Below are positions 1 through 64,000 of a stretch of DNA of 64,000 nt, piece by piece. How positions within the stretch are numbered: position 1 is the first letter of the stretch; each line of letters opens with the position of its first letter. The stretch spans positions 160,001 through 224,000 of the forward strand of contig CAWHWX010000016.1 in the NCBI GenBank assembly GCA_963833125.1, read 5' to 3'. The notes beneath the pieces were generated by a model. That model was given only the letters and a program-made list of their open reading frames with translations. It was not told the DNA's origin and made no database searches. The DNA is from Candidatus Bathyarchaeota archaeon (GTDB taxonomy: Archaea; Thermoproteota; Bathyarchaeia; 40CM-2-53-6). The translations under genes were made by a program, and so were the position numbers.

Positions 1-61
1 ATACTCGAGCTTCGTTTCGGGTCAATCCATATTCCTGTAGCTCCGCGACAATATCACTCAT
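1..61 (-). CDS. TrmB-family transcriptional regulator, N-terminus (runs off window)
   Basis: Manual translation from ATG at 61 gives MSDIVAELQEYGLTRNEARV, matching the TrmB HTH start (L..yGLt.nEarvY). An AT-rich TATA-like element lies at ~151-158. Confidence 0.7.
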   Translation of the reverse strand, partial: MSDIVAELQEYGLTRNEARV

Positions 62-283
62 CGCCTGGATCTGAACTGCGCTTGATGTACTCGTGGAGGG
101 TTCACCTTATCGATGTGTCTGGTACGCCGGCGACACGGGAATATAAACAGAGGCTACATGTGTTCGAGGCCCTCGACGCTAATGCGCACTCAAGGTGTGG
201 TCCCCGTCTAACAGGGTGTGGCCCACCCTGAATGCCAAATGGTAGTTTCGCTGGGCTATGGGGCTAGAAATTACTGGTGATTG

Positions 284-2296
284 CTATGCGGGTGCGGTTT
301 GTACTCGGGTGTATGTTCTGATGATCCCGTAGGGTTTGAATGCGATGCCGCTTCCTTCGTAGAACTTAAGGAACCATTCTACCCAGTGGAGTCGAAGAGT
401 CTGCATGAAAACGAACGCAGTCTCTAGTATCATGATCAGGATTGTTGTTAGAGCCGCGAACAGTATCCATCCTAAAGCGTCGCCGGCTAGGCTTCCCCAA
501 GCCATGAAGAAGACTAGTACTCCAAGGAACAAGTGGAAGAATACGTCCTCGATGAGTTTCATTGCGAGTATTCGAACGTAGGAGATTGTGTGAGATAGGG
601 ACGCGAGTAACGCTTCAAAAGCGTCCATCAAACCCATCGGCCCTTCAGCCCAGAGCTTTACCACGAGCATCGCTATGAGTGGGACTCCCATTCGCAAGAA
701 TACGTCCATGCCATTGTTCGGGTTGAAGAGGTAGTTGGGGAAGCGCAACCCGTATTGTAGCAAAGTGATACCGAACGCTGCGTAGAACCAGAGCCAAACT
801 AAGGGACCGGACACAAGTTCGCGGTATGCGCGAACGTATAGATCGTCGACTATTTTCAGTACCATACCGGACATTATGTGGATCACGCCGATTGTTATGG
901 ATAGTCTCAGCATTAGTCGTATGTTGCTGAATGGCTCGAACCATAGAGGGCCGGGGAGACCGGTAACCATCCTAAACCATTCTACATTTCCGAATATTGT
1001 TCCATACAAGAATCCAACAACAAGAGAGGAGAAGCCGCTCAAAATCAACAAGGGTGAACCCTGGATTACCAGGCTGAAAACGCCACCCATTCCGCCGTAC
1101 GCGTTATCGGGGATTTTCAGTCCCCTTCTCTTGAAGAAGTAAATGATGCTTGATGCGATTATCACTACAATTCCGTTGCCTACATCACCGAACATAAGGC
1201 CGAAAAAGAGCGGGTAGGTTACTAGCCACAGAATGGTCGGGTCAATCTCATCGCTCTTTGGTACTCCGAAGCCGAGCGTTAGTTTCTCAAACGTGGCTAA
1301 GATGGGGCTCTTTGGATTTTGGAGTTGTGTTGGCGCGTCTTTCGCAGGCCAGTCCTTGATAATTGCTTCGTCTGCGCATATCGATTTGAGGTCATTCCTG
1401 ATCTTCTTTACTCTTGAAGACGGGATCCATCCTTCTATCATGGACGTCGATTCGGTCTTACCGCAGTAGCCCTTTGCCTGTTCCAGGGCTCTTTCCGCGC
1501 CAATGACCTCTCTCTGTATTAGCAGGTATTCTCCATCTTTCCGGCTGATATCAGCAAGGTTTGCGTTCAATTCCTTCAGACGGGTACGCGCAACTTCAAT
1601 CCTACTTGTTGCTTCGTATTGGAGGTTTTTCTTGCGTGAAATTGCTTTCAGCTTCAGGCCTAATGTGTTAGTAATCGTGTCGGCGATGGCTGCGGGATCT
1701 CGTTTCGTTGCCATAATTTTAGCGACGTTGTCTGATATGTCCTTGACGACCGCTTCTTCCATTGCCTTCGCTTCCACAGCGTCCGTCACTTTGAGTTCTG
1801 TCGGTTTCAGCGTCTGGAAGATGGTGGTCACGATCTCTTCCAGTTTGTGTCGGCCTTCGGGGGAATCTACGTTGTCGATTTTCGCTATTTCTTCAATGCT
1901 CAGTTTGAGTTGACGTTCCGCGTAGTTGATGAGCGCCTCGAGGGATTGTGCTTCATTCGCGAGAATGGTTACTTGTTGTTCTAATTCCGATACTTTCTTT
2001 TCGACTTCGGTCAAGTGTTCATCGGAGACACGTCGTTCGACTGGGACTGGTTTCGCACGCGGCTCGTTGAATCGCAGGGCCGTGATGACGGAATTAATCT
2101 TTGATTCCAGGGTCGTTAGACGGTAGAGCCTATCTGAAACGGGAGTAGAGGTAACGCCTCCTCCATATCCTTTGATCATTTCCTTAACGTCAAGGAGCTC
2201 GACGGCATTCTGCTCTCGGAGGTAGAGCATCACGTCTTCGAAATTTCTCTTGGGTACAATTATCTCGACGCGTCTCATCTTAGTTGGTAATAACAA
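284..2296 (-). CDS. atpI: A/V-type ATP synthase subunit I (a)
   Basis: 670 aa with soluble N-terminal coiled domain; motifs EGWIP, EIDPT, FFGLMFGDVG, SYVRILA (essential Arg) and LRLHWVEWFLKFYEGSG. Confidence 0.95.
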   Translation of the reverse strand: MLLPTKMRRVEIIVPKRNFEDVMLYLREQNAVELLDVKEMIKGYGGGVTSTPVSDRLYRLTTLESKINSVITALRFNEPRAKPVPVERRVSDEHLTEVEKKVSELEQQVTILANEAQSLEALINYAERQLKLSIEEIAKIDNVDSPEGRHKLEEIVTTIFQTLKPTELKVTDAVEAKAMEEAVVKDISDNVAKIMATKRDPAAIADTITNTLGLKLKAISRKKNLQYEATSRIEVARTRLKELNANLADISRKDGEYLLIQREVIGAERALEQAKGYCGKTESTSMIEGWIPSSRVKKIRNDLKSICADEAIIKDWPAKDAPTQLQNPKSPILATFEKLTLGFGVPKSDEIDPTILWLVTYPLFFGLMFGDVGNGIVVIIASSIIYFFKRRGLKIPDNAYGGMGGVFSLVIQGSPLLILSGFSSLVVGFLYGTIFGNVEWFRMVTGLPGPLWFEPFSNIRLMLRLSITIGVIHIMSGMVLKIVDDLYVRAYRELVSGPLVWLWFYAAFGITLLQYGLRFPNYLFNPNNGMDVFLRMGVPLIAMLVVKLWAEGPMGLMDAFEALLASLSHTISYVRILAMKLIEDVFFHLFLGVLVFFMAWGSLAGDALGWILFAALTTILIMILETAFVFMQTLRLHWVEWFLKFYEGSGIAFKPYGIIRTYTRVQTAPA

Positions 2297-2329
2297 GAGG
2301 TACTCTTTCCTGACTCTTCTGATGTCTGA

Positions 2330-3487
2330 TTAGGTTTCTGAGTTTTCCCTCTGGCGGACTCGTCGCGGTTTCTGTTTGTCGGTCATCAGCCGTTTAAGTC
2401 TGTCCGTTATAAGGTCGTATACTGCCGGAAGTTCCCAGCCTTCATCGGAGTAGCTGAAGGAATCCACTGGAGTTCGGATTTGAACCGTAACTTCGTAACG
2501 GCCTCTGTCTCTTCCAGCCTTGAATTTCGATTTGATGACAGACCTCGCTTCGAGAATGTCCGGAAAGACTTTGTGTAATTGATTGACGGCTCGTTTGAAC
2601 TTAGTTTTCGTCGCTTCGGCTTCGAACGGATCTTCAGGAAGGCCGACGATGAATACTGGAAAGTCGGGTGCTGGTTCAACTTCGGCGAGGAGTGTCATAA
2701 AGTCTCGTTGAGTAGAAATTGCTTGGAGTTCCTCCCATTGAGTGACTAAAATGCAGGTCCTTTCATTCTTCAAGATCGACTCGAGTGCATGCTCTGCGGT
2801 CGCATCGGGGGGACAGGTTAGCGGGGTCTTGTCCATCGTGTCTCCAGCGCGAAAGTCCAAGCTGCTCTTAGTGTCAGGTATAATGGACTTACTACCAACG
2901 TGTTCGGGTGGCTTCAATCTCGAAACGATGTGAGATGAGGTAAGTAGTCCAACGATCCGTTTGTCATGGATCACCGGCAAGTGATCAATGCGTTTTCTAA
3001 CTAGCAGTTCCCTAGCCTTCCCGACGGGATCATCCTCCTGAATCGTGATTGGGTTCTCCGTTGCCAATGAAGTAATCTTGAGGTCCTCGCCAATTCTCCC
3101 TCTGAGTTCTCGGAGAAGGGCCATGCAGTTCACTTGACCAACGACCTTCCGACCATCCGAGATGGGAGTCGCTCTGATTCTATAGTCTGCCATCAGTCTA
3201 GCAACTTCCTGAACTAGCGCTTCCTTACGGAGAACAGGAATGTATGAAACTAAGGCTGATGGTTTTGTCGCTTCGATGCTTGTTGCTTTAAGGAGTTCCC
3301 TCGCTGAAATCATGCCGCATCGAGTCCCTTCCGGGAGGAAGACTTGGTAGGCTCCTCGATCTTGGAGCAATCCTAAGATTTTAGAAAGTGTGGCATCTGG
3401 GGGAGACTCGACTAGCGGAGTAACTAGATTGTCGATAGATCGTGTTTTGAGTTCGTCGACATATTTCGGTAACGATGTAACGGACAA
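2330..3487 (-). CDS. Tandem CBS-domain protein with C-terminal HPF/RaiA-like domain (probable archaeal ribosome hibernation factor)
   Basis: Four CBS repeats (e.g. RIDHLPVIHDKRIVGLLT) followed by YEVTVQIRTP...EGWELPAVYDLITDRLKRLM, which resembles the HPF/S30AE fold. Confidence 0.75.
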   Translation of the reverse strand: MSVTSLPKYVDELKTRSIDNLVTPLVESPPDATLSKILGLLQDRGAYQVFLPEGTRCGMISARELLKATSIEATKPSALVSYIPVLRKEALVQEVARLMADYRIRATPISDGRKVVGQVNCMALLRELRGRIGEDLKITSLATENPITIQEDDPVGKARELLVRKRIDHLPVIHDKRIVGLLTSSHIVSRLKPPEHVGSKSIIPDTKSSLDFRAGDTMDKTPLTCPPDATAEHALESILKNERTCILVTQWEELQAISTQRDFMTLLAEVEPAPDFPVFIVGLPEDPFEAEATKTKFKRAVNQLHKVFPDILEARSVIKSKFKAGRDRGRYEVTVQIRTPVDSFSYSDEGWELPAVYDLITDRLKRLMTDKQKPRRVRQRENSET

Positions 3488-3501
3488 GAGCTCGAATCAT
3501 C

Positions 3502-4980
3502 CTAAACCTTGAGTTCTTCTCGTTTCCCTACCGCACCGTGCTCTAACAAATAAGTTCCATAGTAGCTCAACGCCCAAAGGGCGCGAGCAGCTCTTTCCGG
3601 CACTGAATAAGCTGGCAGGCCGTGTTTCTCAAACGACATTCTCATCGTCTGCGCCATCTCCGTCGCACCCATGTCGCACGCCATGACAGGTTTCCCATAT
3701 TTCGCTACGGTCTTCGCGATCTTGTCGGGTACGTCATCGAGTATGGTTGGTGCGTGGTGTAGGCTTATTATTATCAGTCCTCCGATTTCCGGATCTTCCA
3801 GAATGGTTGATGCTGCTAAGGCGAACATCTCGCTTGTGGCTTCTGCTGAGAGATCTATAGGGTTGAAACCTGATTGAACTGGGAGGAGTAGCTTCTTAGC
3901 CTTGTACTCGGAGAATTTCGCTATGATGCGGTCGGGGAACCTCTGTACCAGAAGTCCCGACTCCTCTAGGGCATCCGCCACGATTATCCCGGGTCCGCCA
4001 GCATTCGTTATGACGGCCATATTTTTCGTATAGGTCGGTGGTTGTAGAGCTAATGCGCGGCCGAAGTCGAAAAGTTCTTCAACATTTCGGACCCTGATAA
4101 TCCCGGCTTGCTTGAATGCGCCGTCGTAAATCTGATCCATTCCCGCGAGTGCTGCAGTGTGAGAGGCCGTAGCTCTTGTGCCCGCTTCAGTTCTTCCTGC
4201 TTTTAGGGCGACAATCGGTTTTCTCTTTGATGTCTCCTCAGCTCTGAAGAGAAAATCTCTTGCTCTCGCGAGTCCTTCAACATACATTAGAATTGCTTTC
4301 GTTTTTAGGTCATTCTCGAAGTAACCGAGAAGTTCATCTTCGGTCACGTCGCATCTGTTGCCATAACTCACGAATCCTCTTATCCCCATCCCATGTCCGG
4401 CCATGTAATCTAGGGCGGCTGCTCCGAAGGCTCCGCTTTGTGTCAGAAACGAGACCGAACCTGGCCTTGGACGCGGGGTGGCGACGACTTCGCGGCCGTC
4501 GGAGAGGAACTTGTGTTCCGGGAGGAAGAGAGTGTCCATTCCAGTATAGGCGTCATATATTCCGAGGCAGTTCGGGCCTATCACTCGTACACCGTGCTTC
4601 CGCGCTGCTTTCACCAATTCCTCTTCTAGGTCTCTATATCCAACCTCCGCAAACCCGGATGATATTACGATCGCTGCTTTAGCGCCGCATTGTCCTGCTT
4701 CCTCAATTACTGCAGGTATGCCTGGAGCGGGAATCGCAACTACTACGGTTTCCACCTGTTCTGGGATTGCCGAAATAGAAGCGTAGCATTTCTCGCCTAG
4801 AATCTCTTGATGCTTTGGGTTTACTAAACGGACCTGACCCTTGAAAATGCCTCTACTTCGGTTTGTGACCATATTCTCCGCAATTACATACCCTATTCTG
4901 CTTGGGGTTGCGGAAGCGCCGATGATTGCCAAAGATTTTGGTTCAAAAAAAGAATTTAGGCTGCTATCTTCTTCAGATAT
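3502..4980 (-). CDS. acdA: Acetate/acyl-CoA ligase (ADP-forming) alpha subunit
   Basis: Motifs AIIGAS, IGPNCLG, QSGA, SYGN, SHT(A) phospho-His, NAGG and NPIDL. The conserved LNSFFEPKS start extends upstream of the TTG at 4932 to an ATA at 4980, so the start is uncertain. Confidence 0.92.
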   Translation of the reverse strand: MSEEDSSLNSFFEPKSLAIIGASATPSRIGYVIAENMVTNRSRGIFKGQVRLVNPKHQEILGEKCYASISAIPEQVETVVVAIPAPGIPAVIEEAGQCGAKAAIVISSGFAEVGYRDLEEELVKAARKHGVRVIGPNCLGIYDAYTGMDTLFLPEHKFLSDGREVVATPRPRPGSVSFLTQSGAFGAAALDYMAGHGMGIRGFVSYGNRCDVTEDELLGYFENDLKTKAILMYVEGLARARDFLFRAEETSKRKPIVALKAGRTEAGTRATASHTAALAGMDQIYDGAFKQAGIIRVRNVEELFDFGRALALQPPTYTKNMAVITNAGGPGIIVADALEESGLLVQRFPDRIIAKFSEYKAKKLLLPVQSGFNPIDLSAEATSEMFALAASTILEDPEIGGLIIISLHHAPTILDDVPDKIAKTVAKYGKPVMACDMGATEMAQTMRMSFEKHGLPAYSVPERAARALWALSYYGTYLLEHGAVGKREELKV

Positions 4981-6050
4981 TGAGTGTCTCCCCCGCCCTT
5001 ATGCTCTTTCCAGAATTGAGACACTTCGGTGTTGTTTTCAAGATACCGGTTCAATGCTACCTCAGAAACCATCTGTGATAGGCGGGAGATTTGAGCGAGG
5101 TCCCATACTATTCCTCTGAGCACTATGCAGAGCTTCCGGTTTTGTACGGATGAGATAACGAGTTCGGTGAGTTTCTTCTGTTCCTCTTCGATTCTCTTGG
5201 AGCGTTCAATGGTCCGATTTGTTAGCTCTACATCCAACATGCTGAAGGAATTCATTGCATCATTGGAAGTCGCAAGAGTCTCGGCTCCGAACTTAGACAC
5301 TTCGTCTATGATTGACGAATATTCGGTGTACTTCTCCTCAGACATGGTTATTATTTGATTAGCAATTGACTCGCTGCAATCGGCCATTTCCTCTAAGTAT
5401 TTTGATACGGCTCTATAACCGACGGCATGTGTTGCAGATTCGATACCAACATGCCTTGATAGTGGAATCCTAGAGATAGCACGAAAGATCTGGCGTAATA
5501 TCAACCAGTAAAGTCGGTCGGCTTCGTTCTCAAGCTCCAGAACTTCTAACGCGAGAGCGAACTTGCGGTCCGTTAGTGCTTGGAGAGCTGTTTCGAGCAT
5601 TGAGACTGAGACCTTGTGGAGACGCGAGAGGAGGCCGGTGATTGGAAACTTTGATGGGTCCAGAAAGCATTGGATCACCGTTTCTTTCGGAGTCTGTTCG
5701 ACGATGCCTAACCCGCTTAGTCGCCTTGTTGAGTTGCGAATTGCGTTGAGTTGTTCAGGAGTCAGTTCTGTAGTTGAGGAAACAATCGTTGTGTCGCGTC
5801 CTAGTATGTAGTTGCCTGTAATCATTCTTGCGAGAAGTTCGCTGTCTTTGCAAATGTCGGCATTGATCTTGCAAATCGTCATTTCGTCAGATTCGATCTC
5901 GCTACCTGGAGTGACGACCAGTTCTCCGAACTCGGAAAGTCGAAGCGTAACTACGCCGCCTCGCCTGAGCCCAACTTGTCTTACCCAATCCCGGGGGAGT
6001 GAGACCGTTAGGGTTGAGTGCCCAACCCGTTGAACCTTTCTGATTTCCAA
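4956..6050 (-). CDS. AbrB/SpoVT-domain + PhoU-domain transcriptional regulator (archaeal phosphate-uptake-regulator family)
   Basis: N-terminal RKVQRVGHSTLTVSLPRDWV AbrB motif; PhoU repeats (ENEADRLYWLILRQ, LEEMAD). Confidence 0.9.
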   Translation of the reverse strand: MEIRKVQRVGHSTLTVSLPRDWVRQVGLRRGGVVTLRLSEFGELVVTPGSEIESDEMTICKINADICKDSELLARMITGNYILGRDTTIVSSTTELTPEQLNAIRNSTRRLSGLGIVEQTPKETVIQCFLDPSKFPITGLLSRLHKVSVSMLETALQALTDRKFALALEVLELENEADRLYWLILRQIFRAISRIPLSRHVGIESATHAVGYRAVSKYLEEMADCSESIANQIITMSEEKYTEYSSIIDEVSKFGAETLATSNDAMNSFSMLDVELTNRTIERSKRIEEEQKKLTELVISSVQNRKLCIVLRGIVWDLAQISRLSQMVSEVALNRYLENNTEVSQFWKEHKGGGDTQYLKKIAA

Positions 6051-6195
6051 TCTCCTTCACTCAGATAATTGTGCTCACTGCGGACTTGACACTGCTTGAA
6101 GTGGCTCCTGAAGCGCTGTTATATATTCCGCCGTAATTCTATATAGAGATTAGACGCGTAATAAGATGCCATACAATCTTCGGAGAATCGCTCTC

Positions 6196-6603
6196 CTACC
6201 CAGGCCCGCTCGTCCGCACTCTCGCAGTGGCTGAGGGAGCTAGCATACGGACCTTCGTGATGAGGCATTCATCTCCGCCTTCCAAGATTAGAGTCGTACC
6301 ACACTGGGGGCAGGTCATTTGTGGGAGGCTAAAATGGAATGAGAGGTCGTTAGTTTCTAGTTTTTCAGCGTAGCTGCAGTTTGTACACCTAGCATTTCCC
6401 GACGTCTCTTCAACCTCCAAAAGTGATCCTTCGAGCGCCGTACCCTTGGAGAGAATTTCGTACGAGAATTTCAATTGGTCGATCGATAGAACCCTCAGTT
6501 TTCCGACTCTGAGGTGAACCGCTAGGACCCTATTTGCAGACTGCTGTTCGGCGAGTTCGAGAAGAGTATCAACAAGTGAGGTTGCGATTGCAAGCTCATG
6601 CAC
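6196..6603 (-). CDS. hypA: Hydrogenase maturation nickel metallochaperone HypA
   Basis: MHE start, two CxxC motifs (CTNC, CPQC) and GGDE. Confidence 0.95.
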   Translation of the reverse strand: MHELAIATSLVDTLLELAEQQSANRVLAVHLRVGKLRVLSIDQLKFSYEILSKGTALEGSLLEVEETSGNARCTNCSYAEKLETNDLSFHFSLPQMTCPQCGTTLILEGGDECLITKVRMLAPSATARVRTSGPG

Positions 6604-6615
6604 GTGAAGAACCTG

Positions 6616-7323
6616 CTATCCGTTCCTCAACCCGAGCTTCTCAATTACCTCGTTAATCCCGGTCCCGTTCCTGCAGCTCGTGTGGACCGTAGCTGCTTTA
6701 GGATTGAGGCGAGCGACATCGGCGCTAAGCTTGTTCGGGTCGACTCCCATGGCTGCCGCAACATCGATCTTGTTGATCGCAACGACCTTTGCGTCTAGGA
6801 ACATCATCGGATGTTTGACTACCATGTAGGGTCCTTCAGTTACGCTAATGACCACTAATCTCCTGTCTGATCCCAGTGGAAACTCGGCCGGGCAGATGAG
6901 GTTTCCAACGTTCTCAATGAAAATCAAGTCAAGCCTATCCAGGGGGATTTTATCCAACGCCTTTCGTATGAGGTTCGCATCCAGATGGCATTCTTTGCCC
7001 GTGTTGACTTGAACTGTAGGTACTCCCTCTGAGGAGATAATGTCCGAGTCGATCGTGGTTGTGACGTCTCCCTCAATTACTGCAATACGGAGGTTTTTCT
7101 TGAGTTGCGATATCATCAATTTAATCAGAGAAGTCTTACCTGATCCCACGGAGCCCATAACGTCTACTGCGTGAACTCCTTTTGAGTCCAATCTGCTCTT
7201 GTTCTCTTTCGCTATTCGTTCATTTTCTCTGAGTATGTTGACTTCCAGTTCCACGTCGAAAACCTCGCCTTCTGCGGAAGTCACTACTTCGACTGGTTTC
7301 GCCAAGCTAATTCCACACTCCAA
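6616..7323 (-). CDS. hypB: Hydrogenase nickel incorporation GTPase HypB (true start probably TTG ~7305)
   Basis: Motifs GSGKT, EGD, TGKECHLDA, ENVGNLICPA and NKID. Confidence 0.96.
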   Translation of the reverse strand: MECGISLAKPVEVVTSAEGEVFDVELEVNILRENERIAKENKSRLDSKGVHAVDVMGSVGSGKTSLIKLMISQLKKNLRIAVIEGDVTTTIDSDIISSEGVPTVQVNTGKECHLDANLIRKALDKIPLDRLDLIFIENVGNLICPAEFPLGSDRRLVVISVTEGPYMVVKHPMMFLDAKVVAINKIDVAAAMGVDPNKLSADVARLNPKAATVHTSCRNGTGINEVIEKLGLRNG

Positions 7324-7467
7324 CCACTCTGAGGATCTCGGGTTAAGAAAGTGCTTGGCGGATTTCCAATATCAGTAGCCTTCGGGTGAAACATACCGGT
7401 TTCAAGTTTGAGAACCGCATTACAGACATATAGGGCGCAAACAAGATTCCCAACCAGGCGGTCCACC

Positions 7468-7701
7468 TTGTGCCTTACTATCCCTGGAAAGGTCGTGACG
7501 ATAAGTGGGGAATTTGCATCAGTGGATTACGGCCACGATGGAATCAGGAATAACGTCAATATTTCTCTCGTAAAGGCAAGCTTAGGCAGCTATGTCCTAG
7601 TGCAAAGTGGTTTCGCCGTCAAATTGCTCTCCAAGGAAGAAGCGGCGGAAGCCTTGGATTTGTGGAAGATGATTCGGGAGCTTGATTCCGAAGAGTCATA
7701 A
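7468..7701 (+). CDS. hypC: HypC/HybG/HupF family chaperone (His-to-Gln variant)
   Basis: Starts TTG-CLTIPGKVV; has GSYVLVQSGFA in place of GDYVLVHxGFA. Confidence 0.88.
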   Translation: MCLTIPGKVVTISGEFASVDYGHDGIRNNVNISLVKASLGSYVLVQSGFAVKLLSKEEAAEALDLWKMIRELDSEES

Positions 7702-7725
7702 CTGGGTTTGCAGGTGAGATGGAAG

Positions 7726-8493
7726 ATGGTCGATGGTGCAATTCTAGCTGCACGCCACAGTTTTATGCCTAATCGTTTAGGCTACTGTGGTCCAGACGAA
7801 AATGACGTATTATTCGATTCTTGCCTGACCAACCAGCGCAGCGAGCAACTGGTTGATGCCCTCCAAGGTTTCCAAGCGGCGTATCCATACATACGTTTCA
7901 TAGCGGAATCACTTGGTGCGCAGGATCCTCTGGATTACAGGGCGGTGGAGGCATATTGGATTGGCAACGATTTCCTCCAGAAAATTTCGCCCGGAGATTT
8001 CTATGACCACCTGATTGCTAGGTTCAAGTCGAAGTTTCCAAAGGAGCATATCAAGAAATTCTTTGACGCCCAAACCTTCGCTCCGTTTCCTCACCACGCT
8101 CTCCACGTATTCAACGCATTCTCCACAATGGGAACCGCGCCAGATGCGCTCGCGAGCGGTGTCGGTACAGATGAGACGATTGGCGGCTTGATGGACAAGT
8201 GCCGTATCTCTTGGGGGAGGGTTCTCGAAGTGGATGAATGCGGAGATCTGGTTGTCGAATATGAACCTGTACAGCGACTAGAGGGAAAGCTGAGTTTGGG
8301 AAAGTTGATTCCCACTAAAGTTCTCGCGCAGGTTCAAGGGAAGAGTTTCGTCGGTGCAGTGAAAAAGGAAGACTGGGTTTCATTCCATTGGGGATTCGCA
8401 TGCACCATCCTAACGCCAACTCAGGTCGCGAACCTCAGGAAGTACACTCTATCCGATATGGCCATGGCAAACGCGGTACCGGTCCCACCTTAG
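7726..8493 (+). CDS. DUF6390-like protein with C-terminal HypC-like segment
   Basis: Motifs PNRLGYCGP, AYPY, VEAYWIGN, PHHALHV, CRISWG and WVSFHWGFAC, recognised from the HypC-associated DUF6390 family. AGGTGA SD precedes ATG 7726. Confidence 0.75.
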   Translation: MVDGAILAARHSFMPNRLGYCGPDENDVLFDSCLTNQRSEQLVDALQGFQAAYPYIRFIAESLGAQDPLDYRAVEAYWIGNDFLQKISPGDFYDHLIARFKSKFPKEHIKKFFDAQTFAPFPHHALHVFNAFSTMGTAPDALASGVGTDETIGGLMDKCRISWGRVLEVDECGDLVVEYEPVQRLEGKLSLGKLIPTKVLAQVQGKSFVGAVKKEDWVSFHWGFACTILTPTQVANLRKYTLSDMAMANAVPVPP

Positions 8494-8511
8494 GCTTGAG
8501 AAGTTCAAGCG

Positions 8512-9729
8512 ATGCATCTTCGCAATCGGTGGACAATGGCGGTTCTGACAAGTGCAGGCATATTCGTGACGTTTGTTTTACGCGTGAACCTGTCGCCTGT
8601 AGCTCCAATCATTCAGCAGGATCTTCATTTATCTGACTTCGAACTTGGGCTAGTATTATCCGCTTTTCTGTGGGTTTACACCATTCTTCAGCCAGTAGCA
8701 GGACTCTTAACGGATCGGTTTGGAGCTAGGATGAGCCTATTCGTTGGGGGGCTAGCTACCTCTCTACTAACCATACTGACCGGGTTCACCAATTCGTTCG
8801 TATCTCTCTTTGCGGTTCGGACGTTGATTGGTGTCAGCCAAGCGCCGAATTTCGTATCCGGAGCAAAAGTTACTGCATCGGGATGGTACCGGGAAGAGGA
8901 GCGGGCGCGCGCAACTTCGATCTGGATTGCCGGTGGACGCCTTGGTCCTGTGTTGGCGTTCCCTCTCGCTGCTTGGCTTGGATTAAGCTACGGTTGGCCA
9001 TGGGTATTCTTCGCGACGGGACTGATGGGAATACTGTGGTGTGTCGTGTGGTACGTAGGATTCGAGGACAACCCAAAGCTCCAACTAAAAAGGGTCAAGA
9101 ATAGCCGCTCTAACATTCGCGCAAGTCTCCCGATCGTGATCAGCCCATTAGGTCTCGGACTAGCCCTGGCGAGTTTCGGCCAAGGCTACGTCGCCTACTA
9201 CTTCAATCTCTGGTTGCCGACCTACTTGGTGAGAGAACAGAAGTTCACGATCCTGAACGCAGGCGTCTTCGCAACGCTCCCTTTAATCGCGGCAGTCGTG
9301 ACAGTTCTATTTGTTGGCGGATTCATGTCTGACTACCTCGTCAAAATGGGTGCTTCCCCGCTAGGCTTGCGTCGAAAATTGTTCACACTCGGGATGGTCG
9401 CTACTGCGTTTCTAATGTTTGCGACCGCCTATGCTCCAGACCCATACTCCGCTCTTGTTTTACTGAGTATGGCGGGGGCATCGCTGGGTTTCTCAACACC
9501 GTCCTTGTGGGTGGCTCTTGTCGAAGCAACCCCCAAGTCTATTGCTGGTACAATGGGGGGCGTGCAGAATTTCGGGGGTAACGTTGCTGGGATAGTCGTT
9601 TCGGTATTGACCGGATATATCTTGCAGATCTCCCACAGCTTTTTCCTCGCGCTTGTTGCAGGGAGTTTAGCCGCGTTGCTGGGGGCTCTCTCTGCGGCTC
9701 TTCTGATCAAACCCTTGAAGGCGGAATGA
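8512..9729 (+). CDS. MFS transporter (anion:cation symporter / D-galactonate-like)
   Basis: About 12 hydrophobic segments; motifs R.NLS, GLLTDRFGAR, ERARA and WLPTYL. Confidence 0.9.
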   Translation: MHLRNRWTMAVLTSAGIFVTFVLRVNLSPVAPIIQQDLHLSDFELGLVLSAFLWVYTILQPVAGLLTDRFGARMSLFVGGLATSLLTILTGFTNSFVSLFAVRTLIGVSQAPNFVSGAKVTASGWYREEERARATSIWIAGGRLGPVLAFPLAAWLGLSYGWPWVFFATGLMGILWCVVWYVGFEDNPKLQLKRVKNSRSNIRASLPIVISPLGLGLALASFGQGYVAYYFNLWLPTYLVREQKFTILNAGVFATLPLIAAVVTVLFVGGFMSDYLVKMGASPLGLRRKLFTLGMVATAFLMFATAYAPDPYSALVLLSMAGASLGFSTPSLWVALVEATPKSIAGTMGGVQNFGGNVAGIVVSVLTGYILQISHSFFLALVAGSLAALLGALSAALLIKPLKAE

Positions 9730-9816
9730 GCGCGCAAAAGGGTAGGTCAGTATTGTATGTAGAATACCAACAGAACTTCTAAGGGTAATTACTAGCCTCC
9801 TTCCCGCGGCGAGATT

Positions 9817-10236
9817 ATGCTGAACCAAAAACTCGCGGATATGCTAAAGGATCAACTCGATCATGAGGAACATGAGACTGAAGTCTACGCCAGAAAGGTG
9901 AGGGAAACTAAGCATAGCGTCGCAAAGCTTCTCTACGCCAAATTGATGCGAGACTCGATGCAGCACGCGGATGTCATTCACTGTGCGATCAGCTACCTCT
10001 CTACCGACAAATGGGAAACCTTGGCTCCGATCAAGGAAACCAGAGAGGACATTCTTGGTCTCATGGAGATGGAGGAGAAGGCTCTGCGGTTGTTTACGTC
10101 AGCCTCATCGCAGGTTCGGGATCCACATCTGAAAACAATGCTAACAATGCTGGCGTTAGATGAAGAGCAGCATTACGCAATGCTTCGTTACCTCTTGGAA
10201 AGTTTTGTCGATAAAAAAGAGGTATTAGAAATTTGA
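9817..10236 (+). CDS. Ferritin-like/rubrerythrin four-helix protein
   Basis: Duplicated E...Y/F...(D/E)xxH pattern (HEE...DSMQH; MEE...DEEQH). Confidence 0.75.
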   Translation: MLNQKLADMLKDQLDHEEHETEVYARKVRETKHSVAKLLYAKLMRDSMQHADVIHCAISYLSTDKWETLAPIKETREDILGLMEMEEKALRLFTSASSQVRDPHLKTMLTMLALDEEQHYAMLRYLLESFVDKKEVLEI

Positions 10237-10481
10237 GTCAAGTAACCACCCTTCAGCCCAGGGCCGACGTTAAGATTCTTGAAGAGCGATGCAAAGCATG
10301 CGAGCTCTGCGTCGTTACTTGCCCACAAGGTAACCTGAAGCTATCAACAAAGCTGAACCACGCGGGTTTCCACCCCGCCGAATTCTCGTATCGAGGAACA
10401 AAGGGAGAATGCACAGGTTGCGCAATCTGCTACTGGGTCTGCCCAGATTTCGCCATAAGTGAAATTCAGGTGAAGGCTTAG
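10233..10481 (+). CDS. 2x[4Fe-4S] ferredoxin, delta subunit of 2-oxoacid:ferredoxin oxidoreductase
   Basis: CKACELCVVTCP and CTGCAICYWVCPD; directly upstream of the alpha subunit. Confidence 0.9.
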   Translation: MSQVTTLQPRADVKILEERCKACELCVVTCPQGNLKLSTKLNHAGFHPAEFSYRGTKGECTGCAICYWVCPDFAISEIQVKA

Positions 10482-11559
10482 ATGGTCAAGAAACGAGTTT
10501 ACCTAAAGGGAAACGAAGCCCTCGCATACGGGGCGCTAGAAGCTGGGCTCAACGCCTACTTCGCGTACCCAATCACGCCCTCAAGTGAAATCCCGGAAAC
10601 CCTGGCAAAAGAGTTTGGTAGCAAACAGTATCCCGAGTACAAGTTCTTCCTGCAGGCCGCAAGTGAACTAGAAGCAATTAACATGGTGATCGGCGCCGCC
10701 TCGGGTGGTGCTCGGGCCATGACCGCGACCTCAAGTCCTGGCTTCAGTCTGAAACAGGAAGGCCTCTCTTATGCTGCTGGGATGGAGCTTCCATTCTTAA
10801 TCGCCGACATATGCAGAGCTGGTCCAGGACTAGGGAACCTTGGCCCAGAACAGAGTGACTACTTTCAGGCGACTAAGGGCGGTGGCCATGGCGACTACCA
10901 CCTGCTTGTTCTCGCACCCGCCACAGTCCAAGAGATGGCACTCTTCCCACGAATTGGATTCGATCTAGCCTTCAAGTACCGTAATCCAGTCCTAATCCTC
11001 AGCGACGCTTTCACGGGACAGCTTAAGGAAGACGTGGAATTCCCAGAATTCACACCTGAACAGTACGACACATCATCATGGGCAACCACAGGTGCCCATG
11101 GGAGAAGTCCTCACATAATCAATTCCCTAGAACTTGACTACCAGAAGCACTTCAAACACATTGGAAGAATCTTCGAGAAATACAGAAACGCCGAAGCAAA
11201 TGATGTCAGGTTCGAAGAATACCGAACCGAAGACGCCGAGACAATCATAGTTGCTTTCGGAATCGTATCTAGAATAGCGAAAGGCGTTGTAAACAAGCTC
11301 CGCTTCAAAGGAATAAGGGTCGGGCTTTTCCGACCGATAACTCTCTGGCCGTTTCCGAAAGCTCAACTCAAGAAGCTTGCCTCATCGGGAAGGCGGTTCC
11401 TGGTAGTCGAGTTAAACACAGGACAAATGGTCGATGACGTTAAGCTCGCTGTCGGCAATGGTGTTACCAGTCGATTTCCTCGGTAAATGGGGAGGCATCG
11501 TACCAACTGAGGCAGAGATAGAGAGTAAGCTAAGGAGATTGGAGGTGGTCGCCGTATGA
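10482..11559 (+). CDS. vorB: 2-oxoacid:ferredoxin oxidoreductase alpha subunit (VorB-like); frameshift near 11470
   Basis: Motifs KGNEA, YPITP, SE, SSPGFSLKQE, RAGPGLG and GGGHGDY. The C-terminus continues in another frame as VDFLGKWGGIVPTEAEI...VAV*. Confidence 0.88.
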
Positions 11560-12357
11560 GTCAACTCGCGCTTAGAGTTAAAGTTGGAAAACTTGAGTCG
11601 TTGACCGAAACCCCGACGCATTACTGTGCAGGCTGCGAACATGGCACGCTTACGAGGTTGATCGCGGCGGCGATTGATGATTTAGGGATACGTGAGAAAA
11701 CGGTAATGATCGATTCGGTCGGTTGCAGCGTTCTCGCCTACAATTACCTCAACTTTGACCATGTAGTGTCCCCACATGGGAGAGCACCTGCGGTGGCCGC
11801 CGGACTGAAGCATGTTCGACCTGAGTTGACGAGTATTCACTGTTCAGGGTGACGGCGACGCGGCTTCGATCGGGCTTCTGGAACTTGTCTACGCAGCAAA
11901 GAGAGCAACGCCGATTACAATATTCCTTGTGAACAATGCAATCTATGGGATGACAGGAGGCCAAATGGCTCCCACGACGCTGGAAGGCCAGGTTACAAGC
12001 ACAACCCCATTCGGGAGAGACGCTCATCTAACAGGAACAGAACTAGATGCGTCAAAGCTAATTTCGGGAATCGATGGCGCTTCATATGTGAAACGCGTAA
12101 GCCTAGCTGTTCAAGAGATTTCCAGCCAAAGAGGCAAAGTATACACGATCAAGAACCTGTTAGATGCAAAGAAATCTGTGGAGAACGCATTCAAAGTTCA
12201 AGCCCGCGGCGGGTTCGCATTCGTCGAACTCCTCAGCACATGCTCAATCAACTGGAAGATGTCAGTGCTTGACTCCAAGCGATTCGTTTACGATCGACTG
12301 GTGAAGAAGTTCCCGTTGGGATTATACAAAGACAGCTTTGGAGTTGAGAAAGAATGA
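11556..12357 (+). CDS. 2-oxoacid:ferredoxin oxidoreductase beta (TPP-binding) subunit; frameshift near 11830
   Basis: YCAGCEHG, VGC and HGRA, then after the shift QGDGD...NNAIYGMTGGQMAPTT and STC. Confidence 0.9.
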
Positions 12358-12989
12358 CCAAGACCAAGCTGCTGGTAGCCGGCCACGGTGGCCAGGGTGT
12401 GCTTCTGCTAAGCGACTACATAGCCTACGCCGCGATGCTGGAAGGGAAACATGTGGCGTATACGCCGTCATATGGACCGGAAACACGCGGCGGCAAAGCG
12501 AAATGCTATGTTGTAATCTCAGATGAAGAAGTTGACAACCCAATCGTAGAGGAGCCTGATGTGGAAATAATCATGAATCAACCGTCAATGGAATTTCTAA
12601 ACTATCTGCGTCCCAGCGGGTTGATCCTGTACAATTCAACGCTTGTCGACACTGGAGTAGACCGCGACGACGTACGTAGCATCGGGATTCCGGCAACTGA
12701 AATCGCCGACGGCTTAAAGGACGAGATGCAATCGAAAGGAATCAATGACACTAAAATATTTGCAAACGCAGTGATGTTTGGCGCCTTTATCGGGCTCTGT
12801 GCCCCGGAGATGGACGACGGGCGGATCAAGGAGTCGCTGAAATACTTCCTTTCCGGGAAGAAAGAAGATCTGATTGGTCTGAACTATTTGGCGCTGAAGA
12901 AAGGCAGAGATTTCGTGCAGGCGAATCCAATACCCGAATTCACATCAAGATCGCCCTTCCACTGCGTTCCAGCTTGGGCTGACCAGTAG
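12354..12989 (+). CDS. 2-oxoacid:ferredoxin oxidoreductase gamma subunit
   Basis: Motifs GHGGQGV, PSYGPETRGG and NAVMFGA. Confidence 0.92.
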   Translation: MTKTKLLVAGHGGQGVLLLSDYIAYAAMLEGKHVAYTPSYGPETRGGKAKCYVVISDEEVDNPIVEEPDVEIIMNQPSMEFLNYLRPSGLILYNSTLVDTGVDRDDVRSIGIPATEIADGLKDEMQSKGINDTKIFANAVMFGAFIGLCAPEMDDGRIKESLKYFLSGKKEDLIGLNYLALKKGRDFVQANPIPEFTSRSPFHCVPAWADQ

Positions 12990-12995
12990 ACAGAC

Positions 12996-13427
12996 TTACC
13001 CACACCAATAACGCTGAGCGCCCAGCCTACTTTCTCTCTCCTGATCTGTTAGGCGGTTGATGCAATCCGGGCAGAAGCTGTTCAGCCCCGTTTCAAGAAG
13101 GCCCGAAGATCTGTTGTGATTAGAAATCCAATAGAGGGTCCCGCATCGAATACAACGCCTCTTACTCGTCAGGATCTGCGTTCCAAGTTTCCTGGATTCC
13201 TCCACTGAGATGGTGCGAGCGATGCTTTCTCTTACTCCGAGCGCCAAGCATCGTTTAGGTTCCTCCGATGGAAGTCCCATGTCGGTAATTAGCAAGTCGT
13301 CTTGTTGGGTGAGCCAAACATCAAACTTTCCATGAAATTCGCATTCTCCATCAGTATTCTTAGCAGTGGCTCCCTGCTCGCCTAGAAAGCATCTTTCACC
13401 GAATAGGTGACATCTACCGCCTTCCAC
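12996..13427 (-). CDS. Hypothetical Cys-rich (probable Zn-binding) protein
   Basis: 143 aa with CIRC and CPDC pairs plus N-terminal Cys/His residues; fills the gap between operons. Confidence 0.5.
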   Translation of the reverse strand: MEGGRCHLFGERCFLGEQGATAKNTDGECEFHGKFDVWLTQQDDLLITDMGLPSEEPKRCLALGVRESIARTISVEESRKLGTQILTSKRRCIRCGTLYWISNHNRSSGLLETGLNSFCPDCINRLTDQERESRLGAQRYWCG

Positions 13428-13612
13428 GAAATTTAGACACAGAGCCCTTCACCAGACGTGAACTCTTCCATCGACCAATAGTATCTAGACGCCTTCTTCT
13501 GGTAATACCCGTTGGTTATCATAGTTGGGGGATTATCACATTCCATATACCTTAAGTTCGATAGGATTCAGCCAAGCACAGAAACCAGGCGTGAGACGGT
13601 AGGCATCAAGAG

Positions 13613-14836
13613 ATGGTCACTCTCTCCGACCGTGTTACTGCACTACACATCTCTCCTATCCGCCGCATCGCCGCGCTTCTCGCAGAAGCAAACAGCAGGA
13701 GGGAGATTATCTCGTTCGGAGGCGGCGCCCCAAGCCTTCCTCCACCCAGAGAAGTGTCTGAGGAAATCATCCGAAGGATGACTGAAGATCCTCAAGGAAC
13801 GACAGTTTACTCAGGCACTAGGGGTTACCTAGATCTTAGAAGGCTTGTCGCTGAGGATTGGGCTCGCCACCAAGGCGGAACATATGCCCCTGAAACTGAA
13901 GTCATAATGTGCGAGGGTGCCACCGAGGCTATCTTCGCTGCACTCCATTCGATATTGAACAAGAACGATGAAGTCATCCTGATAGACCCGACTTACCTCG
14001 GTTACTTAGAAGCGGCGCAACTTGCCGGGGGACGAATCGCACGACTCCCAGTTGCGGTCGAACACCAATACCAACCCAGCATGGAAGTGCTAAAGTCGCT
14101 CATCACCAGGCGGACCAAAGCTTTCATTCTGCTCAGCCCCGACAACCCTACAGGACGCATAATCCGCCTCCCCTTTGTGAAAGGCTTAGTAGATCTTGCA
14201 GTTGACAATGATTTCTGGATCATCAACGACGCAACATATCGCGACATAGTCTACGGCGAGAACAATCAACCTAAACTGACCTCTTTCCCCGGAGCGCACG
14301 AGCGTGTGATCTCAGTCGGCAGCTTTTCGAAGGAAGCTTCCACGCCGGGATTAAGGCTAGGTTACGCGTTGGGACCACCCGAAGCAATCGACGCCATAGA
14401 GAAAATGAAACAATACACAACGCTGGCACCAAACACGTTAAGCCAACGTGCAATGTTACGTTTCTTGACGGGGGATGTCAAACAGAAGTATCTGCAGGAG
14501 ATTGTCATTCCAACGTATGCAGCGCGAAGAGATTTCATGGCCAAAGCTATCGTCAAGCATTTGCCTGATGCGACTACCGTACTGCCAGAGGGGGCATTCT
14601 ACTTTTTCGTCGACATGAGGAAGTATCTAGGTGCAATGGAACGCACCGACAACGAATTGTGCGACCATTTGCTGAAGCAGAAGGGAGTCGTCGCTATACC
14701 TGGTTCGTACTTTGGAGATAATGGGGCAGGGCATGTTAGGCTGACATTTGTCAGTGAACCCGAGGAGAGAATAGATCTCGGAATGAAACGGATTGGAGAA
14801 TTTGTTTTCTCTTACGCGTTCTCCTTGGCGAAATAA
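13613..14836 (+). CDS. PLP-dependent class I/II aminotransferase
   Basis: Motifs SFGGG.P, SPDNPTG, DATY, SFSK...GLRLG, PEGAFY and PGSYFG...VRL. Confidence 0.95.
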   Translation: MVTLSDRVTALHISPIRRIAALLAEANSRREIISFGGGAPSLPPPREVSEEIIRRMTEDPQGTTVYSGTRGYLDLRRLVAEDWARHQGGTYAPETEVIMCEGATEAIFAALHSILNKNDEVILIDPTYLGYLEAAQLAGGRIARLPVAVEHQYQPSMEVLKSLITRRTKAFILLSPDNPTGRIIRLPFVKGLVDLAVDNDFWIINDATYRDIVYGENNQPKLTSFPGAHERVISVGSFSKEASTPGLRLGYALGPPEAIDAIEKMKQYTTLAPNTLSQRAMLRFLTGDVKQKYLQEIVIPTYAARRDFMAKAIVKHLPDATTVLPEGAFYFFVDMRKYLGAMERTDNELCDHLLKQKGVVAIPGSYFGDNGAGHVRLTFVSEPEERIDLGMKRIGEFVFSYAFSLAK

Positions 14837-14981
14837 GGATAGTAATCACTCTTCCCCGTGGCAGCGAATTCGACGTAATGTAAGTGCATCTCTATAGTTA
14901 AATTCAGGTTAGTTTAGACTTTGAAAAACACTATAGAAGCATATATTCTACTGTCTAAACCATATTCAGCAGTGTGGGATT

Positions 14982-16046
14982 TTGGAAGCTCGCAAAGTAC
15001 AACGTGTTGGATACTCCACCCTCACAGTATCCCTGCCTCGAGACTGGGTCGAAGAGGTCAAACTCAAGGCCGGCGACATCGTTTCCATCAAACGAGAGGA
15101 CGATGGATCACTAAAGCTCGTCCCCGGCACGGAACACAAACGGGATGAGATCAGGAATTGCATCGTAAACGCTGACCTTTGCAACTCAAACCATCTCCTG
15201 ACCCGCGTCATAACCGCCAACTACATTCTCGGTCACGACACCATTCAGATCGTCGCAAAAGATGAACTGAAGAAGAACCACTTGAACGAGATACGAGCAA
15301 CTACGCAACGCCTAACCGGACTTAGTGTAGTGGAGCAAACAATCAAACAGATAACCCTGCAAAGTTTCGTGGACCCCACACGTTTTCCAATCTATGGGCT
15401 TATGCGCCGCCTGCACATCATTATCACATCTATGGTCGACGTTTCAATCAAAGCCTTGGTTGACAGGCGGCCGGAGCTCGCGTCTGAAGTCACCCACATG
15501 GAGGAAGAGTCAGATAGAATATATTGGCTCATTGTGCGACAGTTGCTTCTCGCCATACGCGACCGAAGCGTGGGAACCAAGATCGGAATCGAATCCCCCG
15601 TTCATATCGCAGGAAACAGAGTCGTCGCTAAGACGCTTGAAGAAATGGCTGACTGTGCAGAGAACATCGCAAACGAAGTTCTAGCATTGAAGGACCGAGA
15701 AATCAACAGCGACGCGATACTGAACGACATAGCAAAATACGGAGTCCAAACAACGAAGATCTCAGAACAGACAATCAAAGCACTGCTCACCGGAGACATC
15801 GCATTAGCCAACGACGCCGTGGAGATGGTCGAAGCCGCGGAAAACGACGAGAGAAAGCTGACCCAGAAAGTTCTCGCCTACGTCAAGGATCCAACCGTCG
15901 CAGCTAGCCTGAGGATTGTGGTCTGGAATCTAAGTCAAATTACGAAATATTGCCGTATGATTGGTGAGGTAACAATCAACCGCATCTTGGAGAAACCCTC
16001 GCCAATATGCGAGTACCTACCCCTCCCTGAGCCGCGAGCCAGTTGA
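14982..16046 (+). CDS. AbrB/SpoVT + PhoU transcriptional regulator (paralog of 4956..6050)
   Basis: RKVQRVGYSTLTVSLPRDWV; EEESDRIYWLIVRQ; LEEMAD. Confidence 0.9.
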   Translation: MEARKVQRVGYSTLTVSLPRDWVEEVKLKAGDIVSIKREDDGSLKLVPGTEHKRDEIRNCIVNADLCNSNHLLTRVITANYILGHDTIQIVAKDELKKNHLNEIRATTQRLTGLSVVEQTIKQITLQSFVDPTRFPIYGLMRRLHIIITSMVDVSIKALVDRRPELASEVTHMEEESDRIYWLIVRQLLLAIRDRSVGTKIGIESPVHIAGNRVVAKTLEEMADCAENIANEVLALKDREINSDAILNDIAKYGVQTTKISEQTIKALLTGDIALANDAVEMVEAAENDERKLTQKVLAYVKDPTVAASLRIVVWNLSQITKYCRMIGEVTINRILEKPSPICEYLPLPEPRAS

Positions 16047-16059
16047 CATACACCGCTCT

Positions 16060-16494
16060 CTAATCCTTCAGATGCTTGCCAACCATTACCAAATCTGAAT
16101 GAGTTTCATAACCGCGTGCCGCGAAGAATTTCTGAGATTTCGTATTCGACTGGTAGATTTGAGCATTAATCTTCTTTGCTCCCTTCTCAATCAGACGTTT
16201 CTCAACTTCGCTCAGCAGAGTGGTGGCTATCCCTTGTCTCTGGTGCGAAGGCTTCACGGCTAGGTGGTAAACCCAACCGCGTCTCCCGTCCCACCCACCG
16301 ATAATGCACCCAACAATCTCACCCTCAAGATCCGCAAGAAGGAATAGGTCTGGATCTCGAAGTAATTTCATACGAACTCCGTTTAATTCGTCTCCCGGTC
16401 TGATAACCAAACCCGCATCCTTCCACAACTCAAGAACCACATTGTAATCGTTCATCAGAAATTCGCGAATCTGAATCTTCGGCAAGTCAATCAT
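16060..16494 (-). CDS. GNAT N-acetyltransferase (YpeA-like)
   Basis: GGWDGRRGWVYHLAV.P.HQRQGIA; N....FF...GY. Confidence 0.9.
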   Translation of the reverse strand: MIDLPKIQIREFLMNDYNVVLELWKDAGLVIRPGDELNGVRMKLLRDPDLFLLADLEGEIVGCIIGGWDGRRGWVYHLAVKPSHQRQGIATTLLSEVEKRLIEKGAKKINAQIYQSNTKSQKFFAARGYETHSDLVMVGKHLKD

Positions 16495-16513
16495 CTAGGA
16501 TTCTACAAATCGT

Positions 16514-16644
16514 TGGCGCCGCCGGCAGGGCTCGAACCTGCGACCAACGGGTGTCTGCCCGTTTAACAGCTTCAGCTCCTTCTTGCGAAGGATCCGCTGC
16601 TCCACCACTGAGCTGTCGTCTGCGCATTATGTGCATACGGCGGC
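16514..16644 (-). tRNA. tRNA-Asn(GTT) with three BHB/BHL introns at 8/9 (16615-16636), 30/31 (16571-16593) and 37/38 (16553-16563); CCA encoded
   Basis: Removing the three introns gives GCCGCCG TA GCTC AGTGGTG GAGC A GCGGG CT GTT AA CCCGT TGGTC GCAGG TTCGAGC CCTGC CGGCGGC G CCA. Each intron has a 4-bp helix flanked by 3-nt bulges. Confidence 0.92.
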
Positions 16645-16688
16645 TAGGGTATGCGTTCGGCGGCGTTCGCGCATTTCCGGTTGGCGCT

Positions 16689-16988
16689 TTATTTGTTCTC
16701 CGGAATGGGTTGTTGCTGCTGCCATGAGCCGCAGAACGCGCATTTGCGTACACCCTCCGGTATTAGCGATCCACAGGATTTACAATTCACCAGTTTCTCA
16801 AGCTCGAATATTGGTTCAGCTGTCTTCTGACGAAGCGTTCTGATCCACCAAGCTCGACCCAACATAAGGACTACCACCGCCACGATAGCAAGAATTGCGA
16901 CCGTTAGGGTCGAGAGCAATTGCAAGAGCGCCAGAGATTGTGTTACATAGGGCCTGGCATAACATCTTCGCTTAGGAACGTGCACCAT
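16689..16988 (-). CDS. Membrane-anchored zinc-ribbon protein (true start probably ~16930)
   Basis: One TM helix followed by CKSC...CAFC. Confidence 0.7.
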   Translation of the reverse strand: MVHVPKRRCYARPYVTQSLALLQLLSTLTVAILAIVAVVVLMLGRAWWIRTLRQKTAEPIFELEKLVNCKSCGSLIPEGVRKCAFCGSWQQQQPIPENK

Positions 16989-18247
16989 TGGAGCGTATGC
17001 ACACCGAAGGATTCCAGCAACTCACCAAGATCGAGGACGCGAACCGTGTCTTCTTCGAAGCGGTTGGGGACACGAAAGTGAGAGTCGAAAGCATTCGGAT
17101 TCAGGATACCGTAGGGAGGATTCTTGCACGAGAGGTAACTGCTCGAAGTTACCTTCCAGCAGCTAACTTATCCTCATTGGATGGGTACGCCGTTCGATCA
17201 AGTGATCTTCGAAACGCTTCACAAACGAGCCGTGTCGTGTTAAGGCTGGTTGGGGAGAGCATCCTCGGCGAGCCTTGTCACCTGACGATCGGGTCAGGAC
17301 AAGCTGTCCTGGTTGCCACCGGAAGCAGAATGCCACATGGAGCTGATGCCGTAGTGATGGTTGAACACATCAGCATATTACCGGAGAACATGATCGAAGT
17401 TCATTCACCCGTCCCGTTAGGAGAGGGAGTGACTCAGAAAGGAACAGACTTCACACCAGGCCGACGAGTCCTTCCCAAAGGAAGACAGTTACGGCCGGAG
17501 GATATCGGAGCACTAAAGGCATTGGGCTTATCGAAGGTCCTAGTGGTAAGACGAATTCGCGTTGGAGTTCTATCAACAGGTAACGAGCTTGTTAACTCGA
17601 GAAGAAAAGACAAGGGTGCTAAGATCCTCGACATAAATCGCCCCATCATTTCAGCGATGGTAAAAGAACTAGGGGCAGAACCGATAGACCTTGGTATTGC
17701 GAGGGACGATGCACGAGAAATAAGTCAAGCACTCAAGAAGGGTCTACGAAGCTCAGATGTAATTCTGGTCACGGCAGGCTCATCGGTGGGTAAGAAAGAC
17801 CTCGTTCCCAGTTGCATAAACCGTCTTGGAAAGCCCGGCATGTTGGTGCATGGGATCGCAATGCGGCCAGCGATGCCAACCGGATTAGCGGTCGTAAACC
17901 GTAAGCCCATAGTCTCGCTTCCCGGTTTTCCAGTCTCAGCGATCGTCGCCTTCAGGACATTCGTCACCCCACTCTTGACTAAATTGTCTGGGTCTACAAC
18001 GCCCATGGAGCATTCCATAAGAGCGATTCTTAAGGAGAGAATTTCTGGTGCGCCCAATCTACGGACCTTCGTCCGGGTCAGAGTCGAGAAGGGCCCGTCA
18101 GGATTTCTGGCATGGCCATTGAAAGTTCAGCGTTCGTCGTTGTTGACAACCATGGTGGACGCCAACGGGATCGTGACGATATCCGAATCTGTTGGAGCCA
18201 TTGAAGCGGGCCAAGAAGTGGACGTTAGCTTAACGGGCAGTACCTGA
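16988..18247 (+). CDS. moeA: Molybdopterin molybdenumtransferase MoeA
   Basis: Motifs GRILA, DGYAV, TG..MP.GADAVVMVE, STGNEL, GSSVG..D and LPGFPVS. Confidence 0.95.
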   Translation: MERMHTEGFQQLTKIEDANRVFFEAVGDTKVRVESIRIQDTVGRILAREVTARSYLPAANLSSLDGYAVRSSDLRNASQTSRVVLRLVGESILGEPCHLTIGSGQAVLVATGSRMPHGADAVVMVEHISILPENMIEVHSPVPLGEGVTQKGTDFTPGRRVLPKGRQLRPEDIGALKALGLSKVLVVRRIRVGVLSTGNELVNSRRKDKGAKILDINRPIISAMVKELGAEPIDLGIARDDAREISQALKKGLRSSDVILVTAGSSVGKKDLVPSCINRLGKPGMLVHGIAMRPAMPTGLAVVNRKPIVSLPGFPVSAIVAFRTFVTPLLTKLSGSTTPMEHSIRAILKERISGAPNLRTFVRVRVEKGPSGFLAWPLKVQRSSLLTTMVDANGIVTISESVGAIEAGQEVDVSLTGST

Positions 18248-18251
18248 TCAG

Positions 18252-18560
18252 CTAAGTTTTTTTGTCTTTCTCTCTCGTGGCCCTCTGCTTTCGAATCTCA
18301 GAGGCCAGAGAACGAAGGAGTTTGGATTGAGGAGTTGCTTTTGGAACAATAAGGTAGCCTCCCTTCTCCCACCAGGTACTGGGTCTTGATTTCCCAGCTA
18401 CGACTTCATGCTCAACGGAGAGTTGGCTGGCTGCGTCTCTTAATTCTTCCAGCCTCGGAGTTTGGAGGGCGAATCCCTTAGCGAGTTTTCGTCCTGCTTT
18501 TCTGGATTTCGTCGAATCAAGATTTGCCGGCCAAACCACAGCCTTTTCGTGAAGCTTCAA
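18252..18560 (-). CDS. srp19: Signal recognition particle protein SRP19
   Basis: VWPANLDSTKSRKAGRK, P.LEE and K.RP..WW..G. Confidence 0.92.
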   Translation of the reverse strand: MKLHEKAVVWPANLDSTKSRKAGRKLAKGFALQTPRLEELRDAASQLSVEHEVVAGKSRPSTWWEKGGYLIVPKATPQSKLLRSLASEIRKQRATREKDKKT

Positions 18561-18589
18561 GCCTCACGCCTCAAGCACGGCGCGAACGT

Positions 18590-18985
18590 TCACTTTTGAG
18601 TACTCTGCACGAGGATCGCGTTTACAACCCCGTGTTGTCCAGGTCTCGAAGTGACGACTGCCTGACCAAGAGGTGTATCAAGAACTGCGCCTTTAGTAAT
18701 CACGCCACGACGCTGATAGTCGACGTTGGCTGGGTTCTTCACGACTCCTTGAATCTCTGTCTTCTGACTCTTACCAGTAGCCGGGTCGGTTATGTTAACA
18801 GTGTTAATTGCCAGAGCAGCCAGTTTTATTCTTCCGCCGCGACCCCTTCTTACCGAGAATCGTTTCTCCCCGACAATTGTTTGCGCTGGATCGCTACCCA
18901 TTTCAAACGCGCGCTTCCCGCGGAAGATGTGCTTCTTACCGCCACTCTTCTTTCTCTTGTGAAGGTCTCCATGCCATTGGGGCAT
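18590..18985 (-). CDS. rps8e: 30S ribosomal protein S8e
   Basis: RKKSGG, RGRGG..K, NPAN..YQRRGVITKG and TSRPGQHGVVNA. Confidence 0.98.
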   Translation of the reverse strand: MPQWHGDLHKRKKSGGKKHIFRGKRAFEMGSDPAQTIVGEKRFSVRRGRGGRIKLAALAINTVNITDPATGKSQKTEIQGVVKNPANVDYQRRGVITKGAVLDTPLGQAVVTSRPGQHGVVNAILVQSTQK

Positions 18986-19115
18986 TCAAATTAACTCCTG
19001 ATCGGGATTTCGTCCACAGGCATGAGCGGTTCATTTAAGCATTGTGAGGTCGGGTTCTGGTACCTTAGCGTTTGTTAGATCTGGTCGTCTGCGCTGTTAC
19101 TTTTCGTTTGGTGGA

Positions 19116-19520
19116 TTAGTTTGGGGCTTTGCGCCTGATTACGCCGTAGCCAATTATAGCGAAAGTCGCAAGCAAAGTTAGACCGAAGGGGTACTCAGGT
19201 ATCGGTGGAGCGGCTTGAATTGTAAAGTTTATGCAAACATCCTCAATTCCATTAAATGTGCTGTATTGACCCGCCGGTTGTCCGGGAACAGTCAACTGAC
19301 CACTTCCATTGCTGAAATTGCTGAAAATTGGTGCACCGGGACAGCTGAACCCGGAATAAACAGAGATACGAGAAGTGGGTGCAGTAGTGGTGACAGTGAA
19401 AGGGACTCCTGCTGTAGGTGATGATGGGGTTACAGTGAGGGCCCACGCAGGCTTCACACTAACAAACAACAGCCCTACGGCTAGGAGAACGAATAACCCA
19501 ACAAGTCGCCTACCCCACAA
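19116..19520 (-). CDS. Small secreted surface protein with PEF-CTERM-like sorting signal
   Basis: Signal peptide (PAWA), Thr/Ser/Pro-rich body with 2 Cys, then IPEYPFG + TM helix + basic tail RRK. Confidence 0.7.
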   Translation of the reverse strand: MWGRRLVGLFVLLAVGLLFVSVKPAWALTVTPSSPTAGVPFTVTTTAPTSRISVYSGFSCPGAPIFSNFSNGSGQLTVPGQPAGQYSTFNGIEDVCINFTIQAAPPIPEYPFGLTLLATFAIIGYGVIRRKAPN

Positions 19521-19542
19521 TACACAAACCCGGACAACGCGC

Positions 19543-19851
19543 CTATTGCTGAGAATTTAAGAGTTGTCTACCTTTGCGGTTACGTACGCTCTGAATCAGG
19601 GACATGGTTCCCCAAAATCGGAGATTGTCCGCTCTTCGCTGATACTTCCACCAAAAGAGTAGATTCACCGTAAGAGCGAAGAGGGTAATGGCAGTTGAAA
19701 ATACAGCAAATTCGACAAATAGCTGTGGCACAGTTACAACTTGAAGATTCAGGAAGAGGTTGTAGTAAATTGCCGCATTTGCAAGCGTAACTACGAGTAT
19801 TACTCGCAGGAATAGATGTTGCTTGCTCGTTAATCCCTTCATCCATCTCAC
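19543..19851 (-). CDS. Hypothetical membrane protein (2 TM)
   Basis: Two hydrophobic stretches; tandem with the downstream gene. Confidence 0.5.
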   Translation of the reverse strand: MRWMKGLTSKQHLFLRVILVVTLANAAIYYNLFLNLQVVTVPQLFVEFAVFSTAITLFALTVNLLFWWKYQRRADNLRFWGTMSLIQSVRNRKGRQLLNSQQ

Positions 19852-20053
19852 ACCCTTATCCGTACGTACGTGTCAGCAGGAGTTACGGGTTACCCTGAAT
19901 TCTTAGGATGAAAATTCAAGCCACCCGATAAGTTACCTGTGTACCTCTTTGTTGGAATATCGGACGGTGACCAATCTTTACTCGCTTGGTTTCTGATACA
20001 TTCTTCCGTATGCAAGACAAATACCTCAGCAAGAACACCCCAGCAATTTTCTC

Positions 20054-20260
20054 TTAAAATAAGAGATGCTTTGTGACGGGAGAGAAACGAATGAAGTTGA
20101 GAGCTGATCGAGTTTGGGTCGCGTTCTGAATCAATGTAAGCCACTTGTTCTCACCTTGAACATCAATTCCCGCTAAGTCGACGGGAGTCCTGCCGTCTAA
20201 GCCCATGTGTGGACGAATATAGTTATGGAATATCTGATAGCCTGTTAGGATTGGGTACTT
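20054..20260 (-). mobile_element. C-terminal relic of an archaeal DDE/rve-type integrase-transposase
   Basis: PILTGYQIFHNYIRPHMGLDGRTP..LAGI...GENKWLTLIQNA matches the C-terminal YN..RPH..L.G.TP motif. There is no start codon or catalytic N-terminal part, and it overlaps the scpB 3' end. Confidence 0.75.
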
Positions 20261-20885
20261 GCTCTGATTTTGAGATTGGCGCGGGATTTGATGTTTGGTC
20301 TTTCTTTGGTACTCGTTGCATCTTGATGTTGTCGAAGAGGTGTTCAAGTTGCTTCTTCTGAGCCTGGGGCTCTTGGCTTAGGTTGAAGTAATCCGCAAAG
20401 TTTGGAGTCGTGCGAAGAACTTTCGTTCGCCCTAATCTCTCCTCAGAAATCAGGCCTATCTCACGAAGCTGTTTCACGTGCGAGTAGGCTAGGTTGCCGC
20501 GGACTTTGGCGAGATACGATTGTGTAACTGGTTGTCGATAAGCGATGAATGATAGGGTCTTCATTGGGCCTGGTGTGAGCAGCTGCCTTGTGGCGAGGCG
20601 TTTGACATGGCGAACGTACTGGGGTTTGAGTTGCATGACGAACCTTCCGTCGCTTAATTCTAAGACTTCGAGGGCGCTGCCGTCTGCCCCGTACTTGGCC
20701 TTTAGCTGTCGAGCTAGCTCCTTGATTTTGTCTTCTGATCTGAACTCTACGACCGAGCCCAGCGTTTTTAGGTCCAAGGGTTTGCCCGTGACATAGAGCG
20801 CGGCTTCGATTAAAGCGACTTTCGTTCCAGCTTTCGGGATTGAAAGCTTAGGTTCTGGGGTGGGTATGGGTGTGGGTTCAGACAA
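20223..20885 (-). CDS. scpB: Segregation and condensation protein B
   Basis: IEAALY, TLSFIAYRQPVT, RG and TT..F.DYFNL. Confidence 0.95.
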   Translation of the reverse strand: MSEPTPIPTPEPKLSIPKAGTKVALIEAALYVTGKPLDLKTLGSVVEFRSEDKIKELARQLKAKYGADGSALEVLELSDGRFVMQLKPQYVRHVKRLATRQLLTPGPMKTLSFIAYRQPVTQSYLAKVRGNLAYSHVKQLREIGLISEERLGRTKVLRTTPNFADYFNLSQEPQAQKKQLEHLFDNIKMQRVPKKDQTSNPAPISKSEQVPNPNRLSDIP

Positions 20886-21549
20886 TTGGGGGCGAGACCT
20901 CGCCTAATCTTATGTATAAGTCAGGGTCGCCCTCGTTCTGCGTTAGGATGATCTTCTTTTGGTTCGCTAGAAACAGTAGCATGATGAAGATCCTCACGGC
21001 TTCCAAGAACGTCTGGCCCTCTACCACCTTTCTGAAGGAGAGAGGTGATCCCCTGATGCTGAGCTTGATCAAGTGGCCGTAGTAGGTTTCTATGTTCTCT
21101 TCAATGTTGGCTAGGAATTCGTCGAACTGTTCGAAGACCGATGGTGGGCTTAGAATGAAGGGTTTCTTCGCCAAGACTGCCTTTTCATTCGCTAGCACTT
21201 CTTGAAGCGTGCGTAGGATTTCTGCGACCGATGTGGAGGTGTATTCGAAGCGTAGGGGAAAGGGTAGCGGGGGTGGTATTTCCTCGTTTGGCCTGGGTGT
21301 TGGAGGTTTCGGTGGTTCCTCCATTTTGAGGACGAGTTCTGATTTCATTCGGTGAACTACTGACGATGAGAGTAAGGCGGTTCCCGAGGCGGAGAAGTCG
21401 ACGTATCCGCTCTTCTTCATCTCACCTAGGAAGGCGTTTAGAAGTTCCGTGATGTCCACATCCCAAGGTTTGATGCGGTGAAGCCTGAGCAGGTCGAACA
21501 GGATCAGGTAGGGTGGCCGGAGCCAGAATGGTTTACTTAGCTCTTCCAA
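20878..21549 (-). CDS. scpA: Segregation and condensation protein A (kleisin)
   Basis: IKPWDVDI, MKS and FIMLLFLA...I.L.Q; between smc and scpB. Confidence 0.92.
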   Translation of the reverse strand: MEELSKPFWLRPPYLILFDLLRLHRIKPWDVDITELLNAFLGEMKKSGYVDFSASGTALLSSSVVHRMKSELVLKMEEPPKPPTPRPNEEIPPPLPFPLRFEYTSTSVAEILRTLQEVLANEKAVLAKKPFILSPPSVFEQFDEFLANIEENIETYYGHLIKLSIRGSPLSFRKVVEGQTFLEAVRIFIMLLFLANQKKIILTQNEGDPDLYIRLGEVSPPIV

Positions 21550-24500
21550 CCGTCCTCACCTCTTGCATTGGTAGTCCGACGACCTGAGAAACTCCCTCTT
21601 GAATGAAGACGCCGTACACCGCGTCGGCGCGAGAAATTGTTACATCTTTCAGTGAAACGATTATGAATTGTGAGCCTTTCGACTTCGATTTCAAAAGTTC
21701 GGCAAGCTTCTGAGAGTTAACTACGTCGAGGTGCGCGTCAATTTCGTCCATCATATAGAACGGCATGGGATGGATGGCTTGAAGTGCTAGTATGAAGCAG
21801 ACTGTGCCTACAGATTTCTCTCCGCCGCTGGCGCTTCCGATCGTCATCTCAGTTTTGCCCGGAAATTGCAGCCTGATGTCGGCGCCTGCCTCGAACGGGT
21901 TCTCAGGGTTCTCAAGGAACATGCGTCCTGATCCGCTTGTGACCGTGGAGAAGATTTCATTGAATGAGGCACTGACCTGGTTGAATGCCTTCATGAATGC
22001 ATCCAGTTTCTGCCGGTCCAGTTCATTCATGAACCGTACGATGGAGAGTTTCTCTTTCTCTAACTCGTAGATCCTCGAGGCAAGGTGCTTGTAATTTTCC
22101 TTGACCTCGTCGTACTGCGAAGAGGCAAGTTCGTTTACGCCGCCTATTGACGCTAATTCTTTTTTGAGGACGGGTAGGGTCTTCTCCGCTCTTTCGAGTT
22201 CGGCGTCGGAGACCTCTGTTACCTCTGTGTAGCCCAACTCTTTCAGTTCGGCAAGATGGAAGTCAATCTGCATTTGCATATGCTTGTTTGAGGCTGTTGC
22301 GTCGGCGAATTTGCTATTCGCTGGGTCAAGTTCCTCAAGGATTTCAGTGATTTCTCCCTCTAACTTCCTGAGCTGTTGGTCGTACTCGTCGCGTTTCTTT
22401 TTCACTCCCGCTAACTCTCCGGAAAGCTGATCGCGGGTTGCGTTAGCCTCTTTGAGGTGGTCTTCGAACTTGGGGAGTTCAGTCTCGGTTTGGAGGAGTT
22501 CGTCGCTCAACTTTCTCAGTTGCTCGTCGATGCCGGTGATTTGTGTCTTCGTTTGGTCGGCTGTAGGTTCAATTGCGATGATCGTTGATGATAGCGCTTG
22601 CATGCGGCCTTCGGCTTCGATCCTTTGTCTTAGTAGGTCATTTGCTTCGCTGGTTAGTTTAGAATGTTCATTTTCCATTTCAAGTAGGGTTGTGGAGTGT
22701 GAGCGTATGCTCATGGAATCCCTGGAACTTTCATACGAAGACAAGGGAGTCTGCAGTTTCTCTTTCATCGCTTTGCTAGCTTCAAGAACGGTCTGTTCAG
22801 TTGCTATTTCGCGATCTAATTGCTCGATTCTAACAGCAGTTTCGTTGATTGTCTTGTGAGCTCGCTCTAGACTTTCTTTAACTGTTTCAATTTCTCTTTC
22901 TGTTAAGCGTGTTAGGTTGAGGCTCTGGGCTTTGTTCTTGCTTTGGTCTAGTACTTCTTGGTTGATTCTGGTGATTTCTTCTCTTGCTTTGAGTGTGAGT
23001 TTTTCGAGGGAAGATAGGGTGTTTTTGAGTTCGCTGACCGTCTTGCCGTTGAGCAGAAGTTTCGACATGTCAAGCGGTTGCCTAAAGTAACCCGTCTCCA
23101 TCGCGCCTCCCGGCTCGTATAGGTCGCCAGTTGCGGCTACCGCACGAATACCCTTCAGAGAGGCAAGGAATGCGGATTTCTGCGTGGTGGTTAGTACAGT
23201 GTCGCCGAAGACGTATTCGATCGCGGGCCGAATCAGGTCGTCAAACTCTAACTGTTCCGTCATAGGCCCAACAATTTCTCGAATTTGGTTGGGAATCAGC
23301 ATTTTCTTAGGCTTTTGAAGTCCATTTAGTGGAATTAGTTTGACGCGTCCGACCTTGGTCTTTTTCAGTACTTCAATGCAGTAGATCGCGGTTTCCATGT
23401 CCTTGACTACTATTGCCTTGAGCCAGCCGGCGGCTGCGGCTTCGACAGGTTTCAGGTCGCCCCTCTTCACTTTGATGAGGTCTGCGAGTCTTCCGTATAC
23501 GCCTGTGACGGTGCCTGCTTTCGCCATTTCTTCGATTAGTCGCAGGGCCTTGTCGTCTGACGCGAAATTTTGTGCTATGGTCCTCTGTGTATCGATTTCT
23601 GCTAGTGCTACGGTTGCTCGCTTGGCAACTTCATTTGCGTTCTCAATCTCTTTCGCTCGTTGCTCTTTTAGTGCAGTGTAGTCAGTTACTTTGTTCTCAG
23701 CCTCTGACGCTCGTTTCTCCTCGTGCTGCTTGGCTGTCTTGAGGTCATTTAGCCGATTGGTAACACCTTGTAAGATGTTTCCGTATTCTTCCTTTCGTGA
23801 TCTAAGCGTTTGGAGATGGTTGTTGAGGAGGTCAATTTTCGTTGCACTTGCCTTGATCTGGGAGTTGAACCGGAGGAGTCGGTTGTTTAACGTGCTTATC
23901 GTTCGTTCCAGATCCTCGGATTCCTTGTTCCTCTCGCCAAGGTTCTCTCGTACCCCTGTGAGTGCTTTGAAGGACGCATCTGCTAACGCCTGCTTTGCCT
24001 CTACCTCTTTCAGCAAAGATGCGTGCTGTGTTTCGAGCTGTTGCAGTTCCTTCCTAGAATTGGAGATTTTCTTGTCTATTTCTGCTGAGTTTTGTTCAAG
24101 TTCAAGTTTTTGTGCGTGCAATAATTTTGTATTAGATTGTATGGCGTCAGCTTGAGCTTGTAGTCGGGCGATTGTGGCATTTATGTCGCCCATTGCTCGT
24201 TGGACTTCAAGCAGTCTGCTGCTGCCTTTCTCCCCCACGGAGTCTTCATATTCTCTCTTTTCGGATTCGAGTTTTCCTCTCTCTTGGATTAGTTGGTCTC
24301 GTTTGGTTTTGAGGTCTTGGATCAGTTGTTGGCTTTGGGTTATTTCACCTTCTAAGTCCGTCGGCCTCGTGCTTCGCTTTGAGAATCTTATGCGAGATTG
24401 CCTTGGCTTGAAGTTCGTACATTTCATTTCTTATTTGGACAAACTTTAGGAAATCGTTGCGTTCCTTTTCAAGGGATTCAACTCGAAGCCGAACTTCTTC

Positions 24501-25085
24501 GATCTTTGCGGATGCGACTTGAAGGTTAACGTCGGCATTTTGTAACTCCGCTTGGGCAGAGGCCTTCTTTACATCATATACGGCTATCCCAATCATGTCT
24601 TCGATTATCTTGCGGCGTTCTTCGGCGGTCACTTCAGCAAGCCTGGTTATGGCGTGTTGTGGGACGATATTGTAGCCCGAGACTTGGATGTCTGCCGAGG
24701 AGAGGATGTCAGTCAACTGTTTTCTTGAAATCCTCCTTCCGTTTAGCCGGTAGATGCCCTCACCACCCCGACGGAATTCTCGAGAGATTGTTACGGCTTC
24801 GGCGTCGATGGGTATGCGTCTGTCGTGGTTGTCAAATTGTACCGCGACCCACGCTGAGCGTGTAGTGGCTGCTTGGGCGCCTTTGTGGATCAGGTCCCCT
24901 ATGGTTTCTCCTCTGAGCTCCTTGGGGCTAAGTTCGCCTAGGGCGAACTTTACGGAGTCTAGAATGTTGGATTTGCCGGATCCATTGGGTCCGGTTACTA
25001 TCGTAAGTCCTCGTTCGAGGTGGACGGTCGCCTTCTTTCCGAACGTCTTGAAGCCTCTGAGGTCGATTCTTTTGATGTATACCAA
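21533..25085 (-). CDS. smc: Chromosome partition protein Smc; frameshift near 24360
   Basis: GFKTF, GPNGSGKSN, hinge (GVYGRLADL, G..ETG), SGGEKS and DEIDAHLD; split over two ORFs. Confidence 0.96.
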
Positions 25086-25270
25086 TGGTTGGTCGACTCG
25101 CCGCGGTGGATACGCGGGATTTTGCTACTTTGGCGACTGTCGTATTACCTCGGCTGCTAAGAAGGTGCGAAGATAAGGCTTGGTTACATTTTCATGATGA
25201 TTTGTATGGATAAGGCCGTGTCAACTTTGGCATGGTGCTGCTGCTGAAATCAAGTGTGAAACAGACAAGT

Positions 25271-25434
25271 TCGGGTAAACCAGACGCATCCGCCATATGA
25301 GGTTACTAGGTAAGTTGCCGCTCCGCTATCCACCGTGGGGGCGTCCCATACCCAGCCTACGCGGCAAGCTAGGGGTGAAAGCGGATTTGTTCCTGGGGGA
25401 ACAAATCTTTCCGCCTGGGAAGTATGTTACCCGG
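25271..25434 (+). ncRNA. Candidate structured RNA of unknown class
   Basis: Closing stem CGGGTAA/TTACCCG encloses several helices (GACGC/GCGTC, CATACCCA/TGG-GAA-GTATG, CCTA/TAGG, GATTTGTTCC/GGAACAAATC). G-U wobbles favour the + strand. Confidence 0.4.
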
Positions 25435-25436
25435 CC

Positions 25437-26219
25437 TTATGCGCCATACCTTCGCTTTCGGCGTTGGTATGTTCTTACGGCTCTCAATAGGTCGATTTTG
25501 CGGAATTCAGGCCAGTAGACGTCGAGGAAGACGAATTCGCTGTAGGCTGCTTGCCAGAGTAGGAAGCCGCTCAATCTTTCCTCGCCCGACGTTCGAATTA
25601 TCAGTTCAGGATAGGGGTTAGGTAGATACGATGTGTACAGGTATTTTCTGAACGTGTCCTCGTCGACTAGGTTCTCGTCTAATGCGCCGGTCTTGACTTC
25701 GTCAATTATTCGTTTGGCGGCGTCGACGATTTCTGCTCTTCCGCCGTAAGCTACGGCGATGTTCAGGTAGTGTTCGTCGTAGTCCGCCGTTACCTTCTCA
25801 ACTTCCGCCAAAGCACTTCTCAAAGTATCTGGGAGCAGTTCGAGTCGGCCAATCGCTTTTACGTGAACCCTGTTCGCGTGGATTCGCTTATCAGTTACCA
25901 GCTTACGGGATTCATCTTCGATCAGTTTCAGGATTGTACTAATTTCTTCCTTAGGCCTATGGAAGTTTTCCGTGGAGAAGACATAGAGAGTGACGGTTTT
26001 GATTCCGAGATCGAGGCACCATTCTAGAAAGTCCTCGCTAGTCTTCGCCCCGTAAAGATGGCCGTTTAACTTAGCCCCATACTTCTGGAATCCCCATCGC
26101 CTGTTACCATCAAGTATGATCCCAACATGCTCGGGCATTTCATCCGAGCTAACCTCGTCCTCCAACCATTTTTCATAGAAGGTATAGACACCAATAGCTT
26201 TGAGGAAGGTCGGCAGCAT
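25437..26219 (-). CDS. uppS: cis-prenyltransferase (polyprenyl diphosphate synthase)
   Basis: HVGIILDGNRRW, FSTENF.R, YGGR.EI and IRTSGEERLSGFLLWQ. Confidence 0.97.
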   Translation of the reverse strand: MLPTFLKAIGVYTFYEKWLEDEVSSDEMPEHVGIILDGNRRWGFQKYGAKLNGHLYGAKTSEDFLEWCLDLGIKTVTLYVFSTENFHRPKEEISTILKLIEDESRKLVTDKRIHANRVHVKAIGRLELLPDTLRSALAEVEKVTADYDEHYLNIAVAYGGRAEIVDAAKRIIDEVKTGALDENLVDEDTFRKYLYTSYLPNPYPELIIRTSGEERLSGFLLWQAAYSEFVFLDVYWPEFRKIDLLRAVRTYQRRKRRYGA

Positions 26220-26222
26220 CGT

Positions 26223-26996
26223 TCACACCCGACCTTGACTAGTGGCCTTACCGCACATGCATGATCTTTCCTGCGGGATTCTTTCAACCGCGGTGCGAAT
26301 CACCTTTTGCATTGACGGCATTACTCCCTTTGCCACATTGAGAACTTCGATATGGGACAATCGCTCTTGCAAACCGGCCGCCTTGTTCGAAATGAAGCAT
26401 AGCGTTGAGTAGCAGATCTCGAGTTCCCTTGCCAAGAAGGCTTCTGGAGCCCCCGTCATACCGACTATATCCCCCCCGAGTTTACCGAGCATGCGGATCT
26501 CCGCCGGTGTCTCGTAACGTGGCCCTTCAGTTGCTGCAAGTATAGCCTTGGAGTGAGGTTCAACTCCGATTTCCCTGCAACAGTCGCTTAAGATGTTGCG
26601 CAGTTCGGGGCAATATGGTTCTGTCACGTCTATGTGGGTCACGGGAGCGGCATCAAAATAAGTGCCATTTCGTGACTTCGTCATGTCCAAAATGTCGGAC
26701 GGGATGGCCAAATCGCCGGGATTGTAGGCGGTGTTGATTGCGCCTACGGCGTTTGTCGCTATGATGCGTTCTACGCCGACTTGCTTAAGCGAATGGAGAT
26801 TCGCTCTGTAGTTTATTTTGTGTGGAGGGAGGTCATGCTTCGGTCCATGTCGGGGCAGAAAGGCCACCTCTTCTCGTCCCATTACTCCTACCGAGATTGG
26901 GGGCGCTGCGCCGTAGGGTGTCTCGAGGCGAACTATTTTTGATCCTTGTAGGAGGTCTTCTAGTCCGCTGCCCCCAATGATTGCGATTCTTGGCAA
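26223..26996 (-). CDS. mtnP: 5'-methylthioadenosine/purine nucleoside phosphorylase
   Basis: IIGGSG, TPYG, PRHG..H, NYRAN, EGPRYET and VGMT..PE. Confidence 0.93.
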   Translation of the reverse strand: MPRIAIIGGSGLEDLLQGSKIVRLETPYGAAPPISVGVMGREEVAFLPRHGPKHDLPPHKINYRANLHSLKQVGVERIIATNAVGAINTAYNPGDLAIPSDILDMTKSRNGTYFDAAPVTHIDVTEPYCPELRNILSDCCREIGVEPHSKAILAATEGPRYETPAEIRMLGKLGGDIVGMTGAPEAFLARELEICYSTLCFISNKAAGLQERLSHIEVLNVAKGVMPSMQKVIRTAVERIPQERSCMCGKATSQGRV

Positions 26997-27014
26997 TGTT
27001 ATTGCACGAATTTT

Positions 27015-27917
27015 CTAGTCTTCGTCAGTATCGGAAACTGAATCCTCCATCAACGCTTGGAATTCTTCGAACGACAACTTTCCACCTGTACGCATTTTTT
27101 CGGTCGCAGCCTCCTTGTATTTTGACTTCACTTTCTCTCCCTTCAACCTCGGCGACTGCGACTCCTTAGCTTCCCCTATCTTTGTTCGGAGCAGATCCAT
27201 GCGTTCCAGGTTTTCCCTAAGTTTGCTTACCTCCTCGCGACGTTCCTTATTCAGATCAAGGAATAGTGCGTGTTTCGAATCTGCTTCTTTCTTCTTTTCG
27301 ATGAGTTTCTTCGCTAGTTCGTACATTGATTTGTGAACTTTCTCGCTTTCCTCAGCTATTTTCATGAGTTCCGCGTGCGTTGCTTGGGCTTGGATCCTCA
27401 GGGCTCCGACTTCGACCCGTAACTGTACCAACTTGTCTTTGACATTTCTGAGACCCTTATGTTTCGCCAAATCCTTTTCCAAGACGCTAATCTTGGCAAT
27501 TATGTTCCTCTCAGTTTTCGGGGCCAAAGGATTCGTTTGAATGTACCAGTCAAGGCTGTTGATCTGGCGGTAGAGTTCGGATACACTACCTTTGATTTGC
27601 TCAGACATCAGGTGTGTTTGATCCAGAAGTTTTGTCAGAGATTCACGTTTCTCCACGGCTTGAGTTCTCAATTCGTCACGTTTCACCTTCAGGTCCTTAA
27701 CCCGTCCATTTAGGGCGTCCCGTTGCGACTTGAGTTTCTTTACCTCGCCAGATAACTTCTTGACTTCCGCATTCAACCCGTCTCGTTCGTCAGCGGTCTC
27801 ATCTATCCGTTTCCGAAGATTCGCAATGTCAGCTTTCCTAGCAGTATTCTTGGCCTTCAGTTCGTCGAGTTCACTGTAAAGGTTGTCGAGAGATGTTTGG
27901 ATTACTTCGGTACCCAT
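27015..27917 (-). CDS. Conserved archaeal long coiled-coil protein
   Basis: Heptad K/E-rich sequence with RDGLN..V repeats, YIQT.PL and a C-terminal GGKLSFEE. Confidence 0.8.
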   Translation of the reverse strand: MGTEVIQTSLDNLYSELDELKAKNTARKADIANLRKRIDETADERDGLNAEVKKLSGEVKKLKSQRDALNGRVKDLKVKRDELRTQAVEKRESLTKLLDQTHLMSEQIKGSVSELYRQINSLDWYIQTNPLAPKTERNIIAKISVLEKDLAKHKGLRNVKDKLVQLRVEVGALRIQAQATHAELMKIAEESEKVHKSMYELAKKLIEKKKEADSKHALFLDLNKERREEVSKLRENLERMDLLRTKIGEAKESQSPRLKGEKVKSKYKEAATEKMRTGGKLSFEEFQALMEDSVSDTDED

Positions 27918-28166
27918 TCAACGACGCCCTGCTAAGCGAAATGGGACACTAAGGTTCTGAATAATGAGGTGATCGGCCATGGGGGCAGGCGGCTGCAACC
28001 GGTCCGTTGGCAGTATTGCCAAGCATTCACTCAGTTGCGTTATAATGCAGTGGATGCTGCAGAAATTTACCGGGTTACTCGGTGAGTAAGTAGGTGTGGC
28101 GTAGGAGGTTTTCAATTTAAACCGCTGTCTGAGAGATGTTGGAAAGATCTTTTCGCACATATATAA

Positions 28167-28961
28167 TCAGTGGGATGGTGTCAATGATTGGGTTAGGACA
28201 ATTCTAGCGTCAACCACCGTAGCCCCTTTTCCGTATACCATGACGGGATTGAGGTCTATCTGCTGTATCGCTGGATTCTCAAGCAACATCCTCGAAGTGG
28301 CTTGAAGGATACCCGTTATCGCGGCTTCATCAGAGGGTGGTCGCCCCCTAACTCCTTGTAGTATGGGGTACGAGCGAATCTCTCTAATCATTTGTTGTGC
28401 ATCCAAATCGGTTATTGGCGCCACTCTGAAACTCGCGTCCTTTAATACCTCAACGAAAATCCCACCAAGCCCAAAGAGTACAGTTGGTCCGAATTGGTTG
28501 TCTCTGAGACCTCCAACGATCACTTCCACGCCCATGGGCGCCATGTGCTGTACTAGGACACCATCGATCCGGGCGTTCTCTTTGTATCCTCTTACGTTCG
28601 AGAGAAGTTGCTCGTATCCGGCTTTCACCTGTTCCTTCGAGTTCAGGCCCAAGATGACTCCGCCCGCCTCTGTCTTGTGCAATATGTCTGCAGAAATTAT
28701 CTTCAGTACAACAGGGAACGACACTTGGTCTGCAAGCGCTATGGCTTCAGAGGGAGTGTGGGCTACTCGAAACGCCGGAGTCGGAACGCCATAGGCAATG
28801 CAAATCTCTTTGGCCTCGGGTTCGAGCAAGGCTTGGCGATGTTGCTCTTGAGCACCGATGAAGATGCGCTCTGCGATCTCTTGGGCCAAGTTTTTTCCTT
28901 CGAACTTTGATCCGACACCTATTCCCCTACTATTTACCGTTCGTGGCCGGTTTCCCTCCAC
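28167..28961 (-). CDS. acdB: Acyl-CoA ligase (ADP-forming) beta subunit, ATP-grasp
   Basis: LLEPEAK, FPVVLKI...HKTEAGGV, FGP.VLFGLGG and DLNP...VDAR. Confidence 0.93.
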   Translation of the reverse strand: MEGNRPRTVNSRGIGVGSKFEGKNLAQEIAERIFIGAQEQHRQALLEPEAKEICIAYGVPTPAFRVAHTPSEAIALADQVSFPVVLKIISADILHKTEAGGVILGLNSKEQVKAGYEQLLSNVRGYKENARIDGVLVQHMAPMGVEVIVGGLRDNQFGPTVLFGLGGIFVEVLKDASFRVAPITDLDAQQMIREIRSYPILQGVRGRPPSDEAAITGILQATSRMLLENPAIQQIDLNPVMVYGKGATVVDARIVLTQSLTPSH

Positions 28962-28964
28962 TTC

Positions 28965-29729
28965 TCATGTGGACGACTCTTCACCGCCCGAGAGAATTCG
29001 GGTCACTGCAGCGTTGAGTTCCAAAAATCCAGAGTTGTCTTTTGCTGAAACAGGGATGGGTTCGGAAAGTAATCCGGTTTCGAAGATCGCGTTGGCTAGG
29101 TTTCTTGAAATTAACGAGAAATTTTCTTCTTTGATTGTCCGTAGGGATTGGTCGAAGGCGTCGGGGTCAGTTGCCCAAGATACTATCATGTCGATCTCCT
29201 GTTCAGTAATCAAATCTGCTTTGGATAAGGTTAGGATTTGAGGCTGTTGAATCCGGCTGTATACGGCAGCTGAGAGGAAAATGTTAGATGCGAAGTTGAG
29301 TGGGTATTTCGTGAAAGGTGCATCCATTAGATAAATGACTGCTTGATCGCCCTCAGCCAACTGGGTTGCAATGAATCGTCCTCCCTCTCTGAAGGCGAAT
29401 AATTCTATCTGGCCAGGTGTGTCAGCGAGGAGGATGTCCGGGTTTGCTGAGTCTATCTCTGACCGTATCTCCTCCAAATGATCTGCGAGCAGGTCAGAAG
29501 CCATGATGAGCGCTCCGTTCGGCCCAAGCCGATAGTCCAGCATCAATTTCTCTACGTCTACATATTGGCGAGCGTCGATATCGGGATTGTAAGGCAGCGC
29601 GATGGCGCCCGGGTCCAGATTCGCAACGAGGATGTCTTGGTCGGTGCTCCTAAGCCATTCTGAATACGCAGCGGCGAGGGCTGATTTTCCAGAACCAGCC
29701 ATCCCAACAAGGAATATTGTATACGTCAT
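28965..29729 (-). CDS. GPN-loop GTPase
   Basis: GMAGSGKS, NLDPG, LGPNGA, DTPGQIE and SKAD. Confidence 0.94.
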   Translation of the reverse strand: MTYTIFLVGMAGSGKSALAAAYSEWLRSTDQDILVANLDPGAIALPYNPDIDARQYVDVEKLMLDYRLGPNGALIMASDLLADHLEEIRSEIDSANPDILLADTPGQIELFAFREGGRFIATQLAEGDQAVIYLMDAPFTKYPLNFASNIFLSAAVYSRIQQPQILTLSKADLITEQEIDMIVSWATDPDAFDQSLRTIKEENFSLISRNLANAIFETGLLSEPIPVSAKDNSGFLELNAAVTRILSGGEESST

Positions 29730-29813
29730 GAGCGTGCCTGCCTGAGAATTAGCGCCGTATCAACTAGCTCCGCTGCTTCTAGATTCAGGCTTTTCCCTTT
29801 AATAGCCAAACCG

Positions 29814-31665
29814 ATGACTACGCGGACGGAGGTTAACCAGCTGGCTACTATTACCGACGTAGGTCAATTGCCAAGGTGGGATCTTTCCAATGTATATGCC
29901 GGCCTTGAGACCGATTCTCTTCGAAAAGCTATCTCCGATTTGGTCGGCCAAATTGACGCCTTGGATGAGTATCTCGATCGCTATAAAATATCCAGAACAA
30001 CCAATCCAGTTTCCAGCTACTCCCCTATCCAAGCGAAACCGCTCATCGATGGCTACTTGGATCGAACCAACAAAGCATTGCGTCTATACTCGACCATCAA
30101 CGCATACGTATCTTCATTCGTTACAACAGACTCCTACAATACGAACGCAAAGCGGCTTGAATCGGAACTCGAAATGGTCGGGGTTCGACTGCAGAAGCAA
30201 GAGGTGCGATTCAGAGGCTGGGTCGGTACAATTAAAGAAGCTTTGCCATCGGTCCTCGAAGCGAATGGAACCTGCGAAGGACCACGCGTTCTACCTACGC
30301 GAAACAGCCGAACAAAGTCGTTACCTCATGAGTGAACCCGAGGAAGCCTTAGCATCCGAGCTTGAACTGAGCGGATCAAACGCTTGGAGCAAACTCCAAG
30401 GCACTATTTGCTCTCAACTAACCGTTAATTTCGAACTCGACGGAAAGCCTCAGACAATTCCAATAACAACTCTTCAAAACTTAAGCCATCATCCCAACGC
30501 GGATGTTCGACGGCGAGCCTACGAAACCGAACTCGCTGCATGGGAAACCGCACGCGAGCCCTTGGCTGCTGCGCTCAACGGCGTGAAGGGAAGTTCAATC
30601 ACGATTGACAAACGACGCGGTCGAAAAGATGCACTCCACGATTCACTCGACACCTCAAGAATCGACCGCGAGACCCTAGACACTCTACTTTCGGTAATGC
30701 GTGAATCGTTCCCCACATTCCGGCGATATCTACAGGCCAAAGCAAAGCGACTTGGACACGATAGACTCCCGTGGTGGGAACTATTCGCACCAGTTGGGAA
30801 GAATGAGAGGAGATACACCTGGCAGGAAGCGATCAGTTTCATTCTCACCCAGTTTCGAAGTTTTGATGAACGATTAGAAAAACTCGCAAAGAAAGCGTTC
30901 GACAATCATTGGATCGACGCTGAACCACGTAACGGCAAACGTGGCGGAGCATTCTGCATGGACGTTCCTGGAGTTGAAGAATCTCGCATACTCTGTAATT
31001 TCGATGGTTCTCTCGACCAAGTTTCCACCGTGGCTCATGAGTTAGGGCACGCTTTCCACAACGAGTGTCTCTCCGGAAAACAGTTGCTGCAGCGGACCAC
31101 ACCGATGACCCTGGCGGAAACCGCTTCGATTATGGATGAAACAATCATCACTAATGCAGTACTAGCGCAAGCAGCGAATCCGGAAGAGGAATTGGCAATT
31201 CTAGAAACTTCCCTGATCGGTTCTAGTCAGGTGATCGTTGACATAACCTCACGCTTCCTATTTGAGAAGGAAGTGTTCGAAAAACGCGCGAACTCCGAAC
31301 TATCGGCAGACGATTTCTGCGAAATCATGTTGAGATGTCAAAAGGCTACCTATGCCGACGGATTAGATGAGAAGTTTCTTCACAAATACATGTGGGCTTG
31401 GAAGGTTCATTACTACATCCCCAGCTTCTCATTCTACAACTATCCTTATGCCTTCGGCTTGCTCTTCGGTACAGGCCTGTACGCAATTTACAGAGAACAA
31501 GGGCGGCAATTTGTTAAAGACTACGAGAACCTGCTAGCAAGCACAGGTGAAGCTACACCTGCAGAACTAGCTGCGAGATTCGGAATAGACATTCACAAAC
31601 CGGATTTCTGGCGTGGCAGCATGCGCGTCATCGAGGAACGGGTTCAGCGGTACATCAAACTATAG
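29814..31665 (+). CDS. pepF: Oligoendopeptidase F (M3B); frameshift near 30270
   Basis: RWDLS.VY N-terminus; GKRGGAFC, HELGHAFH, AETAS and FYNYPYAFG. Confidence 0.92.
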
Positions 31666-31674
31666 TAGCTATGC

Positions 31675-32478
31675 TTACTCATCGACCCGACCTCCTACAG
31701 TTCGCAGTTCCCTCCTCATTTCCTTCAATGCACCGCTCACCGTATGTGTGGCTCTCGTTTGACTCTTCGAGAAGGTAGAGAAGTGTAGCTCAATGTGGGG
31801 TCGACCACTCGCCTCAACGCCGCGAGGATGCGACTTGATGTAAACCCCAGCCCAGTGGCTCATTACGCGATCGATGATTGGAGCCAGTGCGGACTCCATG
31901 ATCCCACTGATCTTAATCCATTCTTCGGAGAAGATCTTCCCACCTGCCTTTGCACGTATCCTTTTCGATATTGACTTTTGGAATATTGCCTTCATCTCGG
32001 GTGGAACACCAGGGAGACAGAAGATCTGAGTTCGCCTCACAGTCAGCCAGACTGCTGGGGCTGTTCCTACCGGATTATGCAACGGGGTTGACCCCTCTGG
32101 TATCCGTCCCATCTTCAAACGCGGTTTCGTGAATTCAATTGATTCGTGGAATCTTCGTTCATAATGTTCACGAATCAGCTGAACCGCCTCTTTATCCAGC
32201 TTAACTCGTCGCCCTACCGCCTTGGCCACGCCTTGTAACGTCATATCATCAAAAGTAGGCCCAATTCCTCCCGTGGTGATCAGGAAGTTAGGTGCCCGCC
32301 GTAGCGACTCCTTAACCGCTCGTGAAATTTCGCCCAAATTATCTCCAATAGTCGTTACTCGCACAACCTCGCCTCCAAGAGAGGTTACCTGCGAGGATAA
32401 CCATGATGCGTTCGTATTGATTGTGTTTCCGAGTAGCAACTCGTTGCCAATCGACAATATCTCAACGACGCAAGTCAA
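31675..32478 (-). CDS. CinA N-terminal/MoCF-domain protein (competence/damage-inducible protein A-like)
   Basis: IGNELLLG...NTN, TGGIGPT.DD.T, NPVGTAP, LPGVP.EM and YIKSHP. Confidence 0.9.
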   Translation of the reverse strand: MTCVVEILSIGNELLLGNTINTNASWLSSQVTSLGGEVVRVTTIGDNLGEISRAVKESLRRAPNFLITTGGIGPTFDDMTLQGVAKAVGRRVKLDKEAVQLIREHYERRFHESIEFTKPRLKMGRIPEGSTPLHNPVGTAPAVWLTVRRTQIFCLPGVPPEMKAIFQKSISKRIRAKAGGKIFSEEWIKISGIMESALAPIIDRVMSHWAGVYIKSHPRGVEASGRPHIELHFSTFSKSQTRATHTVSGALKEMRRELRTVGGRVDE

Positions 32479-32577
32479 TCTAGCTTACGCTCGACAAACA
32501 ATCAAGGCTCTATGAATAAACGGTGTCTGTATAAACGAATAGATCGATCGTCCGTACGTTTCAGTAGTATCGGGAGG

Positions 32578-32808
32578 CTAATCAGTTTTCTTGGAGAGCC
32601 ACCATTTCAGGTAATCGTTCTGTTTGCGCCTACGTTGCTCTTCTGGAGATTCTCTTTCCCTGAGTTTCAGCCGGCCTTCCATGAGTTGCTGTGCGCTAGT
32701 TGTAAGCCCGCAGCTTTTGCAGGTGTAGTGTTTTAGCGCGCTATCGTAGGTCAATATTCCTCCACATTCTAAGCAGTAATTCGTTGTCACTTGGACATTG
32801 GTCTCCAA
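32578..32808 (-). CDS. Small Zn-ribbon protein
   Basis: CLECGG...YTCKSCG with C-terminal DYLKWWLSKK. Confidence 0.75.
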   Translation of the reverse strand: METNVQVTTNYCLECGGILTYDSALKHYTCKSCGLTTSAQQLMEGRLKLRERESPEEQRRRKQNDYLKWWLSKKTD

Positions 32809-32848
32809 GTGGGTAGGTTTGTGGCGCGCTAGTTAAACCTGTAGCACG

Positions 32849-34628
32849 TCATTCTTTGGCGGCAACGTAGTAGAATTCTCCAGAACTCTTTTGCTCCTTA
32901 TCCAGCTTGCTATCCAGCTTGTTTATTCGCGGGCGCAGTGTGTCGGGGTCGACGTCTAAACGTGATTCCCATTTCGGAGAGGAAGGTGTTCATCGCCTCG
33001 CACAACGGCATGGGGTTGGAACTGCTGCCGTCAACGCTTGGAGTTCCTTTGAAAACCATCATACGGTCCGCGAGGAAATCTTGAGTGACAATGTCATGTT
33101 CAACCACAAACCCGAAGGCTTGCCGAGAGTCGACCAAGTGTCTTACCGCCTTAGCTACGTTCAGCCTCTCCTCGACGTCGAGGAATGCGCTTGGTTCGTC
33201 GAGCAAGTAGACTTGAGCTGACTTTCCGAGACATGCGGTAATCGCGACCCGTTGCAGTTCTCCGCCGCTTAGCTCGGTTATTTTTCGGTCGAGAAGTTTA
33301 GTGATAGATAAGGGCTTAATGACTTCATCAGTGAACATTGCAGATGAATAGTCTTCGACCACACTCATGAGGAGCTCCTGAACGTTTCCTTCGTAGGTTG
33401 AAGAGATGTATTGGGGCTTGTAACTAACTTGGAGTTGATTCTGGCTTGATTTTTCGTAGTAATCGAGAAGTTCCTTGATGAATGTGGTCTTGCCGATTCC
33501 GTTGGACCCTAATATTCCGATGATTTCGCCGGCTGCAACGTGGCCCGGGTCAACTTGAAGGTGGAAATCTCCAATCGTCTTTGTAATCCTTGGCCATTCA
33601 AGCCGAGTTTGAGATTCGAAGTCAATCTCCCGTGGCGGTCTAACATGAAATCGGATAGGGTCGTCCCTAAACCTCATGTTTTCATCGGGCAGGAATCCGG
33701 ACAGGTAATCATTGATTCCGCCCCGTGTCGGGTGAACGTGGGACACTATACCGTAGGATCCAGGCTGACCATAAACGAGGTAGACTTCATCAGAGAGGTA
33801 GTCGAGCATTGCCAAATCATGCTCGGCGACAAGTACGGTCTTTTTCTCTTCGAGTAGCTTCCTAATGCTTCTTGCAGCTCGAATTCGTTGGTAAATGTCC
33901 AGGTAACTTGACGGTTCGTCGAAGATGTAGACGTCGGCCTTTCTGGAAATAGCTGCTGCGATGGCGACCCTTTGAAGTTCACCTCCGCTTAGCACCTTAG
34001 CGTCTCGTTCGAGCAACGGTTTCAATTCAAGGTCATCAATCAATTCCGAAAGCTTACCGCGTTCGTCGACCTTATTCAGTAACCCGCCTATCTTCCCCTT
34101 GAGAATCTCGCCGAGTTTGTCGACGTGTTGCGGCTTGTGAACGATCTTCACGTCGCCAGAAGAAATGTTGGTGAAATACTCATGAAGCAAAGTACCACGG
34201 TACCTGTTTAGGACGGTGTCCCAGTCGGTCGTTGCTTCAGTTGTGCCGAAGTTCGGTTTCATCTCTCCGCCTAGTATACGGAGGGCTGTGCTCTTTCCTG
34301 TGCCGTTTCTCCCCACAAGACCGATCAGCGTTCCCGGGCGGGGCACGGGCAACCTGAAGAGTTTGAATTCGTTTACGCCATAACTGTGAATGCATTCGCC
34401 GTCAAGTTCCTGCGGCAGCTTCACAATACTAATCGCGTCGAAGGGGCACTTTTTGATGCAGATTCCGCAACCCGTGCAGAGGTCCTCGTCGATTATGGGT
34501 TTCTTCTGTCCGGCTATGAATTTGATCGCGTAACTCCTATTGAGAACTTCGGGGCAGAAACGGTAACATGGTATGCCGCAGTCATCTGGCTTGCAATGTT
34601 CCTTGTCCAGTGTGGCGACGCGTAACAA
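32849..34628 (-). CDS. rli1: Ribosome recycling ATPase ABCE1/Rli1; one extra base near 32951
   Basis: N-terminal Fe-S domain (CTGCGICIKKCP) and two ABC domains (LSGGELQR). The corrected C-terminus reads TFRRDPDTLRPRINKLDSKLDKEQK...*. Confidence 0.96.
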
Positions 34629-34707
34629 TATTACTTCATTCCCCGTATGAAATTTCGACTAGATTAGTGCGGCAGATTAGAATTAGGCAGATCGTAGCTG
34701 GGCCTTA

Positions 34708-34800
34708 TTACCACTCCTCTTCTTCTCCCCAGCCTTCATCCTCTCCCCATTCATCGTCGGTCCAGTCATCTTCCTCTCCGTCCCAATTATCTTCACTCAA
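34708..34800 (-). CDS. 30-aa acidic Trp-repeat microprotein (not in ORF track)
   Basis: TTG start, MSEDNWDGEEDDWTDDEWGEDEGWGEEEEW, double TAA stop. Upstream are a GAAGGT SD-like site and an AAAAGTTTAAA BRE/TATA. Confidence 0.7.
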   Translation of the reverse strand: MSEDNWDGEEDDWTDDEWGEDEGWGEEEEW

Positions 34801-34982
34801 AAGTCGGACCTTCGACGCGAGTTCGTTAAGCCGTTAAAGAGGCTCCTTTAAACTTTTGGCCATGGAAAGTGGGTGATGCCGCACAAACACACCGCTACTG
34901 CCCAACTAATCTGATCGCAGGACATGTACCTGTTCCGCCGGGATCACGTTCATAATCGCAACTTGGCGATGCTGACTGGCGT

Positions 34983-35933
34983 CTAAGGTAAGCGGGATAC
35001 TATTTTCCCTCTGAAATTCGCCATGGGTTGCTTCATTGAAGGCGTAGAGTAGGCCCAGGGCATGTAGGCAGTGTTGTGAACTGCGGCGATCTTTCCGTCT
35101 CGGTCAATCGCTATTATTCCCGCATGGCCACGCAACCTCTCTGACGCGATACGAACACAGGCTTCAGCCGCTTTAGCGGCTGATAATCCGCTGCCCATCA
35201 TCAAACACGTGGTCCTTGAGAGTGCTAGCTTTACTGCGATTTCTCCCCACCCAGTTGCGGTTGCAGTTCCCAACCGATTGTCCGAATACAACCCCGAACC
35301 TATCTGGGGTGTATCTCCAATTCTTCCTGGCAATTTCATCGCCATACCTCCAGTAGATGCAGCCGAGGCAAGGTTTCCATCCGCATCAACGGCCACCGCC
35401 CCCACAGTATCATGTTCCAGAATTTCTGGATGTTTACGAATTAGCCTAGGATTCTTCTTCAGCCATGCCACCCTTCCTTTAACGTAATTTTTCTTCATTT
35501 CTTTGAAGATTTTCCGCCGTCTAGCTGTGATTGGGTTACCGGTAGGGAGGCGAAACGCCTTGCCTATCTTTTCGGCCGTCTCGCCCGCTAAGAGTACATG
35601 GTCGGTGTTTTGCATCACCAGTCGGGCTAGGTGGATGGGGTTCTTGGTATTGCGGATCATGGTAACGGCGCCCGCGGACAGGTCGCGTCCATCCATAATC
35701 GCTGCATCCATCTCCACTGTACCGATACAGGTGAGTGCCGAACCCGTTCCCGCGTTGAAGATTGGGTCGTCTTCCATCACGGAGACGGCGGCTTCAACAG
35801 CGTCAAGGGCTGAGCTACCGTCGGCGAGTATTCTCGACCCTTCCGACGCCGCCTTTTGCACCCCTTCTCTGCCCAGTTTGATGTCCTTTCTCCAAAAACC
35901 GGCTCCGCCGTGAACAACAATCTGGGCCTCCAT
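34983..35933 (-). CDS. Isoaspartyl peptidase/L-asparaginase (Ntn hydrolase)
   Basis: VHGGAG, FNAG.G, EMDA.IMDG, DTVGAVA, STGG, GRIGD and TG.GE. Confidence 0.95.
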   Translation of the reverse strand: MEAQIVVHGGAGFWRKDIKLGREGVQKAASEGSRILADGSSALDAVEAAVSVMEDDPIFNAGTGSALTCIGTVEMDAAIMDGRDLSAGAVTMIRNTKNPIHLARLVMQNTDHVLLAGETAEKIGKAFRLPTGNPITARRRKIFKEMKKNYVKGRVAWLKKNPRLIRKHPEILEHDTVGAVAVDADGNLASAASTGGMAMKLPGRIGDTPQIGSGLYSDNRLGTATATGWGEIAVKLALSRTTCLMMGSGLSAAKAAEACVRIASERLRGHAGIIAIDRDGKIAAVHNTAYMPWAYSTPSMKQPMANFRGKIVSRLP

Positions 35934-36040
35934 TCAGTATCGCCTATTCTTCGGTTTGATTCTAAGGGATTCTCTGTGACTCGCGGACTAATCTTTAAGC
36001 AGTTTGCGATGAAATACTCGTTCAGGGTTGCGTCGTCTCT

Positions 36041-36664
36041 TTGGTGCGTGTATTGAAGGCGGACTTGGATGGGTTGGCAAGCGCCGCAGATACCGTTGCC
36101 AAAGGCGGAGTAATTTGCTACCCAACAGACACCGTGTACGGTTTAGGGTGCGATCCACTAAATTCATCGGCGATCAAGAGGACAGTGGAGGCAAAGGGAG
36201 GTCGGACGAAGCCGTTGCCAGTCTTGGTGAAAGGACTGGCTGATGCGGAGGGGCTTGTGTATGTAACTAATCGTGCGAAACGAGTAGCTGAGAGTTTTTG
36301 GCCTGGCCCATTGACGATGGTTCTTCCCTCTCGTGACATTGTTCCCACAATACTCGCTCCCGAGAGAAGGGTGGGCGTTCGTTCACCGAAGCACCCCATC
36401 TGCCTGGACCTATTGGGGCTCTGCTCGGGGGCATTGATTGGGACGAGTGCCAATCTCTCGGGAAGACCTCCCGCGACTACAGCTTTGGAGGCTTTGAAGG
36501 AACTCGGAGACCGAGTAGACATAATACTTGATGGAGGCAGGGCCCCGCTCGGCGTAGCCTCCACCGTCGTAGACCTGACACAAGCCAAAGTTACTATTTT
36601 GCGAGAGGGCCCGGTAGAGCGGTCGGAGATAATTCGTTGCCTGCGGCAGCGTCGGCCAAGATAG
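36041..36664 (+). CDS. sua5: L-threonylcarbamoyladenylate synthase (YrdC domain only)
   Basis: YPTDTVYGLG, FWPGPLT, TSANLSG, STVVD and LREG. Confidence 0.93.
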   Translation: MVRVLKADLDGLASAADTVAKGGVICYPTDTVYGLGCDPLNSSAIKRTVEAKGGRTKPLPVLVKGLADAEGLVYVTNRAKRVAESFWPGPLTMVLPSRDIVPTILAPERRVGVRSPKHPICLDLLGLCSGALIGTSANLSGRPPATTALEALKELGDRVDIILDGGRAPLGVASTVVDLTQAKVTILREGPVERSEIIRCLRQRRPR

Positions 36665-36707
36665 CTATTAATGTACAGATATCTTTCGGTAGGTTCGGGT
36701 CATCTCG

Positions 36708-37235
36708 TTGCTGAAGGACTTCAATCTGGTCGTATCGACTAGCCGAGGAAACGAGAGAAACACTTGCAGCGAGATGTGGTACCTTCTAGGGGAAGTTGGC
36801 GATCGGGGATCGACTATTGAAACCACTTCGGTCATTGGTTTGGTTGTCGCGAAGACGAAGCTTGACGTGGTCAAAGCGATTCACGATCTTCGCGGACTCT
36901 TGAAGGAAAGGCCGTGGGAATTCAAATACACGCTGAAGATGGTACCGGTTCAAACTGTTACAGAAGCGAAGCTCGAGACAATACAAGCCTCAGCGCTAAC
37001 GCTGGCTGCTGGAATTGCAGATAAAGAGACGTTCAGGATAACCGTTGAGAAACGGCACACCGGCCTCTCAAGCAAGACAATAATCGACACGATAGCGAAG
37101 AAGATTGAAAGAACCGTCAACCTCGAACATCCGGACAGAATACTCATGATAGAGATCATCGGAGAGTTAGCCGGCGCAGCCCTGCTTAAGGCGGAAGATA
37201 CCCTTTCGGTCGAGCGCGAGAAACGAAAATCCTAG
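36708..37235 (+). CDS. THUMP-domain RNA-binding protein
   Basis: FNLVVST.RG.E, TFRITVEKR and VNLEHPD...IEI. Confidence 0.88.
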   Translation: MLKDFNLVVSTSRGNERNTCSEMWYLLGEVGDRGSTIETTSVIGLVVAKTKLDVVKAIHDLRGLLKERPWEFKYTLKMVPVQTVTEAKLETIQASALTLAAGIADKETFRITVEKRHTGLSSKTIIDTIAKKIERTVNLEHPDRILMIEIIGELAGAALLKAEDTLSVEREKRKS

Positions 37236-37240
37236 CCAAT

Positions 37241-37807
37241 CTAATTCTTTAGCGCAAGCATCGCCGATCGCTCTATAGCCAGACGTTCAATTACGCTCGT
37301 GATAGGTTCCTTTCTCCGAATCATCGCTTTCAACTCTTTGTCCCCAATCTGAAACCCTGAACGCACGTTCTCGATTCTTGAGGGTGGCCAGTCATCGAGT
37401 AAAGCGTCGCTTGCAGGTTGGCCAAACAGTTGCTCGAGATAGTTTCCCGTAGCGGAGACCTGATTACTTGAGCTTCCCACAGCTAGAGCTGCTGTCCGGT
37501 TTGTTTCCGGAGTTACGCCGACGCGGGCTAACGCCTCATTGATTTGTCCGTTGCCTGAGACGTAGAGAAGAAGTTCCATCCCAAGGGATTTCGCAATTGG
37601 TTGCTTTGAACCGTAAGATTTGATCGCGTTGACCGTTGCCAGGAGCAAGTAGTGACTCCCAGGTACCCTATCCAGATCCACGCACTGAACGCTAACCTCA
37701 GGATACTTCTCGCGTGCGCTCCGAAGTAACTGCTCGATATTCTGCGGTTTAGTGTCGAATGCCGACATCCACACATATTGCCCAAGCTGGGGTATCTCGG
37801 AGAGCAC
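37241..37807 (-). CDS. cgi121: KEOPS complex subunit Cgi121
   Basis: H..LA...A, AKSLGMELLLYVSG..QI.EAL..VG and C-terminal IERSA. Confidence 0.88.
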   Translation of the reverse strand: MLSEIPQLGQYVWMSAFDTKPQNIEQLLRSAREKYPEVSVQCVDLDRVPGSHYLLLATVNAIKSYGSKQPIAKSLGMELLLYVSGNGQINEALARVGVTPETNRTAALAVGSSSNQVSATGNYLEQLFGQPASDALLDDWPPSRIENVRSGFQIGDKELKAMIRRKEPITSVIERLAIERSAMLALKN

Positions 37808-38403
37808 TATGTACCGCCGTCAGCGAGTTTGAGAAGTGCGCTGATGGTTTTTTTGTCAATCCTGCATTTGATTAGCGTTTCTCGAACACTTTTCATGTTA
37901 CGTCCCTCCGCCTTTGCTTCTTGAATCAGCAGGATTGTTGTTTCCAATCTTTCCCACGGAAAAACGATCCAGTTGCTCGTCGTTTCTGCGAAGAAGTCTG
38001 GTTTGAACTTGCTGTGAGGTTTATGGTAAACCGTCACGGTCCTAACTTCTCCGGCACCCCTTTCGCGAATGTGGTCTAATGCTACTAGAAGGCTTTCGCC
38101 CGTGTCAGCCACGTCGTCAACTATGAGGATTTTCTTCTTGGATATGTCTTCCGTTATTGGTTGGGTTACGATCGGTTTCCGGGCCGTCTTGCTGATGCCC
38201 ACATAAAACTCAATTTTAACATTCGCGGTGTGCGTGTTAGCCAAAAGGTCTGAGAGAATCCTCCCAGGCGCCCAGCCTCCCCTAGATACACCCACTATAA
38301 GATCAGGTTTGAATCCCGACTCCTTTATCCGGATGGCTAGGTTTAGGAGCATATCATAAATTTCATCCCAACTGGGTGCAACATAATCGCGAGAATTTGG
38401 CAT
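37807..38403 (-). CDS. Purine phosphoribosyltransferase (Gpt/Hpt-like)
   Basis: PDLIVGVSRGG, ILIVDDVADTGES and WIVFPWE. Confidence 0.92.
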   Translation of the reverse strand: MPNSRDYVAPSWDEIYDMLLNLAIRIKESGFKPDLIVGVSRGGWAPGRILSDLLANTHTANVKIEFYVGISKTARKPIVTQPITEDISKKKILIVDDVADTGESLLVALDHIRERGAGEVRTVTVYHKPHSKFKPDFFAETTSNWIVFPWERLETTILLIQEAKAEGRNMKSVRETLIKCRIDKKTISALLKLADGGT

Positions 38404-38453
38404 TAGGGTACCTTCAGAATCGAGGATTTTCAGATATCACTTCAAGTCTTTAT

Positions 38454-38527
38454 TGCGGTCAGCGGAGATGCATCTCCTCATCTGGCTGTGAGGGGCCTCG
38501 GTGCAGGTCAATCCACGTCATGCCGCA
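38454..38527 (-). ncRNA. Box C/D guide sRNA, dual guide, probably 16S rRNA helix 34
   Basis: Terminal stem TGCGG/CCGCA; C box ATGACGT (degenerate), D' CCGA, C' ATGAGGA, D CTGA. Guides ATTGACCTGC and ATGCATCTCC complement consensus archaeal 16S GCAGGTCAGT and GGAGGTGCAT. Confidence 0.72.
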
Positions 38528-38663
38528 GCTATGTTGGCCCGAGTCGCATTAACAAGTCTTACTGGATTGCCGGGGAAATTCATTTGAGGTTGCTACTACG
38601 ATAATAGTAATAAATCAGCTTAGCGGGAAGCGGTCAACCCTCACGTGGCCTTGACTGGATGGA

Positions 38664-40115
38664 TTGGTAAATTTGCTTGGCGATCTACTATATGGCGTCT
38701 ACACAGTCATCTCGGCCCTCATGTTCGCCTACGGTGCAAACTTCTACTATCTCACCTTCAGATCTTCACGAAACGAGTCCAAACCGAATCCTATGGCAAT
38801 CTCGCACTCAGACTTACCACGTGTTACGGTTCAGCTGCCAATCTACAATGAAAGGTACGTTGCGAAACGCATAATCGAAACTACATGTCAAGTCGATTAT
38901 CCGCGGTCAAAACTTGAAGTGCAAGTCCTAGACGACTCGACTGATGAAACGGCTGAGATCTGTAAAGAGACGGTACAAGAGTTTCGGAAAAAAGGTATGG
39001 ACTTAATCTACCTTCATCGCTCCGATCGTGCTGGTTACAAAGCCGGAGCCCTTCAAGAGGCTTTGAAAACTGCGAGTGGTGAATACATAGCCATCTTCGA
39101 TGCCGATTTTATTCCCCCCAAAGACTTCCTAATGAAAAGCCTACCTTACTTCACATCAAAAGACATTGGAATGGTGCAAACGAGATGGGGACACCTTAAC
39201 GACAATTATTCAACGCTAACAGGTGCCCAAGCTCTCAGTCTGGACGCTCACTTCCTGATTGAGCAGCGGGCGAGGAGTTACTCGGAACTCTTCATGGTCT
39301 TCAATGGAACGGCAGGAGTTTGGCGTAAGAACTGCATCCTAGATGCGGGCGGTTGGCAAAACACGCTCGCCGAAGACTTGGATCTGAGCTTTAGAGCGCA
39401 AATGAAGGGTTGGAAGTTTATCCTCCTCGATGACCAGCTGACGCCGGGGGAAGTTCCCGTACAAATGAATGCTTCGCGAAGACAACAGTACAGGTGGGCT
39501 AAGGGAACCGCCCAATGCGTGAGAAAATTCTTCGGAGAAGTTCTTGAGAGCCGCCTCAAAATAGGCACAAAACTTCAAGCACTATACCAATTAACGCGGC
39601 ATATCGTTTTTCCGCTTAGCATCCTACAGTTGTTGTTGCTCCCGTTTCTAATCGCTTGGGGTTTTGACCTTTCTCCAACGACGGGTATAGTTTCCCAGCT
39701 AACCCTGGGTCCTCTCGCCTACGTGTATGCGACCAGGAAGATGTATGGAAAGGACTGGCGTTCGATGTTACCTCGTTACATGTACCTCTTACTCTTCGGC
39801 GAAGGCATATCCTTAACGAATTCAATCGGATTCTTCCAGGGCTTGCTGGGTTACAAGGGCTCCTTTGAGCGTACGCCAAAGTACGGAATAATGGACAACC
39901 AGGATACATGGAAGGGGAAGCGTTACTCAGTTCCGTTTTCGTGGGTCACAAGTGGAGAAATTGCGCTTGCGGCTTATGGGGTCGTTGTGATTCTGATGGC
40001 TCTAATCAAAGGAAGCTTTCTCTTGGTGCCGAACCTTGCAGCACAAACTTTAGGTTTCATCTACGTCGCGGGATTAACGATCGTACATTCATTAGCTGGT
40101 CGGATGAAGATTTAA
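38664..40115 (+). CDS. Processive GT2 glycosyltransferase (cellulose-synthase-like, CslA-type)
   Basis: VTVQLPIYNE, DDSTD, GYKAGAL, FDAD, FNGTAG, LAED.D, QQYRW and FERTPK; C-terminal TMs. Confidence 0.92.
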   Translation: MVNLLGDLLYGVYTVISALMFAYGANFYYLTFRSSRNESKPNPMAISHSDLPRVTVQLPIYNERYVAKRIIETTCQVDYPRSKLEVQVLDDSTDETAEICKETVQEFRKKGMDLIYLHRSDRAGYKAGALQEALKTASGEYIAIFDADFIPPKDFLMKSLPYFTSKDIGMVQTRWGHLNDNYSTLTGAQALSLDAHFLIEQRARSYSELFMVFNGTAGVWRKNCILDAGGWQNTLAEDLDLSFRAQMKGWKFILLDDQLTPGEVPVQMNASRRQQYRWAKGTAQCVRKFFGEVLESRLKIGTKLQALYQLTRHIVFPLSILQLLLLPFLIAWGFDLSPTTGIVSQLTLGPLAYVYATRKMYGKDWRSMLPRYMYLLLFGEGISLTNSIGFFQGLLGYKGSFERTPKYGIMDNQDTWKGKRYSVPFSWVTSGEIALAAYGVVVILMALIKGSFLLVPNLAAQTLGFIYVAGLTIVHSLAGRMKI

Positions 40116-40116
40116 T

Positions 40117-40599
40117 TTGGATAAACGGGTTATTCTAGGACTAGCCGCCTTCTTGATTATCATCATTGTAGGCGGAGCGATGCTCTACTACGCGTATTAC
40201 AACTCCTTCTACGCCATGAACAGGGCTAATGCTCTCTTCAACCGAGCAGAGACAGCCGGTTTTGCGGAGGATATGATTGCTTACCTGCAGCGGGGCCGAG
40301 TTCTCCTACCAACGTCCGGAAACCCGGTATGGTGGTTTCCAACCGACAGGACGGATTTTGGTGAAATTCAGCACGACATAGACGGAATAATTGCCCGCGC
40401 TACGATCTTGGAGAGTCTACCCGGAACAGTACCGCGTATCAGACAGGGATGAATGATCTTCGCGGAAGAACCAAGGCACTAGAACTACAGGTTGCCGACG
40501 CATCCGGATACTTGTTTGTTAGCGGTTGGAACGTAGTTGCCGCTGCATTTTGGCTGGCGATCTTCGCGAATTGTTGCCTTCCTAGTGAAGAGGCGATAG
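40117..40599 (+). CDS. Small membrane protein coupled to the GT2; frameshift near 40420 (3' end approximate)
   Basis: N-terminal TM and LPTSGNPVWWFPT..TDF. Continues in a shifted frame as NSTAYQTGMNDLR... plus a second TM. Confidence 0.65.
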
Positions 40600-40703
40600 A
40601 AAAGCTACTACGTCAGTAGTAGTAACTCTTTTATACCGACTCGACCCAGCGAGCCCGACGGGCAAACCTGAAAAATTGGAAAAGTTCGAAGAGGTGACAA
40701 ATC

Positions 40704-41663
40704 ATGGGCAGCTTGACAGCCAACGAACAATACGACTCAGAGGCAATCCACGATGGGCTGCAGAAAGTCCATGAGGTCTCCGAATATCTGAACTTCCCCT
40801 TTACCGTGAAAGAAGTTGCAAACTATTTTCTGCCTAAGTCAAACCTTACTCCGCAGCAACTCGAATTAATGTTAGCTAATGAGAGATTTGCTGATCTCGG
40901 GTTCAGAGTCAAAGACGGCTACCTCATTACGAATGATGATGAGTCTAAACGGTCCCGTTCCGAAAGGGAACAGATGTCCGCTGACAAACTCGACTCTGCA
41001 ACTGGCTTTGCAAATGTGTTGACTCGGCTGGTTCCCTTTATTCGAACGGTCGCGGTAACTGGCAGCGTCGCGTATGGAAGCGCTAGAGAGTGGGACGACA
41101 TTGACCTCTTCATAGTTACCAAGAGAAATCGGATGTGGATCTCAGCACTACTAACCCTCGTTCTGGTTAGATTGGACAAACTACTGATTCTTAGAGCCCC
41201 GCAACTCTCACATTTCTGCTTGAGTTACGTGCACGACGAACTCGGTTTCTCTAGAGAATCTCGGAAAAATAGAACGAATCCTCTATTCGCCCGCGAATTG
41301 CTCAAGGCGAAACCTGTGGCAGGCAGGGAGGAATATCGAAGGATTCTGGAACAGAACGAATGGGTGAGTGATTTCTATTCAGAGCCTTACTTTGAGAAAC
41401 TGAAACTGCTAAGTGACGATCTCAACGGTACGGTTCAATCCAGCAAGGATGGTTCGAGTATCATCTCGTTCTTCTTGGATTGGGTGGAAGGAGTGACGTA
41501 CACGATTCTGAGCCGCTATCTTCGAATTCGTGCGTATCTTACGAATCTCAAACTTGAATCGGAGGGCCAAAAACTTCGTGTGTTTGACCCCATCATGACC
41601 TCGTCGTCGTGTATCTACACTTCGAACTTCTACAGGTGGCTTCGCGTACTCTGGGGTGAGTAG
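40704..41663 (+). CDS. Pol-beta-superfamily nucleotidyltransferase-domain protein
   Basis: FIRTVAVTGSVA...DDIDLFIVT (GS + DxD motif); FCLSY and LFAREL. Confidence 0.8.
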   Translation: MGSLTANEQYDSEAIHDGLQKVHEVSEYLNFPFTVKEVANYFLPKSNLTPQQLELMLANERFADLGFRVKDGYLITNDDESKRSRSEREQMSADKLDSATGFANVLTRLVPFIRTVAVTGSVAYGSAREWDDIDLFIVTKRNRMWISALLTLVLVRLDKLLILRAPQLSHFCLSYVHDELGFSRESRKNRTNPLFARELLKAKPVAGREEYRRILEQNEWVSDFYSEPYFEKLKLLSDDLNGTVQSSKDGSSIISFFLDWVEGVTYTILSRYLRIRAYLTNLKLESEGQKLRVFDPIMTSSSCIYTSNFYRWLRVLWGE

Positions 41664-41701
41664 GCGGTGAGAAGCCTCTTTCAGGAGGAAGTGTTCAGTC
41701 T

Positions 41702-42659
41702 TTGAGTCAAGATCTGTTACCGCCCCAACCAAAGCTTCTCGAGGCCGAATTTTCGATCGGTATCTGCGCAGCCGACCGCGCTACAAATCTCAAGGAATTA
41801 CTCAACCTTGTGGAAACTGAAACATATCCCGAGGGCCTGAATCTTAACGAGGTTCTAATTGTTGCAAGTGGACTCGATCCTCAATCTCTAGCCTTTGTGA
41901 GAGAATTCACGAATAATCACGAAAGCTTCGTTTTGATTGAGGAGCCGATCCGACGGGGAAAGGCTGAGGCGATTAACCGGATAATCAATTCTTTCCGTGG
42001 AGAATTTCTTGTCCTTGTTAACTCGGATGCGCACCCCGAGCGAGGAGCAATCTCGAAGTTACTCAGGTTGATCTCGACGGATAACAATGTGGGCATGGTA
42101 TCCGCTTCTCCGGTAGTCGCTCAGAATGCAGGCATCACGGGGACGATACTGCAACTGATATGGGGAGTCCATAACGGATGCTTACTTACGCTTAACGAGG
42201 AGAACAAGAACAATCACTGCTGTGACGAGCTGACCGTCATTAGATCCCAAGCATTAAGGAACCTCCCCAGCGATACTGTGAACGATGGCGCATTCTTAGC
42301 CCGGGGCAGCTTACAACGCAGGGTATTCTATCAGATTTTGTGAGAGCGCAAGGGTGAGAATCGATGTCCCCCAACGGTTTTGCGACTTGATAAGGCAACG
42401 CAGGAGAATAGTTTACGGGCACTTCCAGATTCTAAGATCGGTTGGTGAAGCACCGAGAACAATAGAATCAATGCTCTTCAAAGCGCCTCTCCTTAGCCTC
42501 TCAATTCTAATTAGAACAATTGCTCAGAAACCAAGATTGGCTTTGGCACTTCCAATCGCAATCATCGGAGAGGTGGTCTCGGTCGCTTTGGCGGTGAGCG
42601 ATAATCTAACCTCAACCATGAAACATGTACCGTGGGATCGGGTTGGGAGCCGAGCCTGA
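41702..42659 (+). CDS. GT2 glycosyltransferase; frameshift near 42300
   Basis: RGKAEAIN, NSDA and VNDGA, then QRRRI in the second ORF. Confidence 0.8.
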
Positions 42660-42678
42660 GGCTGAGGGGCGGAATCGT

Positions 42679-43915
42679 TTGTCGCTTCAGCGGACTCAGA
42701 ACAATCTGCCGAAATCTGAGAGCACGATCAAGATAATCACCGAGGGGCGAGTTAGTAGGCTCCCACATATCGTTAAAGTCCGATTTGAGTGCACAACGGG
42801 TCCTTCTTTGTCTTGGCGGGAGCCGAAGAAGCGATTGGATCTTAAACGCTCTGCAATCAGGCGTCGCGAAGGTTAGCGGGGGAGGCCTTGTTTTCAATTC
42901 GGTTGTTGCGAAGGCCACGGATGAGGAGAAGAATGGCAGCATTCGATGCTTTCGTTTCAAAGTATGGAATCGCCGTTGTCAACGATTGGTATCCCAACTC
43001 AACAGCATGCCTACGACTAAGTCCCAACGGACCGCCAACGCAACGGGGAGCTGTTAGAGGGGAAGGAAAAGCAACGAGCACCTACAGTGAATGGCTCGGA
43101 CAGAACAAGGAATACTATCGTGGAATATCAGAAGCTTTCGACTCAGCCTCTGAGGAATACGATTTCACCATCAGTCATAACTACATCAACACATGGATAA
43201 GGAAACGTTCGATCTCCGAACTCCTGAGGTTCGTGAAGCCAAGCGATACGCTAGTCGAGATAGGCTGCGGAACTGGCGCTGAAGCCGTTGAAGTGTCAAG
43301 ACATGTTTCCCGAATCATCGCCACAGATATTTCCGAAAAAATGATGGAGATACTTAGAAGGAAGATTCAAGCTAGAAATCTAGTTGGTAGGATAATCCCG
43401 CTTCAAATAAGAGCTGCTGACATAAGAAAAGCGAGCGATGTTATTGGAGGGGACGTGATCGACACTGCTTATTCGTTTAACGGCGCTCTTAACTGCGAAC
43501 CGGACTTAGACCAATTTGTCGAAGGTCTCTCAAGAGTACTAGCGCCAAGAGGATTTTTTGTCTGCTCCGTAAGGAACTCCTTTTGCTTAGGTGAGGCGCT
43601 TTCGCATGCCCGGTCTTACAGTTTGATAGGATGACGCCTCGAAAGAAACAGCCTGTGATGGTTTCTGTGGGAGGCATGGACATACCGGCATTCTACTATC
43701 CTCCCTCAGCATTTGCGCAATTCTTTGCAACGAAGTTCACGCTGCGAAGAATCATAGGGCTCCCAGCCTTCTTACCGCCGGCTTACTTGAGTGATTACTA
43801 TGTCAGGTTCAAGAACATTGCGTCAGTATTAGAGAAATTTGAACAGGCTCTCGGCGATCATTTTCCTTTCAACCGGTTGGGCGATCAAACTCTCTTCATT
43901 TTCCAAAACCACTAG
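42679..43915 (+). CDS. Fusion of split-barrel (DDN/F420-type) domain and class I SAM methyltransferase; several frameshifts
   Basis: Joined frames read TIKIITEGRVSRLPH.V.VRF / NGSFFVLAG / RSDWILNA / FVSKYG...W, followed by LVEIGCGTG, ATDISEKM, SFNGALN and the last ORF 43631..43915. GAGGGG SD precedes TTG 42679. Confidence 0.65.
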
Positions 43916-43952
43916 TTTTGCACCTAGCGGGAGAGGAAGGAGGATCATTCAA

Positions 43953-45219
43953 ATGAAGCCTTTCGAGGGAGAACATCAAAAGATGGTTATCATCATTTTG
44001 TCTGGCCTTATGATCAGAGAACTCTTTTCATTTTGGACTGGCCATCCCACTGATTTCGAATTGTGGGTAAGGTTGGGGTACGCGATGAATCATGGAGGTG
44101 ACCCATACGGCGTGCTTCCGCCTGTTCCGGGTCTAAGTTTTGCAAACGTCTTCGCTAACTTGAACACGCCCACGATAGCTTATCTTCCCTTCTGGCCCCT
44201 GTTGACCGGTCTAATCTACGCTTTGTATTCGATTATTGGATCGAACGATCGGTTCGTTTACTACTTTCTTCTAAAGCAACCCGTGATCTTCGGCGACGTC
44301 GGCCTTGCGTATCTAATGTTCTCGTATGTACGCTTTAGGAAACCGGGTCGGTCTTCGTTCTGGGTGCTCTCCTTTTTGGTTGTTCTCTCCTTTCACAATA
44401 ATCATATCAGGTATATGGGGCATGTTCGATGGCATCGCTATTTGCTTCATTCTCGCATCAATAATGTCGAAGACCCAAACCAAGAAGGCTATCTGGTCCG
44501 GCCTCGGAATATTCGCCAAATCCATTCCGATCATATACGCTGCGCCTACTACTATGAAGACCTTGAAGGACGCATGGGTCTTAGTCTTAGCCCTAACAAT
44601 ACCGACAGCGTTGTCCCTCTTCACTCTTGCAATCATGAAATGGCCGATTTCAACCGTCACCGCGACCTTGGCTTCTACCGTGGGAAAGGGCGGGTCGTCT
44701 ATGTCGATCTGGGACGCTTTCTTTTACCTGAATTACCTTGGGCTCATCTCCCCGCTGACGTCATTAGAATACAGAATCTTGGGTGTCGTATGGATTCCCG
44801 TGTTGATAGTCTGTACTTGGTTGGCAATCAAGCGTTTCAAAAATGAATCGGATTACGGGATAATCCAAACCCTACTCGTTTGCACGCTGATTTTTCTAAT
44901 CTTCAAGGCGCAGGTGACGGAACAGTACGCACTTTACCTCTTTACTTTTGCCGCGATCGACGTGGCTTTATGGAATCCCAAGAGGAAATTGTTGCTCCTT
45001 GGTACCATGTCGGTGGCGATGATTTACTTGGTAATGAATAACTACTTTCTGATTCGATTTCTCTCCCCGGTCTATCCAGATTTCGCCGGTTTCGAGAGCG
45101 CCTTGTATTTGATAATTGGACCGGCGAGGTATGCAGTAAATTTCCTTGCGGGAGCCGCGTTCACCTGCCTAAACGTCAAATATCTAGCAGATGTGGTGAG
45201 CAGCACGAGTAAGGGGTGA
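43953..45219 (+). CDS. GT-C fold membrane glycosyltransferase (GT87/PIG-M/DUF2029-like); frameshift near 44370
   Basis: Loop GHPTD after TM1, YLPFW, LKQP...D, SP...ISGIWGMFD, K..P and Q..EQY; more than 10 TMs. Confidence 0.8.
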
Positions 45220-45902
45220 GAACGTTGAACAAATTGAAGTTAATTATCGCTATACTCGCTTTGGCTTTGATTCTTGAGTCGACTCTGTTCGCAACAATCT
45301 ATTACAGTCGAACCACTCCTGTGGTTTCTTCGCTGCAGAATGTTCAGATCCTCAAGAAGTCATTCGAGGCAGAATTCAGTCTGTTCAACCAACCCATCTC
45401 CAATGACACGGAATACGTACTCGACCAAGGCTTGGAAGGTTCCTGGCAAGTCACGGTTCAGAGTCATCTTGTTCCATCGTCAGATAATCTCAAAGGAACT
45501 GAGGCTCAGATTGCTTTCGCGCCGGAATACGCTAGCGAAAATCGCTCTATTCCAACTATCATTGTACAGGAACGGGGCGATGGCCTTCTTAGGATTGAAT
45601 ACTTTGCCCAAGATTGGAACAACACGTATGGTTTAGTTCTGTACAACTCAACCGCCCCGACCTGGACAGACGGCCAGAATATCACTCTCACATTCCTCAG
45701 CTATGGGCCACCTGCCCAAGTGAACCCCCAAATTGCGCCGTACCCAAATGGCAACTTAACGATCTCCGTGGGGACTAGCATTGTAGTTTCCAACTACCCA
45801 ATAGCTTGGGCCAACCTCTCAGACTTCTATATCTACGGGCTGAAAGGCTCATCGTTCGTTAATGGCGTTCTGACTTTGACCGTCTACGAGGTTAGATCCT
45901 GA
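45216..45902 (+). CDS. Secreted/membrane-anchored beta-rich protein
   Basis: N-terminal TM/signal; many N-x-S/T sequons; overlaps the stop of the GT-C gene. Confidence 0.7.
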   Translation: MRTLNKLKLIIAILALALILESTLFATIYYSRTTPVVSSLQNVQILKKSFEAEFSLFNQPISNDTEYVLDQGLEGSWQVTVQSHLVPSSDNLKGTEAQIAFAPEYASENRSIPTIIVQERGDGLLRIEYFAQDWNNTYGLVLYNSTAPTWTDGQNITLTFLSYGPPAQVNPQIAPYPNGNLTISVGTSIVVSNYPIAWANLSDFYIYGLKGSSFVNGVLTLTVYEVRS

Positions 45903-45904
45903 GG

Positions 45905-46942
45905 TTGATTGTCACAGCTTCGGTTCTCCTCTATCTGACTATGCTTGCTCCACTCTCTCTTCCAACTGTGCAGGTGACGCCTGGAATTGCTCTTGAGCCA
46001 CCATCGGGTTTCTACGCCTACAACTTCGCACCAACATTGAACTCACCCGATAACAATGAAATCTACGATCCGAATTTCATACCCGGCTTTCGTGCCGGTC
46101 TAACAAATACTTCGTTGCATTGGGACTCGGGCCTCGGATACGCTCACATAGGTTATTCGATAGGCCCATGGCAGAATTTGCAAGTTGCCTTACCCCACAT
46201 GGCCGTCGGCCCCCAGTGTTGCAACTTTATGGAAGTTCCCAGAACGCAACAATACAGAGGCGAGGATTGGGGTGACTACTATTACGTCAAAGCAGGTTTC
46301 TTGTCCCCCGGCGTGAACATGGCCAATTTCACGAGCACCTTCACTGCGCCGGCAGATGTAGGCCTTCGCACGGATTGGCCATGGTTTGTCAGTCTCTCGC
46401 TTGATTGGAAACAGCCCAAACTTCTCAGCCCAAGAAATGAATGGGGCGCCTTAGGCATCACGGCAACACAATACGTGCCAAATGCCCCAAACAAGTTGGT
46501 CTATACTGTCGTGAACTTTTGGATGGACTCGAACAGCTCAAATGTCCTTTCGAAGTTGCCCGGATCTTCTTCCGAACGAATGATCGCAGGTTCGCATGTA
46601 GTCGTTTATCATCCGATCCAAATGACAGGTACGTACGACGGAAACCAAACGATTTCTATTGACTTATCGCCCTATCTCGAAGACACACTTAACGCTCTTG
46701 GCTTCTCTCCCTCAAGTGCTGAGCCTCCAGTGATCTCATACGTCTACCTCAACATTGAGGGCTATAACATGCAATGGAACACCACGTTGTACTCATTCTT
46801 TGTGGTTTCAAATCACAACCCGACAGAAGAAACTCCCGCCACCGCCACAGCACTTTATGGAGCCGCGATTATTACAGCCGTGGCTGGCTTAGTCTACATA
46901 AATCGCAAAATGAGGAAAAGAACCACTCAAGTTTTAGATTGA
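45905..46942 (+). CDS. Surface protein with signal peptide and C-terminal TM anchor
   Basis: Aromatic-rich beta-type body, multiple sequons, C-terminal TM + RKMRKR. Confidence 0.7.
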   Translation: MIVTASVLLYLTMLAPLSLPTVQVTPGIALEPPSGFYAYNFAPTLNSPDNNEIYDPNFIPGFRAGLTNTSLHWDSGLGYAHIGYSIGPWQNLQVALPHMAVGPQCCNFMEVPRTQQYRGEDWGDYYYVKAGFLSPGVNMANFTSTFTAPADVGLRTDWPWFVSLSLDWKQPKLLSPRNEWGALGITATQYVPNAPNKLVYTVVNFWMDSNSSNVLSKLPGSSSERMIAGSHVVVYHPIQMTGTYDGNQTISIDLSPYLEDTLNALGFSPSSAEPPVISYVYLNIEGYNMQWNTTLYSFFVVSNHNPTEETPATATALYGAAIITAVAGLVYINRKMRKRTTQVLD

Positions 46943-46948
46943 AGGCGT

Positions 46949-48343
46949 TCATCGACCAGTTTCTCTATTCCGCGTTGAACGTCTGGTCCTCCATCCTAGG
47001 ATTACAATCACCAGTAGGACGGAGGCTGCGACGATTGGAAAGGTGATCAGTGTCAGGGTCGCCTGCGGGTTCGGCGCTACAATTGTTGAACCATTTCGCG
47101 TGTATGGAAGGCTGTTCAACGGTATCTGAATTGGGGCAGGAAATGTTCTCGCTGAGTAAGCACTGTTACTGTCAAGGATTACGGGCGCCCTCGGTGCGGC
47201 GTTGAAGTAGAAGAAGTCGAGTAAGTCATTAGAATTTGCTACGTTCTGATTTAACGGCTGCAGATTCCAATTGTAATCTATGAACCGAAGAAGCGACATG
47301 TGGTTTAGGAGAGGCTTTGAAACGTAGTTTTCTTTGGCAAAAGGCGAAATGACCAATAGAGGAACTCTTTGACCGTAACCGCGCAAGACATGTTCGAATC
47401 CATGATTTATGCTAAGCAGTTGTGGCGGGGGGACATGATCGTAGTACCCGCCTCCTTCATCGTAAGTTAGGAAGATCGCCGAAGAATTCCAGTAGCTGCT
47501 CTCCATGACGGCGTTGATGATCGACACAACCCACAATTCGCCTTCAGTAACGTTGGAAGGAGGGTGCTCGTCCAGAGTATCGAATCCTACGGCGTTCACA
47601 AAGCTTACTGATGGTAAATTGTTTCCTTCAGACAGGTCACGAAGGAAGGCCGGTACGTCTTGGACTTGGTTGAGGGCGCTTGAGTTAAGATTTGAAAGAT
47701 AGTTGATTGGAGGAACTAACTGCTCTTGAGCCGTGAAAAAGTCAAAATAGCCCCAAGAAATCCCGTGAGCCGAGAGTTGGTTTAATATGGTAAGATTGTA
47801 TGGCAAGTACGGGGGCGGTCCATCATTCTGAGAAACTGGAGTGTCACCAGCGAGCAGAATCAGCCTATTGGGATTAGTCGTAGAAAGTGCAGGCGCGAAG
47901 TAGTTATCAGCTAAACCGTATTCCTCTGCGTAAACCCAGTACGCCGGGATTTGATGGTAATCGAAGTAAGCCAGCGACTGGGGACCTGAATAAGCCGCGA
48001 ACCCATCCATTTTGCCGTTATCGTAGTCGTTCTCGTATGTGACCTGCCCTTCTGACGGGCTAAATGTGTTGCCAGCGTTGGCGTAATAGGGCGAAAGGCA
48101 ACCCGTTCCAAACGGTACACAGATCCCCTTCGGAATGCCGTCGATGGGTTCCAGCCGAGATGTGATGCCATTGATGAGAGTACCGTTAGCTTCGGGGTAC
48201 GTTCCGAAGTAGTTGTCGAAGCTATGGTTCTCCTGGACGATCACGATGACGTGTTTGATTGGAGTCTCAGTGTCCGCAATTGAGTAGTTGCTTCGGAGCG
48301 TGAGCGCTAGAGCAGCGACCAAAACTACAGTAAGTAGCTTCAC
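46949..48343 (-). CDS. Secreted phosphoesterase (acid phosphatase AcpA/phospholipase C family) with C-terminal TM anchor
   Basis: IKHVIVIVQENHSFDNYFG, LADNYF, T.PNR, DEHPP, YDEGGGYYDHV.PP and G.RVP. Confidence 0.92.
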   Translation of the reverse strand: MKLLTVVLVAALALTLRSNYSIADTETPIKHVIVIVQENHSFDNYFGTYPEANGTLINGITSRLEPIDGIPKGICVPFGTGCLSPYYANAGNTFSPSEGQVTYENDYDNGKMDGFAAYSGPQSLAYFDYHQIPAYWVYAEEYGLADNYFAPALSTTNPNRLILLAGDTPVSQNDGPPPYLPYNLTILNQLSAHGISWGYFDFFTAQEQLVPPINYLSNLNSSALNQVQDVPAFLRDLSEGNNLPSVSFVNAVGFDTLDEHPPSNVTEGELWVVSIINAVMESSYWNSSAIFLTYDEGGGYYDHVPPPQLLSINHGFEHVLRGYGQRVPLLVISPFAKENYVSKPLLNHMSLLRFIDYNWNLQPLNQNVANSNDLLDFFYFNAAPRAPVILDSNSAYSARTFPAPIQIPLNSLPYTRNGSTIVAPNPQATLTLITFPIVAASVLLVIVILGWRTRRSTRNRETGR

Positions 48344-48380
48344 GAAGGTCAGATCCTTTCTCCAACCTCAACACTCAGAT

Positions 48381-49235
48381 TCAAGTCAGCTTGAATAGCT
48401 GCACGAGCTGGAACGTAACATACATGAAAGCTAACCCGAGCACAATGGCGAATGGTAGTCCTGGGAACATATCCCTCCCCTCTAACATCTTGAATCCGAG
48501 GAATGCTCCGATTACGATACCGAATGCGGCTGCGATGTATGGGAGCAGGCCGAAGTTCATCATTGAAATGCTCGCAAGCATCGAGTAAAACACCATATCC
48601 CCCATACCCACGGTCAAGTCACCATAGGTGAAGACGGCGCCCGTGAATTCTTCTAAGTCTGTTGATTCAGCCATCTTTCCAATTGGGCCTTTGTAGACGG
48701 CGAAGAGGTCGTATGCGGCTAGGGCGAGCAAAAGAACGATTCCTGTCAAGGTGGGTATAGAGACGCCCAGGAATGTTCCTGTCATACCTCCTATGATGAT
48801 AATTGCTGCAAAATGGAGGGCCCTCTTCGTTTTGTAAATTGCTAACCCCAGAGCGACCGCCCCTAGCAAACTAACTAGAAGCCAGGGCAATGGCGAGGAA
48901 GTCAACACAGCCGGTAGAACGTTTGCATATAGCGTCCCATACCAAGTGAATAGAAAGAAAACCAACGCAAAGAGTGCTACGTTGATCAGGTATCTAACGA
49001 CTCGCTTCAATCCGAATTTTATGAACAGGTACATCAGTGTGCCCATAGCGGCCATGAGGATGACGAAGATGCTTGCGTTGAGCGTGATTCCACTAGTGGT
49101 TTCCGGGAAAATTGTGATCGGAACAATTGGGGCGTTTGATGACTGAAGGCTGTAGGTTAGCAGTCCCGCCAGAGCGATTGCGAGAATCTCGGGGATTAGT
49201 TGTTGTGGCTTGGCCTTGAATTTGCTCTTACTCAA
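48381..49235 (-). CDS. Presenilin/signal-peptide-peptidase-like intramembrane aspartyl protease
   Basis: About 9 TMs; YD..AV, GMGD and PGLP motifs. Confidence 0.88.
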   Translation of the reverse strand: MSKSKFKAKPQQLIPEILAIALAGLLTYSLQSSNAPIVPITIFPETTSGITLNASIFVILMAAMGTLMYLFIKFGLKRVVRYLINVALFALVFFLFTWYGTLYANVLPAVLTSSPLPWLLVSLLGAVALGLAIYKTKRALHFAAIIIIGGMTGTFLGVSIPTLTGIVLLLALAAYDLFAVYKGPIGKMAESTDLEEFTGAVFTYGDLTVGMGDMVFYSMLASISMMNFGLLPYIAAAFGIVIGAFLGFKMLEGRDMFPGLPFAIVLGLAFMYVTFQLVQLFKLT

Positions 49236-49776
49236 CTTCTAACCATCTCAAATTATGTTCGCATTCCGCACAGAAGTCTTCCTGCTTTCTGTCGGTGTCT
49301 GATAATCGTTCGGAAAAATACATGACGCACACGGGGTTGAGACAATGTTTCAACCTTAACATGTGTCCGATTTCATGTATCGCCTCCTTGGCAACTCTCT
49401 GTCCGAAGAGGGCAGCTTCGCTCCGGATCTGCGGCCTCAGGCGAAACGTGGAAATCACGGCAGTTCGCCCAGGACACCTCGCTTCACCGAAAACAAAATT
49501 CATACTCGGAACGTAAAGGTCCAGAGGAGTAACGCCCAGCAATAGCTCTACGCGGGTGGATTGAATGAGTTCTTCAAGGATTACCAAAATGCGTGTTGAA
49601 TGATATTGGCCTCGGAACGAATCGTAAGCTTCTGCAGGTTCTCTAATAGGCTCAAGTATCTCCGCCTGATAGCGTGGGAATCTTAGCGAAATCTGTTCCT
49701 TTAGAGTGTTGAGCGGGTAGTCGGTTGTTGGGCCGATCTGAATGAGGCCTAAATTATCATACATCGAATACTTCAC
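49228..49776 (-). CDS. amzA: Archaemetzincin Zn metalloprotease
   Basis: RGQY, NFVFG, KEAIHEIGH...L.HC...CVM.FS and FC..C. Confidence 0.92.
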   Translation of the reverse strand: MKYSMYDNLGLIQIGPTTDYPLNTLKEQISLRFPRYQAEILEPIREPAEAYDSFRGQYHSTRILVILEELIQSTRVELLLGVTPLDLYVPSMNFVFGEARCPGRTAVISTFRLRPQIRSEAALFGQRVAKEAIHEIGHMLRLKHCLNPVCVMYFSERLSDTDRKQEDFCAECEHNLRWLEVE

Positions 49777-51016
49777 CAGGCTTTGGGGTTGCAGTCTGTA
49801 GGCCTAGTTCTTGTGATGCCCAATCCGCGAGGCCCTTGCAGTTTGCTTCTTCGCCGTGAACAACAAAGACTCGTGTCCTTTTATCGAGTTCCTTGAGTGT
49901 TTCTTGGAGCTGTGTCTTTCCTCCGTGGGAGGAGAAATCGTATTTCTCAACCCGAGCCTTGACCTTTCTTGTGTCTCCGTGCAGTATGAAGTGGCCCTCG
50001 TCGAGTAGGATTCTGCCTGGTGAACCTTGAACTTGATAACTGACTAGAAAGATTCCGTTGCCTTCTTTCAAGGCGATGTTTTCCATGTAAAACACTGACG
50101 CTCCTCCCTTCAGCATGCCCGCCGGTGAGACAATCACGCCCGGCATACGGGCTGCGCGCCTTCGTTCGTGCCAGTTTCTTATCTGATCCGCTTCTCTCAT
50201 TGCCGAGCGGAAGAGTTCGTCGTCCTTCAGTGCGTTCGGGAATTGCTCTAGCATCCTAATTGCGTCCAACGCCATGCCGTCCACTGAAACTGGGTAGGTG
50301 AAATTGTGGCCGGCTAGCATACAGATTATTTCTTGCGATCGGCCGACTCCGAAGGCTGGAACGAGGACGGTGCCTCCACCTTCGACGACTTCCTTACAGG
50401 CTAGTACGAAGTTCCGTTCAGATTCTGCTCTGTCGGGGTGGTCTTGTGCCGCGTACGTGCTCTCGATTACTATGGCGTCTAGGTTGTTGTACTCTCTATC
50501 TGCTCCGCTTACCAAGTGTGTTGGCACGAGGTTGAAGTCCCCGGTATAGAGAACGCGTTTTCCATCACTCTCGATAATTACCTGGGCGCTGCCGGGTATG
50601 TGGCCTGCATTTACGAGGGTAATCTTTGCGTCGTTGACCGAGAATTGGGAGTGATAATCCACGGGAATCGCATGGCCCATCATGCTCTCCAAGTCGATGT
50701 ATTCGAAGGGAAGGTAGTAACCGCTGAGTTTGATCATGTCGCGTACGAGCACGCTAGTCAGCTTGAAGGTTGGTTCAACAGCGTAGACCGGCAGTTTCAG
50801 AGCTTGAACATAGAATAGGGGAATCAAACCGCTATGGTCCAGGTGGGCGTGTGTGAGAACTACCGCATCCAAATCCTTGGGTGAGACATGAACTGGGAAG
50901 CCTACTTCATGATTTATCATGACCCCGTAGTCCATCAGGATCTGACTGCGTGCGGTCTTCGCGGCAATGGCGGAGCGTCCTACCTCCTGACAAGCTCCGA
51001 GAAACCGTAATTGCAT
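49757..51016 (-). CDS. Metallo-beta-lactamase/beta-CASP ribonuclease
   Basis: EVGRS, THAHLDH, AGHIPGS, YTGD, ESTY, PAFGVGRSQE, FSSH and VHGE. Confidence 0.93.
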   Translation of the reverse strand: MQLRFLGACQEVGRSAIAAKTARSQILMDYGVMINHEVGFPVHVSPKDLDAVVLTHAHLDHSGLIPLFYVQALKLPVYAVEPTFKLTSVLVRDMIKLSGYYLPFEYIDLESMMGHAIPVDYHSQFSVNDAKITLVNAGHIPGSAQVIIESDGKRVLYTGDFNLVPTHLVSGADREYNNLDAIVIESTYAAQDHPDRAESERNFVLACKEVVEGGGTVLVPAFGVGRSQEIICMLAGHNFTYPVSVDGMALDAIRMLEQFPNALKDDELFRSAMREADQIRNWHERRRAARMPGVIVSPAGMLKGGASVFYMENIALKEGNGIFLVSYQVQGSPGRILLDEGHFILHGDTRKVKARVEKYDFSSHGGKTQLQETLKELDKRTRVFVVHGEEANCKGLADWASQELGLQTATPKPGEVFDV

Positions 51017-51086
51017 CCGTAATCAGCTAATCTCTTCGTGAAACTTTAGCTTTCCCAAATCGACTTCGCAAATGTAAGATTACCGG

Positions 51087-51803
51087 CTAGCCGTACATTC
51101 CACGCAACGATCGTGCTGTTTGCAGTAGCCGCTTGTCTATCTCTTCCTCAATATCCGCCGCATCATATTCCAAATCCTTTACGTCCACTTTGAGTCCGTA
51201 TGCTTTGGATACGGCTTTGATCGCGGTTGCCGCGGCCTTAGGGTCTGCGTGCTCTGCAGAGGCGTAGGGTAGAACGGCGACGGCTGGGAAGCCTTGTTTT
51301 TCGAACTCCCCAAGCATGACGGCCAAGGGTCCATAAACGAACAGGCCCGGTTCCAAAGTTGTGTGTTTCATCTTGACGGTTTTAGGCGGGTATCTGGCAG
51401 TTGGAACAATCCGGATCCCATCCGATCCCTCCTGGAGACTCGCATCCAAACCGCCTATCATCACCGTGTCTCTGAATTTATTGTTCATAGCCCACTGGGC
51501 GAGCGTCTTTGCAAACTCAGACTCTTCAGTCCTATGTGGTGAAAATTCGAGCTTTACAAGCACAATCCTTCCTGCCTGGTAAACTTCGAACGGTGTGACC
51601 AGTCCCGTTTCGGAAGTGGCGATGAATGGGGGTGGATGAGCTACATCTACGAAACCAATCCTCTTAGCTTTCAAGGCGTGAACGAGGTATGAGACCGAAA
51701 TGTAGCCTGTCTCGCCTACGCCATGGAAGCCAGTTATCAGGGTGCTATTTCGTAGGTTCTTGGCTTTGACCATGAAATTAACGGGCAAACGTATTTTCCT
51801 CAA
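51087..51803 (-). CDS. PAC2-family proteasome assembly chaperone
   Basis: ITGFHGVG..G, IGG, GP, DPKAA and C-terminal MYG (HbYX-like). Confidence 0.85.
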   Translation of the reverse strand: MRKIRLPVNFMVKAKNLRNSTLITGFHGVGETGYISVSYLVHALKAKRIGFVDVAHPPPFIATSETGLVTPFEVYQAGRIVLVKLEFSPHRTEESEFAKTLAQWAMNNKFRDTVMIGGLDASLQEGSDGIRIVPTARYPPKTVKMKHTTLEPGLFVYGPLAVMLGEFEKQGFPAVAVLPYASAEHADPKAAATAIKAVSKAYGLKVDVKDLEYDAADIEEEIDKRLLQTARSLRGMYG

Positions 51804-52050
51804 GTGTTCCCGAGAATTATGAGAACGATTTCTTGCGCATGTCCGGACGAATATAATAACTTCGCTAGCTTCTCGTTCTGAACGCGGTGAGCCTTCAAAG
51901 AAGCAAATCGAACAATTCAGTCGCTGAGACGATCACAAAGGGCGATTATGAACCCTTTCTCGCAGTCCAAGACCTCGTTTGGAGTGAATTAGAAAAATAC
52001 TTATGTACGGCGGATTTTTATGCTGTGGTAGTCACCTGAGGTAACAAAAA

Positions 52051-53686
52051 ATGTCCTATTTGACAGGTCAACCCGTATACATATTGAAAGAAGGTTCAAC
52101 TCGTAACCGCGGCCACGATGCACAGCGGAGCAACATAACAGCTGCAATCATCGTTGCCGAAGTTGTCAAGACCACTCTTGGTCCGCGCGGAATGGACAAG
52201 ATGCTCGTCGACAGTTTAGGCGACGTAACCGTCACAAATGACGGCGCTACGGTATTGGACGAGGTGGACGTTCAAAATCCTGCCGCTAAGATGATAGTTG
52301 AGGTCGCGAAGACGCAGGATGATGAAGTAGGGGATGGAACCACAACTGCTGTTGTGCTTGCAGGTGGGTTACTAAAGCGTGCGCAGGATCTTCTCGACGA
52401 CGAAGTTCATCCGACTACAATTGTAGCGGGTTACAAGAAAGCCGCTGATAAGGCGATCTCGATTCTCGACTCGCTTTCTGAAGAAGTCAAGGCTGATGAT
52501 AAGGTGGCTTTGAAGAAAGTTGCCATGACCGCTATGCACAGTAAAGGTTTGGGCGGAGCACGTGAACACTTCGCGGATATCGCAATCGAAGCCGTGCAGC
52601 AAGTGAAGGAGAAACGAGGCGATTCTTGGTATGCTGACATAGACAATATTCAGCTGGTGAAGAAGGAAGGAAAGAGCCTGCTCGATACCCAGCTTGTTAG
52701 GGGAATTATTGTCGACAAGGAGGTTGTTCATCCGGGCATGCCGAAAGAGGTCAAGAACGCCAAGATCGCTCTGCTCGACGCGGCATTAGAGATTGAGAAA
52801 ACTGAGATTTCCGCCGAGATTCGAATCAACGACCCATCCCAGATGAAAGCATTTCTCGATGAAGAGACGCAGTATGATGAAGGAAATGGTTAGCAAGATT
52901 AAGGCTTCAGGCGCCAACGTGGTCCTCTGCCAGAAAGGAATCGACGACACAACACAACACTACCTAGCCAAGGAAGGAATGCTGGCTGTAAGAAGGATCA
53001 AGAAATCCGACATGGAAAAACTTGGGAGGGCAACTGGAGGCAGAATCGTAACAAACCTAGACGACCTCAAAGCCGGGGACCTAGGAAAAGCTGACCATGT
53101 CGAAGAAAGAAAGATTGGAGACGACAAGATGGTGTTCATAGAAGGATGCAAAGATCCAAGATCCGTCAGCGTACTGATCAGAGCGGGCCTCGAACGCTTA
53201 GTCGACGAAGCTGAAAGAGCATTGAAGGACGCTCTCTCAGTCGTAATCGACGTGGTTCAGAAGCCCAAAGTAGTAGTTGGCGGAGGCGCAATTGAGGCTG
53301 AACTCGCCAAGAGACTCAAGGAATATGCGAGCAAAGTGGGTGGACGCGAGCAACTAGCGATAGAAGCTTTCGCCGAAACGCTCGAAACCATTCCAAAGAC
53401 GCTGGCAGAAAACGCTGGCCTCGACCCCATCGATATCATGGTCGCCCTCCGATCAGCGCACGACAAGAAAGAGGGCGTAAACCAAGGCGTAGACGTATTC
53501 AAAGGCGGAGTGAAGGATATGAAGAAACAAGGAGTCGTAGAACCGGTTAGGGTTAAGGAACATGCGATCCGTTCGGCAGCAGAAGCCGCCTCAATGATCC
53601 TTAGAATCGACGATGTGATCGCCGCGGCAAAGCCACCACCGACTCCGCCACCAAGAGGCGGTGGCGGAGAGATGGGTGACTACTAA
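52051..53686 (+). CDS. ths: Thermosome (group II chaperonin) subunit; frameshift near 52870
   Basis: [31 protein letters not shown] and LRIDD. Confidence 0.96.
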
Positions 53687-53761
53687 AATCCCTTCTTTCC
53701 CCTCGTACGCACGCTTAAAATAGATTGTAACCGCGTTAGTCGGCTTGCTCCGGGCTTTAGG

Positions 53762-53888
53762 GCTCCGGTAGAAGCTTAAGCTACCGAATATAGCCCGGTC
53801 AAGTCGCGTGACGCCGAAAGTATGTTGGCCTCTCGAGTTATGGAGAGAGTCAGCGACGTCGCGGGTTCAAATCCCGCCCGGAGCACCA
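53762..53888 (+). tRNA. tRNA-Glu(CTC) with three BHB/BHL introns at 10/11 (53772-53788), 20b/21 (53802-53818) and 37/38 (53836-53847); CCA encoded
   Basis: Spliced sequence: GCTCCGG TA GTAT AGCCCGGTCAA GTAT G TTGGC CT CTC GA GTCAG CGACGTC GCGGG TTCAAAT CCCGC CCGGAGC A CCA. TATA (TTAAAA) at ~53715 and a T-tract after the gene. Confidence 0.9.
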
Positions 53889-53956
53889 CAAAATCTCTAT
53901 TTTTTCCAAATGGATTGAGTATGGTCAGTTCAGGGTTCGAGCCAGAGAAATTGTGG

Positions 53957-54280
53957 CTACCGGTGCCTTCGGTCTCTTCCCGCTTTGTTCTGCTCTCTTT
54001 GCCAACTTCGTTTCCGGCTGGTTTCGATCCGCGTCCTGCCGGATCCGAAAGACCCTGCTCCGCCTCGGTATTGCTGGACTTGGGAGTAGAAGTCTGGGAA
54101 TCCATCCGCATTGTCAGCGAGGGTTGATATGAGTCCGTTGAGCCTTGACCTGGCCTCGTCGGATGCATTTTCATCCCAAGCCTTCGAATAAACCTCGTAA
54201 GCAAGATGGAACTTGAAATCCTGCGGCCGGTCAATCTCTAGCTTGATCGGCGTCTTCTTTTCGTCGTTCCCTTCTTCCAT
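53957..54280 (-). CDS. Hypothetical protein with basic C-terminal tail
   Basis: 107 aa, ATG start, upstream TATA-like TTAAATAA; helical N-terminal part and Arg-rich tail. Confidence 0.65.
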   Translation of the reverse strand: MEEGNDEKKTPIKLEIDRPQDFKFHLAYEVYSKAWDENASDEARSRLNGLISTLADNADGFPDFYSQVQQYRGGAGSFGSGRTRIETSRKRSWQREQNKAGRDRRHR

Positions 54281-54372
54281 GTTGCACAGTTCCGCATATC
54301 TAGATAGCAGGTCGAGTTATTTAACGCCACAGGAAAAAACAATCAAAGAGTTCAATCGTTGATTGCCTTGTT

Positions 54373-55168
54373 TCAGCTTGCATCCTTGGTAATGCGCGAG
54401 TCCACAACTTCTTTGTCTCTTTCAGGCAATTCGTACCATTGTTTCCTTTCGCCTACTTTTGATCTAAGCTTCCAGCGAGTACTCTTAGGGGCATTGTCTA
54501 TTCGGGCCTTCAAGGCTTCAATACGATTACGAACGGTTTTCTCTCCGTCTTTGTCGAGTGGATACTGAGCGAGTGCGTTCGATATGTTTCCCAGGTTTAT
54601 CATGAATGTTTTGTATATACCCCAATCATCACCGCATAACCTTGCAAGATACTGACCGTTTATCGCGTCCGGCGTCTCTGTATCGGTAATCTCGTGGTCG
54701 TTGATGAGTGATATTATGTCTCGGTACTCTCTTTCGGTTATTTCAACGACCTGAAGTTTGGTCGCCAGCAGGTCTGCGAGGGGGATCGTGTATTTGTCGA
54801 TTAACAGGCGATCTTTGAAATCCAGTTTATGACACATTTCGAATACGTCCAAGAAAATGTCGACCCGTCTTCCATTTTCAATGTCATTGAAGATGAGTCG
54901 TGTGTCTCCATGCAACGCGTTGAAGATATCACGCGGCGTGTAACCGAGACCTATGAATAATTTCTTCATGCCGCTGCGCCTGCTTCTTCAGGCCCATGAA
55001 ATCTATGTCAGCATATTTACGGGATAAGGACCTGTGCGTTGCGCTTGGCGAGTGAAACCGAACCGCCAACCCACCAAACAGTCGCAGGGTTATCTGGTTC
55101 TTGTCGGCTTCGTCGATTATCCGCTGGGCCTCTTTGACTATGTCTGTTTCTGGCGTTGAATTCGGCAC
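54373..55168 (-). CDS. Uncharacterised nucleotidyltransferase-family protein; frameshift near 54972
   Basis: LRLFGGLAV..H...RKYADIDF, then VDIF, DLLATKLQ and CGDDWG. Confidence 0.75.
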
Positions 55169-55343
55169 TGATTAATCACAGGAGGATGCGTATGCCGTGG
55201 AGAGCGAATATAAGGCGTTTCATGCGGTTCTACCGCGCCCATTCAATATAGGCGTGTGAGCTCGCAGAATTCGCTCTGTTCCACTCAGGAACGCGATGGT
55301 GCTAAGCTTTTTCAGACTGGGGTGCATGAGGCACACTGTGTTT

Positions 55344-55450
55344 GGGCCCGTAGCTCAGCTAGGCTAGAGCGACAGACTACGAATGTCGAAGCTCATATGA
55401 GGATCGGAGGAACCTGCTGGTCGAGGGTTCGAATCCCTCCGGGCCCACCA
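55344..55450 (+). tRNA. tRNA with CAT anticodon, most likely tRNA-Ile2, with introns at 30/31 (55376-55390) and 37/38 (55398-55411); CCA encoded
   Basis: Spliced sequence: GGGCCCG TA GCTC AGCTAGGCTA GAGC G ACAGG CT CAT AA CCTGC TGGTC GAGGG TTCGAAT CCCTC CGGGCCC A CCA. The GGGCCC acceptor is Ile-type, not the initiator A1-U72. Confidence 0.88.
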
Positions 55451-55545
55451 ACTAACGAACTTTGAAGTCTCTTCATTTCTTGGGATATTCAAGCTTCGAT
55501 ATTCGTACTACCGATGACGGCTGCATTTGTCAATATTGGTAAGCA

Positions 55546-56721
55546 GTGGCAGGTGTAATAAGCGGACGGCGTTTTCGAAGTTCGACGGATATGTCAGGCA
55601 AGAAGGCCGATCTCGCTGGTCCGGGAATCGGAAATTATGAGGATCTGGATAAGATTCTTCCGAACGGTTATAGTTCTCTTCTGAACCCAAAGGACACGCA
55701 ACGAGCCATTTTCGCTGCAAAGAACTACATCGAAGAGAACCTTTGCAAAGAACTCAATCTCATGATGGTTCAAGTTCCGTTGATAGTCGATGTGGAAAGC
55801 GGAGTCAACGATATGCTTGACCGCGACGGTTCACGGACGCCGGTTCAATTCCACATCTCTAACGACTATAACAGGCACCCCATCGACGCACAGGTCGTCC
55901 AGGCCGCAACAAAATGGAAGAGAGTGGCCTTGAAGCAGTTCGGGATGAAAGTTGGAGAGGGGATCTGCACAGATATGCGGGCTGTTCGTAAGGACTACTT
56001 CCTAGACCATGACCACAGTGCCTACGTGGATCAGTGGGATTGGGAGAAAGCGATTACCGAGGAGGAAAGAAATCTCAGCTACCTGAAGGATACCGTCCGC
56101 AAGATTTGGAAGGTGCTCAAAGGTGCGGAAACGCATGTACAGAAGACATTCCCACAACTCAAGACTAACAAGTATCCAAACCTACCCGACGAGATCACAT
56201 TCCTACACGCCGAAGACATTCTCGACAAATATCCTGATATGCCACGGAAAGAGCGCGAAACTGCGATTCTCCAGAAGTATCCTGCGATCTTCATTATTGG
56301 AATCGGTTGGGTTCTGAAAGATGGTTACCCACATGAAATGAGAGCCGCAGACTACGACGACTGGGTCACTGAGACAAGATCGGAGGAGGGAAAGCCGATG
56401 CATGGGTTGAATGGCGACATCCTTGTCTGGAATCCTGTGACAAAGCGTCGGCACGAACTCACCTCAATGGGCATTCGCGTCAACGCTACTTCTTTGAAGA
56501 AGCAGCTTGAGCTTTCAGGACAATTGAGCTTCCTGAACTTTCCGTACCATCAAGGCATCATAAACGGGGACCTGCCTCTCAGCATCGGAGGCGGGATCGG
56601 GCAGTCTCGCACGTATATGTATCTCCTCCGGAAAGCGCACCTTGGCGAGGTCAGCGTTAGTGTTTGGCCGAAGATACTGAAAGAGATGTGCGCAAGAAAG
56701 AACATACATGTTATAGAATGA
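55546..56721 (+). CDS. asnA: Aspartate--ammonia ligase (AsnA); start may be ATG 55591
   Basis: GVND.L, KWKR, GEG..TDM.A.R, HS.YVDQWDWEK, RAADYDDW, LNGDI, SMGIRV and SIGGGIGQSR. Confidence 0.95.
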   Translation: MAGVISGRRFRSSTDMSGKKADLAGPGIGNYEDLDKILPNGYSSLLNPKDTQRAIFAAKNYIEENLCKELNLMMVQVPLIVDVESGVNDMLDRDGSRTPVQFHISNDYNRHPIDAQVVQAATKWKRVALKQFGMKVGEGICTDMRAVRKDYFLDHDHSAYVDQWDWEKAITEEERNLSYLKDTVRKIWKVLKGAETHVQKTFPQLKTNKYPNLPDEITFLHAEDILDKYPDMPRKERETAILQKYPAIFIIGIGWVLKDGYPHEMRAADYDDWVTETRSEEGKPMHGLNGDILVWNPVTKRRHELTSMGIRVNATSLKKQLELSGQLSFLNFPYHQGIINGDLPLSIGGGIGQSRTYMYLLRKAHLGEVSVSVWPKILKEMCARKNIHVIE

Positions 56722-56725
56722 GTTG

Positions 56726-59125
56726 TTACATTGAAAATGCTTGGAAGCGCTTTGCTGTTTCGGCCATCTCCCTCAAACGTTTGTCAACGAGCCCGTAGAT
56801 AGTATTCTCTTCATAGCCACCATTCGGGAGCGCTTTCCCAGCAGGGACGCCAGTTAATACCTCAATTCCTTCCTCGATTGTTGACACCGGGTAGACGTGG
56901 AATTTGCCGGCCTTTACCGCGTCCACCACTTCTTGCTTCAACATAAGGTTACGAACGTTGCTTTGGGGAATCACTACGCCATGTCGTCCGTCGAGCCCCC
57001 TCGCCTTGCATACTTCAAAATATCCCTCAATTTTCTCGTTAGCGCCGCCAATTGGTTGCACCTCCCCTTTCTGGTTAACTGACCCCGTAACAGCGAAATG
57101 CTGCTTGATCGGAACGCCTGACAGTGCGGAGAGAAGTGCGTACAGCTCTGTACTAGAGGCGCTGTCTCCTTCCACTCCTTCGTAGTTCTGCTCAAACACG
57201 ATTCTGGCGGACAACGTGAGAGGTTTGTCCCGCGCGAATTTCGAGGCGATATAGCCAGCAATTATCATAATCCCCTTACCATGTATCGGGCCGCTCATCG
57301 CTACCTCTCGTTGAACATCAACTAACCCATCCTTCCCTAACCCCACGGCTACCGTTATGCGCGATGGAGCCCCGAAGGAGAAATCGCCTAAGCTGAGAAC
57401 AGAAAGGCCGTTAATTTGTCCGGTCGCCTCGCCATCGGTGGATATGAAGATGATATTCTTCTCAATGTATTCTCGCAGTTTCTCTTGTATCAAATTCGAA
57501 CGATAGATTTTGGCCTCAATGGCTTTCTCTACGTGGTTTGCCGTGATATATTTCGAATCGTCCTGTTGAGCGTAGAAATGAGCTTCACGCACAACATCGC
57601 CGACCAAACCAAATTGCGTCGAAAGTTTGTCCTGATCATCTGCAAGCCTGCAACTGTATTCGATGAGACGAGCGACCGCTGAGGCGTCTGAGTGCTTCAG
57701 GTTTTCATTCATGGCGAGGGTGGTGAAGAACCCTGCATAGTTCCGTATATTGGCCTCAGTCTTCGCCATCGTCGAGTCGAATTCCGCTTTTACCTTGAAT
57801 AGCTCTCTGAATTCCGGATCGTATGCGTACAGCAACTGGTACATAGTCGAATCCCCAATGAGGATCACCTTCAATTCCAACGGAATCGGCTCGGGGGCGA
57901 GTGACCTGACGCTCGCGTAGCCAATCCGCTGTGGCAAATCTTCTATACGAATCTCTCCAGACTTTAGAGCTCGTTTCAGCGAGTCGTAGACGATTATGTC
58001 GCGAAGAAGTTGTTCGGCGCGCATTACTAGGAAGCCGCCGTTCGCACGATGGACTGATCCACCTCGAATTAGCGTGAAATCAGTTGTTAATGTTCCAAGC
58101 TGGCTCTCTCGCTCAATCCGTCCAAGCACGTTGTCGTAAATTGGGTTTTGCTCGACGACAATGGGAGCACCCTGGGTCCCAGAATTGTCTGCAATTACGT
58201 TTACGTCGTAGACTCGGAATCCTAATTCTTCTGCATATTCCTCCTTAGCATCCTTCTTCTCACCGCTCGTGCCGCGAAATCGATCAATGTCCTCGCCGAT
58301 ATGTGTCTGGATTCTGTGCAGGAATTGGACAATTTCTTCATGTGGTTTGTATTTCTCAAGCAAGCTGGACATTAAGTGGTCGATCGCGTACAACGTGACA
58401 TCTTTATCGAATTCAGCGATCTCGTTCCGTGCTGCGGTCTCCAGGTCGCGGAGTTCCCGTACTAATGGTTGTAGCTTCTCCGTAAGGGCTTCCCGTTGTT
58501 GTGTGAGCTTCTGTTGAGCCTCCTTTGGTAGGGAGATGAACTCATTCGCCTTCAGGGGCTTACCCTTGATTACGGGTACAAGTGACATTCCAACGGGTGT
58601 CAGTTGAAGTATGAATCCTGCCTCTTCTGCAGTCTGGCCCATACGTGTGATTATGTCTTCTCGTTTTGCGTTTACTTTTTTGATTATTTCTTCTCGCTTG
58701 GTTGCGTAGTCTTCACCCTCGAATACTTGATGAATGGCGATCCGTGCGGCCGCGATCAGCTCTCGCATGTCTTGTTTGAGCTGCTTTCCAACTCCTGGCG
58801 GACAACGGAGTTTGTTCGGTTGGTATTCATCTTCAAAATTGTGGACGTAACACCAATCCATAGGCGTTGCTAACTTCTTCGCGAGGTCTTCCAAAAAGTC
58901 AGTTACGGTCGTTGTTTTTCCGGTTCCTGAAGGGCCCGCTACGAAAATGTTGAAGCCGATTTCCTTAGCTGAAAAGCCTAGAGATAGAGCTTGGTAGGCA
59001 CGTGGTTGGCCCACCATCATTTCTAGGGGCTTTAATTCCTCGGTCGTCTTTGCTCCAATAATCTTAGGGTCGCAAGTCCAACGAAGAGCGGTGATCGGAA
59101 GCTCGGATACCATAGCCTTCAGCAA
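56726..59125 (-). CDS. Soluble Lon-like ATP-dependent protease (LonC/AAA_32 type)
   Basis: GQPRA, GPSGTGKT, DWCYVHNF, HRANGG, GQINGL, GDSAS (Ser) and EKIEG (Lys); coiled-coil insertion, no TM. Confidence 0.92.
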   Translation of the reverse strand: MLKAMVSELPITALRWTCDPKIIGAKTTEELKPLEMMVGQPRAYQALSLGFSAKEIGFNIFVAGPSGTGKTTTVTDFLEDLAKKLATPMDWCYVHNFEDEYQPNKLRCPPGVGKQLKQDMRELIAAARIAIHQVFEGEDYATKREEIIKKVNAKREDIITRMGQTAEEAGFILQLTPVGMSLVPVIKGKPLKANEFISLPKEAQQKLTQQREALTEKLQPLVRELRDLETAARNEIAEFDKDVTLYAIDHLMSSLLEKYKPHEEIVQFLHRIQTHIGEDIDRFRGTSGEKKDAKEEYAEELGFRVYDVNVIADNSGTQGAPIVVEQNPIYDNVLGRIERESQLGTLTTDFTLIRGGSVHRANGGFLVMRAEQLLRDIIVYDSLKRALKSGEIRIEDLPQRIGYASVRSLAPEPIPLELKVILIGDSTMYQLLYAYDPEFRELFKVKAEFDSTMAKTEANIRNYAGFFTTLAMNENLKHSDASAVARLIEYSCRLADDQDKLSTQFGLVGDVVREAHFYAQQDDSKYITANHVEKAIEAKIYRSNLIQEKLREYIEKNIIFISTDGEATGQINGLSVLSLGDFSFGAPSRITVAVGLGKDGLVDVQREVAMSGPIHGKGIMIIAGYIASKFARDKPLTLSARIVFEQNYEGVEGDSASSTELYALLSALSGVPIKQHFAVTGSVNQKGEVQPIGGANEKIEGYFEVCKARGLDGRHGVVIPQSNVRNLMLKQEVVDAVKAGKFHVYPVSTIEEGIEVLTGVPAGKALPNGGYEENTIYGLVDKRLREMAETAKRFQAFSM

Positions 59126-59194
59126 AGATGCCGTTCTGTGTTGCTATTTACCTTTTGTAGAAAACTGGCCCGCCTCGCCACGCAAGTCGGGCCT

Positions 59195-59524
59195 TTACGA
59201 GATCTGGGATTTGGCCTCGTCGATTCTGACTGGTCTGTGCGTTATGGGGTTTATCCATAAGTAAGGGTCTTCCCATCGATCGGTAAGTTCAACCTTTACT
59301 GGGTGGTCACATTTTGTGCATCGAGGGCCTCTAGATTCGAATATCGTCTCGGGACACCGGCAGTCACAGCCTACATGCTCCAGAATTAGTTTGGATCCTT
59401 CATATCGAGGAATTCTTGGCGGGCTGCAAGCTTCGCAGAAGGTTTCCACTTCCTTAGACCTCACGATTGCGAATCGACGGTAATACGGTAGAGAGATGAG
59501 TGAAACTTCTCCTAGAACTTTCAA
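59195..59524 (-). CDS. Small Cys-rich hypothetical protein (probable Zn finger)
   Basis: CEAC, HVGCDCRC and CTKCDH. Confidence 0.55.
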   Translation of the reverse strand: MKVLGEVSLISLPYYRRFAIVRSKEVETFCEACSPPRIPRYEGSKLILEHVGCDCRCPETIFESRGPRCTKCDHPVKVELTDRWEDPYLWINPITHRPVRIDEAKSQIS

Positions 59525-59552
59525 AGTGGAGGCTTGTGGACTCTAGTTTGCT

Positions 59553-61667
59553 CTATGGGTCAGTTCTAGCCAGAGGTTTTTCTAGTTTCAACCCGTAGCG
59601 TTCACGTATCTTTGCGGCTAACTTCATCATGTCGAATCCGAAGATTTCCTTCAGTTCTTCCAAGGTTAGTTCCTCACTCTCGGTCATGTCGCTTACCGTG
59701 ACTTGCCGGAATAGAGTTCGCTTCCGCTCCAGCACGTCACGCACATGTTCCTCGATGGTGCCCTTGACTACGAAGTTCACTGCAAGTACCTTATTGGTTT
59801 GGCCAATTCGGTGGAGGCGTGCGATTCGCTGCAACAGCCTAGCAGGATTCCAGGGCAAGTCATAATTTACGACCACATCAGCAGCTTGTAGGTTCAGGCC
59901 AAACTGTCCAGCGTCCGTGCTCGCAAGGACTCTGTAGATAGGTTGTTCCGTGAATTTGTGCAGATTGGCGATTCGTTCGTCGCGCGAAAGTTGCCCATGG
60001 TACACTAATGTTGGGATTCCCTTGCCCTCTAGCTCTTCCTGTATGAGATTAACAACTGGGACAAATTGCGAGAAGATTACTATTTTATGGGATTGCTCCG
60101 TCAAGTCCTCGACGAGTTCCCTTAAGCTCGACTAGCTTTGCGTTCTCGGGTTCAAGTCTAGCGACCGCCCGTAGTAACTTTTTGAAGATTGGCGATTCAC
60201 GGAGTAACTCGGCGTCACGGGTGTTCTGCGCTGCTTCCGTCGAAGATAGCCCGCTATCATGCTTATGTCGGCGCAAGCTTCTCGGAGAAGAGTGTACAGT
60301 CTAAGTCGGTTGGATGTGAATGGATTCGGCCCTTCGTGTTCGGTAGTGCTGAAAGCGTACTCCTCAAGGACCGTTTCGCTTAAACTCTCCTGGAGTATAT
60401 CGTAAATCGTGCGTTGGTTTCTCGCTGGTTCAGTGTACACATACTGCATGGTCAGTGAGGGCAATTGCCTCAGCACTTGGGCTTTCGTACGACGGATCGA
60501 AACTGCCTTGAGTTCTTTCCTAAGTAAGGGTAGATTTTCAGGGTTAATGATTGGTCGGTAGGATTGCCATCCCTGTCCCGACAATTTCAAGGTGAACCTC
60601 GCTAGGAAGTCTTCATGGTATCGTCCGAAGAAACCTGGCCGCACAATATTCACTATATTGTAAAGTTCGCCGAGATGGTTTTCGAGCGGCGTGCCAGTCA
60701 AAGCGATCACGTTTCGTACTATCAGTTTCTTCACGGCCTCACTCGTTTGCGTATCCAAGTTCTTGACGCGGGTTACCTCATCAAGTATCAAAGTATCGAA
60801 AGCTCTCTGCATTATCAGATCCGCATCCGTGCGAAGCAGCTCGTAATTTACGACGACTAGAGGATCGTCATACAATCTGCTGCGTTCCCGAATGGAGCGC
60901 TTAGACGTGACTATGGTGGGTTCGAGGTTGAATTTCTCAATAAGTTCCTCCCGCCACTGGTCGACAACTGCGTTCGGTGCTACGATCAGTGCTCGGGAGG
61001 CCTTTCTGAGCTTCTCTAGTTCAATCAAAGCACTAGTCGCTGAGATAGTTTTGCCCAATCCCATTTCATCAAAAAGGCAGGCGCGGCCGTCGTTTGCTAG
61101 AATGAATTGCACGGCTTTTCGCTGGAATGGGTAGAGGGTGACGTTGATGTTTCTTGGAGCCCGAGTTTTACGCAGGCCCGTTTCTTTTTGCGGGAAGTTC
61201 TTGAGTAGGAGTCGCACGCCGTCTCGTTCGAATGCTGTTTTCGCGAACTCCAGTGACCCTGCTTGCCTGAGTCGATAGCTGTCATAATATGGGCTCCAAA
61301 CAACATACGTTTTGAAAGTCCAATCGTCGAGAATATCCTTCAGTGAGTCATCTTTCAGTGGTCTAACCCACACGTACCCTTCCGGGTCGTATTCTAATAC
61401 CACGGTTCGGTGTTCGCGAATCAGTTTGAGGGCTTGAGGGGAGTATTCCAGTTTCAAGCCAGATTGGCGGTATGTTTCTTGCGCGAGTGTAGGATTGAGC
61501 GTTACAGGGTGATGGAAGAAACCATCTCGAAATGGCGTGAGCTCAATCAGCGACCCGAAATTCGGTTGTGGTACGTGGATCTCGGGCTGCACTCTCAGTG
61601 AGGGGGCCACAACAACCTTCACGTACCTTATCCGCTTCGGCGCTTCAACCGCTTGCTCTTTCTTCAA
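59553..61667 (-). CDS. SNF2-family helicase; frameshifts near 60210 and 60105
   Basis: LYPFQ, DEMGLGKT, NYE, LDEVTRVKN and LTGTPLEN; C-terminal KIVIFSQF, GLNLQ.A, YDLPWNP..L.QR..R.HRIGQ and TIEE. Confidence 0.9.
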
Positions 61668-61777
61668 GTCGCCCGTGCATCCCGAATAGGCTGAAACTGG
61701 GATGTAATTCAGCGCCTAGATTTGAGCATCTCGGAAGGGTGCGGGTCTACATCCGGTTGAACAGAACGGGAGCTAGG

Positions 61778-62992
61778 CTATCGTTTCAGCTCCTCTGGCG
61801 GTTTTAGCCTTCGGAAACTTCCATAGATGAGGGCGTCATAGACTAGTTTCAACATTCCCGCCGCGAAAAGCGGCGTGCCGATCCAAACGTTGGCCATAGC
61901 GTAGCCGGCTAGGGAGGGGCTAATTGATTGTGAGATACTTCGTGAGACGTTTGTGAGGCCAGCAGCAGGAGTTCTATCCGATTCATCAACGACCGCCATA
62001 ACATAAGATTGCCGCGTGGGGACATCCATCTGCGAGAGGGATTGTCTACAAAAAAGCAACAACACACCTCCAATCGCACTCGGCGCGAACGGAACACTCG
62101 CTAGCAAAACGTTCGATGGGATGTGACTGTAAACCATCGTCTTCAAAAGGCCCAACCGCCTTGCGATTCGTTCCGCAGCCAGGAATGAGAACGCGGTGAT
62201 AATTTGAGTTCCAAAAAAGATCAACCCGAGAACTGAGTCGTTTAGTCCAAACCTCAAATAGAAATAATAAGCCAGAATGCTCTGGCCGATCAACCCGCCC
62301 CCGAACGCGTCTATCGCGAAGAGTCCTGCCAATTTTTGGACTATAGGCTTGGACTTCTCAGATAGTACGGCATGTTTCTTCGCCGCGTTCTTGAGTTCAA
62401 CTTTCTTCGACAACCTGGAATAGAGCAAGCTACCAACGAGGCCGGAGGCTAAGTAAGCAGCGAATAGTGGTCGATATCCAACTGCCCCCGTTCCTATGTA
62501 TTGGGACAGACCGGACATCAAAGCTCCAACCGCTGACGCCCCGTAGCCCACTAGGTTGTAGACCGTGAACGCCAAGGTTCGGTGCTTTGAGTCACATGTC
62601 TGCGGTATGATCGCTTGTTCTATACTAAGGAAGGGGCCAACTTCGCCCGCACCAACCGTCATGTTCCCAACGATTCCAGCGATGATGGGAGCCCACCAAG
62701 CGGCGGACAAAAACAAAACGGACCCGGCTATGAAGTCCATCAATGCGAAAATAATGAGCGTTCGCTTTCGTCCGAACCTATCTGCGACGAAACTTATTCC
62801 TAAAGTGTAGACTGCGCTAGTGAAGACGGTGATAGTGAGTACGACGCCTATTGCAAAAGGTTGGAACCCAAGTTGGGCCATGTAAACTCCGAATATCACT
62901 CCGAGAAACCCATAAGGTATCGTGCGGACGACTTTCTCGATGAAAATTAGTTTGCCATCTCTGTCGAGCCATTTGGAATCCAAAAAAATCAC
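61778..62992 (-). CDS. MFS transporter (ChrB-associated type)
   Basis: ADRFGRKR, EVGPFLSIEQA, DAFGGG, MVYSHIPSN and SQMDVPTRQSY. Confidence 0.9.
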   Translation of the reverse strand: MIFLDSKWLDRDGKLIFIEKVVRTIPYGFLGVIFGVYMAQLGFQPFAIGVVLTITVFTSAVYTLGISFVADRFGRKRTLIIFALMDFIAGSVLFLSAAWWAPIIAGIVGNMTVGAGEVGPFLSIEQAIIPQTCDSKHRTLAFTVYNLVGYGASAVGALMSGLSQYIGTGAVGYRPLFAAYLASGLVGSLLYSRLSKKVELKNAAKKHAVLSEKSKPIVQKLAGLFAIDAFGGGLIGQSILAYYFYLRFGLNDSVLGLIFFGTQIITAFSFLAAERIARRLGLLKTMVYSHIPSNVLLASVPFAPSAIGGVLLLFCRQSLSQMDVPTRQSYVMAVVDESDRTPAAGLTNVSRSISQSISPSLAGYAMANVWIGTPLFAAGMLKLVYDALIYGSFRRLKPPEELKR

Positions 62993-63034
62993 ATTTCTTG
63001 AGAACGTGTATCACTTCTTCCCCAGCATCAGTTT

Positions 63035-63487
63035 CTATTCGCTAGAGCCTTTTTGCAATCTTAGTTCACAATGCTTGTAGAGCCCGTCGTATAACGGAAA
63101 TTGCAGTTTCATGTTTTCGAAGTCGTCGTGGGAGATTTCCCTAAACCCTTCTGCAGCTGCTTCTAGGCCCGCGGACTCTGCAGCAGGTTCTCGTATCTTT
63201 GCGTCCGCCCCTCGGACTATATTTGCAAGTTCTCTTAGGGCCGGATCGATGAGATTGTATTTTCGCATTATCGCGTCGAAACTAACATATTCCTTTCCAT
63301 CTTCCTGGTAATGAGTTAACTCCACACCTTGCGCGTCAAACGGGATGGCGCCTTCGGTATTGGCTACCTCCTGCACTTTATCCTTCGGAACGAAGAGAAA
63401 CTGCGCTTTTTCATCAACGAAATGTGTTATCAGCCATGGACAAGCGATTCTATCGACTTTTGCTTTCTCACGAGTGACCCACTTCAT
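63035..63487 (-). CDS. Chromate-resistance protein ChrB C-terminal-domain protein
   Basis: MKWVTRE..KVDRIACPWLI..FVD..A.FLFV, PFD, SFD, IVRGAD and YD.LY. Confidence 0.88.
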   Translation of the reverse strand: MKWVTREKAKVDRIACPWLITHFVDEKAQFLFVPKDKVQEVANTEGAIPFDAQGVELTHYQEDGKEYVSFDAIMRKYNLIDPALRELANIVRGADAKIREPAAESAGLEAAAEGFREISHDDFENMKLQFPLYDGLYKHCELRLQKGSSE

Positions 63488-63583
63488 TAGGGATACAACC
63501 GCGCCTGACGCGCACACGTGTGTGATTTAAGTAGAAGCTTTTGTGTTCCCGTCTTCCATAGCTTTCAGTAAGTCTCTGGAGAG

Positions 63584-64000
63584 TTGGAAATGAGTTCCCC
63601 GTTGAAATCGTCTTCATACATTTTGGTGGTTATCGAACGGGGGCAAGTAGCCGATGTAGTGCGAACGGTGAAGGAGATACCACAGGTCGAGGAGGGGGCA
63701 CTTCTCCTCGGCAGATATGACCTTCTAGTACGCGTCGGGCATTATGATAGAACCGGTCTGTACAAGGTTGTTTCAGAAATTCGCTCCATGCAGGGTATAA
63801 AATCCACAAGCACGCATATTCCATTTGAGGGCTTCACTAAAGAATATGTCGTCGATGAGAATGACGCTTTGGCAATTTCTCTCCTGCGCTCCCAAGGTTC
63901 GCTGCCGACGGTTCTCTCCCAGTTGAAGGAGCTTACGTCATGTTGTAGAAGGACACATAATTCCCGGCGATTGGGATCTGCTCCTGATTCTACATAGCAA
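63584..64000 (+). CDS. Lrp/AsnC ligand-binding (RAM) tandem-domain protein, partial, frameshift near 63940
   Basis: YILV, IPQVEE...LLGRYDLLVRV and IRSMQGIKSTST; a second repeat begins before the window end. Confidence 0.75.

Follow-up and report, generated by a model that had tools for sequence, protein, structure and literature searches.

The window, by which we mean the whole 64,000-nt stretch of DNA that was analysed, carries on its minus strand a tRNA-Asn(GUU) gene interrupted by three introns (Table 1). Cutting out the three introns in silico gives a 75-nt cloverleaf with CCA, which ARAGORN calls as tRNA-Asn(gtt) spanning positions 1-75. The initial annotation, which had described a tRNA-Asn with three introns at these positions and an exact restoration of the 8/9 junction by cleavage, was correct on coordinates and sequence alike. 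Exon 1 is perfectly complementary to the 3' strand at 16524-16518, and exon 4 contains the 3' side of the anticodon stem, the variable loop, the T-arm, the 3' acceptor strand CGGCGGC, the discriminator G and the encoded CCA. Because the D-loop of this tRNA-Asn has no position 17, the inserts fall at the standard positions 8/9, 30/31 and 37/38. ARAGORN found no tRNA in the unspliced 221 nt of the locus, and none when run on the whole window. The Rfam tRNA model places the unspliced locus just under its gathering score of 29, at 28.6 bits, with an alignment in which the acceptor strand is wrong and mispaired, being taken from inside intron 1. The expectation that standard finders would miss this gene is borne out for these two programs.

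Table 1. Layout of the tRNA-Asn locus (coordinates of the window).
Feature	Position	Strand	Basis or remark
tRNA-Asn(GUU) gene with three introns	16644-16514	minus	in-silico splicing, sequence reading
A/T-rich TATA-like box AAATAAAG, candidate promoter of the tRNA-Asn gene	16687..16694	minus	sequence reading
Spare copy of the acceptor 5' strand, GCCGCCG, 20 nt upstream of G1	16658..16664	minus	sequence comparison
Leader spacer of 13 nt, whose end lengthens the outer helix of the intron 1 BHB through pairs with the D-stem and the 5' side of the D-loop	16645..16657	minus	
Exon 1, G1-U8 (acceptor 5' strand and U8)	16637..16644	minus	
Intron 1, 22 nt, position 8/9; H' is GACG at 16620-16617	16615..16636	minus	
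Inner hairpin of intron 1	16635-16630 with 16626-16621	minus	the AC that ends the intron belongs to the bulge
Exon 2, A9-G30 (D-arm and 5' side of the anticodon stem)	16594..16614	minus	
Intron 2, 23 nt, position 30/31	16571..16593	minus	BHB parameters (4,6,2)
Exon 3, G31-A37, with the anticodon GUU	16564..16570	minus	
Intron 3, 11 nt, canonical position 37/38	16553..16563	minus	BHB parameters (4,0,1), becoming (4,0,7)
Exon 4, A38 to the encoded CCA	16514..16552	minus	

In the BHB layout that we used, each strand has four helix bases followed by a 3-nt bulge, which is cut after its second base. The central helix of intron 1 is formed between C3-C6 and the GACG of the intron, with three of four positions paired and a C5.A mismatch. 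Its bulges are G7-U8-A and A-C-A9, an outer helix of 3 bp joins A(-1)G1C2 to G10C11U12, and the inner hairpin closes the motif with 3+2 bp. The motif had been drawn in this way, with the same helix, mismatch, bulges and leader A at -1, from a first reading of the DNA, and that drawing matches the sequence exactly. It had also been claimed that the motif is incompatible with a folded acceptor stem. We agree, because the BHB occupies acceptor bases 1-6, together with leader bases. An acceptor stem of seven G-C pairs would be expected to out-compete the weak central helix of this motif, and intron 1 can probably be excised only in a misfolded RNA, aided by the upstream leader. Introns at 8/9 also occur in the tRNA-Cys and in two further tRNAs of the same genome.

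The tRNA-Asn locus turned up in 51 of 61 relatives and, in a sample of 251 genomes from the class, in 125. We examined 90 loci, 30 from the set of relatives and 60 fetched later, and parsed 83 of them with a parser that demanded GCCGC[CT]GT before the D-arm; the presence of U8 in 69 of 69 intron loci is thus part of the definition of the set and not a finding. The seven loci left unparsed include L154, where an 8/9 intron and a leader copy of the acceptor strand are visible, and L157, which is another tRNA. An 8/9 insert of 17-46 nt is present in 69 of the 83 parsed loci, in 59 distinct sequences, and is absent from the remaining 14. All 59 distinct introns form at least three of the four central-helix pairs in the expected register, as against just 0 to 5 of the 59 in control registers shifted by 1-3 nt. 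Their H' reads GACG in 33 cases, GGCG, which makes a perfect 4-bp helix, in 23, and GGTG in three; the helix is paired at four of four positions in 26 of these distinct orthologous introns. The inner hairpin has at least three contiguous pairs in 46 of the 59 introns, compared with 5.7% of shuffles.

Like the register control, covariation shows that the motif exceeds chance. In a MAFFT alignment of 35 distinct sequences, to which a 13-pair structure was applied, 86.4% of cells are paired, compared with 24-48% when the partners are slid, and all five inner-hairpin pairs have changed on both sides. None of 500 shuffles attained the observed covariation score. The loci are related, and neither the conservation counts nor the counts of presence and absence given here and below represent independent events. 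A pattern scan for the motif in named genomes returned 118 matches, most of them chance matches in bacteria; among the matches listed, the archaeal contigs with the motif all bear the name Bathyarchaeota or Bathyarchaeia, which we take to be the lineage.

Run with introns allowed over the whole assembly (3.07 Mb, 87.8% complete), ARAGORN called 35 tRNAs, none of them with the anticodon gtt, and BLAST of the mature tRNA-Asn sequence against the assembly found no locus besides 16644-16514. Only 18 Rfam tRNA matches above threshold exist in the whole genome, and most tRNA genes of this organism are therefore interrupted. One might take the rejection of the locus by both ARAGORN and Rfam as a sign of a pseudogene or of an assembly artefact. 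Such a reading is at odds with the lack of any other Asn gene found in the assembly, with the conservation of 69 loci from many genomes with compensatory changes, and with the identical unspliced sequence in independent DNA and RNA-library contigs. The RNA-library contigs, from three runs of two studies, show the unspliced gene over 16507-16652 with no splice joints; one DNA run that was also assembled has the same unspliced sequence in its contigs. As contigs drop rare or short forms and do not show ends, these bear neither on splicing nor on the start of transcription nor on habitat. Because of the conservation, the covariation and the independent DNA contigs, we exclude this reading and allow it next to no chance. 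Judged by its sequence, the locus is the working tRNA-Asn(GUU) gene of this Bathyarchaeia archaeon, and it is the sole one found in the assembly.

Intron 2 has a central helix between C25-C28 and GCUG with all four pairs and an inner hairpin of 6 bp with a GCAA loop, and its motif is found in 30 of 30 loci of the first set. Intron 3 also pairs at four of four positions, C32-U35 with GCAG; an inner helix is lacking in the tRNA-Asn gene, where the anticodon stem serves as the outer helix and counts 1 bp with intron 2 present and 7 bp once intron 2 is removed. This change from 1 bp to 7 bp upon removal of the 30/31 intron recurs in 21 of 21 three-intron loci. At least 21 of the 30 loci are three-intron genes, a lower bound, as in L011 and L014, both of which look like three-intron genes by eye, the spliced aligner fused everything from intron 2 to intron 3. 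Brute-force removal of BHB-like inserts followed by ARAGORN, carried out on six loci, gave thousands of permissive calls, from which only the motif parameters of named introns were taken. The proposal that the 30/31 intron is removed before the 37/38 motif forms is structurally sound in the light of these helix lengths, and we infer from them that removal at 30/31 precedes that at 37/38. Each of the three introns has a 4-bp central helix, with one mismatch in intron 1, between 3-nt bulges and at least one flanking helix. With three such introns, the third of which would depend on removal of the second, the gene is of the multiple-intron type known from Thermoproteales. The D-stem 5' strand is claimed by motif 1 and the D-stem 3' strand by motif 2, and because these two motifs consume the D-stem strands, and motif 1 the acceptor 5' strand as well, the precursor would not be cloverleaf-shaped except for its T-arm.

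Upstream of the gene lies the most unusual part of the locus, which had gone unmentioned in the initial annotation: the leader contains a copy of the acceptor 5' strand. This conserved spare acceptor strand is a new element of the locus. Among the first 30 loci, a second, exact GCCGCC(G) is found 12-21 nt upstream of G1 in all 30. Over the parsed set, 67 of the 69 loci with the 8/9 intron have the exact hexamer GCCGCC at a distance of 12-31 nt upstream, versus one of the 14 without it, and the hexamer is followed by G in 54 of the 57 distinct leaders that have the copy. The two intron loci without an exact hexamer are L197, where a single C-to-T change keeps a G.U pairing, and L151, which has a 5-nt partial copy; the lone intronless tRNA-Asn locus that keeps the copy is L150.

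The same association is seen in other tRNA families. In tRNA-Cys of the relatives, the 8/9 intron and a copy of that gene's own strand, GCCGGGG, occur together in 26 of 26 loci, and three of three further loci have neither. In tRNA-Glu(CUC) with a 10/11 intron, the copy GCTCCGG is exact in 19 of 20 loci, and the twentieth has one C-to-T change that still allows G.U pairing. Nine tRNA-Glu(CUC) loci lack the 10/11 insert; one of these, L264, has an exact copy, one a near copy and seven none. The two intronless loci with an exact or near copy belong to the window's own genus, as would be expected after a recent loss of the intron. The single-base variants of the copy (L197, L247 and L263) are all C-to-T changes that keep the pairing with the 3' strand. 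Within the genome itself, four of the 34 CCA-bearing tRNA candidates surveyed repeat 6 nt or more of their own acceptor strand in the leader: Asn (GCCGCCG), Cys (GCCGGGG), Glu (GCTCCGG) and a class-II tRNA (GCGGGG). Five genes have their first intron at 8/9 to 10/11, and these include all four; the remaining one, on contig C32, combines a strong 8/9 BHB with a leader that lacks the copy. What is copied is in each case the gene's own acceptor 5' strand, and the copy is linked to an intron whose BHB uses that strand. The link spans three tRNA families that differ in acceptor sequence, and it takes in several separate losses, in loci that are related to one another. Four cases depart from it: the C32 gene and L151 have the intron without a full copy, and L150 in Asn and L264 in Glu have the copy without the intron.

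In 26 of the 30 orthologous loci, the end of an A/T-rich 8-mer lies 20-25 nt before the leader copy. With the distance between TATA box and start that is usual in archaea, transcription would start at or next to the spare copy, and it is the spacing of the promoter that suggests that the copy is transcribed. The RNA-library contigs do not extend to the spare copy and break off 1 to 8 nt before G1, at ends that are uninterpretable and in material where DNA carry-over is possible. Closer to the gene, leader position -1 is A in 40 and G in 10 of the 59 distinct leaders and can pair with U12, and position -2 is a G, able to pair with C13, in 40 of the 59. In minimum-free-energy folds the leader end is paired with G10-G18, and in the window's genus it can pair further into the D-loop. 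It had been argued that splicing must precede cleavage by RNase P. The use of leader bases -1 and -2 fits splicing ahead of 5' trimming, and we take this order to be probable. Candidate components for such a pathway are encoded in the genome, which has an RNase P RNA (178 bits) and two EndA paralogues of 185 and 190 aa, each with PF02778 and PF01974 (the N-terminal and catalytic domains). By their domain content, the EndA pair would fit the heterotetrameric, broad-specificity type of endonuclease.

Folding models bear on what the copy might do in the precursor. Minimum-free-energy folds pair the copy with the 3' acceptor strand in six of six loci, and over 29 loci the median ensemble probability of this stem is 0.97. 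For the native acceptor stem the median is 1.8e-5 when the precursor includes the copy, and the values span 0.002-0.94 in an unspliced precursor whose transcript begins just after the copy. The strict BHB of intron 1 is likelier with the copy than in a transcript begun after it in 28 of the 29 loci, by at least 5-fold in 21, at absolute probabilities of 1e-5 to 1e-8 in the nearest-neighbour model. A shuffled G/C heptamer raises the strict-BHB probability about as well as the real copy does, and this measure is not counted as support. In the model of the fully spliced RNA the copy stem is still preferred, with a median of 0.97 versus 7.5e-4 for the native stem; because of this preference, a hand-over to the real strand would need something outside the model, such as tertiary folding, capture by RNase P or a helicase.

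With this in mind, a maturation pathway may be proposed for the three-intron tRNA-Asn in which the spare acceptor strand acts as a decoy. Transcription would start at or near the spare copy, 20 nt upstream of G1, and in the precursor this copy would pair with the 3' acceptor strand. The real 5' strand would thus be free to build the BHB of intron 1, with C3-C6 pairing to the GACG of the intron, G1, C2 and leader bases -1 and -2 pairing to the D-stem 5' strand, and the hairpin of the intron closing the motif. The motif of intron 2, built partly from the D-stem 3' strand, would be complete by itself. A putative two-subunit splicing endonuclease would then cut introns 1 and 2, and intron 3 would gain its outer helix, the anticodon stem, only once intron 2 is gone. 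Finally, the real 5' strand would displace the spare copy, and RNase P would remove the leader. What the sequences show is the gene, its three motifs with their conservation and covariation, and the association of the spare copy with introns that consume the acceptor strand. We infer the start of transcription, the pairing of the decoy in vivo, the order of the steps and the exchange of strands from the features described above, and we regard the pathway as a whole as somewhat better than an even proposition.

It may be asked whether the copy has a role in splicing at all. The gene and its three BHB introns could be real while the copy is a neutral relic, left by a small duplication or by the repeat of an old integration; integrating elements are described as leaving direct repeats of the 5' parts of tRNAs (PMC3293823). 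The persistence of the copy without an intron in L150 and L264, the 8/9-intron tRNA on C32 that does without a copy, and the comparison with a shuffled copy, in which the gain in BHB probability was not specific to the sequence, all speak for such a relic. A neutral repeat of 6-7 nt is nevertheless hard to reconcile with exact retention in 67/69 Asn, 26/26 Cys and 19/20 Glu loci amid a spacer, an intron and an upstream leader that have changed freely in several families and orders, or with its being missing from 13/14, 3/3 and 7/9 of the respective intronless loci. The constant distance between the copy and the TATA-like box, and the pairing with the 3' strand that the copy variants preserve, likewise tell against drift. 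We consider a relic unlikely.

A different possibility is that the upstream copy is the true first exon, and that the spacer together with the downstream copy forms a fourth intron of a leaderless transcript. The distance from the promoter would suit a start at the upstream copy, the folding model favours an acceptor stem made with that copy even once the introns are out, and in L016, L152 and L153 a U comes after each of the two copies. The base next to the upstream copy is nonetheless variable (A 35, G 14, T 4 and other 3 in the 57 distinct leaders with a copy), whereas U8 always follows the downstream copy, albeit as a condition of the parser. A fourth intron would leave U8 as a one-base exon or produce a tRNA without U8. 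Even a relaxed BHB, sought in any of eight equivalent registers, is found in only one of the 59 distinct leaders. On these three grounds, the variable base, the one-base exon and the near-absence of a relaxed BHB, we reject this reading, which we hold to be very improbable.

The copy could also act on the other partner of motif 1. As it has the same C3-C6, it could pair with H', and since the two copies are interchangeable in sequence, it might compete for the GACG of the intron as an alternative 5' splice site with a function in regulation or quality control, and not hold the 3' strand. Pairing with H' would need only four bases, however, and all seven bases of the copy are conserved; the inner hairpin abuts the real copy and not the spare one, and the variants of the copy keep the pairing with the 3' strand. 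An alternative splice site is thus distinctly improbable in our estimation.

Returning to the spare strand as a holder of the 3' acceptor strand, one may speculate on a more general role. According to this speculation, such a strand would be a dedicated cis-acting RNA helper, general to archaeal tRNAs whose first intron consumes the acceptor 5' strand. Lying at the 5' end of the transcript, it would hold a splice-competent misfold and impose the order of splicing, strand exchange and RNase P cleavage, and it would be lost together with the intron. The general form of the model could equally well prove right or wrong. The spare strand may also serve as a checkpoint that keeps the unspliced tRNA from RNase P and from aminoacylation.

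The usual view of archaeal tRNA introns is that of self-contained motifs. In the present case, an essential tRNA would mature only through a fold that is not that of a tRNA and that borrows the leader, with a conserved leader element that has seemingly evolved for that fold. If true, this is a new type of cis-acting RNA chaperone in tRNA biogenesis, and it explains how introns persist in the junction between acceptor stem and D-arm. It would also mean that a repeat of the first seven bases is a mark by which annotators can recognise hidden tRNA genes, which would be of use in Bathyarchaeia, Asgard and other uncultured archaea with seemingly incomplete sets of tRNAs.

Non-canonical and multiple introns in archaeal tRNAs were reportedly described by Marck and Grosjean in 2003 and by Sugahara in 2008. 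In Thermoproteales and Thaumarchaeota, non-canonical and multiple BHB introns are reported with up to three per gene (PMC4090602, PMC4033280, PMC8450103). The introns of the tRNA-Asn gene resemble the BHB introns in the accounts available to us in being short, spliced by protein, up to three per gene, located outside 37/38 and found in a lineage with a probable two-subunit endonuclease; they differ from those accounts in the lineage, Bathyarchaeia, and in an 8/9 site that consumes the acceptor 5' strand and is fixed across several families.

According to the passages on tRNAscan-SE 2.0, excision of one intron may be a precondition for the BHB of the next, and the search for introns close to the ends takes in 60 nt of flanking sequence (PMC8450103). 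The idea of an ordered maturation dependent on refolding, put forward in the initial annotation, is structurally well supported and unproven, and its principle is to that extent partly described already. What these passages set out is a search procedure, in which neither a conserved leader element nor a spare acceptor strand is mentioned. A 2026 preprint on tRNA genes of Asgard archaea, a different phylum, reports that most of these genes are interrupted, that the inserts lie at BHB boundaries and that many of them were missed by the annotator; inserts in the acceptor stem and at the junction are treated there as few, and the word 'leader' has no occurrences in its main text. Nothing in the main texts and passages covered by our literature search describes a leader with a spare acceptor strand, and the search found no paper on tRNA introns of Bathyarchaeia.

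In precursors of rRNA, pairing of the flanking RNA builds BHB motifs before the ends are trimmed. In split tRNAs, it is the pairing of leader and trailer that builds the BHB (PMC3293823). As far as these descriptions go, the tRNA-Asn gene shares with both systems a flank, absent from the mature RNA, that builds or permits a BHB ahead of end trimming. In split tRNAs and rRNA the flank is itself a strand of the BHB helix, whereas the role proposed for the copy in the tRNA-Asn leader is an indirect one, in which it would occupy the competitor strand and so leave the real acceptor strand to the splicing motif.

A second interrupted tRNA gene in the window, probably for tRNA-Glu(CUC), shares the design of the three-intron tRNA-Asn(GUU) gene, combining an early insert with a spare copy, that is, a repeat of the tRNA's own acceptor 5' strand in the leader upstream of G1. 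The central helix of its 10/11 insert pairs C5-U8 with ACCG, and further inserts, whose borders are provisional, lie 3' of it. The label given to this gene by ARAGORN, tRNA-Gln with a 151-nt intron, is a mislabel. The only tRNA accepted by Rfam within the window is one that ARAGORN reads as tRNA-Arg (see table below). Beside the tRNA-Asn gene, an ORF starts 20 nt 3' of the tRNA-Asn CCA.

Features of the window and of other contigs (C14, C32, C34) of the same genome, G000
Feature	Location	Strand	Remarks
tRNA accepted by Rfam	window 55344-55447	+	Rfam 49.5 bits; ARAGORN: tRNA-Arg(acg), 12-nt insert
Probable tRNA-Glu(CUC) gene, including spare copy	window 53747-53888	+	interrupted; tRNA start 53762, CCA end 53888
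Its early insert	window 53772-53788	+	17 nt, position 10/11
Its spare copy	window 53747-53753	+	GCTCCGG
Its TATA-like box	window 53715-53722	+
144-aa ORF	window 16060-16494	-	same strand as tRNA-Asn gene
Class-II tRNA, locus L214	C32:9741-9952	-	acceptor GCGGGGG; strong 8/9 BHB
Splicing-endonuclease paralogue	C34:61341-61595		185 aa
Splicing-endonuclease paralogue	C14:18748-18987		190 aa

The association between early introns and spare copies has exceptions in both directions. The clearest is the class-II tRNA locus L214, whose 24-nt 8/9 intron forms a bulge-helix-bulge motif (BHB) with a 4/4 central helix, a 7-bp inner helix and a 3-bp outer helix, and in whose leader a search for a spare copy found none. 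Conversely, an intact leader copy is kept where the early intron is absent in L150 (tRNA-Asn) and L264 (tRNA-Glu), and a third locus lacking the intron, L263 (tRNA-Glu), carries a copy with one mutated base. These three loci look like recent intron losses in which the helper copy has not yet decayed.

Four loci of another family have longer 8/9 introns, of 32-46 nt, and the intron-side strand of the BHB central helix (H') reads GGTG in three of them (L152, L153, L175) and GGCG in the fourth (L193). A few unpaired bases separate the inner hairpin from H' in L152 and L153, and their 8/9 motif is therefore relaxed rather than canonical. A tRNA-Asn from another genome (L154, G102) has introns at 8/9 and 30/31; in place of the 37/38 intron, its T-arm is interrupted at about 61/62 by an insert of 31 nt.

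Of the two splicing-endonuclease paralogues encoded in G000, that on C14 matches the catalytic-domain model more weakly than its C34 counterpart and touches beta-subunit models.

Across the whole 3.07-Mb genome only 18 Rfam tRNA matches exceed the threshold, and most of the 34 CCA-bearing tRNA candidates carry inserts shortly after the D-loop. The tRNA set of this archaeon thus seems to be interrupted almost throughout, to an extent comparable to the tRNA interruption reported for some Asgard families.

Follow-up and report, generated by a model that had tools for sequence, protein, structure and literature searches.

Tandem introns in archaeal tRNA genes have been described in two groups that serve here for comparison. 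According to passages of two reviews, tRNA genes of the Thermoproteales contain a maximum of three introns (PMC4033280, PMC4090602), and parts of a preprint report about 2.2 introns per gene in some families of Asgard tRNA genes (10.64898/2026.10.13.758758). Two further systems involve sequence outside the mature tRNA. The same passages of the reviews describe split tRNAs of Nanoarchaeum equitans, in which two transcripts pair through a complementary leader and trailer (PMC4090602, PMC4033280), and a study of bacterial pre-tRNAs describes that RNase P is slowed when the 5' leader pairs with the 3' RCCA (PMC9433436).

We analysed a tRNA-Glu(CUC) gene whose 5' leader carries a copy of the 5' acceptor strand, called L below. 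The gene resembles the multi-intron genes of the Thermoproteales and Asgard archaea in that its introns are short and occupy D-arm, D-loop and anticodon positions, are each bounded by two 3-nt bulges flanking a 4-bp helix of the kind cut by a broad-specificity EndA, and leave the interrupted gene invisible to standard annotators. It differs from them in its lineage, Bathyarchaeia, and in that relatives have four introns against the maximum of three in the passages of the review (PMC4033280). Multiple non-canonical BHB introns are thus already known, and here they occur in a lineage for which our literature search found no tRNA-intron study. As in the Nanoarchaeum equitans system, sequence outside the mature tRNA would pair, hold pieces together and present a BHB to EndA; unlike there, a single transcript is involved and the helper would pair with the 3' acceptor strand of the same tRNA, and whereas EndA itself is described as removing leader and trailer in Nanoarchaeum equitans, removal here is presumably by RNase P. 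The bacterial case is alike in that leader pairing with the 3' terminal region alters precursor processing, but there the leader extends the real acceptor stem, whereas here it would take the place of the real 5' strand, and its presence is tied to an intron. The passages of the two reviews (PMC4090602, PMC4033280) mention no leader copy of the acceptor strand, the words 'leader' and 'decoy' occur 0 times each in the text of the preprint (10.64898/2026.10.13.758758), and the literature search returned no publication on such a copy.

The window, a stretch of 64,000 nucleotides from a contig of Candidatus Bathyarchaeota archaeon, belongs to a genome of 3.07 Mb in 39 contigs that is 88% complete with 7% contamination. 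The tRNA-Glu gene lies directly downstream of a thermosome gene, and relatives of the adjoining thermosome protein are nearly all labelled Bathyarchaeia or Bathyarchaeota MAGs. The genome encodes two EndA-domain genes for the splicing endonuclease (PF01974, 84.1 and 52.3 bits), one RtcB match for the RNA ligase (574 bits) and an RNase P RNA (178 bits). Rfam found 19 tRNA matches in the whole 3-Mb genome, 18 of them above the cut-off, indicating that many tRNA genes are interrupted and that the standard model misses many of them.

The unspliced tRNA-Glu gene was among those missed: ARAGORN reported 0 genes in the window, and Rfam did not find it either. Introns were searched for with a solver that enumerates candidates having a 4-bp central helix flanked by two 3-nt bulges. 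Splicing in silico yielded an 81-nt product that ARAGORN identified as tRNA-Glu(ctc), with a standard cloverleaf and anticodon, and the solver gave 4/4 central-helix pairs for each of the three introns (Table 1). In intron 1 the central helix is CGGU/ACCG, the bulges are AGA/AAU, the inner hairpin is AGC-UUAA-GCU and the inner helix h' has 4 bp; the outer helix h has 0 contiguous pairs and, according to folding and RNAalifold, 5 bp beyond a 1x2 loop. Intron 2 combines a CGGU/GCCG central helix with an inner helix h' of 4 bp, and intron 3 combines CUCU/GGAG with an outer helix of 7 bp that is supported by the anticodon stem. An automatic multi-intron solver with ARAGORN as judge gave wrong short solutions for many genes and was used solely where the strict solution was unique (the tRNA-Glu gene and the orthologous loci L004, L007 and L021); the Asn, Leu, probable Trp and probable Cys genes described below were parsed by eye. 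A split or permuted tRNA gene was ruled out, all four exons being collinear within 127 nt. Oligo-T terminators are used by archaea, and on this basis the T6 run behind the gene was read as a likely stop. Collectively, these data indicate that the tRNA-Glu(CUC) gene is real and probably functional, with three BHB introns.

Table 1. Positions in the window of the tRNA-Glu(CUC) locus and of a tRNA-Asn(GUU) gene of the same class.
Feature	Position	Strand	Remark
TATA box of the tRNA-Glu promoter, TTAAAATA	53715-53722	+	read from the sequence, conserved among orthologs
Leader copy L, GCUCCGGGC	53747-53755	+	proposed surrogate (decoy) acceptor strand
Variable spacer	53756-53761	+	end bases G-2, G-1 (53760-53761) lengthen the outer BHB helix
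tRNA-Glu(CUC) gene	53762-53888	+	4 exons, 3 BHB introns, 3' CCA encoded
Exon 1, tRNA positions 1-10	53762-53771	+	real 5' acceptor strand, 53762-53768
Intron 1, position 10/11	53772-53788	+	17 nt; central helix built with tRNA bases 5-8
Exon 2, tRNA positions 11-20b	53789-53801	+	D-stem 5' strand and D-loop
Intron 2, position 20b/21	53802-53818	+	17 nt; BHB solver
Exon 3, tRNA positions 21-37	53819-53835	+	anticodon CUC, 53832-53834
Intron 3, canonical position 37/38	53836-53847	+	12 nt; BHB solver
Exon 4, tRNA positions 38-76	53848-53888	+	in-silico splice
3' acceptor strand (exon 4)	53878-53884	+	
Discriminator A (exon 4)	53885	+	
CCA (exon 4)	53886-53888	+	
T6 run	53900-53905	+	likely transcription stop
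tRNA-Asn(GUU) gene	16514-16644	-	3 introns, parsed by eye: one at 8/9, two in the anticodon arm
tRNA-Asn leader copy GCCGCCG	16658-16664	-	13 nt before the real strand, 30 nt after AAATAAAG

The first 7 nt of L, GCTCCGG (53747-53753), are identical to tRNA positions 1-7 and lie 8 nt upstream of the real strand. The complementarity of L as a whole covers the 3' acceptor strand plus two bases of the T-stem, and together with its flanks, as TGCTCCGGGC (53746-53755), it forms a perfect 10-nt complement of the tRNA 3' end GCCCGGAGCA (53876-53885). This 10-nt complement is absent from an earlier note on the same DNA. What that note did claim about the letters was all correct: the triple-intron tRNA-Glu with introns at 10/11, 20b/21 and 37/38 was borne out by the in-silico splice, ARAGORN and the central helices, its helices, bulges and inner hairpin are as given above, and the second GCTCCGG is present. 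So are the exact complementarity of CCGGGCT (53750-53756) to the D-loop sequence AGCCCGG (53792-53798) and that of GGGCT (53760-53764) to AGCCC (53792-53796). A TATA box can also be read near 53715, where the note had placed it, and it is conserved in the orthologs.

The position of L relative to the promoter was compared with ordinary tRNA genes of this genome. A simple-pattern search matched a TATA-like motif in 13 of 32 contiguous genes, and in these 13 the motif lies 29-39 nt upstream of the mature 5' end. The distance from the first base of the TATA box to the G of L is 31-32 nt in 18/18 parsed orthologs. L sits at the expected position of a transcript start, at the same distance from the TATA box as the mature 5' end in ordinary genes. 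As judged from these distances, transcription of the tRNA-Glu gene most likely starts at or beside 53747 (about 53745-53747).

Because tRNA bases 5-8 are needed in the central helix, the 10/11 BHB excludes the normal acceptor stem. From the anatomy, the conservation, the link to acceptor-proximal introns and the behaviour in folding models, all given here, we propose that L is a surrogate acceptor strand, which would capture the 3' acceptor strand and so free the real 5' strand for the 10/11 BHB. We hold this to be a reasonably probable account.

We then turned to conservation among 20 tRNA-Glu orthologs, 19 from the same genus and one from another family of the order. In all 20, L was retained ahead of the real 5' strand as G[C/T]TC[C/T]GGG, and its columns are conserved at 90% or more. 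The gap between the 7-nt copy GCTCCGG and the real strand, by comparison, measures 8-11 nt in the 18 parsed orthologs and has a varying, unalignable sequence, except that G-1 is kept in 19/20. Within L, C is replaced by T in three cells of the 18-sequence alignment and once more in the unaligned locus L019; no other change occurs, and each of these preserves G.U pairing with the 3' strand, which is invariant. The D-loop is likewise invariant. In the ortholog alignment G53754 and C53755 are conserved and U53756 (T in the DNA) is not. The 10/11 intron occurs together with the copy in 18/20 orthologs, a count that, like the other ortholog counts of copy and intron, is merely descriptive because the relatives are not independent; L019, with one wobble change in its copy, and L020 have the copy without the intron. 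The 20b/21 intron is found in 17 of the 18 parsed rows (the window's own included; it is missing in L007), the parse ending before the masked locus L019, and it was seen by eye in L019-L021.

An RNAalifold consensus of the 18 intron-bearing orthologs contained the pairing of L with the 3' strand (9 pairs), an outer helix GGCU/AGCC and the central helix, and a count on the 18-ortholog alignment found 99.5% of the cells paired. The sole pair changed on both sides belongs to the inner hairpin h' of intron 1 (three sequences). No pair between L and the 3' strand has changes on both sides in the 18 aligned orthologs, because the 3' strand never varies. We also examined 80 thermosome-linked loci of more distant archaea with 1.5-kb flanks, nine of which contained a tRNA-Glu(CUC) gene with the same acceptor. 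All nine, from distant Bathyarchaeia, are without the 10/11 intron and without the copy.

These findings were extended to the other tRNA genes of the genome. A scan for T-arm and acceptor closure gave 40 distinct tRNA-gene candidates, a home-made list from which some tRNA genes are missing. A copy was scored when a Watson-Crick run of at least 7 nt against the gene's own 3' strand and discriminator lay no more than 45 nt upstream. The results revealed a copy in 6/8 candidates with an interrupted acceptor/D junction versus 0/32 candidates with a contiguous one (Fisher p = 7e-6), the best complementary runs in the latter being 2-5 nt. The six copy-bearing candidates represent five genes, one being a strain-duplicate pair: Glu-CUC, Asn-GUU, Leu-CAG, Trp-CCA and Cys-GCA, of which the Leu-CAG, the probable Trp-CCA and the probable Cys-GCA identities were read by eye. 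The five copies are five different acceptor sequences, each matched to its own gene, which is the nearest available equivalent of covariation. The two interrupted candidates without a copy are one probable non-tRNA and one real Leu gene on contig C32, which has an 8/9 intron whose central helix is drawn from acceptor bases 3-6.

Orthologs of three of these genes were then compared. The tRNA-Asn gene scores 28.6 bits in Rfam, under the cut-off. Its 8/9 intron and an exact GCCGCCG copy were found together in 28/28 orthologs (the window's own included) from 8 genera, with the copy always 12-21 nt ahead of the real strand, and the copy is exact even in AT-rich genomes in which the flanks are unrelated and unalignable. 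For the probable tRNA-Trp, 17/17 orthologs with a 10/11 intron have the copy and 4/4 without the intron lack it; these are the 21 parsed loci of 25, the other four being cut at contig ends, with both features seen in them by eye. For tRNA-Leu(CAG), with 8 of 9 loci parsed, all 6 orthologs with the 8/9 intron carry the copy, and two loci (L174 and L177) keep it without an acceptor-proximal intron, the copy of L177 being degenerate. The tRNA-Leu(CAG) leader also contains a segment, CUGGCU, that is complementary to the D-loop sequence AGCCAG; it reads (C/U)UGGCU in 6/6 intron-bearing orthologs and CUGACU in the two without the intron. As far as can be read from these genes, the copy accompanies the intron and can outlast it.

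Such persistence is what would be expected if L were a fossil or a DNA-level element, that is, an ancestral 5' end left at the promoter after the spacer and a new 5' strand had arisen, which survives only because it is the first stretch to be transcribed or because decay is slow, and which has no role in RNA folding. The equal distance from the TATA box to L and to the mature 5' end of ordinary genes fits this explanation, as does the persistence of L in four intron-less orthologs (two Glu, two Leu). The latter, together with the intron without a copy in the Leu gene of contig C32, also counts against the mechanism proposed for L. However, a neutral remnant is expected to decay as the spacer does, and the Asn 7-mer is exact in all its orthologs across the eight genera, including the AT-rich genomes with unalignable flanks. 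Furthermore, L of tRNA-Glu shows C-to-T changes only, the four intron-less probable Trp orthologs and the nine intron-less distant Glu genes have no copy, and five different tRNAs are involved, each with its own sequence. We therefore regard the fossil explanation as unlikely.

To gain insight into what the leader pairs with, partition functions were computed with ViennaRNA at 37 C on precursors of four genes (Glu, probable Trp, Leu and Asn). For the Glu precursor without leader, the probability of the acceptor stem, P(acceptor stem), was 0.995 and that of the central helix, P(H), was 0.004. Addition of the native 15-nt leader changed these values to 0.000 and 0.991, respectively, and L was paired with the 3' strand at P = 0.999. 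In the minimum-energy fold L occupies the 3' strand (9 bp), GGGCU (53760-53764) lies on the D-loop sequence AGCCC and the central helix is formed. None of 28 leaders from ordinary genes matched the native P(H) (mean 0.154, maximum 0.946), and none of three non-cognate L leaders reached it. Letter-shuffled leaders reached it in 2/60 cases, with a mean P(H) of 0.50; these are a weak control because they retain the GC-rich letters, and natural leaders were used instead.

The cognate leader brought P(acceptor stem) to 0.000 in all four modelled genes. The BHB gain was 0.378 for the probable Trp, equalled by 4/28 natural leaders, and 0.179 for Leu, equalled by 11/28 and not distinctive, while the Asn central helix, which has one C.A mismatch, never formed in the model. 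Among the modelled genes the predicted BHB gain is clear for Glu only.

The earlier note had offered two roles for the leader, a decoy that stands in for the acceptor strand as long as the real one is sequestered and a cis-chaperone that contributes the outer helix to the 10/11 BHB, and had suggested a lineage-wide class that includes the 8/9 intron of tRNA-Asn. The decoy role is supported by the modelled loss of the acceptor stem and capture of the 3' strand, and the lineage-wide class by the census in this genome and by the tRNA-Asn orthologs. Help from the leader in building the outer helix holds for the proximal leader (G-2 and G-1, and CUGGCU in tRNA-Leu(CAG)) and is not supported for the distal copy: the ensemble pairs L with the 3' acceptor strand instead, AGCCC of the D-loop is taken by the proximal GGGCU, and U53756 varies among orthologs.

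The same data bear on the explanation in which CCGGGCU (53750-53756) pairs with AGCCCGG of the D-loop and thereby supplies the 10/11 outer helix. Its 7-nt complementarity is exact, two of its bases (G53754 and C53755) are conserved, and in tRNA-Leu(CAG) another leader segment, CUGGCU, fits the D-loop and is altered where the intron is absent. Yet a 9 x 2 nt internal loop would lie between such a helix and the BHB core, and GGGCU, next to the core, pairs with the same D-loop bases and is chosen by both the ensemble and RNAalifold. Four of the seven pairs come free, because the palindrome CCGG is common to the acceptor strand and the D-loop; T53756 is not conserved; and GCUC, the first four letters of the copy, is conserved yet would be idle in pairing with the D-loop. 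In addition, the copies of Asn, probable Trp and probable Cys match the acceptor strand and not the D-loop. Taken together, this makes an outer helix formed by the distal copy improbable.

It was also considered whether L is the true mature 5' strand, with the spacer and the second copy excised as a fourth intron of 15 nt. The mature sequence would be the same from either copy, and L is placed where the transcript begins, a feature also of genes that have next to no leader. However, checking the sequence by hand revealed no BHB in any register: the direct repeats make both strands of a central helix identical (CUCC with CUCC), and the sole self-complementary register (CCGG) would give G8 C9 instead of U8 A9. 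The spacer differs between orthologs both in length and in sequence, with no partner that compensates, and the genome has an RNase P RNA. Excision of a fourth intron is thus scarcely credible. A chance repeat in a GC-rich leader, which a length of merely 7-10 nt might suggest, has a negligible probability and is already refuted because L is conserved, in 20/20 orthologs, with an equal match in 0/32 ordinary tRNA genes.

For L as a surrogate acceptor strand, the following course of events can be proposed. The transcript would begin with L, a spare copy of the 5' acceptor strand, and the real 5' strand would fold locally into the BHB. For presentation of the 10/11 site to the endonuclease, bases 5-8 would have to pair with the intron, and bases 1-3 together with G-1 and G-2 would have to pair with the D-loop. 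The 3' strand, once made, would be captured by L over 9-10 bp, which may keep the GC-rich acceptor stem from out-competing the 4-bp BHB helix and would also cover the tRNA 3' end. Between cutting and ligation by RtcB, L could tether the 25-nt 5' piece (leader and exon 1) to the body of the tRNA. After splicing, the real strand would displace L and RNase P would trim the leader. The pairing in vivo, the order of these events and the hand-over to RNase P are what we infer. Displacement of L by the real strand is the weakest step, for in the model L is predicted to remain paired with the 3' strand even when all introns have been removed (P = 1.000), and the exchange would need help from tertiary structure, modifications or proteins.

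An intron beside the acceptor stem creates a conflict in folding, since the bases of its splice signal are also required for the strongest helix in the tRNA. With a conserved spare strand in the leader, the gene itself would encode a simple way out of this conflict. If true, it would represent an unpublished cis element of archaeal tRNA biogenesis that fixes the order of processing, splicing first and trimming later, and it would explain how introns persist at positions where BHB and acceptor stem exclude each other. The leader copy would also give annotators a signature for hidden acceptor-proximal introns. We give an even chance to the broader proposal that a surrogate strand in the leader is a general and old cis-acting folding switch of archaea, which makes introns from about position 3/4 to 10/11 spliceable, keeps the 5' exon tethered and places splicing before 5' trimming.

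Sequencing runs were searched for sequences related to the locus. No sequencing run containing half of the sampled sequence words was found. Contigs from three metatranscriptome runs and one DNA run contained unspliced relatives of the gene; neither splice joints nor transcript ends occurred in these contigs, which cannot show absence. Some of the unspliced relatives extend into the promoter region.

Two differences between the gene and its relatives were observed. The variable loop of the tRNA-Glu has 7 nt, and its three extra nucleotides near 53858-53860 are missing from 20/20 relatives. Some relatives carry four introns in their tRNA-Glu orthologs.

When the orthologous tRNA-Glu(CUC) loci of relatives were compared, we found that many of these genes carry four introns, at 10/11, 20b/21, 37/38 and 59/60, the last having a central helix of UUCA/UGAA with inner and outer helices of 5 each. 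A strict BHB solver returned a unique four-intron solution for each of the loci L004 and L021, and length parsing gave four inserts in 13 of the 18 parsed rows, including L002, L005 and L009-L018. Three introns are given as the maximum in a review (PMC4033280), whereas these relatives have four in tRNA-Glu(CUC). The T-loop intron is common to most of the relatives and is missing from the gene in the window, whose variable loop (CGACGTC) is 3 nt longer than the CGAC found in 20/20 relatives. Upstream of this gene, a thermosome (Cpn60/TCP-1) gene is read as two overlapping ORFs instead of one. This split suggests that the reading frame shifts around 52860-52893, either through misassembly or because the gene may be broken.

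Features in the window
Feature	Position	Strand	Remark
Thermosome gene	52051-53686	+	
Thermosome ORF 1	52051-52893	+	Pfam profile 1-239
Thermosome ORF 2	52859-53686	+	Pfam profile 236-489
tRNA-Glu variable loop	53854-53860	+	7 nt
tRNA-Asn(GUU) gene with leader copy	16514-16664	-	three introns
tRNA-Asn(GUU) leader copy, GCCGCCG	16658-16664	-	copy of the gene's own 5′ acceptor strand

As a rule in this genome, a leader copy, a spare copy of the 5′ acceptor strand, accompanies introns at the acceptor/D junction. The tRNA-Asn(GUU) gene scored only 28.6 bits in Rfam, below the cut-off, and its architecture was retained in 28/28 orthologs from 8 genera. A tRNA-Leu gene on the minus strand of contig C32 has an 8/9 intron, with acceptor bases 3-6 forming part of its central helix, and no leader copy was found upstream of it; this intron without a copy is an exception to the rule. 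Its TATA-like motif lies ~70 nt upstream, implying a putative leader of ~40 nt. Ordinary tRNA genes of this genome, in the 13 of 32 where a simple pattern located such a motif, carry it 29-39 nt ahead of the mature 5′ end, and their precursors would accordingly be almost leaderless.

We also observed a probable tRNA-Trp(CCA) gene of 233 nt with several inserts on contig C19. Its leader contains a leader copy plus CCCUGUC, which is complementary to GACAGGG within the gene, and CUGUC is retained in most same-genus orthologs. Nearly identical tRNA loci occur on separate contigs (C12/C17, C19/C21 and C2/C3/C16). The MAG seems to be a mixture of two close strains, and its contamination estimate of 7% is consistent with this. 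Most of its tRNA genes encode the 3′ CCA.
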